Below are positions 1-64,000 of a DNA stretch of 64,000 nucleotides, piece after piece. The stretch is from an uncultured Methanomicrobiaceae archaeon (lineage in GTDB: Archaea; Halobacteriota; Methanomicrobia; Methanomicrobiales; Methanoculleaceae): positions 1,504,001 through 1,568,000 of the forward strand of contig CAWGXH010000004.1 of the NCBI GenBank assembly GCA_963826525.1. Direction: 5' to 3'. The position numbers and the translations under genes were made by a program. The notes under the pieces were generated by a model. The model had not been told where the DNA came from and did not search any database. It saw only the letters and a program-made list of their open reading frames with translations. The first letter of the stretch is position 1. Each line of letters begins with the position of its first letter.

Positions 1-327
1 TGCAAAGACACTGGCGTTGAGGTCCTGGAAGTAGACGGTGTCGCCCATCAGGATTGGGTTACTTGAGGCGGCGCCATACGCACTGGTGGCCGGAATCGCA
101 AACGCCCAGGCGACCCCGAGATCGTTGACGGTACCGGCGTCTATCGCTGAGTTCATGGTCGCCCGTGAGTTTGCATAGTCATAGTTCGGTAGCGGCCAGT
201 TCCCTGCGTACGCGATAACCTCGGGAGGAATGCTCCCGGTGGCGTTCGCAGTCTCGTTCTCCTGGGCGCACGCACCCAGCGGAACGATCATCTCCAATAA
301 GGCGATGGCAATTAGTATTCCTTGCAT
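1..327 (-). CDS. Secreted PQQ-binding-like beta-propeller protein, N-terminal part (runs off window)
   Basis: Manual translation MQGILIAIALLEMIVPLGACAQENET...NWPLPNYDYANSR...VAWAF...SSNPILMGDTVYFQDLNASVFA: signal peptide plus PQQ-propeller-like start. Confidence 0.6.
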   Translation of the reverse strand, partial: MQGILIAIALLEMIVPLGACAQENETANATGSIPPEVIAYAGNWPLPNYDYANSRATMNSAIDAGTVNDLGVAWAFAIPATSAYGAASSNPILMGDTVYFQDLNASVFA

Positions 328-664
328 TTTTATACCTGCGACCGCATCGATAGCGGCACGGATCTCTTCTGCCCCGATCAGACGAGGGCGCAGGATGGCG
401 GAGAAGCAGTTCAAGGCGGCAGGAAAACCCGGTGATACCGGGCTGCTATTGTTCTTGGGGAAAGTGGGTATCATAGGATGACGGAATATAGACCTCTGGC
501 GAGTCCCTCCCCTCGTCGAAAGCAGTCCGGGGCGGAGGTGACCGACATTCACTCGCAAGCCCCCGAGCGCTTCGCTACGAGGGACGGGTGCCTGAAAAAA
601 AGACGTGAATCGGATCTGCACCGGCAGGATACAAACCCTGGAATACGCCAGGTTCGGAATGCGG

Positions 665-1114
665 TTATGCCGTGATGCTCTCGGGCGGGTTAACTTCGAC
701 GAGCCGGATCTCGAATGTCAGATCTTTGCCTGCAAGTGGGTGGTTGGCATCCAGGGTCACACTCGACTCGGAGACATCACTGATCGTGACGAAAAATGTT
801 CTGCCGTCAGGCTGGCTGATCTGCAGTTGCTGGCCGGTTTCAGGCTGGATATCCTCCGGAAACTGTTCGCGTTCCACTTCGAGCAGCATCTCGTCACGGT
901 GAGAGCCATACGCCTCATCCGCAGGGACGGTGGTGGTCTTCGTCTCCCCGGGTTCCATCCCGACAACCGCCTGTTCGAAGCCCGATATGACCTGCCCTTC
1001 GCCGATCGTAAACTCTATCGGCTCTCTCTCGTCCGAACTGTCAAAAACCGTCCCATCCTGTAATTTTCCCGTGTAATGCACCTTAACGGTGTCTCCTTCT
1101 TTTGCCTGTGCCAT
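665..1114 (-). CDS. FKBP-type peptidyl-prolyl cis-trans isomerase (SlyD-like)
   Basis: [31 protein letters not shown] and [15 protein letters not shown] motifs. Confidence 0.95.
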
Positions 1115-1330
1115 GCTACTCACCGCCCCCCCGAGGGGAGACCAGATTATAAATAAATTTTGATACCGTGTGTAAAGTAATTATCCCTTTAAAATGATGT
1201 TTCTCTGCCGTATCCCGCATCGGACGCCTCGACCGGCCGTCCGGCCGTGGAGAGTGCAGACACGACCCGGAGAAGCCAGAGGGGATACCGGTCGTGCGGC
1301 ACGAGGGGTGGATTGTAGCCTCCTCCCTGC

Positions 1331-1911
1331 TCACCGCTCGCCGGGCTCGACGCTGTACATGCCCGGGTGACCTGAAGGCCCCGGGGTGTACTCTCCATTC
1401 TCAAGGTCCGGCCACCTCGGGATGGTTCCATCGGTATCTTTGAGCGGCACCGGGGGTGCGATGCCTGGGTGAGCGTCGCCACTCCATACATCGCGATCCC
1501 CGAGACAATCACGGGAACGAAGGTGAAGAAGACCGTCCACGCATTGTCGGGCGGGGTGACGACAACCGCCCCGGCCTCGACTGAGGGGGAGATGCACCCG
1601 AGGACGACCGTTGCAAACCCCGAAAGCATCGACGCGATACCTGCCGGGGCGTTTGCTCTCTTCCGGAAGAGCCCGCAGACCACTGCCCGAAAGAGACCGG
1701 CGAAGAGCAGTGCAAACCCGAAGATCACAATCTCGTAGATTCCCGGGGCTCCAAGGCCGATGCCGATGCAGAGGAGACCTATCCCCACGACGAGGAGGCG
1801 GGTGAACCTGAGGACGCACTTTTCATCGCAGGGGTGATCGGAGACTGCACCGTGGATGAAGTCGGTCGAGAGCACTGCCGAGAAGGTACAGGGCGATGAT
1901 GAGTGCTGCAA
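1331..1911 (-). pseudogene. C-terminal remnant of a sodium:solute symporter family protein
   Basis: Hydrophobic helices with RANAPAGIASMLSG (SSS-like motif); no N-terminal part; tail continues in a shifted frame. Confidence 0.55.
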
Positions 1912-2100
1912 GGTCCATCTGAAAATCAGTATCTGGCTTCGCGCAGTATCTTAAAGAAATGTTGATTTAATCCTATCTGCTCGCTCAATGCTGAATTTTA
2001 CCCGCTAAAATCCCGATTTTTTCGGGATTCCCCGATTATTGCATGGAAACCGGTGAGCGGCCAGAGGTATCCCGGATCTGCCGCCTCTCCTGACGGAGCC

Positions 2101-4144
2101 TTACCGGAACCGCTGCCAGAGGATTCTCCCCATAACCCGGAAGGTGAAGTCCAGTTCCTCGAAACTTGGAATCCCGTTCTCCTTCAGGATATCACGGCCG
2201 CGCTGCATCGAGTCGCCGCCGAGGAGTGCTCCGACGACCATATTCTCGGTCTTCTCTGCAAACAGGACGGTCTGGTTTGCCAGCTGGTCGGATTTCATCA
2301 CGAGGTTCGGGAACCCGATGATGAACGCGATATCCCAGGCATCCTGGTGGCGGATCAGCGCATCGAAGACCTTCTCAAATCGCTTCTCGCCGGCATCCCC
2401 GAGGAGATCCATGGGATTAGCGTGGTTCCAGAACTCGGGCAGGAACTCATTGAGTTCTTCGAGGAGCGTAGGCGGTAGATCGATGAGGTCGATACCGTAC
2501 CGCTCGGCATAGTCGGAGGAGAGAACCGAGAAACCGCCTGCGTTCGTCACCACAACCGCCCGTTTCCCCCGTGGATACCCCTTTGGGGATGCAAGCATCT
2601 CGGCAACCTGGAAAGCTCCCGTCAGGGTGTGGACAGGGATGACGCCTGAATTCCGGAACGCTTCCATGTAGACCTCATACGACCCGGAGAGCGATCCCGT
2701 ATGCGAGGAGGCGGCTGCCTGCCCCTTCTGCGAGGAACCCGACTTTATTGCAACGACCGGTTTGCTCTTCGAGACCTCGCCGACCACCTTCGTGAAGGTC
2801 GTGCCGTCCTGGATCTCCTCGATGTAGAGGATGATGCCCTTCGTCTTCGGGTCGCGCTCCACGAACCGGAGGTAGTCTATGAAGTTAAGGTCTGCCTGGT
2901 TGCCTACCGAGACGACCGCGGAGAACCCGATGTCGTGGGCGATGCTCCAGTCCACAACGGTGTTGATGATCGCACCGCTCTGGGAGATGAATGCGATGCT
3001 GCCGGGCTTTGGAGACTCGTGCACGTAGGTCGTATCGATCCCCCGCGGGGGAATGATCAGGCCGAGACAGTTCGGCCCTACGATTCGGGTACCGTACCGC
3101 TCTGCTATCTCGACGATCCGATCCTCGAGCGCCTTTCCGGTCTCGCCCATCTCTTTGAACCCTGCTGTAATGATGACGGCGATGGCAACCCCTTTCTGCC
3201 CGCATTCCTCGATCACTGCGGGGACGTGGTTTGCGGGAACGGTGATGACCGCCATATCGACCGGGCTCTGAATGGCAGCGATGGAGGGATAGGCTTTCAG
3301 TCCCTGGATGTCCGCGCGTTTGTTGTTCACAGGGTAGAGTTGTCCCGGGAAGTGGAGGAGGTTGTGCAGGACGGCGTACCCCATCTTCTTCGGGTCCGAG
3401 GAGGCGCCGACGACGGCAATAGACCGGGGGGCGAAGTACCTCGAGCGGGACAAGGGGTCGCTCCTGTACCCTCTGCTCCTCGGCTTCGTCGTCAACGAAT
3501 ATCCGGGCATCGACGATGCAGGCGCCGGACTCGTAGAGGCGGAGCGGGTTGATGTCGAATTCCACGACGTGGGTATTCTCCGCGAAGAACCGGTGAACCG
3601 CAGAGATGATCTGCACAAGCGTTTCCTCGTCCTTGGGTTTCATTCCCCGGTACCCTTTGATGACGGGATAGCCGTTGATCTCCCTGACCATCTGGCGAAT
3701 CGACGCCTCGTCGATGGGGAGGATCCGCAGCGTGACGTCTTTCATCAGTTCGACGAGCGTTCCGCCCATCCCGAACGTCAACACTTTCCCGAAGGCCGGG
3801 TCGGTCTTGCCGCCGATGATAAGCTCGAGTCCGGGCGCGGCCTGCTGCTCGACGATGACTCCTTTTATCCCGGCATCGGGGTTGTATGCCTTCGCATTTG
3901 CAACGATTCGATCGAATGCCTCGAGGGCTGCCTCTTTCGAACCTATACCGACGATCACGCCGCCGGCATCGCTCTTATGAATGATCTCCGGAGAGTAGAT
4001 CTTCATGACAACCGGATAGCCGATCTTCTCCGCCGCTTCGCCTGCCTCCGCGGCCGACTCTACAATGCTGTAATCCGGCACCGGAATTTGGTACTGCTGT
4101 AAGAGATCGTATGACTCGTATTCACTCAACATGTGTCGTGACAT
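2101..4144 (-). CDS. ADP-forming acetate--CoA ligase, ATP-grasp (beta) + CoA-binding/ligase (alpha) fusion; frameshift at ~3440
   Basis: IIHKSDAGGV, GLELIIGGKTDPAFG, SIAVVGAS, GPNCLG, SQSGA and AAASSHTGSL motifs across two overlapping ORFs joined by one extra G. Confidence 0.9.
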
Positions 4145-4364
4145 GGTATGGTACCTCGGAGTATGAGTACGTCAGTTTCCGGCATTACTGCCAATTTCAT
4201 TCAAGAAAGAGCAATGAATAGTCTCTGAATGAACCATACCTATATGATGGGAAGTACATTAAACGTTCTGGATTTCGGGCGGCCTCTTGATGATTGGCAT
4301 GCCGGTATTCTGATGAAAAGAGGATGCACCTGTCCGGATCGCCTCTCCAATGAGGGGCGGGGGG

Positions 4365-4994
4365 TTAGATAACCCGCTCCATGCGGCGGGTCACCTCGTC
4401 CCAGTTGACGATGTTCCAGAACGCGTCGACGAATTGACCCCTGTTGTTCCGGTAGTCGACGTAATAGGCGTGTTCCCAGACGTCGAGGACCATCAGGATC
4501 GGGGCGGAGGGATAGACATCGTTGCTGTGTTTTTCGATCTGCATGATGAGCGGCCTGCCGCTCAGGGGCTCCATCACAAGAGCCGCCCATCCCGACCCTT
4601 CGACGCTGGATGCGGCCTGTGAGAATTCCTTTTTAAACCGGTCGAAACTGCCGAACTCCCGGTCGAGTGCGTCCGCGAGAGCCCCGCCCGGTGTTCCGCC
4701 GCCTCCTTTGCCTGCCGGTGCCATCGTAGGCCAGAAGAGCGAGTGGAGGCTATGTCCGCCGATGTTGAACGAGAACTCCTTAAGCGCCGCTTTCTCGTCG
4801 ATATCGGCATTATCCCGCCGTGCCTGCTCGATCTTCTCGAGATTCGTATTGGCACCTTTCACGTATCCCTGGTGGTGCTTGTCGTGGTGGAGGGAGAGTT
4901 GCTCCCGGGAGATATACGGTTCGAGGGCGCTTGTATCGTAGGGGAGAGCGGGAAGTTCATACTTCTTCTGCATCTGCATCTGTTCCTGTGCCAT
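4365..4994 (-). CDS. sod: Fe/Mn superoxide dismutase
   Basis: LHHDKHHQGYV, GSGWAAL and DVWEHAYY signature. Confidence 0.97.
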   Translation of the reverse strand: MAQEQMQMQKKYELPALPYDTSALEPYISREQLSLHHDKHHQGYVKGANTNLEKIEQARRDNADIDEKAALKEFSFNIGGHSLHSLFWPTMAPAGKGGGGTPGGALADALDREFGSFDRFKKEFSQAASSVEGSGWAALVMEPLSGRPLIMQIEKHSNDVYPSAPILMVLDVWEHAYYVDYRNNRGQFVDAFWNIVNWDEVTRRMERVI

Positions 4995-5514
4995 TCACGT
5001 ATCACCTCATGGTACGATACCGGAAAGAGAGTACTCGGGCATTATTAGCGTGTCGGTGCAGGCGGGAGATCCGGCTGAAACCGTGGGGTTGCTGATCATA
5101 CGGGTTGAAACTGCGGTGTTCATCAGTTCCACCCATTCCTCCGGCAGGTACGGGTGCCGGGCTCTCCGGCAGTTTTCAGAGTCGCGAAGGGGATCCAGTA
5201 CCTGCTGGATTTGTACAGCTTCGCTGGATTTGTACATCCTTGCTGCATATCATTTCACAAATGTTAAGTACTCGCTTCTGTCAATCTTCCGACACCGGAC
5301 CGTTGTACTATTCCGAGCCTTCAGGTGGCTTCAATCACGTCCCGGGCAGGGGAGAACCGGGTATTGTGGCATGAAACGCGAACAGATGGTTCTTGTCCCT
5401 GGTCGGTACCCGTCACCGTCCGGGATGCGCCGTGCCGTTTTCTCCAGGCACGGGCGCCGGCTGATCCATAGTCGAAGAAGCGGTGTGTGCCGCTCTGAGT
5501 GTGTATGTGATACC

Positions 5515-8224
5515 ATGCAGAAATATGAACGAAGAATTGGCCTGCTCCTAATTGCCCTGATCTCGATCGCGCTCATCTCCTCCCCGGCCGCAGCCCGGGA
5601 CGGACTCAAGGGAATCTATTCTGGCGATACGATCTATGCCGGCGAGGAAGACCTTGACCTGACCGGCGTCGCCCCCGGCATCACCCGTCTCGTCCACTAC
5701 TACGACTTCACGGCCGGAACCGTCGACAACATGATCGATGTGGCGAGCGCGAACAACTTCGACCTCTCCGCAGCGTATGTCGGCGGCATCACCGGCACCT
5801 ACTATGCATGGGACAACGCCGGCCTGATCGCCGGAAACCCGTTCGTCGTCGTCACGGTCCCGGCTGTGACCCTCGACGTCGTCCTGAATGACTCCCGGAC
5901 CGTCTCGGTGAACGGCAAATCCGTCTCCTGCGGCACGCCGCTCGCCTTCGCGCTCCAGAACAACGTTGGTGGGCTGTATGCCACTCCGGCGGTCGCCTTC
6001 ATGGACGTCGAGGTCACCACCCCCGCTGGCGGGAAGCTCATCCAGTTCGGCGGCGTCGGTCCTGCGGGCGTCCCGATCAACGCGTCCAAAATTTACGTAG
6101 GCGGCATAAACCTCGCCAGCGTTGAAGCCGGTATCTACACTGCTCAGGCACGGTGGAACGATGCGACCGGTCTTGCCGACAAGGGGTATGACTCGAACAC
6201 CGTCAGTTTTCAGGTTACCGTTCCGGCTCTCACGATGGAGGCCAACAAGGAGAGCGTCATCCGCGGCAACACCTTCGTCGTGACCATCATCGGTGAGTCC
6301 GGGAAGGCTTATTGGCTTTACGTCAGGGATGCGGGGCTCGCGAGCAATCAGTATCCCCTGGTCGCACCCGGGCAGCCGGGTGTCGTCCCCGGGACGAACC
6401 TGCCCGGCGTCACCGACGCTGCAGATGTCCTCTACACCCGGGCTCAGATCACTACCAACGCCGCCGGCACCCGAACGGTCATGTTCAACACCACCACTGC
6501 CACGGACGAGCGGCGTTTCACGATCAAGGTCGTCGACCCGGACGACACCTCCGTATCCGATACGGTCATGGTGGCGGTCGAGCGGGGAGTTGTCACCCTG
6601 ACGGCATCCGGCACCGGCGTCTACTATGTGGGTGAAGAGATCGTGCTCTCCGGCACCAACACCGACAACACGACGACCTATCTCTTCCTGACCGGCCCGA
6701 ACCTCCCGGTCGGCGGTGTCAGGCTCGACAATGTGACTGCTTCCGTCGTGGATGACTCGGCCGCCTCGTTCACCCTGGCCGGCGTCCGGTACGACGACAT
6801 CTGGGAGTACCGGTGGGATACATCGGCGATCGGTCCATCGCTGGATTCCGGCTGTTACACCATCTACGCCGTCTCCGCGCCGAGGTCAAAGGGAAACCTT
6901 GCAGACGCAGAGTACTCGACCGCGTCCGTCGTCCTGAAGACCCCCGGCATCGAGGCAACGGCAAGCGCGAGCACCGTTGCCAGGGGTGACTCGCTGACCA
7001 TCTCCGGGACGGCGGAGGGCAACCCGGACAACATCTACATCTGGATCTTCGGCAGGAACGACCGCCTGCTCGGCGAGCCCGTGACCGTTGCGCGCGACGC
7101 CTCCTTCGAATACAAGATCAACCATTTCGGGGCTGATGCCTATCTCTCGGGCCAGTACTTCGTCGTCGTCCAGCACCCGATGATGAACGGCCTGCAGGAC
7201 GTCCACCTGGTTGCAGGAACGACCGCGACCATCACCTCTCCCGGCATGACCAACATCGACCTCGCAAACCTGCAGGCATCCGACGCGGCGACCGCCCTCA
7301 TGACCGCTATGAACTCACCGAATGTGGACGATACCTACACCAATCTGACCTTCTACGTGGAGGAGTCCTGGATCCGGATCGATCCTCTTGAGAACCTGAC
7401 CGTCGGCAGCACCTTCGCCATCTCCGGCACCACCAACCTGGCGCCCGGCGACGAGCTGCTGATCGACGTGACGAGCGCATCCTTCCACCCGGACGAGAAT
7501 ACCACGAGTCTACGATTTCAGCGGCGCTTCCGGCACGGTGACCGTCCAGCAGGGTGAGCCCGATAACACCTGGTTCTTTATGGTCGATGCCTCCGCATTC
7601 CTGCCCGACGACTACATCGTCAACGTCGTGAGCGTGGAGACCGGTGCATGGGAGACCACGACCTTCACGCTGGGTGATGGGCCCAATCCGCCGCCGCCCT
7701 CCTCTGACACTGTGATAAACCTCGCAAAAGGCTGGAACTTTGTCTCGGTCCCGAAACGGCTTGCCGACGGGAACAACACCGCAGCCCTGGTCTTCGGAGC
7801 CGTCGATATGGCGGGGCACTCGCTCTTCCGCTACGAGGCGGCGACAAAATCCTGGAGCGCTCTCGATGCCGGCAGCGTGATTGAACCCCTGGACGGCTAC
7901 TGGGTCTACGCGAATAGCAGCACCTCTGTCGGCCTGTTCTTCGCGGGCGGCGGTATGACGGCGCCGCCGTCAAAGACCCTCTTGCAGGGCTGGAACGCGA
8001 TCGGGTTCTCAAGCCCCGTTTCCGCCACGGCACGCGACGCACTCTGGTCGGTGGCAGGATCGTGGACAAACGCCATCGGCTGGGATGCTGAATACCAGGG
8101 ATACGGGCTTGCGATCATCAACGGCGGCAGCGGTGCGTACAGCGACAGCCGCACGATGGAGCCGGGGTGGGGCTACTGGCTTTTCATGACCGAAGGAGGG
8201 GAGCTGGCAGCTCTTACGGGATAG
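5515..8224 (+). CDS. Methanomicrobiales S-layer-type glycoprotein (DUF3821/MEMAR_RS02690-like) with C-terminal 'GWN' repeat domain; frameshift at ~7505
   Basis: Signal peptide; YYVGEEIVLSGTNT, GQYFVVVQHPMMNG, SPNVDDTY and ISGTTNLAPGDELLI motifs; continues in ORF 7538-8224. Confidence 0.8.
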
Positions 8225-8225
8225 C

Positions 8226-9134
8226 ATGACACGATTCGCAGTTATCCGCTGGCTTCTGGCGTTCTGCCTCGTCTTCGCCGGTATCGGAGGGGCTGCTGCG
8301 GCTCCTCCGCTTCCCCCGCCCTTGCCCTGCAGTTTCTTCGGCAACGTCACGGTGAACGCCGATCCGGCACCGGCCGGGACGGTCGTCACCGCACTGATCG
8401 GCGGGAGTGAAAGCGGCTCCCTGACCACGACCGAATCCGGGAAGTACGGCGGAAGCGAGGCATGGGACACGAAACTCCTCGTCCAGGGAGCCGAGACCGA
8501 TGTGGGGCAGACGATAACCTTTCGGGTGAATGGCGCTGCTGCCCGCGAGACCGCGACGTATACGCCGGGCGCCGTTCAGGCTCTCGACCTCACCGTCGCG
8601 GCCGGCAGCATTGTAGTGAGCAGCCCGGTGGCGTCCCCGTCCCGTATCCCGACTGACGACGACGGCACGCCGGGATGGGGCGAGACGGCGAACCTCTCCG
8701 TGACGGTGACCGGTGCGGGTGTCGCATCGGTGACGGTCGATCTCTCGGTGATCGGCGGTTCGGCAGCGTCGATGGCCGACGACGCGGGGGACGGCATCTG
8801 GACGGCGGGCACGGCCGCCACCGTCCCGTCGCCGTTCGAGGATGGTGTCTACCTGCCGGTGTACCTGTCCGTGAACGCGACCGATACCGCCGGCAACAGC
8901 AGCACGACCGCCTCGATCCCGCTCACGGTCGTGAAGAACGGGGATGCGAACGAGGATAACCGGGTCTCGCTCTACGACGCCGTCTACATCGCCCGGCACA
9001 CGCTCGGGACGGAGGGCTACCCGATGACGGAGAGCGTCGGCGAGGTCTCGGGCGACGGTGAGGCGTCGATCAACGATGCGATGTACCTCGCAAAGCACGT
9101 GCTCGCGATTCCCGGGTTCGAACACCTGCACTGA
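8226..9134 (+). CDS. Secreted protein with C-terminal dockerin-like domain
   Basis: Signal peptide; paired GDANEDNRVSLYDA / GEVSGDGEASINDA Ca-binding-like repeats. Confidence 0.75.
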   Translation: MTRFAVIRWLLAFCLVFAGIGGAAAAPPLPPPLPCSFFGNVTVNADPAPAGTVVTALIGGSESGSLTTTESGKYGGSEAWDTKLLVQGAETDVGQTITFRVNGAAARETATYTPGAVQALDLTVAAGSIVVSSPVASPSRIPTDDDGTPGWGETANLSVTVTGAGVASVTVDLSVIGGSAASMADDAGDGIWTAGTAATVPSPFEDGVYLPVYLSVNATDTAGNSSTTASIPLTVVKNGDANEDNRVSLYDAVYIARHTLGTEGYPMTESVGEVSGDGEASINDAMYLAKHVLAIPGFEHLH

Positions 9135-9408
9135 GAAGGGACTCTCTCTCCTTTTTACCGCTCCGGCATCATGACGGCGTTCATTATGAGGCCTCCGGGT
9201 TGCTCTGGTCAGCGGGTCTTCCGCCGGAAAGGTGCCCTTCGTGAGGGCAAAGGTCGAGGTACCCCTCTCCCAGTGACTACTTCCTCTGCGGCCAGCTGTT
9301 CGAACGAATGATTGGGCGGTCGCTCTTCGGATACAGGTGCTGAACCGAAACGGCGGAACGAAAATCAGCGTTTATTAATACTTTTTTTTATAATGACCCT
9401 TGGGATAT

Positions 9409-11557
9409 ATGCAGAAAACCATTTCCGGAATTATTCTGTTAGCAGGATTTCTGTGCCTTGTTCTTCTTATCGCCGTCTCTTTTCCGGGCGGTTTCGGGGA
9501 GGCGAACGATATGCGGCAGGAGGAGACAGTAGTGTGGACGATGCCCGAATTGCCGGTGCCAGACCCAAAAGAACCTATCCGTTCTGAGTATGAACCGGGG
9601 GAGATCACCCGGCTCTGCGAGAGCGCATTCGCGTCTGCAAACGCATCGCTCGATGCGATCGCAGATACACCTCCCGAGATGCGGACGGTCGACAACACCC
9701 TGATCCGGTTCGAAAACACGATGGGCGACCTCTCGGATGCGACGGGCCCCCTGATCCTAATGGGATACGTCAGTCCCGACCCTGAGATTGCGGAGGAAGG
9801 CTCTGCCTGCGAGGAGAGAACGGCTATATTCTCCACGCAGATTTACACGCGCCGCGATCTCTACGATGCTATCCGCGGTCAGACTCCGCGGAATGCCGAT
9901 GAGGCACGGCTCTACAATAAGACGATCGAAAAGTTCGAAAAGAACGGGCTGATGCTCCCCGACGACCGGCTGGCGCACGTGCGGGAGATGAGGGAAGATC
10001 TCTCGACGCTTGAGAATCAGTTCTCGACGAACCTGAACAACGACAATTCAAGTCTAGAGTTTACCGCAGAAGAACTCGCAGGCGTGCCCGACGGAGTGCT
10101 TGCGACGTTCCGGAAGACCGACCGGGATACCTATCTCGTCACCACGAAGTCTCCGGATTACATTGCCGTCATGCAGAATGCGGACAACGACGAAACCCGC
10201 AGGAGGATGCACGCCGCGTACGTCAACCGGCAGGCTGAGGAGAACACGCGGCTTCTTGAAGAGGCGATTCTCCTTCGGCAGCAGATAGCACACGAACTCG
10301 GTTACGATACCTGGGCTGACTACCAGACAGACGGCAGGATGGCAGAGAACAAGGAGAATGTGGCGAAATTTTTGTCTGCCCTGAAAGAGCCGGTACAGGA
10401 GAAGACCGGGCAGGAGACGGCAGAGCTTCTTGCGGTAAAGAAAGAGTACGATCCTCGGGCGACGTCTGTGGATGCCTGGGATATTCTCTATCTTCAGGAA
10501 AATCTCAGAAGGGAGAGGTATTCTCTCGACGACGAGACTGTCAGGCAGTATTTCCCGCTCGATTCTGTGATGGGGGGAATGTTCGACCAATACTCGGACC
10601 TTCTCGGCATCCGGATCGCCGAGGTAAAAGATGCAAAGGTCTGGGCGGAAGGTGTGCAACTCTACAGGATAGATAACGCGACCTCTGGAGATACGATTGC
10701 CTATTTCTACACCGATCTCTTCCCGCGCGAGGGGAAGTACGGTCACATGGCGATGTTCGGGCTTGTTGCCGGATGGGCAGGTCCTAACGATTCGTACAAC
10801 ATCCCTGTAGGTGCCATTGTCGGCAACGTGCGTGCACCGGACGGTGAAAAACTCTCCCTCCTCTCACAGTCCGATATCGAAGACGTCTTTCACGAGTTCG
10901 GGCACACGCTCCACTGGTGCCTGACCCGTGCACCGTATGCGACTCTCTCGGGCTACAACGTCGAGATGGATTTCGTCGAAGCGCCGTCGCAGGCGCTGGA
11001 GGAATGGGCGTGGCAGCCGGATGTTCTCCGCGAGATCTCCGGCCTGTACACCGATCCGACACAAAAGATCCCGGACGATCTGCTGGAGTCCATGATCGAG
11101 GCACGCGATATGGACATGGGGCTGACCTATTCCAGAATGCTGCGAATCTCGTGCGAGGACATGGAATATCATACTGCAGACGGGCCGGTGAATGTGACGG
11201 AGCTATCCGATGTGCTGTATGAAGAGATGATGGGGATACCGTCGATAGAGGATGATCATGAGCCTGCGACCATCGGGCATTTCATGGGTGGATATGATGC
11301 CGGCTACTACAGTTATCTCTGGTCGAAGGTGTATGCCCTGAATATCTACGACCGGTTTGCGCGTGACGGTCTTCGAAACACAACGACCGGTCGTGAGTAC
11401 CTGTACGTGGATTCTCGAACAGGGGAACATGCAGGACGCAGGCGTTCTGCTGAAAGGTTTTCTTGGAAAGGAGCCGGGCTCGGACGTATTGTATGAGCGG
11501 CTCACCGTCGGCACCTCTCCGGGTGCGGAGGTCGCCCGAGCAGGCAGTAGGTCATGA
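9409..11557 (+). CDS. M3 family metallopeptidase (thimet oligopeptidase-like) with N-terminal hydrophobic anchor; frameshift at ~11400
   Basis: DLFPREGKYGH, FHEFGH, DFVEAPSQALEEW and GYDAGYYSYLWS motifs. Confidence 0.9.
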
Positions 11558-11711
11558 TACAATCGTGTCCGCTCCTGCACCCCCGCCTGCCGGGCCGTGA
11601 GAGGCGGCGACCTGGAGAGCGTCTTTGCCCCGGGTGATCGCCGCGGAATAGTCGCCCGGTTCCCGCCATCTCGGGCGCCCCTGAAACGCGACCGGCGGCG
11701 CCGGAATTTCG

Positions 11712-11915
11712 ACCCTCACAGAAGCCTCCGCTCGCTCGATCTCGGGGCGAGCCAAAACATCCTTCGGAAGATTACTCGTCCTCATAGCGCCGTTATAATC
11801 CTGCGGTTCTGCCCTGTTTCGGGAATCCGGGCAATCTGATTCGGTTAATTCCGATTGGCCGGATCCAGCCTCGGATGAGGACGCAAAAAGAGAAAAATAC
11901 CGCCAATTTGTCCGT
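11712..11915. repeat. Non-coding repeat family B, copy 1
   Basis: ACCCTCACAGAAGCC shared with 22489; colinear similarity over ~200 bp with 22489-22695. Confidence 0.65.
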
Positions 11916-11947
11916 ATTTTTCCGGGGGGTTGCCACGCCACCCTCTG

Positions 11948-13157
11948 TCATGCCGTCCGGTCGCGCACGGAGAGGGCAAAGAACCCGCAGGCTGCTGCGG
12001 CGATACCAAAACTTGCAAAAAATCCAATGCCGAAGCCGCTGCCGGCAATAAGGACTCCCGTGACGAGCGGACCTGCCGAATGCCCGATATCCATGATGGA
12101 GGAGAGTGCTCCCATCGAGGCTCCCAGGTGTTCTTTCTCTGCGATGTCCGCGACATACGCACTGGTAGCGACCGTAGAGAGCGACATGCCGAGCCCGAGA
12201 ACGGAACTTATGAGCAGGAACTCTGCAAACGCCGATGCTGCCGGGAGAGCGGCTACTGAACACCCGAGAACGAGAAGACCTATGACGATCTGAACCCGTT
12301 TGTCAGCCCGGTCGGCGATCCTGCCGAAGAACGGTTTTGTCACCGCGATGACCAGCACCTGGATGGTAAAGATAATCCCGGTCTGGTACGCATCAACCCC
12401 CCGGGAGAGGAGAAGGAGCGGCAGGAATGTCTCAAACGCCCCGAACGCAAAGTAGGTTGCCATATCCGCGAGGGCCGTTGCCCGCAGTCTCCGGTTCGTA
12501 AAAAACGTGACAAAACTTTCGCGAAACAGAGAGAACGGGAGAATCGTAATCCTGGCCGGATGCTCCTCCCGGTACATGAGGGTCAGGATGACGACCGGCA
12601 CTGCGGCGAGTGCTGCAGCCAGATATACGATCCTGTAGGGGATGAGCCCGGGGTAAAAGACGAAGTACGAGATGATGATCCCGCCGACCAGCGGTGCAAG
12701 CGTCCGCCCGACCAGGGTTGCGGAAGAGGTACTGCCCCAGCATCTCCCCCTTCTTCTCCGAAAATCGCTCGGCGATCATTGCCGAGACTACCGGCCCGAG
12801 GATCGCGGTTGCCGTACCATGGAAAAACCTGACCGGGATCAGCCAGAATGGATCGGAGATGAAGAGGTAGATCAGGGGTGCAGAGAGGAATACCGCCCCT
12901 GAAGCGATGAGCAGCCTTCTCCGTCCCATATGATCGGAGAGGACTCCTATCGGGAACGAGAACAAGATCCCTGCGAGCGGGGAGACCGCGGCAATCAGGC
13001 CGATGACTGCATCACCGGCACCAAGGGCCTGCGAGAACAAGGGCAGCACCGGGTTCTTTGAGATGGTTGTCGAAAAGATGGCGAAAAATCCGAGCAGGAA
13101 GATTGAATACATCGTCCGGCGGTCCAGTGTAGAAGAAGTACGGGGTGCATCCGGCAT
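11948..13157 (-). CDS. MFS transporter; frameshift at ~12730
   Basis: GVLSDHMGRRRLL and GRIADRADKR MFS motif A in both halves; many TM segments. Confidence 0.9.
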
Positions 13158-13479
13158 GCTATGGATCAGGGTTGAGGAGGAAAGAGGGATAAAGGTGCCG
13201 TAGATCTCCTGATCATTCATCTATCACTTTTCCGGCCCGCTTACTCCGCCTTCCTCCTTTTCATGACACCCTCACGCACCAGTACTCCGCTCCTCCAATC
13301 CATCCGCATAGTTGGCTCCAGGTTATACTCCGTGCATATTATGAGGGGGACATTCGCCCTATCTCTGCACGAGGTATCGATCACGCTGGCATGGGAAGAG
13401 ATCTGTTTGTGCTCTCCTCCTGCCGAATGAGGCCGTAATGTCCGGGAGCTTTCCTGTCGGTCTCCTGGCAGGCGAGGTG

Positions 13480-13555
13480 AGTGAAAGGCTGGCGAACTAT
13501 CGGTGGTAAGGATCGATAGGATGGAACACTCTGTTCCGGGTTGGTACCGGGACAT
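13480..13555 (-). pseudogene. Degenerate 5' end of an integrase-like gene (homolog of 58931-59128)
   Basis: DNA colinear with 59060-59128 (AGGATGGAACACTCTGT vs AGGATGGAACTCTCTGT); shifted frame reads NRVFHPIDPY vs DREFHPVNKNY. Confidence 0.5.
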
Positions 13556-13609
13556 TCTCCTGCAAGGGAGATCAGAAGAGAGTCTGAAAGCGTTTAACGA
13601 AAGATCTTA

Positions 13610-13629
13610 AAAACGGAATGCTGCTATGG
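13610..13629. repeat. att-like direct repeat (duplicates tRNA-Glu 3' end plus flank)
   Basis: AAAACGGAATGCTGCTATGG identical to 59183-59202. Confidence 0.85.
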
Positions 13630-13921
13630 AGTTTTCCAGATTAGGGCTTAATTCCGCCCCCGATTGAAATTTTGCCCGCGTTGCCGATCTGTAATATATC
13701 AGCAAAGGAGAAAAACTTTGTGCGCGTAAGCTCGCATCGCCAGTCCTCTTGATTCCCATCTGTTTTCACGGAAATCACTGCTCCGCATTGAATTCTCATG
13801 CCACTGATTTGCTGCCACCTAATCGTCGCCCAACCTCGTTCATAGGACGTGCCGCACCTGCCGCACACTTTCGCCCCGCTTCTGCTCAGAATGTTTAAAT
13901 CCCGTCGCCGACGCTAACCGC

Positions 13922-14797
13922 ATGGAGCAAGACCAGCCACACAAGAGCCCGACGCTCTTCCGGGACCCGGGCGTCTTTGCCGCCGACTACCTTCCCGAAC
14001 CGGCACCCAGTCGGGCGGCCCCGATGGAGCAGCTCGCCTTTAACCTGCGGTCGGGCATGGTCGGCGCAACGCCGGACAATGTCATCTGCAGGGGCCCGCC
14101 GGGCACCGGGAAGACCGCATGCGTGCGGGCGCTCTTCGCCGATATCGAGGAGATGACCGATCGCTTCATCCCCGTCTACGTCGACTGCCGCGTCGACCGG
14201 ACGGAGCACGCAATCTTCTCGCGGATCTTCTCGAAGCTGACCGGCCGGCCGCCTGCGGAAGAGATGGCCGAGTGGGAGATCCGGGGAGCCGTAGCGGACC
14301 TGCTGCGGGAGCGTAAGGCCGTGCTCGTCGTCTGCCTCGACGAGATCGCCTGCCTCGGCAGCAAAAGCGAGATCAACCACCTGCTGTACGTGCTGCTGCG
14401 CATGTACGAGAGTTATCCCGGCACCAGGATCGGCGTGGTCGCTACCGTCAGCGACCTTTCCTACAATCTCCCCGCCAATCTGGATCCTTCCGTCTTCTCG
14501 GTCTTCCACCCGGTCGAGATCTTCTTCCAGCCGTTCGGCGTCGGCGAGATCCGCGGGATCCTCCGTGACCGGGTGCAGCAGGGGCTCGCTCCCCGCGCAG
14601 TCCCGGTCAAGGTGCTCGAGATGGTCGTGGAGCGGACGAGAGCATGCGGTGACATCCGTGTGGGTCTTGACCTCCTGAAGAGGGCGGCGATGTTCGCAGA
14701 GCAGGACGGTCGGAGGGTGGTAGGCCGGGAGGATGTTTCTATGGCGTATGAGCATTTCAATGATGGATCCACGGTTGCAGGGGATCCGTTTGTTTAG
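13922..14797 (+). CDS. cdc6: Orc1/Cdc6-type AAA+ ATPase paralog lacking the C-terminal wHTH
   Basis: LFRDPGVFAADYLP, Walker A GPPGTGKT, Walker B VCLDEI, GDIRVGLDLL; only 291 aa. Confidence 0.85.
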   Translation: MEQDQPHKSPTLFRDPGVFAADYLPEPAPSRAAPMEQLAFNLRSGMVGATPDNVICRGPPGTGKTACVRALFADIEEMTDRFIPVYVDCRVDRTEHAIFSRIFSKLTGRPPAEEMAEWEIRGAVADLLRERKAVLVVCLDEIACLGSKSEINHLLYVLLRMYESYPGTRIGVVATVSDLSYNLPANLDPSVFSVFHPVEIFFQPFGVGEIRGILRDRVQQGLAPRAVPVKVLEMVVERTRACGDIRVGLDLLKRAAMFAEQDGRRVVGREDVSMAYEHFNDGSTVAGDPFV

Positions 14798-14907
14798 ATG
14801 AACTGTACCCCATCTGTTTTCAGAACCCCTCTGCGCCCTTTTCTGAAAACAGTGCGCCGATCTGCTGCTACACCAGATCCGCCGCACAAATCAAGAGGAG
14901 ATACGAA

Positions 14908-16805
14908 TTACGCCGCAATGCCGTGCGTGACAGCTTCTCCGTTCTGCGGTGCGGCTTTTTGAAGCGTGAACCGGAACGCCGCCCCCTGCTCCGGCCGGCC
15001 GGTCACCCGGTCGTCCGCCCAGACCTGCCCGCCGTACCGCTCGGCGAGTATCTGCACGAGGAAGAGCCCGAGCCCTTCGCCGACGCCCCGTTTCTTCTGC
15101 TCGTACCGGTGGAAGATCGCATCCTTGTCCGTATCCGGCACGCCGGGGCCGGTATCCTCGACCGAAACCAGGACGGTTTCGCCCGCATCCTCGACCCGGA
15201 CGGTGATCTCGACGCCGGGACCACCATGCTTCACGGCGTTGCTGATGAGGTTGTTGAAGACCACGGAGAGAAGATCGTCTGCCCAAACCCGGTAGTGCAG
15301 CCCGTCGCAGAGAATGGTGCTGCACGGGAAATCTTTCGTCACCCCCCGGATCACCGCATCGAGATCCATCGGTTTGAGCTCGAACGACTCCCGGTGAATC
15401 CGGCGGATGGTAGAGACAGTCTTCAGGATCTCGATACTCTTCTGGACGCTACGCTGCAGCTTTTTCACATACCCGACTTCCTCCCCCTTCCCCTGCAGGC
15501 TGTCGATGAGCAGGTCGGCGTAGAGGTTCGAGACGTTCTCGGTGTTGCCGATATCGTGGGTGAGGATGTCCAGGTAGAGGTTCGCCTCCCGGTTCGCGGC
15601 CACCAGTTCCCGCTGAAGCGGGTGAGCTCTTCAGTGTGGCGCATAAGCGCTTCTTCCGCCTGCTTGCGTTCGGTGATGTCCCTGATGTTAACGGTGGTAA
15701 TCGGATTTCCACGGACAAAGCCATGCGCGAATGAAGTCTCAAGCCACACCTCCCCACCATCCCGGCGCCTGAAGAAGAACTCCTTTTGCTCCTGCGTCCC
15801 GGGATTCTCCGGCAGCCGGATGCCTGCCAGATCCTGAAGCGGCCTCCCCACCGCCTCGTCGCTGCTGTAGCCGAGGATACTCTCGGCGGCGGAGTTCCAG
15901 ATCAGCACGGTTCCCTCTGCATCAAGGCCGATGATCGCGTCGGGAGATGCCTCGATCAGAAGTCTGTATCCTTCGCCGGAGGGAGGGAAGATCCTGTCCA
16001 GCATCTGGTGAACGTCAGTCTGGCGGTTGCGGGAGAGGTACAGCAGCAGGATCAGGGCTATCAGGAAGTAGAGGGAGGCACCCCACTGCCCCGCTCTGCC
16101 TACCCAGGCCATGATATCCCCGCTGGATACAGTCACCAGGTACGCGAGCTGACCGAGGCTCAGGAATGCCAGCGCCAGACTGTACATATACAGGAACGAC
16201 GAGCGTGCCCGGACGTGCTGCACGAATATCAGCAGGGCGGAGGCCGCAAACAGGATCGCAGCGAATCCGATGACCACCTGCCGGATCGGGGTGCCGCCCT
16301 CGCCGGCGATGAAAAAGGCGGGGAGCCGCTGCGCCGTACTTGCGAGGACTACCAGCAGTACTGCCGCTATCCCGCCGCCATAGCCCGCTGCGAGAGCAAT
16401 TACCCGCTGCCGCATGTCAGCCCTCATCAGGCCGATAGATAAGAGGGCGGTCAGGGCGCCGATGAAGTGCAGGGAACCGGCGAGGAGGGCGCCGATATTC
16501 TGTATCTGCACGCCGGCATTCAGGCTGATCGGGGTTCCGAACAGGTTCGCCATGAGGATGGCCAGCCCCAGCACGAGGATGCCGGACCCCATCCAGACGA
16601 GCTGCAACCGGCCGGTCTTCACCACGGCCCATGCAACGAGCACGGCGAGAACGATGAACCCGATGTTCAGGAAGATGTTGAACCCTGCCTGAAAGGGAGC
16701 AATAAAATCGAGAGGGACGTTTGCAAAGACCTGCACGACGAAAACCAGTGCCAGCAGAAGAACGGGCGCGGCAGCAAGCAGGCGCCAGGTATGCTGCACG
16801 TTCAT
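14908..16805 (-). CDS. Membrane-bound PAS sensor histidine kinase; frameshift at ~15610
   Basis: Multi-TM N-terminus, one PAS, H-box LTHDIGN, NLISNAVKH, DTGPG and GEGLGL. Confidence 0.85.
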
Positions 16806-17100
16806 GGTCCGCCACTGCTGTCTGCTGCTGTCATGTGATTTGCCTGCTATGAATACTCTTTCTGTGAATGCATTATCAGCATTGGTTGCTCAGCCCCGGC
16901 GTTGCTTAACGGATATTAACTACGATTAATCTGATCAAGTATAACTTTTCCCATTCGGTTATTACGCACCGAGCGGTGGCAAAAGGAGTTTTGCACGGCT
17001 TACGAGAGGTTTTATGGCGTAATCTCACGTGTGAGTGCCCCCTCTGCCACAACAGCCGGCTACCGCTGTATTCTCTGTCTTCCTTCGCCCTCCGGAGCGT

Positions 17101-17396
17101 CCCACCTCCGCCCGCTCCCTCCGGTCGCTCCGCCCTCCTCCCAGGGGAGGAGGGCAGTCCGGTGCGATACCCCGTGTCCCGGGCCAGCCTCCACTGCCAG
17201 GGCGGGTAACGGTAGCGAGTGCCCGACCTCCAGCCGCGAGCATGCCCGGCGGAGCCGGTGATGCGAGCGGCGGGCCGGAGCAGCCGTCACGCTGCGAGGC
17301 CGCGCCGAGCGAGTGAGGGCGCCCGCGGTCCCGGACACCGCGAAGAACCAGGGCGACGTTCCGAAGCGAGCACCGCGAGCGAGGAATCTCGCCCGT
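17101..17396 (-). repeat. Structured GC-rich repeat family A, left inverted copy
   Basis: Reverse complement aligns with 19298-19569; hairpin GCCCTCCTCC-CAGG-GGAGGAGGGC at 17132-17155. Confidence 0.9.
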
Positions 17397-17415
17397 CGGC
17401 GGGGCCCGGCAAATG

Positions 17416-17571
17416 TTACTCTTCCTCGACCGGATCGAGCAGGATGATCTTCACTCTTTTACCGACCCACGAGACCGGCACCATAACATGGCCGCTGTTC
17501 CCGGTTTTGGTAACGGTCTTCTCCCGCACTTCGTATCCGCTGATAGTGAGTTCCACTTTATCCATACTCAT
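17416..17571 (-). CDS. DUF2080 family transposon-associated small protein (AbrB-like), 51 aa
   Basis: Manual translation MSMDKVELTISGYEVREKTVTKTGNSGHVMVPVSWVGKRVKIILLDPVEEE; below the ORF-track cutoff. Confidence 0.8.
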   Translation of the reverse strand: MSMDKVELTISGYEVREKTVTKTGNSGHVMVPVSWVGKRVKIILLDPVEEE

Positions 17572-17607
17572 TATGTAATCTTTGTATCATATAAAATCTA
17601 ACTTAAA

Positions 17608-17633
17608 TTATACATTGTATATACAATGTATAA
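17608..17633. promoter_or_regulatory. Perfect 26-bp palindrome in AT-rich divergent promoter region
   Basis: TTATACATTGTATATACAATGTATAA between DUF2080 (-) and the 17703 operon (+). Confidence 0.65.
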
Positions 17634-17702
17634 AAGTTTAAATACTCAGCCGTCCTATACTATAATAGTGAGCGGAGAGGCGCTCACTGGAGGAATAGAC
17701 AG

Positions 17703-17966
17703 ATGACATTCAAGAAAATCGGAAGGCTGGCCCTGCACGACGGCCGGCTCCGGGTCGAGATCGACACGGTCGGATCGTTCACCTTCGACGATCACTGCCT
17801 GGTCGGCGAGGACGGCCGGCGGCACGGCTACGCGATGCCGAGCACGACGGGAAAAGCGATGAACCTGCACCTGACGGACGGAGCGCTCTGCACCGTGATC
17901 AAGTCGCAACTCCTGCAGGTCGTCAGCGGGAATATCGGAAAAGCAGCAGTGTTCGAGGTGGCGTAA
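17703..17966 (+). CDS. Hypothetical protein, 87 aa
   Basis: GGAGG RBS upstream; first gene of the operon leading to ardC. Confidence 0.65.
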   Translation: MTFKKIGRLALHDGRLRVEIDTVGSFTFDDHCLVGEDGRRHGYAMPSTTGKAMNLHLTDGALCTVIKSQLLQVVSGNIGKAAVFEVA

Positions 17967-18282
17967 ATGTCCTGGACAGACGCCGACAGCCACCCCGAAC
18001 CCCTGCACAGAGAAGATCGGCGGGCAGCCCCTTAACCCTTCCGGGCGCCCCCTCTCGTTCACCGACGCGATCCCGTACCGCGACCTCCGCCGGATGGCCG
18101 ACCTCGATGAGCGGGCGATGGAGATCGGCGCCGAGAGAAACCCGCTCTCGCAGCGGGTCGCCGCCCACCTCTTCAAGCAGGCCGAGGAGATCCTGCAGCA
18201 GGTACCGCGACCTGGTCGCGGAGCACGGCCTCGAGGCATGCGCACAGTGGGCGGCCGAGGCCGACGCACGGAGGGGACTTCT

Positions 18283-18433
18283 GATGCCGGCGACCTGCGA
18301 CGAGTGCGGCGCCGAGGTGCCGGACGACTGCTGCCGGATGAGCCGCGAGCGGGAAGAGTTCTGGGGTGCGCCGTGTTCCTACACGGTGATCACCGGCTAC
18401 ACCTGCCCGGAGTGCGGGCATGAGGAGGTATGA
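18283..18433 (+). CDS. Small zinc-ribbon protein (CxxC...CxxC)
   Basis: MPATCDECGAEV...YTCPECGHEEV immediately upstream of ardC; start approximate. Confidence 0.6.
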
Positions 18434-18436
18434 CGG

Positions 18437-19290
18437 ATGGTCTCCGTCTACGAGGTGGTCCGGGACCGGATCATCTCCTCCCTTTCAGCCGGCACGGTGC
18501 CCTGGCGGCAGACCTGGCAGAGCATGTCCCCGATGAACCTCGCCACCGGCCGGCCCTACCGGGGGATCAACCGGATCCTGCTCGCGGGGCATCCCTGGTG
18601 GGGCACCTACAACCAGATCAAGCAGCCTCGGCGGCTACGTCCGGAAGGGCGAGAAGGCATCCGGGATCGTGGTCTTCTGGTCGTTCGACGAGACCCGGCG
18701 GACGGTGAGCGAGAACGGCGACGAGGTCGCGGTGATCATGCAGCGGGAGCGGCCGCTGGTGCGCTACTACAAGGTCTTCAATCTCTCGCAGTGCGACGGG
18801 ATCGCCGTGGAGGACGTCGGCGAGGTGCAGCCGATCGCCTCCTGCGAGGACGTGATCGCCCGGAACGCTCCCCGGGTGATCCCGGGCGAGCCGGCCTACC
18901 TCCCGAAGAGCGACCGGATCGCGATGCCGGCGCCGGACCGGTTCACCTCGGCGGAGGCCTACTACGCGGCCTTCTTCCACGAGCTCGCCCACTGGACCGG
19001 GCACGCCTCCCGGCTCGACCGGCCGGGGATCACGGAGCCGATCCGGTTCGGCAGCGAGGAGTACAGCCGCGAGGAGCTGACGGCGGAGATGGGCGCCGCG
19101 TTCCTCTGCGCGATGACCGGCACCGATCTGCCGGTGCTCGAGAACCAGGCGGCCTACATCGCCGGGTGGCTGAAGCATATCCGCGACGGTTCGGCGGTCG
19201 ACGTGATCCGGGCCGCGGCGGATGCCCAGCGAGCGGCGGACTTCCTCACCGGGAACGGTGGGGAGGAGGCCTCTTCTTTTTCGAGGGCGG
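18437..19290 (+). CDS. ardC: ArdC family ssDNA-binding antirestriction protein (DUF1738 + zincin-like domain); frameshift at ~18625, native stop unclear
   Basis: GTVPWRQTW, NLATGRPYRGIN, VFNLSQCDG, FHELAHWTGH.SRLDR, YSREELTAEMGAAFL and AAYIAGWL motifs. Confidence 0.9.
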
Positions 19291-19297
19291 GAGCGGC

Positions 19298-19569
19298 CGG
19301 GCGAGATTCTTTGCTCCCGGTGGTCGCTGCAGAACATCGCCCTGGTTCTTCCCGGTGTACGGGATCGCCGGCGCCCTCACTCGCTCGGCGCGGCCTCGCT
19401 TCGTGACGGCTGCTTCCGCCCGCCGCTCGCATCGCCGGCTCCGCCGGGCATGCTCGCGGCTGTTACCTGTCCTGTCGATAGAGGCTGCCGGGGATACGGG
19501 CTATCGCACCGGACTGCCCTCCTCCCGGGGAGGAGGGCGGAGCGACCGGAGGGAGCGGGCGGAGGTGGG
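19298..19569 (+). repeat. Structured GC-rich repeat family A, right inverted copy
   Basis: Inverted homolog of 17101-17396; hairpin GCCCTCCTCC-CGG-GGAGGAGGGC at 19516-19538. Confidence 0.9.
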
Positions 19570-19634
19570 GCAAACGCACCATCCAAAAATGGTGCAGCGG
19601 CCGTAAGCAGGAAGGTATTCCATTCCGGACCGTC

Positions 19635-21931
19635 TTACGCGACTTTCTGCAGCGTGAACCGGAAGGCCGCCCCTTCCTCCGGCCGGCCCGGGACCCGGTC
19701 ATCGACCCAGGTGCGCCCGCCATAGCGCTTGACCAGCGTCCGGACGATGTAGAGTCCAAGCCCCTCCCCTTTTCCTCTGGCCACGCCACGCTCGAACCGG
19801 GTGAAGAGCTTCTCTTTCATCTCGTCCGGCACACCGGGACCGGTGTCCTCGACCGAGACCCGCACTTCGCCGTTCTGCTCCTCGAAACCGATTACGATCT
19901 CCACGTCAGGTCCGCTGAATTTGACGGCGTTGCCGATGAGGTTCGTGAAGATCACCGGCAGGAGACCGTCTGCGAGCACGTCGACCCTTCGGCCGTCGAA
20001 CTGGATCGATGCACCGGGGAAGTTCTCAATTTCCTCCTTGATGATCGCATCGAGATTCATCGGTATCAGGCGATCGGATTCCTGCTGCAGCCGCCGGATA
20101 GTGGCAACGTTTCGGAGGATCTCGCTGCTTCGCTGGATGGCGTCCCGCAGTTTCCGGGCGTAAAGCCACTGGTCGCCGGCGAGCAGTCGACCAGGAGGTC
20201 GGCGTACATGCTCGGAGACGTTGTTCGCGTTCCGGACATCGTGGGTTATGATGTCCAGGTACATGTTCGTCTCATCGCGTGCTGCCTTGACTTCATGGTT
20301 GAGCCGGATGAGGTCGTCGGTGCGGCGCACAAGCACTTCTTCAGCCCGCTTACGCTTGGTGATATCTTGAATCGTGCCCATAACGCCAGGCTCGCTTCCG
20401 AACACTATCGGTGCACCACCCATTGATCCCCAGACTGCGGTGCCATCTTTTTTCCGGAGTTTTGCCTGAAAATCTCGGACGACTCCATCCTTTTTCATGA
20501 TATTTAGCCAGGCGTTTCTATCTTCGGCATTCCACCAAATGTCAGATGCCTTCGTACCCACCATCTCACCTGGCCCATAACCTACGATACGCTCAAAGGC
20601 TGGATTGGTGTACCGAAGCACGCCATCCATCGAACTTATGCCTGCTCCGATTGGAGTAACTTCGCTCAGTGCTTTAAAGCGCTGTTCACTCTCTTGTAAA
20701 GCTTCTTCGGCCCGCTTGCGCTCGGTGATATCGATATAAGCTCCTACCGCACCATATGGCCTCCCGTTCTCGTCCAGTAACGGCACGGCATTACCGAGCA
20801 GCCGATGCATCGTCCCGTCATCAAAGACCAGATCGAGCTCGGCCAGCTCCGCCGTCCGGCCGGTGGCGGCGGCCTTCTGCACGGGCAGTTCCGCCGGCGG
20901 GACCTCGATGCCGTCCTGCATCACCCGGAAATGCGTCGGCCGCTCTCCTTCGGGACCCGACTTTGAGAGGTTGCTTCCCTGCGGCAGGCGGAGAAGATCG
21001 TACGTCCTGCGGCTGCCGAGCATGGTCAGGCATTCGGGATCGACCGCGATGAAGACCGCTGCGGGTACCGCTTCCATGATCGCCTGCAGCTCCGCTGCCC
21101 GCCTCCGTTCTCGGGCCTCGCTCTCCCGCAACTCCGCTTCTGCACGCTTGCGCTCGGTGATGTTGCGTGCATTCACGACGAAACCCCGAACGGCAGGCTC
21201 TTCCAGGAGATTGACACCGGTCACATCAAAGTACTGCCAGCCTCCTGAGCTGTCCCGGATCCGGGCTTCATAGTAACCTTCTCTTTCGGATGGGCGGCAA
21301 GAGTGCGCAGGCCGTCCATCGCCAGCGGCAGATCGTCGGGATGAATCAGTTTAAAGCCGCTTCTCCCGATAAGATCTTCGGCCGCATACCCCCCGACCTG
21401 TTTCGCCGAAGGAGTTTTATACCGAATATGTCCTTCTGCATCGAGAACGACGACGATATCCGAGGCATTCTCGGTGAGCAGCCTGAATCGCTCCTCACTC
21501 TTCCGTAATGCCTCTTCCACCCGTTTGCGTTCGGTGATCTCCTCGACAACGATATTGATCGCGACGACCCGCCCCCGGTCGTCCTTGAGCGGCCACCAGT
21601 TTTCCTTCCAGCAGCGGGCTACGCCGGGCTGTGCCGGCGTCTCTCCCCGAATCTCGAGATCGAGAACAGGTTCACCCGTTTCAACCACCCTTCGGACGAG
21701 GTCTTCAGCCACGTCCGCAAGATCCGGGACAAGTTCACGGACTCTCTTCCCGATATGTTCCTCGACGGAAAGCCCGTTCAGTTCGGCAAGTTGCCGGTTG
21801 ACACGGAGGTACCGGGTATCCGTGTCGAGCAGGCAGAGCCCGATCGGTGCCGACGCATAGATGACATCGAGCTCCAAGTGATCTTTCGCATAGTCCTCGT
21901 TTCCCCAAGAAGCTCTTTCAAAGCGTTTCAA
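19635..21931 (-). CDS. Multi-PAS sensor histidine kinase; frameshift(s) at ~21265 and a locally shifted patch at ~20200
   Basis: Four PAS/PAC units, ITHDVRNANN H-box, NLIGNAVKF, DTGPG and GEGLGL. Confidence 0.85.
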
Positions 21932-22258
21932 TTGTTCATTCTCACGTCGAAGGGTATCAATCTCCGCCTGAAGTCTTTGACTTCGGCGGAGAGATCCCGT
22001 GCCGCTTCGTCCCGCCTGGTGGGATCGGTTTTTTCCTGTTGGGTTCCTGGGGGTGCTGGCATCAGAATCGGGACTCCTATTTAAAGCAGTATCAGTGAAT
22101 TTCCCATGCAGGGTAATAACAATAGCACTCTACGTGCATGCGTAGGGACACCCCGAGTAAGGTTATAGCAACTGCTTGTCAGCAAACAAAGGTCTGTTTT
22201 TTAAAATTATCGTAGTCAGGACGGCAAATGCAAGAATCTGGATGTTAACCAGCGAACG

Positions 22259-22419
22259 ACCGGGCGAGACTCCTCACTCGCGCTGCTCGCTTCGGAACAT
22301 CGCCCTGGTTTTTCCCCGGTGTCCGGTACCGCGGACGCCCTCACTCGCTCGGCGAGGCCTCGCAGCGTGACGGCTGCTCCTGCCCGCCGCTCGCATCACC
22401 GGCTCCGGCCCGGGCATGC
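22259..22419 (+). repeat. Repeat family A, third (partial) copy
   Basis: CGGGCGAGA...GAACATCGCCCTGGTT...CCCTCACTCGCTCGGCG...GTGACGGCTGCT...CCGGGCATGC matches 19298-19455. Confidence 0.85.
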
Positions 22420-22488
22420 ATCAAGGCTGCTGTTCGGTAAAGCAATCCTTAAATACCCGTAATCCCGGCCGAATCCGCCGAAAAAACC

Positions 22489-22735
22489 ACCCTCACAGAA
22501 GCCCACAGACGGCCGATCTCGAGGCGAGGCAGGGTATCCATCCTCCGAAAATTACTGCCCCTCATATGGCCATTATACCTCGATGAATCTGCCGTATTTC
22601 TGGAATCAGGCCGATATGCTTTGGTTTCTATATCGGCTGGAATCCGCCTCTCTGGAATCAGCGTTAAAATCTGAAAAGGGCGGCAATTTACCCTTCTTTC
22701 AGGACGGGGTGAGGGGCGTTCCCTCTCACGCCAGA
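22489..22735. repeat. Non-coding repeat family B, copy 2
   Basis: Similar to 11712-11915 and 42400-42570; ends in CTTTCAGGACGG...CCCTCTCA. Confidence 0.7.
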
Positions 22736-23947
22736 TCGTTGCGCCGGAGGAACTCCCGGATCGCCCGGGACTCGACCCATCCCTGGTCGAGCTGCCTGAC
22801 GATATCGTTGATTCGCCTCACCTGCGTCTGGATACTCGCGGCGGTCTCCTCGTCGGCCATGAGATCCGCCCTGGCCATGATCACCTGCAGCGGGTGGCGG
22901 ACGTGGTCGCCGAGGATCGCGAACTGCTCCATGTTCTGCTCTATCTGGGCATACGCCTGCCGCCGGATCGCTTCGTGATGTTTCCGATCGGTGATGTCGT
23001 ACATGATGCCGTGGCTCGATACGGCCCTGGCCGGCGGCATCGCAGGCGAACCTGCGGACCGAGTGCATCCAGCGCACTTCGCCGTTCGGCAGGCAGACGC
23101 GGTAGTCCATCACGAAATCCTTCCGGTCACGGATACTCCGCTCGAGCTCCGCGAGGACGTGTTCGCGGTCTTCGGGATGCAGCCGGTCAACCAGAGCGGC
23201 GTGGCCTGGTTCGACGCTCCCGGGTGCATATCCCAGCAGCTCGAACTGCCGGGGGTTCCACTCCGACCTGTCGTTCTCGAGATCCCAGAACGATACCCCG
23301 GCCTGTATGGCGTCCAGTGCCAGTGCCAGCTTGTCACGGCTTCTGCGCAGTTCACGTTCAGCCATTTTGCGCTCGGTAATATCTGAGAAGACGGCGACAC
23401 CGTACCGGGGAGCGCCTCCCGAGCAGGTGACGGGTGCGGTGCTGACCTCCATGTACCTGGTGGTGCCGTCTGCCCGGAGGAATGCGATCTCTTCATCCGT
23501 GACCCGCTCCCCGGTAGCGATCGACCGGGAGAGAGGCCACTCGTCAGGCCGGTACGGCCGTCCGTCAGGGTGAAACCCGATATCTCCGAATCGCTCCTGC
23601 GCTTCGTCGGCGGGGAGGTAATGACGCCGCAGGATGCGGTTTACCTGTTTATTGCCGAGGACAAACTCCCCGGACGGCGCTTCGACGATAAGCACACCGG
23701 CCGGCATCTGGTCGATCACCGCCCGGAGCATGCCACGCTCGGTCTCGACCTCATCCACGAGACGCTCGCACTCCCGCTCGGCTTTGTGGGCACGCTCTTT
23801 AAGTGCATCTGCACATTCTTCGAGTGCGTTGATCCGGCCTACAAGAGTATCGATGAGGCGGCGATCGGCAGGATCAGCCCGTTCCCGGAGTTTCTGCAGG
23901 GCTGCATGTGCCTGTTCATCTGCGTGCGTATCGGCGGACCCGTTCAT
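22726..23947 (-). CDS. PAS-PAS protein with C-terminal HisKA-like helical domain and no HATPase; frameshift at ~23050
   Basis: Two PAS/PAC units, then QIEQNMEQFAILGDHVRHPLQVI...GWVESRAIREFL-stop. Confidence 0.75.
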
Positions 23948-24072
23948 GCATATACCTCGTGTATCCCTTGTTCTTCACCGTCGGCCCTCATGGCCTTTCT
24001 GCTTCGGGTACAGTGCCCTTCGCTCAGGCATGATCCGCCTTCCGAAGCGTGAATTTGAACGCCGCTCCTTCA

Positions 24073-26405
24073 TCAGGAGAGCCCGGCACCCGGTCGTCGA
24101 CCCAGACCCTCCCGCCGTAGCGTTCGACCAGTGTTCGGACGATGAAAAGCCCGAGCCCCTCTCCGCTTCCCTCGGGCCATGCCCCGTTCGAACCGGTGGA
24201 AGAGTTTCGCCTTCACCTCGTCCGGCACGCCCGGGCCGGTGTCTTCGACCGAGACCAGCACCTCGCCGTCCCGCTCCTCGACCCGGACGGTGATTTCGAC
24301 GTCGGGACCGCCGAACTTCACGGCGTTGCCGATGAGGTTCGTGAAGACGGTCGGGAGGAGGCCGTCTGCCAGCACCTCGACCGGAGGATCGATCGTACCG
24401 GATCGATGCATCGGGGAAGGCTTCGATCTCACTTCGGATGACGGCATCGAGGTTCACCGGCACCAGGATGACCGGATTCCTGCTGTGCCCGCCGGATGGT
24501 GGCGACGTTCCGGAGGATCTCACTGCTCCGGTCGATGCTGTCGTGCAGTTTCTCTGCATAGGTCTTCAGGTCTCCTTCCGCCAGGTCGGCCAGGAGATCG
24601 GCGTACATGCTCGAGACGTTGTTCGCGTTCCGGACATCGTGCGTCATGATGTCGACGTACATGTTCGCCTCGTCGCGTGCCGCCTCAACCTCCTGACTCT
24701 TCCTGATAAGGTCGTCGGTGCGGCGCCGGAGCGCTTCTTCCGCCTCTTTGCGCCTGGAAATGTCACGCATCACCAGCATTGAGGCAGGTTTGCCTTTGTA
24801 CCTGATCTGCACTTGGGAGTTCTCTACATCTGCTCTCTGCCCGTCCAGGCGGATGATCTCGACCTCCACGGGCGAAACGCTCTCCTTTGCCAGGCTCTCT
24901 CGAGACCGTGCATCGATGAGTGCGTGGTACTCGGGGTGGACGAGGTCGAAGATGGTTTTGCCGGCGAAGTCCTCCGGCGACGATGCGCGGAAGAGACGAA
25001 CCGCTGCCGGGTTTGCGTAGATGTAGTCCTCGTCCTGCTGGAGCAGAATTGCCTCCGGGGAGAGTTCGACCAGAATGCGGTAGCGCTCTTCGCTCTCTTT
25101 TAAGGCTATCTTCCGCCCTCTTCCGGTCCGTATCATCGTACATATAGGCACGTGTTCCAACGAGTTCTCCGGTATCGTCAAAGATGCCTGTCAGGTTCGC
25201 AACGATATTGACCAGCCGGCCGTCCCGGCGGCGCAGGGTCATTGTGTGATGGTAGAGTGTTCTCTCCTGCCGGAGCCGGCTTAGGAGATCGGCTCTCTCC
25301 TGGGGGTCCGGGTAGAGCAACGCGATGTTGCTCTCGAGAGCCTCGTTCAGGGATGTAAACCCGAAGATTGCGAGAAATGCAGGGTTACAGGCCTGAATCC
25401 GCCCGTCGACAGAGACCTGGCTGTCGCCGGTGAGGTCGTCCCAGAAGAACCGGGCGTACTTCTCCTCGCTCTCCCGCAGGTCCTCTTCCGCCCGCTTGCG
25501 TTCGGTGATATCCTGGGTTATCCCGAAACCTCCGAGCAGCCCGCCGGCATCGTCGAACTCCAGGTAGGCCTTCTCCCGCACCCATTTTACACGCCCGTCC
25601 ACCAGAATGCGGTGCTCGATGTCGTAGGGCTCGCCAGAGAGTCCCGCCTTCCATCGGGTGTCCACGTACTCCCGGTCATCGGGGTGGACTAAACTCAGGA
25701 ACGTCTCGTAGGTTAGCGGTGTCCCTCGTGGCACTCCGAATATGCGGTGATTCTCGTCCGACCATGTCAGGACGTTCCGGTCGATATCCAGCCGCCAGCT
25801 TCCAATCTGGCCGACGGTCTGTGCCCGGTCAAGATCTTTCCGGCTCTCCCGCAGTGCCTCTTCCGCCTGCTTCCGCTTGGTGATATCGGTGGCGACGACC
25901 CGGAGCCGGGGCGTATCGCCGCCTGCGACGCTCTTCCCCTCGAGCAGCACCAAGGCGGGTTCGCCCTCCGCCCGCTTCAGCCGGACGTCGCAGGCCTCTT
26001 TCATATCCGAGGTCATCGCCCGGGCAAGGAACTCGTTGAACTGTTTGAGACTCTCCCGTTCGAGGAAGAACTCGAATCGCGCTCCGATCAGCCGCCCGCG
26101 TACCCTGCCGAGCAGCGACGCCCCGGCGAAGTTCGTCTCCAGGATCTCGCCGTTCAGATCCAGCGTGAAATACCCGATCGGCGCGAACTCGTAGAGGTCG
26201 CGGTACTTCTCTTCGGAGGCCTGCAGATCGCGCTGCAGATCCTGCAGCGCCTCGTTCTGGAGCTCGAGCTCGACCTGGTGCACCTCGAGCTCGTGATAGA
26301 GTCTCCGCACGTCCTGCTCGGGGAGGTCTCCGGCGTGTCCTTTCTTCCGCACCTCGTCCTCGGCGCGTCGCCGGAGGTCTGGGTCTGACGATCTCTCCGG
26401 CATGG
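24073..26405 (-). CDS. Multi-PAS sensor histidine kinase (CheB/CheR-fusion partner type); several frameshifts
   Basis: YHELEVHQVELELQNEAL N-terminus, four PAS, MTHDVRNANN H-box, NAVKF/DTGPG; split over four ORFs. Confidence 0.8.
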
Positions 26406-26413
26406 TGATCAGT

Positions 26414-26826
26414 TCACTCGGGTGCGGTTTCCTCATGTGTTCCACCGGCCTCTGCTTCCGGACGGCCGGTGACGTCCTTGATGGCGAGCGGGATCAGGTT
26501 GGGCCGGTTGCGAAGGGGATCCGCCGGCATATGCGTGAAGAACTGTTCGAGCGCCTGCAGCCCTCCCGACGATGCCCCGATCCCGACGATGCCCCGATCC
26601 CGACGATGCCCCGATCCCGACGATGCCCCGATCCCGACGATGCCCCGATCCCGACGATGCCCCGATCCCGACGATGCCCCGATCCCGACGATGCCCCGAT
26701 CCCGACGATGCCCCGATCCCGACGATGCCCCGATCCCGACGATGCCCCGATCCCGACGATGCCGATGACTTCGCTCGATCGACCTCCGGATTCGTGTGTG
26801 TTCCTGGTCTCTGTATTCTGCGTCAT
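26414..26826 (-). pseudogene. Internally deleted CheB/CheR-PAS fusion remnant
   Basis: CheB start IVGIGASSGGLQALEQFFTHMPAD joined directly to C-terminal LIPLAIKDVT. Confidence 0.7.
26565..26763. repeat. Perfect 17-bp tandem repeat, 11 units + 12 bp
   Basis: (CCCGACGATGCCCCGAT)n with no spacers. Confidence 0.97.
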
Positions 26827-27133
26827 GGGTCGTTTCCCGAAAAATTTTGCCGAAGGTTTCCATCTCCCCTTGCCGTGCACCACCGCCGGTGGAAGGGAGG
26901 TGCCGGGTTGGTATATTAATCTAGAGTGGGTGGGCGATGCTTCTTTAACTCTTCGTTCGCACCACACCTCTCCTCCGAGATGCGTTCTCTGGGAGAAAAA
27001 CTCTGCAGGACGGCCTGCGTAGGGGAACAGAGCGTTTCGAGGGACAGGTTTGCGTTTTCCCCCGACGCTTTCGCTGCACACGGAAAATGCGCCCCTCGTG
27101 GGGGCGGCAAAAGAATGTTCGCAGAATAGCCTT

Positions 27134-27296
27134 CTTTCAGGACGAAAGAGAGGGGTGTTCCCTCCCTCACCCGAGCGCCGGCATGCCGTCCGCCCAGGTC
27201 TCGACCGTGGTGCGGATAGCGTCGTCCTGGTAGGACGTGACATACGTAGATCTCGCCGGACGGGTCGTGGCACGTGAGCCGGCACGAGTAGGTTGC
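27134..27296 (-). pseudogene. 3' fragment plus terminator of a second copy of the 42567-43070 gene
   Basis: Near-identical to 42537-42720 (TCACCCGAGCGCCGGCATGCCGTCCGCCCAGGTCTCGACCGTGGTGCGGATAGCG); encodes CHDPSGEIY. Confidence 0.85.
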
Positions 27297-27398
27297 CCAC
27301 CGTGTCACTTGGTGCCCGTGCAGAGAGCGGGCCTGTGTTGGAGAAGGGATCTGCCGGTGCTCGAAAACTATGCAGCCTACCAATGCCCATAGGCATCT

Positions 27399-30300
27399 TC
27401 AACGTCGTCTTGGATCACGCAGCCTCTTCTCCGGGAATTGCATCACGAACACCATACCATCCTCCGAATCGATCGCCAGCGTTCCTTTCAGCTGAGATGT
27501 GACCAGCCGTTTGACCAGTTTCAGGCCGAGTGAACTCGCTGAATCACTGTCATAGTTGTGAGGGAGCCCTCTGCCGTCATCCCCGACAATGAGCGTGAGC
27601 ATGCCGTTATTGTCCCGTGACAGAGCGATACGGATAGTCCCCTCCGATCGGCCGGTGAATGCATACTTGATTGCATTCGTCATCAGTTCGTTGATAATAA
27701 GGCTGCAGGGAATAGCCGTATCGAGGTCCAGGGAGAGATCCTCAATCTCTGTGTCAAGCCGAATATGCGTTGTAGTGCTCTCGGAGTAAAGAAGATTGGT
27801 AGCAAGGTTTTGGATGTGTTCACGGGCATTGATGCGGGCGAGATTGCTGGACTGATAGAGGCTCTCGTGCACCATTGCCATGGCCATAATCCGGTTTTCG
27901 CATTCGCGGAGGTAGTGTATGATTCTCGGATCGCCGATGCACAGGGATTGGAGGTTGAGCAGCCCGGATATGATCTGGAGGTTATTTTTGACGCGATGAT
28001 GGATCTCCATCAGGAGAACCGACTTCTCATCGATTGACGCCTGCAGACTGCGTTTCATAGTTCTTTCGTTCGGTGATGTCGCGTGCCGCCGCAAAGACGC
28101 CGGTGACCTTCCCGTCTTCACTGCGGTAGACGGTTGCATTATAGAGCACCGGGGTCGTATGCCCGTCCCGGTGCCAGATTTCCAGTGGGTAGTCCCGCAC
28201 CCGCCCCTCCGCAAAGACTTTCTGGTATCCAGCCCTCGCCTCTCCGGGATTGGTGAAGTAGTCGGAAAAGTCGGTCCCGATCAGTTCGTTGCGTGTGTAT
28301 CCGGTCACCTGCTCAGTGGCGGTATTCACGTCGGTGATTCTTCCGTCGAGACCGATGGTAACGAGCGGGTCAAGATTGGCCTCGATGAGGCTGCGGTTAT
28401 AGGTATTTGCTGCTTCAAGGGCCTCTTTTGCCCGTTTTTGCTCGGTGATGTCGTTAAAGACCCCTACCGCACCATAGGAGTTGCCATTCTCATCCAACAA
28501 TGGCACGGCGTTGCCGAGCAGGTATCGTATCGTCCCGTCGTCGAAGACCAGATCGAATTCGGACTGATGTAATGGCTGACCGGTGGCGGCGGCTTTTTGC
28601 ACGGGCAATTCTTCCGGCGGCACCTCGGTGCCGTCTTTCAGCACATAGTAATGCGCTGGCCGTTCATCGTCGGGTGCTGATTTTGAGAGATTGCTTCCCG
28701 GCGGCAGGCGAAACAGATCGTAGGTCCAGCGGCTGCCGAATATGAAGCGGCATTCAGGATCGAGCGTGATAAAGACCGTAGCCGGAACCGCCTCCATGAC
28801 CGCCTGCAGTTCCGCCGCCCGCCGCCGTTCCCGCTCCTCGCTCTCCCGGAGCGCCTCTTCCGCCCGCTTGCGTTCGGTGATATCCGTGAACATAGCAAAT
28901 GAGCCGATGACGTTACCGTTTTCATCCCTCTTTGGTGTTGCCGACACCAAAACCCATCGGGCTGTTCCGTTTCTGTGTTTTAAACGGCATTCATACTTGC
29001 CACGATGGCCGTCCTGCCGCTGTGCCTGGAGGGCGGTATGGAGTTCCTTGATATCCTCCTCAAAGAGAAACTCCGGCACTGGCCTACCGACCATCTCATC
29101 AACGCCGTAGCCCAGCATCGCTGCCATCGTGGGATTGACTCGCAGGGTGACGTGCCGGTCATCCTGCTCCCATATTCCCTCACTGGCGGTCTCGACAATC
29201 GTACCGGTAGCTCTCCTCGCTCTTCCGCAGTGCCTCTTCCATTTCTCTCTTTTCTGTTATGTCCAGGAATGTTCCGATTGCTGCCGGTTCGCCGTAGTAC
29301 GTCATTGTAGTGCCGTAAACCTGCAGAACGATCTTCCTGCCCGATGCTGTGATGCCGCGCACCTCGCACTTGAGCGAATCCTCGTTCTTCTTCCCCTCTC
29401 GACGATACTGCTCGTAGAGCGCTGCCAGATCGTCGGGATGCACCCAGGATTCAAAGGATCTTCCGAGCAAGGCGTCCTTATTGGCACCAAGTATCTTCGC
29501 ACCGCGAGGATTGATGTAGTGTATCACCCCGTTCTGGATGAGATAGGTGCCGACAAGTGACTTTTCGACCGGCTTTTTGAACAGCTCATTCATTGTGGTG
29601 CGAATAATGGCAGAGCCGATGATCGTGGCCGCTGCACGCAGGGCATCTATCTCGGTCTGCGTCCATTTCCGCTCGATGGTGCAGTCATCGAACCCTATAA
29701 AACCCCACCAGCGCGAGTCAACGAAAATAGGGAGCACAATGAGTGAAAGGGTGCCCTGCGGTTCGAGATGGGCTCGTTCGCATTTTGGGAAATCCCTGAT
29801 CCGGCCGCAGATCGATTTGCCCGATGAGAGAGTCTCATACCAACGGAACAGATCTCCCTGATAGGGGACGTTCTGCAGTTTGTTTTTCCCTCCTAGGGTG
29901 GAAACTCCCGGTTTTGTCCATTCCCAACGGAAACTGGTGCTGGGGAATCCTGTGCGCGGATCGGTGCGGTTCTCAAAGATGTATGCCCTGCTGGCACCGG
30001 CAGCCTCACCGAGGTTTTGCAGGACTTCGTCAATGCGGTTGTTCCAGGTATCGTCGCTCAAAAAACGTTCTGCTGCGAAGCTCACCGCACGCAATATCGC
30101 ATCGCGCCTGTGCAACGCTTCCTGTGCATGTGTTCGCTCGGTGAGATCCCGAACAATCCCAAAGATTACGTCCTCATCGTCCCAGCGCCCGGTGGAAACA
30201 CGCGTCTCGACCGGCAGTGCCGTACCGTCTCTCTTCATCACCGGGAGCGTACAGAAGTGGCATGTTCCCTGGAGCATATCTTCAAAAATCTGTTTTGCCT

Positions 30301-31309
30301 CATTCTGCAGATCGGGGGGATGCAGATCGGGGAACGTTAAGGCCTGCAACTCAGCGGGTGTATACCCAAGAGTGCTGGCGGCGGCAGGGTTCGTATAGAG
30401 TATCTGTCCCTTTTTGTTGGCAACGAGTATCACGTCATCCAGCCTCTCAAAGAGCGACTGGAGATAATTTTTATATTTGAGGACCGCCTCCTCCGCCGAG
30501 ATCCGTGCGATGACAGCACCGATCATCGGGGAACAGGCTTCGAGATCTGCCCTTCTATTTAGCGGAACCTCTTCAGCGGTGTACGAGCCGATATTGAAAC
30601 AGCCGATAACTCTCCCTTTATTCCGAATCGGAATAATTGCAATCGCTTTGAGATCTTCGGATGCTGCGGGTTCGTGAACCAGAGCCGATACACCTGCACC
30701 GGTTGTATAGATAGGCCTTCCCTGCAGTACGACCTGTACGTGACCGGAATCCGCCGGATACCACGAAGCACGTTTTCGGAAATCTTCCGATAGATTCACT
30801 CCGTGGATGAGATATAGGTTCCCGGAGACAGGATTCCGGAGATAGAGGGCGCCGCAGTTCATGCCGGAGATCGCAAGGGCTGCTTTCACGCAGAGATCTG
30901 CTGCCTCTGCGATCGACGACGTTGCTGCGAGAGCGATGCCAAGCTCCCGCTGGATCGCTTTCCGGCGTTTGGCAGATTTTTTTTCGGAGAGATCTCTGAG
31001 GGTAATGAGATGCGCATTCATTCCATGGAATGGTATTTCTGTTCTGTGCCCTTCGACCCACCGTTCACTTCCGCGCAGATCGGTGAAGCCGAATCGGAGT
31101 TTCCCGGAATCATGGGCCCAGCACGCAGGTTCCGCACATCGAGAGAAGTTTATTCCGACAAGTGCTGCGGGACGGTCCGCTCCGGCGAGGGATGCGGCGG
31201 CAGAATTGGCAAAGAGCACTGCTCCGTCTGGATCAACAATGAAAACAGCATCAGGCATCGCATCGGCGATGCGCTGTAGGATTGTCTCCTGGTCGTCGGT
31301 GTTGCTCAT
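27399..31309 (-). CDS. Large PAS/GAF sensor histidine kinase (HisKA_2 type); frameshifts at ~29190 and ~28050
   Basis: PAS-GAF-PAS-GAF-PAS-PAS-PAS-PAS, then [26 protein letters not shown] and SLGL. Confidence 0.85.
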
Positions 31310-31414
31310 GGGTATCCCGAAAGAACGATTGTATTCCCAGCCTGCGGAGTCGCCCGGTGCAAGGGTGGAGCTGACCTGGCGATCCGCCATGTGTCCCGGT
31401 TACCCTAGGTCACC

Positions 31415-31720
31415 TCAACCGGGTTGGTGCACGCGATACGCAGCATGATGCTTGGAGACAGACTTCCTGATCGTATCCGATTCAAGTGCTCCCCGGTCAA
31501 GCCGGTAAATCACGGCGTTTATCTGTTGCACCTGCTCATGTATCTTTTCTGCGGTTTTCTGATTGCCTGTAACATCTGTCCATCCGAGGAACGCCTGGAG
31601 GGGATGGCAGTTATTGTCTCCGAAGATAGCAAACCGTTTCAGATTCTGTTCAAGTTGGTGCAGCGAGGTCTCATGCCGTGCCTGAGAGCATTCTGTGTGA
31701 TCTTCATGCCTACCTCTCCT
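31415..31720 (-). pseudogene. Degenerate HisKA-like C-terminal domain homologous to 22726-23040
   Basis: QLEQNLKRFAIFGDNNCHPLQ...LDRGALES vs QIEQNMEQFAILGDHVRHPLQ...LDQGWVES. Confidence 0.6.
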
Positions 31721-31985
31721 GCGACGCTGTCGGGAAGGCTCTCCGATCGGGAAAACGGCCTTTCGTTGCATTTCGGCTGTTCCTCCCGGCAACAGATCTC
31801 AACCCTCGCGGCGGCTGGCAGGGAGGTGTTGATCACCCCTCGATTGAGCGTGGAAGTCCATGCACCTGCTGTCATAAGCATACCAGCAAGGTGCGTGCAC
31901 GCGATATAAAGGCAGGGACGTTTTTCAAAAATTGAAGCAGTGGATATATACGTGACGTGCGGGAATAGCACGGCTCCCGGGTGGT

Positions 31986-32747
31986 TCAGAGAGTGCAGTC
32001 ACGGCATACGGAGAGAAGCAGCATCTTCCCGTTCAAGGCGAAGAGGTGTGCATGTACGTCTACCAGGAGTCTGCGTCCTTCTTCTCCGACAAGGATAATT
32101 TCACACGTTGCCGCGCCTCTCTCCAGAAGTTCACATGCCATGGCAGTGCAGTCATCCACGCAGTTCTCATCGCAGATATCCAGAAGAGACAGCTCGAGCA
32201 TCGCCTCGCGTTCGTACCCCAGTTTTTGCAGCGTCGCGTCGTTTACCTCGGTGAACGGTCCGATCACGCCGTCGGAGACTTCGTTTACCAGGATAGCATC
32301 GCTGGCGTTGTCGAAGATTGCCCGGTAGCGTCTCTCGCTTTCAAGAAGCGCCTTCTCCATCCGGTGCCGGATGAGTGCTATCTCGATGAGGCTGAAGACC
32401 TCGCGCGTCCGGTATGGTTTTGTGAGGTAGCCGTACGGAGCGCTCTGCAGTACCCGCCTGAGCACGTCATCGTCGGAACGGGCGGTGAGGTAGATCACGG
32501 GGATGCGAAGGGTGCTGAGGATCTGCTCTGCCACCTCAATGCCGTCCTGGTGCCCGTCGAGCCTGATGTCCATGAGAACAAGGTCCGGATTGATCTGTGG
32601 TATGTCCCGGAGCGCATCCTCTCCGCTTCTGAAGATCGCTGGAATCACATATCCGTGATGCCGCAGAGATTCTTCCAGCGACATCGCGACGATCTCTTCA
32701 TCTTCCACAATGACGATTTTTTTTCCGGGGGTGACGACTGAATTCAT
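31986..32747 (-). CDS. Response regulator (REC + PAS)
   Basis: IVEDE, DLVLMDIRL, YLTA and GYLTKP, followed by a PAS domain. Confidence 0.85.
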   Translation of the reverse strand: MNSVVTPGKKIVIVEDEEIVAMSLEESLRHHGYVIPAIFRSGEDALRDIPQINPDLVLMDIRLDGHQDGIEVAEQILSTLRIPVIYLTARSDDDVLRRVLQSAPYGYLTKPYRTREVFSLIEIALIRHRMEKALLESERRYRAIFDNASDAILVNEVSDGVIGPFTEVNDATLQKLGYEREAMLELSLLDICDENCVDDCTAMACELLERGAATCEIILVGEEGRRLLVDVHAHLFALNGKMLLLSVCRDCTL

Positions 32748-33078
32748 AACTGACTCCGTTGAGGCGGTAAGACGTCCTCTGATGCGTGGAGGAAGCAGTC
32801 CTTTGCACACGAGCGATACGGACACACGCGGCCCCTTTCTTGTGGCCACCCTTTTTCCCTGTGCTGGTGGTGACCCCTTCGAGAGGTATTTGCTCCGTTT
32901 CCCTCTCGAAACGCATCCGCTTCGTACGGCCGCGGAGAAGGTTCGGGCAATGGTCGTATGTATATGCGCATACTTCGGTAATGATTTAAATTGCTTGCTG
33001 TTTTCCTGTTTCTTGTTTCGAACGCTGGAACTGTGCACAAGGTATAACTTGGAGGAGAATCACCCCGCGTTCGACCCG

Positions 33079-33939
33079 CTACTCATTTTCAAAGACATGT
33101 TTGAGGATTGCATGGATCTCCTGTTTCCGGTGATGGATATACTCTTCACCTGCTCGTGTCGCACTATATACCTTGGAACGCCCCTCTGTTCGCGTTTCGA
33201 GATACTCCTTCTTTTCAAGGTCATACAGATAGGAATAGACCCTGGCCATCGGGATGATCACGTGGAACCGTTCATTGATCCCACGCAGAATATCGTATCC
33301 CGATACCGGCCGGGTGAGGTAGGAGAGGATGAGCGGTTCCAGTAACTTTTTAACCACATCTTCAACGACCGTACGATCTGCAACGTCGATACGCGGCGTG
33401 TTGCGTGGTTCCGGCCGGAGGGAAACGACCGTTTCGTTGGCTGTCATGATGGTAATGTGAGGTATTCCCCAGACGATTTCAGAAGTCTCCGCGCTCGTCA
33501 TCGAGCTGGTGTCAAGTGCAAGCAGCACGGATATTGGGACGCCTGCATCCTGCATCTCCAGGATCTGCTGCTTTACTTTCACAATGCTCCGGAAGTCGTC
33601 GATCCTGGAGAAATCAAACACACATCTGGTGCCCTGACCCTCGTTTGTACCGTCGCAGATATGATCGATAACCTGCGGCAGTTCGTCGATCGAATCTCGT
33701 AACTCAAGGACTGAAATTCGTTTGGCAGCGATATCGGACTGCAGGGCAGATCGCAGTTTCGTATGGTAATACGCATACAGGCAGTGCTCGGATTGCCGTA
33801 TTCCCTGATGTATATACTGAGAAAAATAGTGATACTTGTCCACGCCGTTCGAATAGAGAAACAGGCTGACTGTTGGAATATGGTGCGATAGCAGAACTAT
33901 ACTCGTTGCTCTGTCGGTCTCTGGCGTGGTGTTGTTCAT
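33079..33939 (-). CDS. PadR-type wHTH regulator with N-terminal MEDS/KaiC-like sensory domain
   Basis: C-terminal SGYDILRGINERF...RVYSYLYDLEKKEYL...GRSKVYSATRAG; N-terminal FSQYIHQGIRQSEHCLY. Confidence 0.65.
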   Translation of the reverse strand: MNNTTPETDRATSIVLLSHHIPTVSLFLYSNGVDKYHYFSQYIHQGIRQSEHCLYAYYHTKLRSALQSDIAAKRISVLELRDSIDELPQVIDHICDGTNEGQGTRCVFDFSRIDDFRSIVKVKQQILEMQDAGVPISVLLALDTSSMTSAETSEIVWGIPHITIMTANETVVSLRPEPRNTPRIDVADRTVVEDVVKKLLEPLILSYLTRPVSGYDILRGINERFHVIIPMARVYSYLYDLEKKEYLETRTEGRSKVYSATRAGEEYIHHRKQEIHAILKHVFENE

Positions 33940-34160
33940 GGGAGAGTCACCGGTCGAGGTCGCAGGAGTGAATGCAGACCTCAGTTACTGCTGGTCGTTC
34001 GCTACATCAACTTTCGTTCCCCAGTATAAAAATATGGTGAATTAATCGTTCATAATTGGCGCAATTGAGAAAATCTCTTTTATGAGTGGAACATTTTTCC
34101 TTCGAAACGAAAAGAGGCGAACCGAACTGCGGGAAATTTTTATCGTTGCAGGTCGGCCTT

Positions 34161-34652
34161 CTACCGTGTCTCCCGTACGGCTCCGGTGTGGACATTGCGG
34201 TGCGGGTTCTCCGGTGTGAGAGAGGCATGCCTGTCGGGCGGCATCGTCCGCAGATCTGTACTCCCGTTATGGCGGGTAAGTTGAATTTTTAAATGGGTAT
34301 ATCGCGCGGTCAGGATCTGCTTAACGTCGCTTAACATCAGATGTTCCCGATACTCCATCGGGAAGATTGTTGCTTGGGAGCGGATTCTTTTGAGGGCTTC
34401 GCGGTGCTGGCGCCTCGCCGCCCGGGTGTCCCTGGAGACATCTGCGACCTCTGATACCACTGCTGCGATGTCGTTATAGCAGACGGTATAGACCGGCTTT
34501 CTATCGACACCGATATTTCCAAAGTCTCTGTGCTGCCGTGATGCTACGATCCCGTAGAAATAGACGCCGGAACGGTTCTTCTTGTTTGGTTTGCTCGCTT
34601 CATACGTCGTACTACCGGATTGCGCCATACCTGTCATCATAGCTGTTGACAC
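34161..34652 (-). pseudogene. GvpF/GvpL-like protein, N-terminal half
   Basis: YFYGIV...GNIGVD.KPVYTVCYNDIAAVVS...H.EALKRI...TIFPM pattern; truncated. Confidence 0.55.
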
Positions 34653-35607
34653 CTCATGGAGGACGCCTGTCTCTCACGCTGTGTCTTGGCACAAGGTTCA
34701 TTTCAGGTGCGAAGATACTGCCCTCTTCTGTGCATTTTACCGCCGGACAAAAGAGGCATGCGGGTTTTTTCATTTTTTGTTTCAAATGGTGAAACGTTCT
34801 GGCGTTCGCCTTCGTCGGATCGGTGCCGGCCTTTTTTACACGGTGAATTTCTGGTTTTTTATCGTTCCATTGCCGAATCCGCCTCTGGTTTCTTTCTGAT
34901 ATTCCATAAGCCGAATACTTTTGCAGACACGGCAGCATTGCTGCAGGAGGGGGAGGGGCGGTGGCCTAGCTACCCGGCGCCGGTACGCTGGGTGAATTTC
35001 GCCGCCTCTTCGCCGATGGTTGCCCGGTGCAGTCTTCGATACGCTACGGACGTCGCGTGACTTCTTCCGGGAGCATAGATATGCCGCAAACTGTGACGGT
35101 TCGTCGCGGGTGCTTGTTGCACGAGGTCGGTCGCACCGGTTGGCCTGATTGGGCATCGGACACGGAGACCCGGATAGGGGGCAGAGGATCTTTTGAGGGA
35201 CGCTGCTTCTCTGACTGCTCCTCCGGGGATGGGCACGATATTCAGGACATCGTACATTTAGTCTCAAAAAATGAAAGATGGGGTTTCCTTAATTTCACTT
35301 TCAGTAAATCTTGCTCCATAGGGATCTGCTGATGCACCAGATACTTCAAAGCACCTCGTTCACTGATCGGAAAGTCGGAGTTCTCCCCCTGTCATCCGAA
35401 CCAGGTGATACATCGGTATCGGATCCCCCGAATTCCGAGGGAAGATGAAACAAACATGAACAAGAGAGCACAAAACCCGGAGAAGGCGCCCATAGTCCGG
35501 GTGGAAGGTAATCGGGGGGGCCTCCATGCCCAAACACCTTTACGGGATGTACTACTCCTTTGAAACCTTGAAGTTGGACAAAAACCGTCCACAAACCTGG
35601 TTGCACA

Positions 35608-36769
35608 ATGTATAGTGATCATGACCAGCCCCTCAGCCTCGCCTCTCCCTGGAAGTACTGGAGGCAATCCAAAGAGTCTCCGGATGAGCGTGATGAGGGC
35701 GTCTGTTGTTTACCAAAGACCCCGGATGAGATCTTCTGGCTCCGAAACCCGGATGACGGAAAAATACTGTACATCAGCCCTGCAGCAACCAGCATCTGGG
35801 GTATCGATCCCCGCACCCTTCTCGCAGACCCGCGAGCGCTCACGCAATCGATTCATCCCGAGGACCGGGAGAGTTTCATACGGCATCTTGCTGGCCAAAA
35901 ATCCGGCAGTTCTTGCCATCTTCGAGTACAGAATCGTCCTCCCGGATACCAGTGTCAGATGGATTCGGGATCGTGTTTTTCCTATCCGGGATGGAGATGA
36001 ACGGTTTATGCACATGCTCGGAGTGTCGACTGATATCACCGGAGAGATCAGTGCGGAAACTGCCCTGAAGAACGAGCTTGAGCGAAAAGCAGATTTTCTC
36101 TCGATTGCATCGCACGAGCTGAAAACACCCCTTCAACCAATCGTGGGGTACCTCTATCTCATGCTCGAGAACCCGCATGATTTTGGACTGACTGCAGAGG
36201 GTACGCTGTTTTTGGAGGAGATTCAAAAATCCATAACCCGGGTGAATGAGGTCGTAAACCGGATTCTCGCGGTGAGCCTTACCGACATCGAACAGGAGAT
36301 CGTGCAGCCGCATTGGGAGATCGTAGCACTTGAAGACCTCGTCGGCCATGTCATTCGGGCCTGCAACACCGGAGACGAGACGACGTATGCTCTTGATCTC
36401 CCTCCCGATCAGACGATCGAGACCGATTGGGACTACCTCTACGAAACGTTGTACGAAATCTGCGTCAATGCGGTGAAGCATTCCGATCCTCCGCATCGCA
36501 TTGTCATTGGGTATACCGAGGACACCGAGTCTCATCTCCTCTCAATATCCGATAATGGCCCCGGCATGGACGAGACTACCCGCAGAAATCTATTTCGTCC
36601 GTTCTATATCGGTGACAAGGATAAACTCTCCCGGACGTGCGGACGTCTCGGGCTCGGGCTCACCATCGCAAAAAAGAATGTCGAGATACTGGGGGGGACC
36701 ATTTTGGTTGCCAGCACCCCGGGTCAGGGGAGTACGTTCACCCTCCGGCTCCCGAAACAGCATACGTGA
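35608..36769 (+). CDS. PAS sensor histidine kinase; frameshift at ~35915
   Basis: IHPEDRE PAS, ASHELKTPL, NAVKH, DNGPG and GLGLTI. Confidence 0.8.
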
Positions 36770-36802
36770 GCCGGGAGGAGGTGTCTCTGAGGGGTTCCCT
36801 CC

Positions 36803-39735
36803 TTACGAGGCGGCGTGGGAAGAGGATTCGTCTTCTTCTCTCCCTGCCCCGGAGTTCCTCTGATCCTTCTCATGAATGAGGCTGATAACCTTCATCGCAG
36901 CATAGACTCCTTTGACCTGAAGATCACTCCTCCGCCGTAATACTGCTTTAATCGCCTGAACCGTTTCGCTATCCCCGGTCTTCTCGAGAGATGTAATTGC
37001 CCCTTCCTGGATCTCCCGGTCCGTGTCGAAGAGTGCCTCGATGAGCGCGCCCGTCGCTGGCTTTCCAAGTGCAACAACGTCATCCCACTGCTTGTCCACT
37101 ATCAACACCGTTGCATATTCTTCCGGGAGACGTGGTTGCCACCCGCTCTGTTCAAGTGTCGAAAGCACCTCCCTGCGGACGGAAAAACTGCCGGAGCGAA
37201 GGAGAGGGACAAGTTGAGACATGGCCTTTTCCTCCCCGAGGAGCGTCTTCAAGGCACCGATAGCGTTACGCCGGATGACCTGCTCCTCGTCTTTCAGAAA
37301 AACCGATGCGTGCGAGCCCCAATAGTCGGCCCGCTTCATCAAGGACGATCGTGCGGCAGATTTCACGTCTGCGTGCGTATCCTCCAGTGCAGAGAGCAGT
37401 GCGCGTATCGCTTCATCGTCTTCGAACTCACCGAGGGTTTTGACGGCAAGAGAACGGCTTCCGGGGTCCGGACTTTTCGTGAGCTCGCAGAGCGGGCGAA
37501 CGGCCCCCCTCGGTTTCAGAACCGCAATTGATTCAGCAGCCCGCCGTTTTACTTCAAATACCGGATCATCGAGTGCAACGACCAGAGAACTGAAAACACG
37601 GTGATCGCCCAGCATTCCGAGAGATAGCGCTGCACGCCACCGGACTTCTGCGTCCGGATCGCCCAGTGCGTTCATGAGCGGCTGAATGCCCCGGAGGTCC
37701 CCGAGTCTGCCCAGCGCTTCGGCAGCCTTGTGCCGCAGCGAGGGATCTGCATGAAGATCGGCCAGCGCACCGATGAAATACTGCAGGTCCGGCACGTTGT
37801 CGTCTGTTGTGGGAGATGCCTCCTTGACTTCGGACAGCATCTCTGTCCTGGTTTTCTCACCTGATAGGGCTTTTTCCTGTTCGGCGACTCCTGGCTCTCT
37901 CGGGATCCGGCTGCGTAGATCCTTCGGCACCAGTGCCGGTTTTGCGTTCTGCGGCTTCGGAGATGAGTTGCTGATAAGGCCGAGGCGCCGTATCTCCTTC
38001 CAGTTCTCCTTTGCAATAAGATACGCCAATTGTTCTTTGGCGTCTGCGGGTTTCCAGCCGATTGCGTCGAGTGCTCGAGCTGCCGCCAGTCTCACCTCCG
38101 TATCCGGGTCATCAAGCAGCGTCGTGAGTGGCCGGGCCGCTGCGACTGCATTGCATATGCCGAGCAGACGAGCTGCTTCTTTTCGTATTCCGACATCCGG
38201 GTCTTGTAGCGCCTGAATAAGGAGATCCATTGCTTCGGTTCCCGGATATGACCCAAGTGCCTGTACTGTCTCCATGCGAACGGTGAGATTGGGATCATGG
38301 AAGAAGGAGAGCAGAGCCGGCAGCACTCGCGTATCTCCGATGCTGCCCATAGCCTGTATTGCGCCGAGACGAACCTCATAGTTCCCGTCACCGGCTGCGG
38401 CGATGATGGTCGCAACGGCGCGTTTCGATCCGATCTTCCCGAGTGCAATAACCGAATATTTGCAGAGGTCGGTGTTTCCGGTTGTAAATGCCCGGATAAG
38501 GGGATCCACTGCTGTTGAATCTTTCATTTCTCCGAGGGCTATCGCAGCAGAGCTTGAAACGCGTTTGTCTGCATCCTCGAGTGCTGCGATGAGAGGCCCG
38601 ACTGCCCGTTTGTCACGGCTACCGCCGAGTATCGAAGCTGCTCTCCACCTGATATCCGGGTCGGGGTTTTTCAGCAACGCGATGAGGGGTTCGGTTGCCA
38701 GGTGACCGAGTATCTTGAGCGCCTCTGCTATGTTCGTCCTCTCTGCAGCCTGCCGTTCCTGTAACTCACGGGTGAGAGGGCCGATGCCGTGCCGCTTGAG
38801 CCGTACCAGGCCTATCCAATCGTCTTTCGCGCTTAGGAACAGGATCTGCCGGTACAGACTCTTCGGCTCCCACCCTAACCGTTCGAGTGCTCCTGCCGCT
38901 ACTTTTCGGGTATCAGAAAGGTGCTTTCGAGCCCGTGAATAAGAGCCCGTATCGATCCGACATCCCCTATCTCCGCCAGGGCGGCAGCGGCTTCGTAACT
39001 GACGGCTTCTACCGGATCGTCAAGAGCCCGCTCGAGGTGCACAACCGCATGCGGGCTTCTTGTTTCACCGAGAATTTTTGCGGCACGCATCCTGACGTCA
39101 AAGTACTCGTCGTTCAGCGCCCAGACGAGGACGTCAATGAGGTGCCTGCGATGCCGCGACACTTCCTTCCAGTCTCTTCGGGCAAACGCAAAAACGCCTA
39201 TTTCTCTGGTATCATTAGGTTTCCACCCGCAAGTTTCCAGGGACTCGGCTGCTTTTGACCTGATGCCGGGATGCGGATCAAGCAGTTTCTCCTGCAATGC
39301 TGCACTTGCATGCTGATCCCCGACATTTCCAAGCGCCCAAATCGTTGCAATCCGTATGTCGTGGTCGGCGTCCGGGAGACACCGAATGATATGCGCCGTC
39401 GCACGCGGGTCGCGGATCTTTCCAAGTGCCCAGATCACCTGGAGCCGCATTGTTCCGTCAGGATCTTGTAGGAGAGGGATGAGTGCGTCTGTTGCCCGAG
39501 AATCTCCGATCGAACCGAGTGCCTCTGCAGCTTTCCACCGGACATCCGGATCGGAATCGGACAATGCCTGCATGAGGGGTTCGACTGCCTTCTGGTCGCG
39601 TAACTCTCCAAGGCCTCCCGCTGCCATCCACCGGAGATCCTTATCCTCGCTCCCGAGTGCCGTCAGCAGATTTCTGATGTCCCTCTTTGCAACCAGGCGG
39701 TTGATGTCGGTGGTGCCGAAATGGAATGGTTTCAT
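36803..39735 (-). CDS. Large HEAT/PBS-lyase repeat protein; frameshift at ~38900
   Basis: Many VRWxAAxALGxIGDxRAVxPLIxALxD repeats in three blocks. Confidence 0.9.
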
Positions 39736-39757
39736 GCTGCATCTCTCATGGAGAACA

Positions 39758-40168
39758 CTATCCGGACGTCCCTGTAGTCCTTTCTGACCGGCATAATCCC
39801 ATCAGTCCGCTGTACTGTGCGATGATCTCTTTCAACCGTGCCGGTTCGACGGGTTTAATGACAACTCCGGCAATGCTATCCGCGTAAGGTGCAAGTTCTT
39901 CATCATTTAGTTTCCATGCCGAGAGGATCACGACCGGGACATTCAGTGCTCCGGGAAGTTTCCTCCGTTCGTCCAGAAATTGCAACCCGTTCATCGGGGA
40001 CATCATGAGGTCAAGGAGTATCAGTGCAGGAGGATCGCTTTCTAGTATGTCGAGGCCAATTCTCGGATCGTTCACCGTCACAGGGGAGTATCCAAATGAT
40101 TTTATCAGCAGGTTGAGGATCCGAAGGTTTTTTTCGTCGTCATCGATGACCAGTACTTTCTTTGTCAT
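39758..40168 (-). CDS. Single-domain response regulator (CheY-like)
   Basis: VLVIDDD, LLDLMMSPMNG, ILSA and IKP. Confidence 0.9.
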   Translation of the reverse strand: MTKKVLVIDDDEKNLRILNLLIKSFGYSPVTVNDPRIGLDILESDPPALILLDLMMSPMNGLQFLDERRKLPGALNVPVVILSAWKLNDEELAPYADSIAGVVIKPVEPARLKEIIAQYSGLMGLCRSERTTGTSG

Positions 40169-40606
40169 ACCTAGTGTCCTGTCTTTTTGATCCGTTCCCG
40201 GAACGAATGCTGCAGCTCTGGAAGAGAAACGGGTTCCGACAGTAAAGTATTTTCAAGGGTGATGTTTAAAGGTTTCTTATTCGCAGCGAAGAGGCACAAT
40301 TTTCAATTTCCGTACACGGTGCATCTTCTCACTCCCGAATCTTCCTGCAGACGGATCCGGAGAGTCTTTATGAGGCATTCTGCCGGCTCTGCGCTCTTCC
40401 TCAACACTGGGCGCTGCCGGGGATCGAGGAGGCCAATTGTATCGGGAGGGAGTTTTCCCCTCCCCCCCGTCACCCCGCGAAGGCTCTCGCACCGGTTCAC
40501 TCTTCGAAGATGCCGCAGAGCAGATCCTGAAGGTGTACGGGAATTAACCCCCGTCCGGGAAGACCGATCTGTACGAAAGAATGTGTCTTCGACTCTCTTC
40601 CGATGA

Positions 40607-42098
40607 TCACTGTTCCTTGCTCCGAATCGGTCTGTAGGATCCCTGTGGGATGAGGATCTCAAAACGGGCGCCTTTTCCCGGAGTACCTGTTTCACGGATA
40701 GAGAGATTGGTGATGGAAAGGATCTCCCTGGTCAGAAAGAGGCCGTAACCTGTGTTTTTGTAATGCTCTCTTTTGAAGATCGCCTCTTTGAGCTGTTCGG
40801 GAATCCCCTGACCGTCGTCTTCGCAGAGGAGCACCATGTCGCGACCTCTGTCCTGTGTTGAAAACGTGATCCGTGTTGTTTGTTCTCCGTGAACGACCGC
40901 ATTCGTTGCAAGGTTATAGATCACTCTTTCGAGGAGAGCGTCGGCATAGACCTCTATAGGATCGGCCGTCACGGTAATTGTTACTCCCTTCGGCGTGACG
41001 GTTGCGGTTCCTCTGGCAATCGTATCCCGAAGATCCTGCCAGACCGGCTCTTTAATCCTGATGCTCTGGTAATCCCGCGAAAACTCCACCTGCTCCCATA
41101 AAGTATGGGTGAGAACGTCGATCTCACCGATATATTCCGTCAGTGGTTGTGTCGCGGGAACTGTCTGTTTGGCCACCTCGATATACCCCAGCAGAGCTTG
41201 AATTGTGTTCAACAGGTCGTGCTGCGTAATTTTGCTGATGAGCGTGAGTTTGGTATTGGCCAGGGTGAGAGACTCGTTTGCCTGTTGCAGCTGAATCCTC
41301 GTCTCGTGGAACTGTGTTACGTCGCGTATCGATTCGATGGCCCCCACTACCTCGCCCTGGTTGTTGCGAAGGGGGGTCGCGATGATCCAGAGCACAGTCC
41401 TTCTCCCGTGAAGGTCTCGGACTTCGACATCGCCGGAGAGTACTCCGTCGATGTTACGGATGTTCGGATACGTCTCCCTGAGCAGTTCCGGGTCGTCATC
41501 AATTACGATATCGAGCAGGATCGGGCGGCGTTTTCCGAAGAGGCGGTAGGCAGACTCGTAATTTCCCTTGCCGATGACCTCTTCGCCCTTGGTGCCGGTC
41601 AGTTCCTCCATCGCCCGGTTCCATATAACGATCCGGCCGGCCAGATCCCTCACGATTGTTGCATCGGGAAGAAAATCTATGATATTGATGAGTTTTTTCT
41701 CGGATTCCGCCAATGCCTCTTTTGTGCGCTGCTGGCTGGCCGAGAGATAGGTGATAACACTGGCTACGAGTATGAAGAGAATGAACCGCACGGCTGCCCC
41801 GAGGATGGTTTCCGCATCCTGCGTGAACAAGAAAACCATGACGACATAGAGGCATGCGAGCACAACCGAGAACACAAAACCTCTTTGGGCATAAAAAAAG
41901 CATGCGAGGAGGATCGGGAAATAAAAAAGATTCTGATATATGATGTAGATGCCGACTCAAGCGAGTAAATACTGATGGCAATGGCAAGGGCAGGTACTCG
42001 CTACGACCAGAACGAGTGGAACACTGGTCGGAGCCCCTGAATCGGAGATGGCGATGTTTATTCATGATTTTGATTACGTATCGCTGATTTTGGTTCAA
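40607..42098 (-). CDS. Membrane PAS sensor histidine kinase; 5' region frameshifted
   Basis: TM segments, IIDFLPDAT PAS, ITQHDLLN H-box, NAVVHG, DDGQG and GYGLF. Confidence 0.8.
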
Positions 42099-42399
42099 AC
42101 ACCGTACCGTTCCGCCGCCCCGCCCATATCGTATGACCGTAATAAGGGGGCTGAACCGGCACCACTCTCACGAGCCCGGTGATTTCACCGGTTTGGCTGC
42201 CAGTACGTCTCTTCCGTGATCGAGTGTGTCGATGGGGCACTAACACAACGATTAGAATGTAATTGCTGATTGGATAATTTAAACTTTCTTGATGATGAAG
42301 CTCTGGGAATTTCCGGATTCTCGATAACGTCGATCACTCCATGATTTTTATTGGCATTGCTGCACAGGGCAAGTTCCTTTTAGAGGTGGATGTATCGGA

Positions 42400-42566
42400 T
42401 GCAATACCTAGTTGTATCACCTGGATGCACCCCATGCATTTCAGGATTAGCGGGCGATGTGCATCGGTTACTCGCCGTGCCGAAATCCTACCTCTAAAAC
42501 CTTCGTTAAAACCGGGAAAGAATCCTTAACTAGCCCCTTTCAGGACGGAGAGAGGGGGTGTCCCTC
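42400..42566. repeat. Non-coding repeat family B, copy 3 (native 3' flank of the 42567 gene)
   Basis: Colinear with 22575-22725; CTTTCAGGACGG at 42537. Confidence 0.6.
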
Positions 42567-43070
42567 TCACCCGAGCGCCGGCATGCCGTCCGCCCAGGTC
42601 TCGACCGTGGTGCGGATAGCGTTGTCCTCGTAGGCCGTGATCCGGACTGCATCACGGCTGAACGTGACGTAGTAGATCTCGCCGGACGGGTCGTGGCACT
42701 TCAGCTGGCACGAGTAGGAATCGTGCTCCGCATCGCGGACGGCCTCGCCACCCATCGCGGTCGCGAGCGCCGCATTGCCCATCAGGTTGGTGGCGACGGT
42801 CCCGAACGCGGCGACCGTCGGTGCCCGTGCGGAGATAGCCCCGACACGCTTGCCATCGTCGTCCTCGAAGTTCACCTTCGCGGTGTAGGACTCGCGGTTC
42901 AGCGTCACGCCGTCATAGGTGACGCCGCCCTCGATGTAGTCCACGCACCCGAAGGGGTTGTCGGCCAGCACGCTCGCGACGATAGCGTCGAAGGTGCTGA
43001 TGTCGGCGATCGGGATGGAAAGTTCCCGGACCGCCGTTCTGGTGTTGCTCTTCTCGATAAAGTCCGCCAT
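42567..43070 (-). CDS. Uncharacterised ~167-aa protein (MADF...ETWADGMPALG), multi-copy family
   Basis: Strong GC3 codon bias, RBS CAGGAG, 3' hairpin; partial second copy at 27167-27296. Confidence 0.8.
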   Translation of the reverse strand: MADFIEKSNTRTAVRELSIPIADISTFDAIVASVLADNPFGCVDYIEGGVTYDGVTLNRESYTAKVNFEDDDGKRVGAISARAPTVAAFGTVATNLMGNAALATAMGGEAVRDAEHDSYSCQLKCHDPSGEIYYVTFSRDAVRITAYEDNAIRTTVETWADGMPALG

Positions 43071-43184
43071 TGGCAGTGCTCCTGCCTGTCGGGTCCCGGG
43101 ATGACAGACAATCATTAGGTATTACTTACAGTAATATTAATGTGACTTTATCACCTATCCTTTCTCCAATGGAGGAATGATGCG

Positions 43185-43430
43185 ATGCCGGAGGAGAAGA
43201 CCACCCGGGAGCTCGTCTACGAGACCAACCGGGACGTGAAGTGGATCTGCAGGACGCTTGCGGAGATGAAGGAGCAGGCCGGTGATCACGAGAATCGTCT
43301 GCGAGCGATCGAGGGCTGGCGGCAGACGAAGATCGGCGAGGAACAGCGGATGCAGCGGATCAGCGCCGGCGCCGGCGGGCTCGTCGGCGGGGTCGTAGCG
43401 GTCATGGTGCGGGTGCTCGGCGGGTGGTAG
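43185..43430 (+). CDS. Small coiled-coil protein with C-terminal TM (XhlA/holin-like)
   Basis: DHENRLRAIE coiled coil plus GAGGLVGGVVAVMV; GGAGG RBS. Confidence 0.6.
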   Translation: MPEEKTTRELVYETNRDVKWICRTLAEMKEQAGDHENRLRAIEGWRQTKIGEEQRMQRISAGAGGLVGGVVAVMVRVLGGW

Positions 43431-43794
43431 GAAGCAATCGCTTCGTGCAGGATGTTGCCGACGGCAGAGCGGGGCAGTTCTGCCACAAAAAAGTCAGTAA
43501 GATATACTACCAGAATCTCGAGGGTCTTTTTGTGCCGCTGCAGAAACATCCTGAGGTCTTCGTCCTGCGATGGCTGCGGCTTCTCTTCCTTTGCCTGACT
43601 TCACGAGAGCCTCCAGACTCCGGTTGAGAAAAGCCTGGTTCCTGCGCAGAACAACGACGAGCACGAGCATACGACAGGATAACATCCGGGTCGCGTTCGT
43701 CCCGGGGAGAAATAACCACCAAAGGCGTCGCCATCATGACCGGCGATACATTCCAACGTGGGTTCTGCAATCAGGCAACGTTCCGCTGCGCTCT

Positions 43795-45736
43795 TCACGC
43801 TACCCGCTCCAGCCCAAGGGCACCGAGGTATGCCATGGTCTGGAGAATATCCTTGTTTTCCGGTGTCAGCATCTCGTCTGGGTTCCTGAACGCGAAACCA
43901 AGGACCCCGAATGTAACATTGTATGCTCTCATCGGAACGTAATGTCCTGCGCCGGCTGGAAGCGTTTCGGTGCCCCTGCCCGCCGCCTGGCCGTTCTCGA
44001 ACGCCCATTGGGCGATCGTCGTCTCTTTGGGTGTGAGAGGAAAGTCGGGGTCGCCGACGCTCACAAAAAGCCCCCCGACCCTCGGCATGAAGATAGCACA
44101 GGTACTCTCGCCGAACTGCTTCATATGGCGATAGAGGGTATCGAGAAGCTCCTGCCGATGCCCGACGTTCGCCAGGTCGCGGGAGAGGACGGCAACGGCC
44201 TCGACCTCCGCCTCGCTCCTCCGTATCTGCGGGAGCAGGTTGCGGAGCCTCGTAGCGAGACTGCTGATGATGAACGCAATGACCACATACCCCACGAATG
44301 AGATGAAATATTCCCAGTCAGCGATGGTAAACGTGTAATAGGGTGTCACAAAAGCAAAGTCGAAGACCAGGATGCTTGCAATCGCAGTGAGTATTGCAGT
44401 CCCTCGACGGAAGAGGAGCGCTGCCGCCACCACCGGAATCGAGCTGAATGATGAGCAGGTTCGACGGGCTGATGAAACGCTGCAGGAAGTAATTCGTTAT
44501 CGTCACCAGCGCGATGAGTACTGCGCTGACGGTGAAATCCAGGCTCATAAGTCGCGGCAGCTGCCGGTGAAGGGGAATAGGCACTGCTGCTTTCGGTTCA
44601 TAGAGGAAGATGTCGATCCCCTTCGACCGGACCATGATCCGGTACACGGGAGAGTAGAAGATATCCAGTCCCCGGGGTTTGCCGAGCATGATCATGGAAA
44701 CATTGTGCTGCCGGGCGTACCTGAGCAGTTCTCCCGCCACATTCTCTCCGCGGTAACGCACGATCCGCCCCCCGAGACTTCGCGCTGTCTCCATCGCATC
44801 GTTGAGCCACTGCCGCTCCCGATCCGTGAGACTCTGTTCTTCCCCGGTTCCGATAGAGATCACGATCCAGTCCGCACCGAACCTATCCGCAAGACGGTAC
44901 GCCGCACGGACCATCTGCTCCGCCGCAGGACCCGGGCGTATCCCCACGAGGAGACGCTCTCCGGCCGGCCACGGGCCCGGAATGGCCCTGGCTCGCATCT
45001 CTGTGATCATCTGCCTATCGGTGATCTGCGCCACGTACCGGAGAGCAATCTGCCGGAGCGCCAGCAGATTTTCCGTGCTGAAGAATCTCCGGACGGCCTG
45101 CTCGGCCATGTCCTGCACGTAGACCTTTCCGGCACGGAGGCGGACACGAAGTTCCTCGGGAGGAATGTCTATCAGGCGAATCTCGTCGGCGTCGTAGAGG
45201 AACGTATCCGGCACCGTCTCTGTGACATGTATCCCCGTGATCTGGGCGACGATGTCGTTCTGGCTCTCGATGTGCTGGATGTTGACGGTGGTGTAGACCG
45301 ATATTCCCGCGTGGAGGATCTCTTCGATGTCCTGGTAGCGCTTGGCGTGGCGGCTTCCCGGTGCATCGGTATGTGCAAGTTCGTCGACGAGGACGACCTC
45401 CGGGCGGCGCCGGATGACCGCGTCGAGATCGAGCTCCCACAGCGTCAGGCCCTGATACTCAACGGCGATCGCGGGGACGGACTCGAGCCGTGCTGCGAGA
45501 ACGTCCGTCTCAACCCTCCCGTGCGTCTCCACATACCCGATCACAATGTCGAGCCCGTCCCTCCGGTGCGAAAGCGCATCCTGGAGCATCGCGTAGGTCT
45601 TCCCGACACCGGCGGCATAGCCCAGATAGACCGTCAGACGTCCCTCTTCTGCTTTCTGTTCCGCACGCTTTGCTACGGCGAGCAGGTCCTCGGGCAGGGG
45701 GCGGCCCTCTTCGGCATCTCTCTCCGGTGTCGTCAT
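43795..45736 (-). CDS. kdpD: KdpD-like sensor (KdpD-USP-TM-GAF) lacking kinase domains; frameshift at ~44435
   Basis: GYAAGVGKTYAML, VETHGR, LVDELAH and KRYQDIEE; ends right after the GAF domain. Confidence 0.85.
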
Positions 45737-46317
45737 CCTCCTCCATCCAGATCGTCCAGTGCACGGTTGAGCGAGAGGACGTTGACGTACTGCCCCGTGA
45801 ACGGAACCGGGAGGGCTTCCGCCCGGGCGAGGACGAGTGTGCGGACCTCGCTCTCCGGAAGGTTGCGAGCCCTGGCAACGGCGGGGACTTGCAGCAGCGC
45901 GGCATCAAGGCTGATAGCGGGGTCAAGCCCGCTCCCGGACGCCATGACCAGATCCGATGGTATGGAGCCGTTCACTCCGGCATCCCGGAGAAGGCTCACC
46001 CGCTCTGCGATCTGCTCCTGGAGCAGAGGACTTATCGGCGCCAGGTTGGATCCGCCGGAGAACGAGGCATTGTACACGCTGATCGGTGTCGCCGAGGGGC
46101 GGCTCTGGAAGTACAGCGGTGCGCTGAAGTTCTGGCCGATCAGGCTCGAGCCGATCACCCGCCCCTGATCGCCGACGACCAGGCTCCCGTGCGCCTGATA
46201 CGGGAATGCCGTCCCGGCGACGATCGTTACCGCAAGGGGATAGACAAATCCCGTGATTACGAAGAGGAAGAGGAAGAGGAACAGACCGGTTTTCACCGCA
46301 CGGCGTATAGTTGTCAC
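45733..46317 (-). CDS. kdpC: K+-transporting ATPase subunit C
   Basis: GSSLIGQNF, YFQSRPSA, SGGSNL and ASGSGLDPAIS. Confidence 0.95.
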   Translation of the reverse strand: MTTIRRAVKTGLFLFLFLFVITGFVYPLAVTIVAGTAFPYQAHGSLVVGDQGRVIGSSLIGQNFSAPLYFQSRPSATPISVYNASFSGGSNLAPISPLLQEQIAERVSLLRDAGVNGSIPSDLVMASGSGLDPAISLDAALLQVPAVARARNLPESEVRTLVLARAEALPVPFTGQYVNVLSLNRALDDLDGGG

Positions 46318-46331
46318 GAATAAGCACCTTT

Positions 46332-48402
46332 TCAGATATGCAGGATTCCGGCGAGCACGAGGTCAATCGCTTTGATGCCGAGAAACGGGGCGACGAGGCC
46401 GCCGATACCGAAGAGGATCAGATTGTAGGCGAAGAGCCTTGATGCCGGCATCGGTTTGAACTTCACGCCCGCGAGCGCGATCGGGATCAGGAGCGGGATG
46501 ATCAGAGCATTGAAGATGACCGCGGAGAGGATGGCGGACTGTGGGGTCGCGAGGTCCATGACGTTCAGCACCACGAGCTCTGGGTAGATCCCGACCAGGG
46601 CGGCCGGTATGATGGCGAAATACTTGGCGATATCGTTCGCGATGGAGAACGTGGTGAGGGCCCCGCGGGTCATCAGGATCTGTTTGCCGATTTCGACGAT
46701 ATCCAGCAGTTTTGTGGGATTGCTGTCCAGATCGATGATGTTGGCCGCCTCCCGCGCCGGCTGCGTCCCGTTGTTCATGGCCACCGCCACGTCGGCCTGG
46801 GCGAGGGCAGGTGCATCGTTGGTCCCATCGCCCGTCATGGCTACCATGGAGCCCTCGTCCTGAGTTTCGCGGATCATCCGCAGTTTATCGTCCGGCTTCG
46901 CTTCGGCAAGGTAATCGTCCACGCCCGCTTCGGCCGCGATCGCAGCCGCGGTGAGCGGGTTGTCGCCCGTGATCATGACCGTCCGGATTCCTATCCGGCG
47001 AAGGTCGGCGAACCGTTCCCTGATGCCGGTCTTCAGGATGTCCTTGAGGAAGATCACGCCGAGGATCGTCTCGTTCCTGGCCACCACCAGGGGGGTGCCT
47101 CCTGCCGACGCGATCCCGTTTACTTTTGCCATAAGATCGGGAGGAATGGGCTCTCCACGCTCCTCGACCATCTTCGTAATCGCGTCGGTGGCTCCTTTCA
47201 GGTATAAAGTCCCCCTGCACTCGGCGCCGCTTACCCGGGTGGCGGCCGAGAACGGAATGAACGTGGTCTCCCCGGGGCAAGCAGGAATGGTACCGGTCTT
47301 CTCCCTGACAAGGGCAAGGATGCTCCGGCCCTCCGGGGTCTCGTCGGCATAGGAGGAGAGAAGGGAAGCCTGCATCAACGCATCGCGGGACTGCCCCTCC
47401 ACCGGGATGAATTCTGCCGCCTGTCGGTTTCCGAGGGTGATCGTCCCGGTCTTGTCGAGGAGCAGGACATTGACGTCGCCCGCCGCCTCGATCGCACGGC
47501 CTGATAGTGCGATGATGTTCCGCTGGAAGAGGCGGTCCATGCCGGCGATCCCGATCGCCGGGAGAAGGGCGGCGATGGTCGTGGGAGCCAGGCAGACGAA
47601 GAGTGCGACCAGTACCGTGAGGGTGGCGGGGGCGCCCGAACCGGTGAACGAAGCGCTGTAGGCAGATACCGGGTAGAGGTTGCCGACAACCGCCAGGAAG
47701 ACGGCGGTCAATGCCAGCAGCAGGATCTCGAGTGCAACCTCGTTGGGTGTCTTGCGCCGTTCGGCACCCTCGACCATGGCGATCATGCGGTCGAGGAAGG
47801 TCTCCCCGGGCTTTGTGGTGACCCGGACGATGATCTCGTTCGCGAGCACCGTAGTGCCCCCCGTCACGCCGCTACGGTCTCCCCCAGCCTCGCGCACCAC
47901 CGGTGCGGACTCTCCGGTGATAGCGGCTTCGTTGACCAGAGCGGCTCCCTTCACCACCTCCCCATCCCCGGGGATGATCTCGTTCGCCCTCACGAGGACG
48001 AGGTCGTCCGCGCCGGAGGTCGGCGGAAGAGACCTCTTCGATCGGCGCATCGAATGCCTCTTTCGCGAGGCGGTGCGCGGGCACACTGGTGCGGGACTGC
48101 CGGAGCGACGCCGCCCGTGCCTTCCCCCGCCCTTCGGAGAGAGACTCGGCGAAGTTGGCGAAGAGCACCGTCAGCCAGAGCCAGAGAGAGACGAGCCCGG
48201 TGAATATCGTCTCTTCGGGGACTGCAGCGGCGAGGCCGGCGAAGAAGCTCGCCGTCGTAACGATCCCGCCGATCTCCACCGCCAGCATGACCGGGTTGTC
48301 TACCTGTTTGCGGAGGTCCAGTTTGCGCACGGTGCCGATGAGCGCTTCGCGGATGAGCTCGGGTTCGAGAGCGCCGAACCGGGGATACCGTTTCCGGGTC
48401 AT
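46332..48402 (-). CDS. kdpB: K+-transporting P-type ATPase subunit B; frameshift at ~48010
   Basis: [24 protein letters not shown] and GDGTND motifs. Confidence 0.95.
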
Positions 48403-48406
48403 CGGG

Positions 48407-50114
48407 CTACCCTCCTCCGAACAGGAGCAGGTGATCGGCAATCGGCCCCATGGCGAAGAGCGGGAAGAAGGTGAGCGCCCCGACGATCAGGATCACGAGG
48501 ATCGTCCAGACGGTGAACGTCCCGGAGGCGGTTGGCAGCGTTCCGGGTCCCGGTGGAGCGGCCTTCTTTTCGGCCATCGATCCGGCTAGGGCAAGCATTG
48601 CGACCGCCGGAACGAACCGCCCGATGGCCATCGCCGCGGCGCCGGCGAGTGCGTAGAAGATATCGGATGCGTCGAACCCGGCAAATGCACTCCCGTTGTT
48701 GTTGGACATGGAGGCAAAGGTGTAGATGAGTTCGGAGAGGCCGTGCGGGCCCGGGTTGTGCATCGCTGCGGTCACGCCCGGCAGGAGCAGGGCGACTCCC
48801 GTGAGGACGAGGACGAGCACGCCCGGCACCAGGACCGTGAGAACGGCCATGCGCATCTCCCGAACCTCGATCTTCTTGCCGAGGGTACTCGGGAGTCCTC
48901 CCGATCATCAGGCCGGCGATGAAGACGGCGACCACGATAAAGCCGATGAACGTATAGAATCCCGATCCTACCCCGCCGAAGGCGACCTCGCCGAGCAGGA
49001 TCAGGAACATCGGTATCATGCCGGCGATCGGCATGAAGGAGTCGAACAGGGCGTTGACCGCTCCGCAGGACGTCGCGGTGGTGGAGGCGGCGAAGAGGGC
49101 GGTGCCGCCGAGTCCGAACCGCACCTCTTTGCCTTCCATGGAGATTCCGGTCACGCCGTACTGCCCCATGAGCGGGTTGCCGCCCAATTCTGCGGTATAG
49201 AGCACACCGAGGGCGGAGAGGTATATCACCAGCATAACGGCGTAGATCGCCCATCCCTGCCGCATCGACCCGGCCATCCGCCCGAAGACGAAGGGTAGGG
49301 CGGTCGGGATCAGCAGGATCAGAAAGATCTCCACGAGGTTGGTGAACGGTGTCGGGTTCTCGTAGGGATGGGCGGAGTTGGCGTTGAAGAATCCGCCCCC
49401 GTTCGTGCCGAACTCCTTGATGGCCTCTTGAGAGGCGACGGGCCCCATGGCGATCGTCTGCGGTCCGGCAGGGCCGTACCCCACGGCGTGCACGTAGGGG
49501 TCGAAGTTCTGGACGACTCCCTGCGAGACGAGCAGGAGGGCGATGATAAATGCAACCGGGAGGAGGATGTAGAGGACGCACCGCGTCATGTCCACCCAGA
49601 AGTTGCCGATCCGGTCGGTCGACCGGCGGGTGATCCCCCGCATCACCGCGACGGCGATGCAGATGCCGGTGGCGGCAGAGAGGAAGTTCTGAACCGCGAA
49701 ACCTGCCATCTGGGTCAGGTAACTCGCGGAGACCTCTCCCGCATAGATCTGGTAATTGGTGTTGGTGACGAAACTGACCGCTGCGTGGATTGCCGTGCGA
49801 AGGTCGAATGCGCTGAAGCCTTCCGGGTTCAGCGGCAGGTAACCCTGCAACAGGAGGAGCGAGAAGAGAACAAAGAAACCGATGCCGTTGAAGATGAGCA
49901 TGTCCCATACGTACCCCTTCCACCCTTCCTCCGTATCTGCCGATGTGCCGATGAAATGATAGAGCCGGGTCTCAATCATTCCGAGGAAGCCGCGGGAGTA
50001 GCCCCCGGAGAAGACATGGGTCATGAACCTGCTGAAGAACACTCCCGCGACGGTTACGGCTGCGAGGAACCCGAGGAAGAGGAAACCGTCGAGAAGCGGT
50101 TCTGGTTGTGCCAT
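48407..50114 (-). CDS. kdpA: K+-transporting ATPase subunit A; frameshift at ~48885
   Basis: [29 protein letters not shown] and NNGSAFAG. Confidence 0.95.
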
Positions 50115-50423
50115 AGCGGATCATCTGGTTTGTATAAACTGGGAAAGATAATTCCTATCATTATAAAATTAACGTCCCTGCGGAGTAGTCTTTACCATGC
50201 TATACGGGTCCGTCGTCCCGGGCGAGGGGGGAAGCATGGTGGAATACCAAACGGACGCCGGTGGCGATCGGGGAGGTAGTGCAGCAATCCGCACGCCGTC
50301 ATAGCAGCCTCCTTCGATCTCTTCGGCAGATATCTCGTCGTCCGCCTTTTCTTCTCGTACAGGGCGTCGGGGGCGCCCGGGGGTATATCAGATTTATATC
50401 GGAGAGGGTGCCACGCTGTATAC

Positions 50424-51896
50424 ATGAAGCGCATCGAACACCTGGCGTCCATCGCCGGTGACATCGGCGCGATATTCCGGTGGCTCGGCATCCTCGCCCT
50501 TGCACCCTTCATCGTTATCGTCATCTTCGGGGAATGGCAGATGATCATCCCCATGGCTCCGGTACCGATACTCTTTTTCATTCTCGGTTATCTGCTGCAG
50601 AGGATCCGTCCGAACGAACGTCACCCAAAGTTCAGTGTCGCACTGGTCGGCGTGGCGCTCACCTGGCTCCTTGCAGCGCTCATCGGGGCGATTCCGTTTC
50701 TGCTCGGTGCACAGATGTCCATTACGGACAGCATTTTCGAGTCAATGTCGGGATGGACAACCAGCGGTTTTTCCGTTGTTCCGGTCATCGACAACCTTCC
50801 CCAGACACTTATCTTCTGGCGCTCGTATACCCAGTGGATAGGGGGAATCGGCATCATTGCATTCGGAGTCGCGATGTACAACCGGTCTGCCATTGCACTC
50901 TCGCGCCTCTACCATTCGGAAGGCAGACCAGAGGAGTTTATGCCCAGCGTGACCGGCACCGCACGGCGCGTATGGATCGTCTATCTGGCACTCACGGTCG
51001 CATTCACCGTCTTGATCCTGTTCTCCGGGATTCCGCTCTGGGATTCTCTCAATCTTGTGATGGTTGCGATATCGACCGGTGGGTTCTCCAACCACGACGG
51101 CGGAGTGCTTTTCTACCAGAATCCAATGCTGGAGGGAATGCTCATACCGGTCATGATCGCCGGCTCTCTGCCGATTCAGGTCAGCATCCTGCTTTATTAC
51201 GGTAAATTCCAGCCGTTCATCAGGAGCCGGATCCTCCACTTCATCACGGCCGCAACTCTGACGGTTTCCGCCCTCGTCGTCTTCAACCTGCAGTGGAACA
51301 ACGGGATGCCGCTATTACAGGCGATCCGTGAAGGAGTCTTCTGCGTCGTCTCGGGCTTTACCACCACCGGATTCCAGAACTCCGATATACTCCTCTGGAC
51401 ACCGGTCGCAGTCGTCCTGCTCACGATCCTGATGTTCGTCGGAACGTCGCTCGGGAGCACCGGCGGCGGCATCAAGGTAAACCGGGTGCTCCTCACCTAC
51501 AGCGCACTGGTCTGGTGGTTCAAGCGGCTCTTCGTCAGCAGGAACGTAAAAATTCCATTCCGCTACGAAGGGGTGACGTATCCGGAATCGATCTCGGAGG
51601 TCGAGATCGCAAAGAACATGCTGATCATCTTTCTGTACTTCTCCACCTTCGTCGCGGCGACGGTATTTGCACTCCAGGTCACGGCGACAACCTTTACCGT
51701 CTACGAAGTTCTCTTCGAGGTAGTGTCGGCGCTCAGCAATGTCGGCTTGAGTGTCGGGTACCTGACGCCGGGCTCGCCGTTGCCCATCAAGTGGCTTTTC
51801 ATCTTCCTGATGTGGATCGGGAGATTGGAGTTTGTAGCAGTGATTGCGCTGTTCATCGGCCTCGTGAAGGGGTTCGATGCCTTCGAGGTGAAGTGA
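50424..51896 (+). CDS. trkH: TrkH family potassium uptake protein
   Basis: FESMSGWTTSG, STGGF, TTTGF, GSTGGGIK, SNVG and GRLE. Confidence 0.93.
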   Translation: MKRIEHLASIAGDIGAIFRWLGILALAPFIVIVIFGEWQMIIPMAPVPILFFILGYLLQRIRPNERHPKFSVALVGVALTWLLAALIGAIPFLLGAQMSITDSIFESMSGWTTSGFSVVPVIDNLPQTLIFWRSYTQWIGGIGIIAFGVAMYNRSAIALSRLYHSEGRPEEFMPSVTGTARRVWIVYLALTVAFTVLILFSGIPLWDSLNLVMVAISTGGFSNHDGGVLFYQNPMLEGMLIPVMIAGSLPIQVSILLYYGKFQPFIRSRILHFITAATLTVSALVVFNLQWNNGMPLLQAIREGVFCVVSGFTTTGFQNSDILLWTPVAVVLLTILMFVGTSLGSTGGGIKVNRVLLTYSALVWWFKRLFVSRNVKIPFRYEGVTYPESISEVEIAKNMLIIFLYFSTFVAATVFALQVTATTFTVYEVLFEVVSALSNVGLSVGYLTPGSPLPIKWLFIFLMWIGRLEFVAVIALFIGLVKGFDAFEVK

Positions 51897-52192
51897 CGGC
51901 GTCGATACCCCCAGGTCTCCTTTTCGTGCTCGGCAGGTACCGCAACAAAACAACCGAGCAGGAGAACTTTCATTCTTGCGCGCGGCTCATCTTCCGATCT
52001 CAATCTCTCGCCGCTCCGGGAACGGCGTGCGGATTTTGCGAACTACGCATGCCGGTTACTGTGCGGGAGGCGAAACGGTTCCTCAACGAATATTTCGTTC
52101 CGGCGTCAACTGTCGGTATCCTGCCGCTCTGCGAGAGTTTATTTCCAAAATCGATCACTATAACAACCAGTGTCGAAAAATATTGAGCAAAT

Positions 52193-53664
52193 ATGAGCCG
52201 GTTCTCGGAGATCGCGGCTATCGCCCCGGATCTCGGTCGGATCTTCCTGTTCATGGGCGTGGTATCCTGCCTCCCCCTGCTCGTCGGCCTCATGTACGCC
52301 GAGTACGAGATCCTGCTCGCGATGGCGTCGGCTCCGGCGGTCTTTGTCCTGCCGGCCTGATCCTCGTCCGGGTTCCGGGAGACGAACGGGAGCCGCCGCT
52401 CTCGATCGCTCTCGGCTCGGTCGCCCTGATCTGGCTCGTCGCCTCGCTCATCGGTGCTCTGCCGTTCACCCTCGGGATCGGGATGCCGTATACCGACGCC
52501 GTCTTCGAGGCGATGTCCGGCTGGACGTCGACGGGCCTGACCCTGATCCCCGACGTCGATGCCGTGCCGATGACCTTGCTCTTCTGGCGGTCGCTCACCC
52601 AGTGGATGGGCGGGATCGGGATCGTGGCGTTCACCGTGGCGCTCGCGTCCCGGTCGAGCCTGACGAGTTTCCGGCTCTACCGTTCGGAAGGCCGGAGCGA
52701 GACGCTGATGCCGAGCGTGGTCGCGACGGCCGTGCAGATGTGGCGGATCTACCTCCTCCTCACCCTGGCCGGGGTCGGCCTCGTCCTCCTCTCCGGCGTT
52801 CCGCTCTGGGATGCGGTGAATATCAGCATGACCGCTATCGCGACGGGCGGGTTCTCGGTGCATACCGCGGGGATCATGTACTACGATAACGCCCTTCTCG
52901 AAGCGCTGATCATCCCGATCATGATCGCCGGCGCCCTGCCGTTCAAGATCTACTACCTGATGTACTTCCGCCACCATCTCGGCGTCTTCGGCGACCGCCA
53001 GGCATACCTGCTCTTCGGCCTGATCGGGATCGTCTCGGCGATCGTCGCCTTCGATCTCGTCTATCTCTCTGCCGTCGAACCTGTGATCGCAATCCGGCAG
53101 GCCGTCTTCATGGTCGCGAGCGCCATCACCTGCACGGGGTTTAACAACGCCCTCGTCATCGAATGGTCGAGCGTGACGGTGCTCTTCCTCTCCTTCTTCA
53201 TGCTGATCGGCGGCTCGTCGGGGAGCACCGCCGGCGGGATAAAACTCTCCCGGATCATCCTCGGGGCGGAGAGCCTGGTCTGGTGGTTCCAGCGGCTCTT
53301 CCGGAGCAGCCGGGCGGTCATCCCGTTCCGGCACGAGGGGAGACCCATCGAACGGAATATCGCCGAGTACGAGGTCTCGAAGAACATGCTGATCGTCATC
53401 CTCTTCTTCGTCATCGTCTTCTCCGCGACATTGCTGACGATGCACCTCGAAGGCTATGCCGGGTTCGAGTCGAGCGACGTCCTCTTCGACGTGATCTCGG
53501 CGATGTCGAACGTCGGGCTCTCCACCGGGTTCGTCACCCCGGATATGAGCACGGCGTCGAAGTGGCTCTTCGTCGCGATCATGTGGGCAGGCAGGCTTGA
53601 GGTTATTCCGGTGATCGCCCTTGCAATGGGACTGCTGCGGCAGGTGAGTCTGAAGCGGGGGTGA
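52193..53664 (+). CDS. trkH: TrkH family potassium uptake protein (second paralog); frameshift at ~52350
   Basis: FEAMSGWTSTG, ATGGF, GSTAGGIK, SNVG and GRLE. Confidence 0.9.
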
Positions 53665-53921
53665 CGTCGTGCGATTATTCTATCCGCCCCCCCTGGATGC
53701 AAAAACGGTCTCTCTCAACGGTCTTCCGGAGCCACCGGCACTTCGCGGTAAGATCACGCCCTTTTGTATGGGGTTCCGGTATCCGGGGCAGGCCACCGTC
53801 TTTTCCCTCGTCCCTCCTTGAGGAGAGGACGCTCAATCAATGATGGAGCGATTCAGGGAGAAGAAATGCGCCGCCGCAACGAGTGTCCCCCACCGGCCGG
53901 TGAGAGGGAGAAAGGCCCCGG

Positions 53922-54848
53922 CTATGCCTCCGCCCCGCACTCCACCCGGCATTGTGCCGATCGGTAAAAAAAGTAACCGACGATGACAAAAGTGACAACG
54001 GGCGATAGCCACGCCGGGATATGGACGCCGAAACTGTCCAGGATCATGATCGTCCCGAGCACGAGGATCGAGTACATCGCCCCGTTCTTGAGGTACTGGT
54101 AGCACTTGATCCGCTCGATATTCCGGATGGTGAGTTCCCGCACGACGAAGGCTCCGATACCGTTTCCGATCAGGATCAGCGGCACGGCAAGCGTGAATGC
54201 AAATGCCCCGATGACACCATCGATCGAGAAGGTCGCATCGATCACCTCGAGGTAGAAGATCTTGGAGATATCCGACATCCTCTGATCTTTGAGCCGGGCC
54301 TCCTGCACCTCCGCGTTCTGCCGGAAACCGTGGACGATGAAGAACGCCGTCGAACCGACGACCGCCCCGAACCCCATCAGCGGGCTCACCTGCAGGCCGA
54401 ACCAGACGATACCGCAGAGCAGGATCGAGACGACCGCAAAGAACCAGACGCTCTTCCGGGCGAAGAACCGCTCTCCCGGAAGGCCGAAGTTCTTCTCCTC
54501 GACAAAGAGCCAGTGGAAGAAGAGAAAGACGAGGAACGTGCCGCCGCCGATCAGGAGGATCGGTGAGGAGGCCTCGATCGCCTCGACCACGGCGGGGTCG
54601 CTCGAGAATGTTGCAAAGAGCGCTCCGACAGGGCCGAGAGACGGGGTGGCCACCCAGACAATCAGCCAGGGGAGGAGACCGCGTATCACAAACACCGCAA
54701 GCAGCAGTCCCCATATGAGAAACCACCTGCGGGCCTTCTCCTGCATCGTCGCGAGCACCTCGGCATTGATGATGGCGTTGTCGATGCTCGATATGATCTC
54801 AAAGAGGCAGAGTCCCGCCACGACCAGGATGAGAGAGAACAGGTCCAT
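53922..54848 (-). CDS. DUF475/TerC-like membrane protein
   Basis: EIISSIDNAIINA, YLEVIDATFSIDGVIGAFA and YLKNGAMYSI. Confidence 0.85.
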   Translation of the reverse strand: MDLFSLILVVAGLCLFEIISSIDNAIINAEVLATMQEKARRWFLIWGLLLAVFVIRGLLPWLIVWVATPSLGPVGALFATFSSDPAVVEAIEASSPILLIGGGTFLVFLFFHWLFVEEKNFGLPGERFFARKSVWFFAVVSILLCGIVWFGLQVSPLMGFGAVVGSTAFFIVHGFRQNAEVQEARLKDQRMSDISKIFYLEVIDATFSIDGVIGAFAFTLAVPLILIGNGIGAFVVRELTIRNIERIKCYQYLKNGAMYSILVLGTIMILDSFGVHIPAWLSPVVTFVIVGYFFYRSAQCRVECGAEA

Positions 54849-54978
54849 ACGTGTTGAGGAATGTCTGCCGGTGAATCCATATAAAACAATAGTTCCGCTC
54901 CGAAACTCCCGGTTCCATTCTTTCGTGCCTCGTTTTCATTTTCGAGACCCGGGAACGTAACCTTGTCCCCTTGCTCTG

Positions 54979-55468
54979 TCAGTCTCCAACGGTCTGCACT
55001 TCCGGTGCCGGCAGCGGGAGTTGTTGCTGCAGCAGGACCCGCTGCTCTTCCACGGAGAGCACCCGGTCGACCGCCATCGTCCGGAGGATCCCGTCCGTGC
55101 CGGTGGCGAGCAGCAGCACCGAGGTATTGCCCGTGCATGCCCGGTTCCGGCAGGCCATGGCGATGGTCCGCGCCGCCTGGCCACTCACAAAGTACCCGGG
55201 GATTGTACTCAATGACGACGAAGGCCTGCCGCGACCTCCGGACGGCGTAGGCCAGCGCCCCGGCATCGCCTGCACGCACTACCCGGACCCGCTCGCTCTG
55301 CTCCGGTTCGATGACGGGCAGCAGGTGCGGGACGTTGCGGCAGATGTAGAGGGCCGAGTCGCCGTGCTCCCGGAGCGCTCCCGCGAGTGCCGCCCGCAAG
55401 GTATTTCCCGGAGCGATGAGGAGCGTAACGGTCTTCTGCCGGGGGAGATCGGAGGGCATGACGGTCAT
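54979..55468 (-). CDS. Hypothetical protein divergent from cdc6; frameshifted
   Basis: Two overlapping ORFs with coding-like GC bias. Confidence 0.5.
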
Positions 55469-55648
55469 CACCGGAGTGTGGCAGTTTACAGCATATGAAT
55501 TGTCAACCGTGAGCGGTGCGAAAGTAATCGATCTGCGTGCCGCTCCGACGAAACCGAGCTTTTTGAGTCCTCTTTAAGAGTTTTTCGCGAGCGTGCCGAA
55601 TGTGAACAGCGTCCCCGTTTATCACCTCGTGCGGACGACGCTTGGATC

Positions 55649-56768
55649 ATGACGATAAGAGGCTACCTCGGGTGGGATCAGACGCTCTTCCGCGACCCCG
55701 ATGTCTTTGAGATCGATTACATCCCGGACCAGCTCCACCACCGCGACCGGCAGCTGCGGGAGCTCGCCTTCCATGTCCGCCCGGCACTCCGGGGCGGCCG
55801 GCCGCTGAACGCCGTCTGCAAGGGGTTGCCGGGCACCGGGAAGACGACGAGCGTGTTCAGAAGCTCTTCGCCGAGATCGAGCAGATTCCGCGGGAAGGTT
55901 GCTGCCGGTCTACGTGAACTGCCAGACCGACCGGACGAAGTACATGATCTACTCCCGGATCTACGCGAAGCTCTTCGGCCACGCCCCACCGCGGACAGGG
56001 CTTTCGATCCGGTCGGTGATGGACGCGATCGGCGATGCTCTGCAGAAACGAAAGGTCGGTCTGATCGTCTGCCTGGACGATGCGAACCTGTTGCACTACG
56101 ACGGGACGCTTGGCGATGTCTTAAACTCCCTGCTCCGGCTGCACCAGGACTATCCGGGTGTCCGGGCCGGCGTCTTTACAACCATCAGCGATGTCGATCT
56201 GGATCTTGTCCGGAACCTCGATCCCTGGGTGGTCTCGGTCTTCCGGCCGACGATGATCTACTTCCCGCCCTACGACGCCGACGAGATCAGGGGGATCCTT
56301 CGGGAGCGGACGCGGGCTGGACTCTACCCGAACGTGCTTTCACCGGATATGTTCGAGGTCATCATCGAGCAGACGATGGAGTCGGGCGACGTACGGGTAG
56401 GGCTCGACCTCGTGAAGCGGGCGGTCATGCACGCCGAGGCGGCATCCCGCACTGAGGTTGTCAAAGAGGACATCATGGCCGCCTACGAGCAGGCGAAGCA
56501 CGTGCATCTCGTCTGCACCGTCCGGGCGCTCTCGGCAGGCGAGCGGCTGCTGCTCAGGAGGATTGCGGAGCTCTCGCAGGAGCAGACCGAGCCGTTGGTC
56601 TCGAAGGAGATCTACGCGGCGGTGAAGGATACCGCGAATATCGGCTACACGGCGTTCTTCAAGCGGCTGCAAAAAGACCAATATCCCGCGATTGATCGGC
56701 ACTGTCTGGTTGTAGCCCGGCGGTCGGCCAAACGAGATTCGTGCTCCGGTGTGAGCATGGGAAGGTGA
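55649..56768 (+). pseudogene. cdc6: Second Orc1/Cdc6 paralog; frameshifted at ~55860-55890, wHTH truncated at ~56675
   Basis: LFRDPDVFEIDYIP, GLPGTGKT, VCLDDA and GDVRVGLDLV. Confidence 0.85.
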
Positions 56769-56842
56769 AAGGAGTTTTGGTGGACAGATATACAAGAATA
56801 AATATCAACAGAGTTTTATTTTGAATTGTTCACGGGTGAATC

Positions 56843-57802
56843 ATGGAAACGCGCTTGAAGTGGAGATTATATGAGACAGAACTGCAAATTTTGAGTGATG
56901 ACATCATCGACAGGCGCGAAACCTATAATGCGATAGGGAAACGATTGGAATTAATATTCGGCCCCACTGGGAAGATCCGTGGTGTCGATGCACGGCTCCT
57001 TGCATTTCTCGAATTTCTATACACGAAGTCTCAAGGCCCATATGCTCCGGACTTCCTAAAATATTCACAGATCATTAAAGTAATCATAAGGAGATCAAGG
57101 CCATTAAGAAATATGCTGAATGAATCTGGGGCACATGCGATAGGAAACATGGTTTTGAACGGGAGAGGGAATTTAAATTTTACAATTTCAGATTACAACG
57201 AACTTTCCTCCGTATTGGATTTCTGGGAGGATTGTGGCCTTCAGACACAAAACCCCCGTGCGATTTTCGATGCAATATTGATTAAAAAAGGGATTCGAAA
57301 CAGAATCGAAAGTAGGGATGGCGCTCTCCTCATCAGACTTTCGAATATTTTTCCGATGTTTGAGAGTGAAATTATATCGCCAGACCTGGATTTAAACCAA
57401 TTAAATAGGGGTTTACAAAACCCGTTTTCAGGCTATTTTGAGGATATTACTCAAAAGTATTTGTCACAAGGGAAAAGTATCAGTGACATTATCGAGATAC
57501 AAAATCAGCGTGCAGGGAAAACTCAGAATAGAAGAAACCAATATTTATCATTTTTAGTAAAAAAGCGCTGTAATTATCAATGTCAGATTTGTGCCACATG
57601 CGACCCTGTGAAAATCCCCTTCTCTATTCAGGTTCACCATATCACACCCTTATCAGAGAACGGTGACGACCACTCCCGCAACATGATCGTGGTATGTAAT
57701 TATCACCATCATGATATTCACAGTGGCAGGATACAGTTGGAAAAAGGGGAGGTTATTACGATTGAAAGGAATGGTAAAAAGTTTTTCACTAGCCCAAACT
57801 AA
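56843..57802 (+). CDS. HNH endonuclease, low GC
   Basis: CQIC...QVHHITPLSENGDDHSRNMIVVCNYHH. Confidence 0.85.
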   Translation: METRLKWRLYETELQILSDDIIDRRETYNAIGKRLELIFGPTGKIRGVDARLLAFLEFLYTKSQGPYAPDFLKYSQIIKVIIRRSRPLRNMLNESGAHAIGNMVLNGRGNLNFTISDYNELSSVLDFWEDCGLQTQNPRAIFDAILIKKGIRNRIESRDGALLIRLSNIFPMFESEIISPDLDLNQLNRGLQNPFSGYFEDITQKYLSQGKSISDIIEIQNQRAGKTQNRRNQYLSFLVKKRCNYQCQICATCDPVKIPFSIQVHHITPLSENGDDHSRNMIVVCNYHHHDIHSGRIQLEKGEVITIERNGKKFFTSPN

Positions 57803-58136
57803 TTGTCACTGGATGCGAGAAGAAGGGGATCAACCCTGTGAACATCTGCGCGAATCAATCTTGAGCCGCTCACCGTTGACCTTTTGGTTGGTCTCGCTCG
57901 TTATGACCCCGGTTTTCCATTTCAACCGGGATAAGCATTCTACCATTAGCCAAAGTCGACTGGGCCGGGTCGCAAAGACTCCATGGTGATACGCAGATTT
58001 CAACCGCCACCCCGCCGCCGGCGCTCCTGCTCCTCCTTCGTGACCGGCTCGTGGCCGACGATCTCGATATCATCAGGAGCCCAGGTGAACTTCTCGGTGT
58101 GGTCGACCGGCTGCTCCGGTCTCTTCCCTCTCTTGC

Positions 58137-58454
58137 TCATATGACCGCACCCTCCGGGACATCCTCCGCCTCCGGCAGCGGGAGGAGAGTGCTCTCGACC
58201 GTCCATCCGGGATAGAGCAGCGTGATCTCCCGGGCTGCGTGGTCGATCCAGTAGAGGTCGTTCTCATCGCTCATCCGGTCCGTCAGCCAGGACCACGGGC
58301 CGGGCTTGACTCTGTCCAGGAGCGCCTGGTATATCTGACCCGGACTGCCGCGAACGGCGTAGTCGATCCGGTCAGGGGCGTGGGGGTCGTCGCCCTCTCC
58401 CCGGACGATGATCGCATCTCCCTCACGCTCTAGGGTTATCGTCCAGTGCGCCAT
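58137..58454 (-). CDS. Hypothetical protein, followed by a small ORF 58000-58140
   Basis: Coding-like GC bias; ATGA overlap with the next ORF. Confidence 0.5.
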   Translation of the reverse strand: MAHWTITLEREGDAIIVRGEGDDPHAPDRIDYAVRGSPGQIYQALLDRVKPGPWSWLTDRMSDENDLYWIDHAAREITLLYPGWTVESTLLPLPEAEDVPEGAVI

Positions 58455-58930
58455 AGATGACCTTGGTGCTGACGGACTACATAACCATATGCAATTCGCC
58501 CGAACCGGCTAGCGTGAGCCTGATTACAGGCATATGTGCTCTCTTTTTCCAGAATATCCCATAAAAAGGGCCATTATTGGATTCGCTCCGCATTTCTTCG
58601 CCCGCTCATGCTCGATTACATGCCCGTTACATACCTGGAAAGACAACATATGGGGAGGTATGACAATACAGAGTCCGATCCGGAGTTTTTCGGATACGGG
58701 AGATCCAGACTCAGTCTACCGTGATGTACATACACCCAGTAGTGTACTGATTACATACCCGTTACATATCGGAAACCAATCACAATTGACGTATTCCCGG
58801 AAATCCCTGCAAAATAGTTTTTTCTGATCGGCTGCAGCCCGATCTGTACATGTGGATTACATACTTCATGCCCAGTAGGGAACATATCTTCTTGACCTGT
58901 TTGATCGAGTCTCCGGGTCCTGCAACCGGA

Positions 58931-59128
58931 TCAGACCCGTTTCAATAGTATCACTGATAATGCGCGATGCAATAGGGTAATTCGTATCGTCGATACCCAG
59001 TCGCGATCCGCATCGTCGCGGGTGAGTATGTCCGTGGCCAATGCTTTCTGGACGGCTGTGCTGGCGTAGTTTTTATTGACAGGATGGAACTCTCTGTCCG
59101 TTTGGGTTGGTGCTGTGAACGTTCCCAT
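58931..59128 (-). pseudogene. N-terminal remnant of a site-specific integrase
   Basis: Starts ~55 bp from the att/tRNA end; FHPVNKNY...LTRDDA resembles my recollection of Methanomicrobiales integrase N-termini; no catalytic domain present. Confidence 0.5.
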
Positions 59129-59191
59129 GCAAGGGAGGTCAGAATAGAGACTTATAAACGTTTGGCGAGAGATCCGAACCTGAAAACGGAA

Positions 59192-59266
59192 TGCTGCTAT
59201 GGGGATTCGAACCCCAGTCGAGGGAGTGAGAGTCCCTCATGATTGGCCGGACTACACTATAGCAGC
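59192..59266 (-). tRNA. tRNA-Glu (CTC)
   Basis: GCTGCTA acceptor stem; GAGGGA-CTCTCAC-TCCCTC anticodon arm; GGGGTTCGAATCCCC T arm. Confidence 0.97.
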
Positions 59267-59449
59267 ACAGGTGTTGTGCTCTATATTGTTGGATCCTGTT
59301 GTACTTAAATCTATTCATTTCTGCGCGATGTGCAATCTCGCCGGGAATATGGCGTTAGGGAGAGAAGCGGCGCCGGAACGGCCTTGGCTCGCCGATGCCC
59401 ATCACAGGCACCAATAAGTAGCTCCCGATCATACGTATATGAACCTACA

Positions 59450-60562
59450 ATGAGCAGTGTTGAAGAGCAGATACGGGAAATTGAAGACGAGCTGAAGAAG
59501 ACCCCGTACAACAAAGCAACCTCGAAGCATATCGGAAGGCTGAAGGCAAAACTCGCCAGGATTCGCGACGAAGCCGTAGCCCGTGCCATGGCATCGAGCG
59601 GCGGCGGCGAGGGCTTTTCGGTTAAAAAATCCGGAGACGCGACGGTCGTCCTCGTCGGATTCCCGTCGGTCGGTAAGAGTACGCTGCTCAATACACTCAC
59701 CGGCACGAAGAGCGAGACGGCATCGTATGCCTTCACGACCCTGACGGTGATCCCGGGCGCCCTCGAACACAAAGGTGCGAGGATCCAGGTTCTCGACATT
59801 CCCGGGCTGATCGCGGGCGCGGCGATCGGCAAGGGGCGCGGAAAGGAGGTCATCGCCGTCGTGAGGGGCGCGGATCTCATCCTGGTTTTGGTGGATGTTT
59901 TCAACGAAAAGCACGTGGACGTGCTGCTCCGCGAACTCTACGACGCCGGCATCCGGATCAACCGCCCGAAGCCCGACATCACCATCAAGAAGGCGGGGTG
60001 CGGCGGTGTCCGGCTGAATACCGTCGGTACGGCGGAGCTCGATATCGAGGATATCCGGTCTATCCTTGCGGAGACCAGAGTCGTCAATGCGGATGTCCTG
60101 ATCCGCGGCGAGGTAACGCAGGACGACTTCATCGACGCCATGTTCGGGAACCGTGTCTACGTCCCTGCGTTCATCGCGGTCAATAAGGTCGATCTCGTCG
60201 ACGAGGAGTCCCGAAAGGAGATCGAAGAGGATATGGAGAACCGCTTCGGACAGCCCCCGATCATGCTCTCGGCGTACAGCGGCTACCATATCGAAGAACT
60301 CAAGGATGCAATCTACGACAACCTCGGGTTCATGCGGGTCTTCTTAAAGCCCGTCGGCGGGCCGGCCGACATGGACGAACCGCTCATCATCCGGACCCCG
60401 GCAACGGTGGAGGATGTCTGTAACCGGCTCCACCGCGACTTCGTAGAAAAGTTCAGGTACGCAAAAGTCTGGGGAAGTTCGGTCAAGCACGATGCCCAGC
60501 GTGTCGGTCTTGCCCATTCGCTGGACGACGGGGATGTCCTGACGGTCGTCACTCGTTGCTGA
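59450..60562 (+). CDS. DRG/OBG family GTP-binding protein with TGS domain
   Basis: YNKATSKH, GFPSVGKS, FTT, DIPG, NKVD; C-terminal TGS. Confidence 0.95.
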   Translation: MSSVEEQIREIEDELKKTPYNKATSKHIGRLKAKLARIRDEAVARAMASSGGGEGFSVKKSGDATVVLVGFPSVGKSTLLNTLTGTKSETASYAFTTLTVIPGALEHKGARIQVLDIPGLIAGAAIGKGRGKEVIAVVRGADLILVLVDVFNEKHVDVLLRELYDAGIRINRPKPDITIKKAGCGGVRLNTVGTAELDIEDIRSILAETRVVNADVLIRGEVTQDDFIDAMFGNRVYVPAFIAVNKVDLVDEESRKEIEEDMENRFGQPPIMLSAYSGYHIEELKDAIYDNLGFMRVFLKPVGGPADMDEPLIIRTPATVEDVCNRLHRDFVEKFRYAKVWGSSVKHDAQRVGLAHSLDDGDVLTVVTRC

Positions 60563-61664
60563 TTACGCTTTTTACCACCGGGAGCGGCGCATCGGTCTTC
60601 AGCGCCGTCCCCGCATAGTGCGCCCTGCTTGCCCGGTAGCCGAGCGCGGAGAGCCGCTCGACCACCGTCTCGATCCCGGTCGGCGAGACCTTCTCCGCTT
60701 TTGCAATCACGTGGTAGTCGTAGTGGCTCGAGGTGTCGAGCTCGTGAGCGCAGAGATCGATGAGCCGTGCAAGCGGGGCTGCCGACCCGAGCGCCATCCC
60801 TGAAAGCCTCTCCCGCAGGGCGGCGAGGGTGGCAGGATCGTTGATCCGTCCGAGCCAGAGCGGGCCTATCGGCACCATCCTTGTGGAGCAGCAGCCGCAC
60901 TGCGCCGGCTCCGGAAGGAGCCCTGCCGCTTCCGTCCGTTCGAAGCAGTCGGGACACTGCATGATGTATCCCATCCTCGCAAGAGTGCGGTCCGCCGCGC
61001 CTGCTCCGCGCAGGAGCCGGAGATGGAGGCGGATGAAGTGCTCTCGGGAGAAGCAGAAGATCGGCTCCACCCCTCGGTCGTACTTGATCACCTCCCGGAC
61101 GGCGAACCCCATCAGTATCCGGAGAGCGACCTCGCCGTGGTACTCCGTATTCATGGGGCGAGCAAAGTAGCGCCGCATGCCCGCTTTCAAGTGCGCCCCG
61201 CAGAGCGGTGCGGTGTCGGTTGCGGTGACGAAGAGGTACCGCCGGGCACTGCGGGCTGCGGCATCGATGAAAGGTGCCGGTGTTCCGAAGGGGTCAAGAT
61301 CGACAGCGTCGAAGCTCCGGTTACTCATGAGCGCATTGACGTCCTGGTGGGTAACTTCAATCTGTCCGTCGCGATCCGAGGCGTTCCGGCGAATGAGATC
61401 GACCGCCCGCACATCGCGGTCGTTGATCGTCACCGGGATGCCGCACTCGTGGGAGACGCGAATCCCCCGCACTCCCGAGGCGCCCATGGCGTCCAGGTAG
61501 TCCGATGGTTCCACCTCCGAAAGAAACAACACCGTCGCATCCCGGTTCAGTTCCATCCGGGGATTGAAAAAGACCGGGCCGCTACCGGGCGGGAATGTAT
61601 GGTGAGGATCTTGCCTGGGCACAAGAAATCGTGTACTCCCCTCCGTAACCTCGACAAAATCCAT
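60549..61664 (-). CDS. trm1: tRNA (guanine26-N2)-dimethyltransferase
   Basis: VFFNPRMELNRD, SGVRGIR, DLDPFGTP, VTATD and GPLWLG. Confidence 0.93.
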   Translation of the reverse strand: MDFVEVTEGSTRFLVPRQDPHHTFPPGSGPVFFNPRMELNRDATVLFLSEVEPSDYLDAMGASGVRGIRVSHECGIPVTINDRDVRAVDLIRRNASDRDGQIEVTHQDVNALMSNRSFDAVDLDPFGTPAPFIDAAARSARRYLFVTATDTAPLCGAHLKAGMRRYFARPMNTEYHGEVALRILMGFAVREVIKYDRGVEPIFCFSREHFIRLHLRLLRGAGAADRTLARMGYIMQCPDCFERTEAAGLLPEPAQCGCCSTRMVPIGPLWLGRINDPATLAALRERLSGMALGSAAPLARLIDLCAHELDTSSHYDYHVIAKAEKVSPTGIETVVERLSALGYRASRAHYAGTALKTDAPLPVVKSVISNE

Positions 61665-61733
61665 ATGGTCAACACATGTGGATGTTCGATACGCTTATAC
61701 CTTTTTGTGAGAAACTACTATGCTCGCATCCCG

Positions 61734-61808
61734 GGGCTTGTGGCCTAGCCCGGACATGGCGTCAGCCTCCTAGACTGAATGTCGGGGGTTCAAATCCCCC
61801 CAAGCCCG
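61734..61808 (+). tRNA. tRNA-Arg (CCT)
   Basis: GGGCTTG/CAAGCCC acceptor stem; TCAGC-CTCCTAG-ACTGA anticodon arm; GGGGGTTCAAATCCCCC T arm. Confidence 0.9.
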
Positions 61809-62104
61809 CTCTTTACTTTCTGCTTTCACTGTTTTCCGACCGGAGCGTCCCCGTTCATCATCACCGCCTCCCGGAGCCTTCCTGTTTGAAGCTCTCCCTC
61901 TGCTATCCCGGATGTGCCCGTCTCCCGGCATGACGGAGAGCAGAGGGTGTATATGAGATTCAGTGCACCCGGAACCTGCCATTCGATACACCGGCGGTAT
62001 GCGGCCGTCCGGAGCTGGTGAGCGAGCACCGCCGGGTCGATGGCATCGGGGGGACAGACCCCCCACCTATTTATCTCCCGCCGTAGAACCCTCTCTACCG
62101 TATA

Positions 62105-62944
62105 ATGAGCCTGCCTGCACATTTCCGCATAACACGCCCTCATAATGCCGTTGTTGCCGGTCTCGCTGCCGCCCTCGGCTACCTGATCGCCACGGGGAGT
62201 CTCACTCCCGGAGTGCTCCTGCTGGTGGTGGTTGTCGCATGCATCACCGCCGGCGGCAACGTTCTCAACGACGTCTTCGATATCGAGATCGATCGGATTA
62301 ACCGGCCTGAACGGCCGATTCCGTCCGGTGCGGTAAGCCTCAACGGCGCACGGCTATTTGCCGGCCTTCTCTTTCTGGTGGGAGTCGCCGCCTCGCTCTT
62401 CACTAATATCCTCTGTCTTGGATTTGCGGTCGTCAATACCCTTATCCTCATCGCCTATGCAGTCCGGCTCAAGAAGACCCCGCTCTTCGGGAACATCGCT
62501 GTCGCGTACCTCGCGGCGAGTATCTTCCTCTTCGGCGGCGCCTTCGCCGGTATCGACGGCCTTGTGCAGAACCTGCCGCTCGCAGGTATCACGTTCCTTG
62601 CCACTGTTGCCCGCGAACTCTTAAAGGATGCCGAGGATGTTGACGGCGATGCGGCAGGTGGGGCTCGTACCCTCCCCATGATCGTCGGTATCCGAAAGAC
62701 CGCGCTCCTTGCATTCGCCTGTGTGTGCGGGGCGGTGATCGCAAGTTATCTTCCGGTCGGGAACTGGTGGGGACTCTTCTACCTGATCGGCATCGGCGTC
62801 GTGGATCTCATCATTCTCGCCGGTGCAGGGAAGGGGCTGTTCTGCGAGACCCCGGCCTGTGTCCGGAGTTCGGAGGCGACGTCGCTCCTCCGGATTGGCA
62901 TGTTCTCCGCCCTTCTGGTCTTCACCGTCGCCGCACTCATCTGA
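62105..62944 (+). CDS. Digeranylgeranylglyceryl-phosphate synthase (UbiA family)
   Basis: NDVFDIEIDRINRPERPIPSG and RELLKDAEDVDGD motifs. Confidence 0.93.
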   Translation: MSLPAHFRITRPHNAVVAGLAAALGYLIATGSLTPGVLLLVVVVACITAGGNVLNDVFDIEIDRINRPERPIPSGAVSLNGARLFAGLLFLVGVAASLFTNILCLGFAVVNTLILIAYAVRLKKTPLFGNIAVAYLAASIFLFGGAFAGIDGLVQNLPLAGITFLATVARELLKDAEDVDGDAAGGARTLPMIVGIRKTALLAFACVCGAVIASYLPVGNWWGLFYLIGIGVVDLIILAGAGKGLFCETPACVRSSEATSLLRIGMFSALLVFTVAALI

Positions 62945-63062
62945 CTGCGGGCGCACGACCCGGACGCCTACAGAGAGGCCGGCAGCCTTCAACGCATTTT
63001 CTTTGACGACCGGAGAATGAAAATTTATTATGTTCCCGCTACGAGGTTACTAGGAGATATTC

Positions 63063-63473
63063 ATGAAAATTTACCGGCACGGGGATACATACATCGCATC
63101 GAAGGGCTCGTTCTTCGACGGCAACGTCAGGATCGACGGCAACTTCATCGTCCCCCCGGAGACCCATTTCTGGGGCAACCTCATCGTGGAGGGCAGCCTC
63201 GAGCTTGGCCCGCTCTCGACGGTCGGAGGACGGGTGGAGAGCAAAAGCATCGTGATCGGCCACGATGCAAAGATAAAAGGCCCCGTCGTCGTGACGGAGG
63301 ATGCGACTATCTGCGATAACGCACGGCTTTTCGCCATACGTGCCGGGGGCGACATCATCCTCCGCCCGGGGGTCGTCGTCGGTGACGTCAGCAGCGATGA
63401 GACGATCTATGTGTATGGGAAGATAGCGAGTGAACGCCTAGTCGGCAGAGCTGTAAAGGTGTACGGAACCTGA
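63063..63473 (+). CDS. Polymer-forming cytoskeletal (bactofilin-like) beta-helix protein
   Basis: Repeated V/I-x-G-x-V beta-helix pattern. Confidence 0.7.
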   Translation: MKIYRHGDTYIASKGSFFDGNVRIDGNFIVPPETHFWGNLIVEGSLELGPLSTVGGRVESKSIVIGHDAKIKGPVVVTEDATICDNARLFAIRAGGDIILRPGVVVGDVSSDETIYVYGKIASERLVGRAVKVYGT

Positions 63474-64000
63474 CGGCAGGTCGAGGCCGAGCATTGCCGC
63501 CTCGAAGACTTCATTCCAGTTCACCATCGTCTCCACGCACCCGTCTTTTAAGTTCACGACGCCGAGAGCCGGTATCCCCATCCGGTCACACATCTCGAGC
63601 CCCTCTTTTATCTCCATCAGGCATCCGACGCCGATAATGCCCTTCGGGTGGTACTGTTTGACCATCCGTTTGATGAAGGTCGACCCGGGAACGATGAAGA
63701 CCTGGTATTCCACTTCCTCGAGGCGCCGGTTCAGTTCGCCGATGCCGCACTTTCCGCACCGCATGCACCGGAGCCCCTCCGGCGTCAGGTTTGCCGGACA
63801 CCGGGACGATCGCAGGCACTGCGGGAGGAAGACTGCCCTCTTGTCGAGAGGAATCGCGGCGAAGGCTCTGGTATTCATCGCGTTATGGAGTTTGATAAAG
63901 AACGTCAGCAGATCTTTATCGTCGATCCCGAGAAGTTTGCAGATCGCCCTGACCAGCCCCTCCATCAGCACCATGCCGGGTTTCAGGATCCGCGGGAAGT
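63438..64000 (-). CDS. DUF116 family Cys-rich protein (start beyond window)
   Basis: FLPQCLRSSRCPA, CMRCGKC, IVPGST and IIGVGC. Confidence 0.85.
   Translation of the reverse strand, partial: FPRILKPGMVLMEGLVRAICKLLGIDDKDLLTFFIKLHNAMNTRAFAAIPLDKRAVFLPQCLRSSRCPANLTPEGLRCMRCGKCGIGELNRRLEEVEYQVFIVPGSTFIKRMVKQYHPKGIIGVGCLMEIKEGLEMCDRMGIPALGVVNLKDGCVETMVNWNEVFEAAMLGLDLPSGSVHLYSSAD

Follow-up and report, generated by a model that had tools for sequence, protein, structure and literature searches.

The ardC cassette of a Methanoculleus-like methanogen is bracketed by two inverted repeats of 280-300 nt (17101-17400 and 19293-19569 of the window, the whole 64,000-nucleotide stretch of DNA that was analyzed), and each of these arms is a composite of an outer module, X (~85 nt), a variable linker and an inner module, Y (~165 nt), with X and Y also dispersed separately. 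The explanation we prefer, and hold with about even confidence, is that the cassette is an anti-restriction ("establishment") operon of integrated mobile islands in Methanoculleus-like methanogens, and that X and Y are module-boundary repeats. We read them in this way because homology between islands starts and stops at these sequences and because they travel with ardC. The features of the region are as follows.

13922-14797, plus strand: short Orc1/Cdc6 paralogue of 291 aa, without a winged-helix domain
17101-17184, plus strand: X, outer module of the left arm (tip at 17101; 22-mer core at 17109-17130; hairpin at 17132-17155)
17185-17230, plus strand: type A linker between X and Y of the left arm
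17231-17400, plus strand: Y, inner module of the left arm, subtype a, ending ~15 nt past the DUF2080 stop codon
17416-17571, minus strand: DUF2080-family small protein of 51 aa (PF09853, 6e-07; NF033496, 6.6e-18)
17572-17702, unstranded: AT-rich divergent control region (31% GC), containing a 26-bp perfect palindrome (17608-17633) and TTTAAATA (17637-17644)
17703-17966, plus strand: hyp87, 87 aa, annotated without function, a predicted small beta barrel
17967-18285, plus strand: orf104, 104 aa (intact in congener G001), broken in the source genome G000 by 1-base insertions near 17974, 18201 and 18281
18284-18433, plus strand: Zn-ribbon protein of 49 aa with two CxxC pairs
18437-19406, plus strand: ardC, 321 aa in the intact G001 copy, frameshifted in G000 by a single additional base near 18626
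19293-19462, minus strand: Y, inner module of the right arm, subtype b
19463-19569, minus strand: type A linker with a 21-nt deletion, followed by X, together the outer part of the right arm (tip at 19569)
22261-22429, minus strand: Y, a third, solo copy with Z in the place of X
About 22430-22600: Z, a further repeat module that replaces X beside the solo Y

We compared the source genome of the window, G000 (87.6% complete), with two congeners, G001 and G002, with three genomes of a sister genus, G122, G138 and G157, and with a contig, L054. The whole unit from X to X is held by G001 at 94% identity and by G002 at 87%, and in all three congeneric genomes homology ends precisely at the X tips, with unrelated flanks beyond them. 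Each genome has one full unit plus fragments. A locus in G002 (C3) retains a Y stub, linker and X beside the flank that also adjoins the right end of the G000 unit and is a remnant from deletion or rearrangement; part of the flank diversity is likewise rearrangement of a shared ancestral site. The sister-genus cassettes are bounded by inverted Y copies, with X absent at one or both ends, and their homology to one another and to L054 runs as far as the outer border of the Y copy on the ardC side and stops there. We rejected the comparison of G122 with L054 as a clean Y-to-Y cassette indel, as the difference beside Y is not clean, an observation that speaks against Y as a boundary. The same can be said of the fact that no recombination event was observed among the compared genomes.

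The cassette is a mosaic of modules. The hyp87 module occurs as two alleles, each common to different genera: identity is 91-98% within the set of G000, G001, G138 and G157 and 93% between G002 and G122, versus 64-71% between the alleles. The module of orf104 and the Zn-ribbon gene divides by genus (87-95% within, 53-55% between), and in its ardC core G122 matches the g1 copies at 90-91%. Identity over a conserved housekeeping stretch reaches only 87% for G001, 84% for G002 and 80% for G122 and G157, so that certain cassette modules resemble one another across genera more closely than housekeeping DNA does. Conservation within the cassette is highest at 18001-18050; this block, in the 5' part of orf104 between the two bi-allelic modules, is 97% identical in six cassettes. 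In phage genomes, conserved boundary or linker sequences separate exchangeable modules, and here too short conserved stretches flank modules with reassorting alternative alleles; the outer linkers of the methanogen cassette, in contrast, are long and inverted, and they occur as scattered solo copies as well.

The spread of the repeats was surveyed across 201 genomes of the order. X is rare (9 genomes), while Y is found in 17, with copies often clustered within about 10 kb. The source genome has seven Y copies, four of which abut ardC or an ardC remnant, one the regulator gene and two neither. Among relatives, Y adjoins ardC or a fragment of it in nine of the 14 loci that we fetched, all selected because they matched the cassette, X or Y. 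The concern that the repeat might be a genome-wide MITE with no tie to ardC, and that homologous cassettes might be armless, was thus borne out only in its second part: the repeat is not genome-wide and its link to ardC is strong, whereas the cassettes in two other families have no match to the arms. Identity of Y is ~90% between the arms of one genome and 92-95% for the same arm across genomes. The two arms of a genome thus resemble each other no more than corresponding arms of different genomes do, which gives no hint that arms are still exchanging sequence and counts against the boundary reading.

The islands of the relatives provide the setting for this operon. In G000 the cassette sits among histidine-kinase genes beside the short Orc1 gene, an orthologue of which lies 33-48 nt from X in G002 and G122. 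The winged-helix domain is missing from Orc1 in all copies seen, and the idea that orc1 was split in two by X was discarded, as there is no winged-helix fragment beyond the cassette. The order in G002 is a tRNA-Leu 3' fragment, a tyrosine integrase, a small ORF, the short Orc1 gene and then X, Y and the cassette, and in G122 and G018 the modules adjoin a tRNA-Leu(UAA) gene. Genes or fragments of tRNA-Leu occur in six of the 14 fetched loci and in two of six X/Y-bearing metagenome contigs, and the island neighbors in relatives include restriction and defense-type genes. An integrase next to a tRNA-Leu gene or fragment is a feature of the relatives only: the window has neither an integrase nor a tRNA-Leu fragment near its cassette, which counts against the preferred explanation. 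Archaeal integrative elements that integrate at tRNA genes form a class that carries a tyrosine integrase together with an initiator of the Orc1/Cdc6 type. Relatives of the cassette resemble them in their neighbors, which are a tyrosine integrase, a short Orc1 gene and whole or partial tRNA-Leu genes, but differ in that no complete element was delimited, the window is without an integrase and an att remnant near the cassette, and the Orc1 is without a winged helix.

The gene content was as first annotated, with the DUF2080 gene on the minus strand and the 87-aa ORF, the Zn-ribbon ORF and ardC on the plus strand; the claim that no transposase or recombinase is encoded also stood, with no match to such families in the seven cassette and neighboring ORFs scanned. 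ArdC has an N-terminal ssDNA-binding domain (PF08401, 8.2e-15, at 18437-18700) and a C-terminal zincin-like metallopeptidase domain (PF18818, MPTase-PolyVal, 4.5e-31) whose HExxH motif reads HELAH. A match to the PHROG "anti-restriction protein" was obtained at 2.6e-64, and residues 1-250 share 41-44% identity with plasmid proteins. ArdC anti-restriction proteins are known on conjugative plasmids, such as those of the IncW type, and the methanogen protein has the same two domains; unlike them, it is encoded on a chromosomal island of an archaeon, where no genes for conjugation were found, carries a tail of ~37 residues encoded by Y and is frameshifted in G000. Relative to both congeners, G000 has four single-base insertions that frameshift ardC and orf104, so that the two ArdC domains fall in different frames. 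These insertions, for which sequencing or assembly error is possible, indicate that the G000 cassette is probably a decaying relic.

Besides ArdC, the cassette brings three small partner proteins without a known family. The hyp87 and orf104 families comprise 14 and 32 proteins, respectively, and structure models of the two had pLDDT values of 93 and 85.5. Foldseek gave no match at E 0.001 or better for either model, the best VIA Z for hyp87 (6.2) was under the level needed to name a fold, and a protein atlas search with orf104 gave no usable match.

Based on its sequence, the cassette looks to be a self-regulated operon made up of a swappable regulator, a palindrome with a TATA box, hyp87, orf104, the Zn-ribbon gene and ardC. 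The DUF2080-family protein is the probable regulator of the divergent promoters; an HTH_17 gene stands in for its gene in G002 and G122. The TATA box lies beside the 26-bp palindrome, a predicted operator, in the central AT-rich region, from which both directions would be controlled. This arrangement bears on the proposal that the DNA bounded by the arms works as an invertible switch, which had been offered in the initial annotation and which we consider exceedingly improbable. Long inverted repeats can recombine, and the linkers do record past exchange involving the arms: type A occurs in both arms of G000 (with the deletion on the right) and on the right in G001, and type B on the left in G001 and on both sides in G002. 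However, the resulting pattern of A/A, B/A and B/B across the three genomes, rejected here as proof of inversion, can be accounted for by conversion or exchange among elements without any inversion, the cassette encodes no recombinase, and, because both promoters are internal to the segment, inversion would switch nothing.

The coordinates of the inverted repeats were confirmed. They consist of three matching pairs: 17101-17146 with 19524-19569 (46 nt, 98% identity), 17145-17184 with 19487-19526 (40 nt, 93%) and 17231-17400 with 19293-19462 (170 nt, 89%), and as a whole the two arms are 83% alike, with a GC content of 72-75%. The statement that each arm begins just after the last gene fails for the right arm, where the ardC frame enters Y by about 110 nt and its last ~37 codons and stop fall inside the repeat. 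Y as a coding sequence was set aside, as the tail in the ardC frame is kept in seven ardC-adjacent copies but is broken in G014 and G145_a, and is of low complexity. We could not uphold the description of the arms as structured over their whole length, since their folding z-scores are -1.1 and -0.9 versus dinucleotide shuffles.

These properties also weigh on a suggested parallel with the CUP repeats and the Frpo/ssi elements of plasmid leading regions, which lie upstream of the genes they serve and carry or form promoters. Were the arms archaeal counterparts of these, they would fold in transferred ssDNA and supply promoters or priming for early anti-defense expression. In line with this are the ssDNA-binding domain of ArdC, the membership of the cassette in mobile islands, local hairpins in X and Y and the general likeness of long repeats beside anti-restriction genes on a mobile element; priming signals, moreover, may be present that the sequence by itself does not reveal. 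The methanogen arms, however, are inverted and lie downstream: the genes read into them, and being 3' of the outermost genes they cannot drive those genes. The promoters and operator are instead central, in the AT-rich gap; the arms, at their high GC content and with no A/T run of 4 or more, hold no TATA-like element; and they show no excess folding. In the source genome, at its level of completeness, no VirB4, PF03432 relaxase or TraG/VirD4 was found, and the cassettes of other families do without arms. We therefore regard this reading, which the initial annotation had favored, as very improbable, and an attractive but unsupported parallel to the leading regions of bacterial conjugative plasmids is removed.

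The folding of Y alone is a separate matter. Y points inward, antisense to the 3' ends of both genes, and it may thus be an antisense or 3'-end element; as a structured RNA or single-strand element it would have a function of its own, for example on ardC and the regulator gene. A three-hairpin consensus of 19 copies keeps 94.1% of cells paired, has eight pairs changed on both sides versus 4.1 in shuffles (2 of 500 reach 8) and outscores all slid controls. In addition, the two subtypes are two compensatory changes apart in the 3' hairpin, and G-T cells outnumber A-C cells on this strand (32 versus 17). These measures are inflated, though, because the fold was built from the very copies used to score it and those copies share descent, and most of the compensatory cells stem from the one split into two subtypes. 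A TATA-like box lies about 25 nt ahead of the Y start in Z-type copies, but these number only three among the 19 upstream regions, and a promoter belonging to Y itself was rejected as it is seen in Z-type copies only. No Rfam family was found at E up to 1 at window positions 16500-23000. On balance a structured RNA is distinctly doubtful as the main account of Y, while the modest signs of a conserved fold mean that Y may have some function of its own, a point against the boundary reading. Among the sequencing runs searched, none contained more than 0.20 of the sampled words, and no RNA run was listed among those with matches. Four runs that were compared proved to be contigs of relatives, uninformative on inversion, excision or the frameshifts, and no reads of the source organism were found.

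If X and Y are module boundaries, the cassette would be moved by recombination rather than move itself. A small DNA-binding regulator, DUF2080-type here and HTH_17-type elsewhere, is read divergently from the operon of hyp87, orf104, the Zn-ribbon gene and ArdC, and the inverted, island-specific, non-coding repeats around it, Y inside and X outside, would probably supply the homology or recognition site by which it is swapped between islands and rearranged within genomes. What the sequences show directly is the anatomy, the precise ends, the tie of Y to ardC, the mosaic make-up and the integrase and tRNA-Leu setting of the relatives; that the repeats act as recombination junctions is our inference. 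Archaeal anti-restriction genes are little studied, and the cassette offers a defined and apparently self-regulated ArdC operon with exchange among genera of methanogens. Should the boundary repeats prove to be sites of recombination or transposition, they would give a handle on how methanogen islands shuffle genes of defense and counter-defense, and they might serve as a tool for moving DNA in methanogens. The literature on DUF2080 held nothing on an ArdC cassette of methanogens, a search on Methanoculleus and miniature inverted repeats found none, and the matches listed for ArdC and archaea, including PMC6222260, contained nothing on methanogen cassettes in the portions available.

The X tips make a further alternative worth weighing, namely that the unit from X to X is a true non-autonomous transposon whose cargo lies between long composite terminal inverted repeats and whose enzyme, provided in trans, recognizes the tip and hairpin. 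All six unit ends of G000, G001 and G002 share the same first 42 nt, the junctions are sharp at the same base with unrelated flanks in all three, and the hairpin (a stem of 10 bp) has a conserved stem and a variable loop. Together, the identical tips and the hairpin suggest recognition by a protein, something that passive homology would not call for. Divergence is greater in the solo copies of X (76-93%). The small protein of the cassette belongs to the NCBIfam family NF033496, named "DUF2080 family transposase-associated protein", and high-scoring members in G012 and G027 adjoin DDE-type transposases; the DUF2080 gene of the cassette itself has no adjacent transposase. Mobile insertion cassettes and cargo-carrying MITE-like elements, in which passenger genes lie between IS-type inverted repeats and are moved in trans, are similar in having passengers without a transposase, sharp inverted tips and differing flanks.

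They differ, however, in that the methanogen arms are composites of 280-300 nt rather than repeats of 20-50 nt, no matching IS or transposase was found and there is a single full copy per genome. There is no target-site duplication at the three insertions, the flanks of which share no duplicated bases, and no X pair brackets any other cargo. The search for a mobilizing enzyme in G000, G001 and G002 covered the Y1/IS200 type, which was rejected because none is present. Among 55 genomes searched, none showed an empty site for the G001 insertion, and none was seen for that of G000 either; the flanks are paralogue-rich or unique. Also against a transposon are the sister-genus cassettes that lack X at one or both ends and the rearranged ancestral site to which some of the flank diversity is due. 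Of the original suggestion of a non-autonomous mobile unit, then, the exact tips in three genomes, the unrelated flanks and the cross-genus mosaic hold, while a duplication, an empty site and a partner enzyme were not found, and we consider a true transposon unlikely.

The core of the X tip has a wider distribution than the unit. A search of viral contigs for the 22-mer gave no exact matches, and in plasmid records X had only four weak DNA matches (E 0.2-0.7) and the bacterial repeat unit none. Rfam gave no family at gathering score in 20 metagenome contigs, no G-quadruplex with loops up to 12 nt was seen at the tips, and a stem closing the 22-mer with a downstream inverted partner in the bacterial copies was rejected, as it scored no better than upstream controls (13.5 versus 12). 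The 22-mer core does, however, head dispersed intergenic repeats in 31 bacterial metagenome contigs, which favors the transposon reading. It is conceivable, if quite unlikely, that the unit is a new archaeal cargo element, a self-regulated anti-defense operon between composite repeats, moved without target duplication by an unseen enzyme that recognizes a tip whose 22-nt core is identical in every letter to that of the bacterial repeats; if so, the shared core would imply that mobile DNA ends form a family spanning both domains.

The gene content proposed for this locus in the initial annotation was confirmed, with a DUF2080 gene, a hypothetical ORF, a Zn-ribbon ORF and ardC situated between the arms, and a repeat search of the window recovered the annotated inverted repeats around them as three collinear inverted pairs. 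Also as annotated, no transposase or recombinase family was detected among the seven cassette and neighboring ORFs scanned.

Features of the cassette and its arms (window coordinates)
17101-17146 / 19524-19569, inverted: outer arm pair, first segment, 46 nt, 98%
17145-17184 / 19487-19526, inverted: outer arm pair, second segment, 40 nt, 93%
17231-17400 / 19293-19462, inverted: inner arm pair, 170 nt, 89%
22261-22429: third copy of the repeat, partial (repeat search)
Between the arms, - strand: DUF2080 protein, 51 aa
Between the arms: hyp87 ORF, 87 aa
Between the arms: ardC, with ArdC N-domain (8e-15) and zincin-like peptidase (4.5e-31) matches

Both arms are composite, consisting of an outer segment (X), a linker and an inner segment (Y), and the left and right arms are 83% identical over their full length. 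X (~85 nt) comprises a tip, a 22-base core (CGCCCGCTCCCTCCGGTCGCTC, 17109-17130) and a hairpin with a 10-bp stem, while Y is the inner ~165 nt and has a sharp outer edge. The linkers are of two mutually unrelated types, and X and Y are each also found apart from the other. The description of the repeats as beginning just after the last gene does not hold on the ardC side, where the frame enters Y by ~110 nt and ends at a TGA stop that is invariant across a 19-copy alignment. The cassette ArdC is an ordinary ArdC, and its Y-encoded tail looks incidental, since the plasmid homologs cover only residues 1-250 of 321 and the ArdC of G031, a genome of another family without Y, terminates shortly past the conserved core.

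An intact cassette is present in the congeneric genome G001, encoding the DUF2080 protein (-), hyp87 (87 aa), orf104 (104 aa), the Zn-ribbon protein (49 aa) and ArdC (321 aa), with stops and starts that abut or overlap. At 31% GC, the region separating the divergent genes contains a perfect 26-bp palindrome at 17608-17633 and, after it, TTTAAATA (17637-17644), ~60 nt upstream of the hyp87 start. In the second congener, G002, and in G122 of the sister genus, the DUF2080 gene and palindrome give way, at unchanged position and orientation, to an HTH_17 gene and another AT-rich stretch. The layout is that of a putative self-regulated operon with a swappable repressor. Among 5.8 billion proteins, the hyp87 and orf104 families have 14 and 32 members, respectively, the named sources being Methanoculleus species; models of both were confident, yet no solved fold matched well enough to name.

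Relative to both congeners, the genome under study (G000) contains four one-base insertions (near 17974, 18201, 18281, and 18626), by which its orf104 and ardC are broken. These bases may be sequencing errors; however, we lean towards real decay, based on the fact that nearby MFS and histidine-kinase genes are likewise split while the long housekeeping genes of the window are intact.

The proposal that the arms are ssDNA leading-region signals fails on their position, composition and folding, and on the lack of VirB4, a PF03432 relaxase and TraG in the G000 genome (87.6% complete). The arms are 72-75% GC compared with 58% for the window, neither contains an A/T run of ≥4, and both their position and their content set them apart from CUP and Frpo/ssi elements. 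Taken whole, the arms are not unusually structured, the ssDNA fold energies of -85 and -73.5 kcal/mol lying close to the shuffle means of -80.6 and -70.0 (z of -1.1 and -0.9). Within X, the hairpin stem is kept and the loop is variable, with a compensatory change in one solo copy. A three-hairpin consensus on 19 Y copies has 94.1% of cells paired and 8 pairs changed on both sides, versus 4.1 for shuffles, of which 2 in 500 attain 8; it outscores all slid controls, although the related copies used to score it are also those from which it was derived, and the compensatory cells come mostly from one split into two subtypes. The apparent Y fold is taken as a hint, no more; no Rfam family matched the arms, and we consider it quite improbable that Y is a functional RNA or ssDNA element.

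Both congeners contain the entire unit, G001 at 94% (query 12-2480 of 2491) and G002 at 87% (regulator region replaced). Homology in the three genomes ends at the same terminal base, the first 42 nt are identical at all six unit ends, and the flanks are unrelated. The invariant tips and the X hairpin favor a true non-autonomous transposon, our main rival explanation. However, no target-base duplication was found at the three units, on which count the unit falls short of a transposon, and neither a partner enzyme (no Y1 transposase in G000, G001 or G002) nor an empty site was found; we regard the transposon as unlikely. The three occurrences are not all independent insertions. On G002 contig C3, a stub of Y (17 nt) remains with linker and X beside the same kinase 3' flank as at the G000 right end, a junction that recurs in a metagenome contig (L172). 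The short Orc1 ortholog and X are 48 nt apart in G002 and 33 nt apart in G122; in G000 a kinase gene intervenes and the distance is 2.3 kb.

This short Orc1/Cdc6 paralog (288-294 aa, without a winged-helix domain) is kept beside X in several genomes, and G000 encodes many further Orc1 paralogs.

Short Orc1/Cdc6 genes in the window and in other loci
Window: 13922-14797
L041: 11655-12647
L044: 14029-14895
L184: 2801-3685

Just upstream of it in the window, an MFS transporter gene (11948-13220) forms two overlapping frames and is an apparent pseudogene. An array of PAS histidine-kinase paralogs, several apparently frameshifted, occupies 14908-16805, 19635-21931, and 22688-29127, and G001 and G002 have dozens. 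Within this array the G000 cassette occupies an intergenic gap and converges on the 3' end of a kinase gene, an arrangement also seen in L172 and G031.

The sister-genus cassettes (G122, G138, and G157) are enclosed by Y in inverted orientation and have X on at most one side; homology among these, and with locus L054, reaches as far as the outer edge of Y on the ardC side and ends there. Homologous cassettes lacking flanking copies, envisaged in the initial annotation, appear to occur in other families (G031 and G032 carry the DUF2080 gene and ardC, with hyp87 matched in G031, and no arm match was reported). G001 and G002 have full arms. The linkers are of types A/A in G000, B/A in G001 and B/B in G002, which shows past exchange involving the arms; we rejected this pattern as proof of inversion. 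Left and right arms of one genome resemble each other no more closely than do copies of the same arm from different genomes.

The 22-base core had 37 exact matches in metagenome contigs (L156-L192), six of them in X/Y/ardC contexts. The other 31 contigs have a single intergenic site between ordinary or housekeeping genes of diverse bacteria, several contigs often coming from one metagenome; the surrounding sequence differs, with unrelated hairpin-rich sequence downstream and often NAAC or CTCT just before. One G000 X copy (contig C15) starts directly at the core, and searches of Rfam, plasmid records and viral contigs offered no explanation for the core. These matches are the basis for an improbable reading of the X-to-X unit as a cargo element whose tip core is common to bacterial repeats.

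The possibility that the repeat is a genome-wide MITE was not borne out: X is present in 9 and Y in 17 of 201 genomes of the order searched (at most four candidates were scored per genome, and copy numbers are lower bounds), and of seven Y copies in G000 four adjoin ardC or its remnant, one adjoins the DUF2080 gene and two neither. At three of the four ardC places Y is directly 3' of ArdC-like coding sequence. Based on these counts and this adjacency, the repeat is an ardC-linked sequence.

Along the G002 locus, a 41-nt tRNA-Leu 3' fragment is followed by a tyrosine integrase (389 aa), then by a small ORF and the short Orc1, and finally by X-Y-cassette-Y-X. In G122 and G018 the modules lie beside a tRNA-Leu(UAA) gene adjoining the same aminotransferase. 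Among the loci retrieved from relatives, 6 of 14 contained tRNA-Leu genes or fragments, as did two of six X/Y-bearing metagenome contigs, and none was found in the window; in G145 the gene and fragment are oppositely oriented. The modules neighbor type I and type II restriction enzymes, NERD-UvrD helicases, HNH, GIY-YIG, and HFX_2341-like proteins, which are typical of variable and defence islands. The integrase, tRNA-Leu and island-type neighbors around relatives support a probable origin of the cassette in integrative elements, with no complete element delimited. Integrated islands would carry the cassette as an establishment operon, and the flanking repeats would serve as module-boundary sequences for recombination, a reading to which we give an even chance. 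The closest working likeness is a mobile insertion cassette or phage-type exchangeable module; no description of the unit was found in the literature searched.

Module-by-module pairwise DNA identities are incongruent.

Identities of cassette modules (g1, the G000, G001, and G002 copies)
hyp87 module: two alleles, each common to both genera; 91-98% within G000/G001/G138/G157, 93% G002 versus G122, 64-71% between alleles
orf104 + Zn module: splits by genus; 87-95% within, 53-55% between
ardC core: G122 versus the three g1 copies 90-91%; G122 versus G138 and G157 78-84%

A conserved housekeeping stretch of the window is 87% identical in G001, 84% in G002, and 80% in G122 and G157. Cassette parts are therefore more alike across genera than the genomes themselves, which points to probable exchange of modules after the genera split. 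The block 18001-18050 (50 nt, within the N-terminal coding region of orf104) keeps 97% identity across all six cassettes of the two genera, and the modules on either side have two diverged alleles each; it is likely a crossover point or recombination linker, or may have a second, nucleic-acid-level function.

Clusters of cassette debris in G000 (C3:222954-229367 and 288837-289327) hold ardC 3' fragments, Y, X fused directly to mid-ardC and a stretch that matches the orf104 block at 96% identity. A repeat module, Z, substitutes for X outside some Y copies (window 22430-22600; G000:C3:226150-226352; L040 18350-18542) and carries a TATTTAAG-like box ~25 nt ahead of the Y outer edge. Another repeat family, W (~280-360 nt), lies immediately beyond Y on the regulator side in Methanoculleus islands (L048 7613-8049; L044 13345-13702 and 1893-2153; L054 5022-5302). 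Elsewhere in the window, a GvpL/GvpF gas-vesicle protein match (34161-34652) lies within a lower-GC stretch (~29.5-39.5 kb) of small ORFs without a family match.
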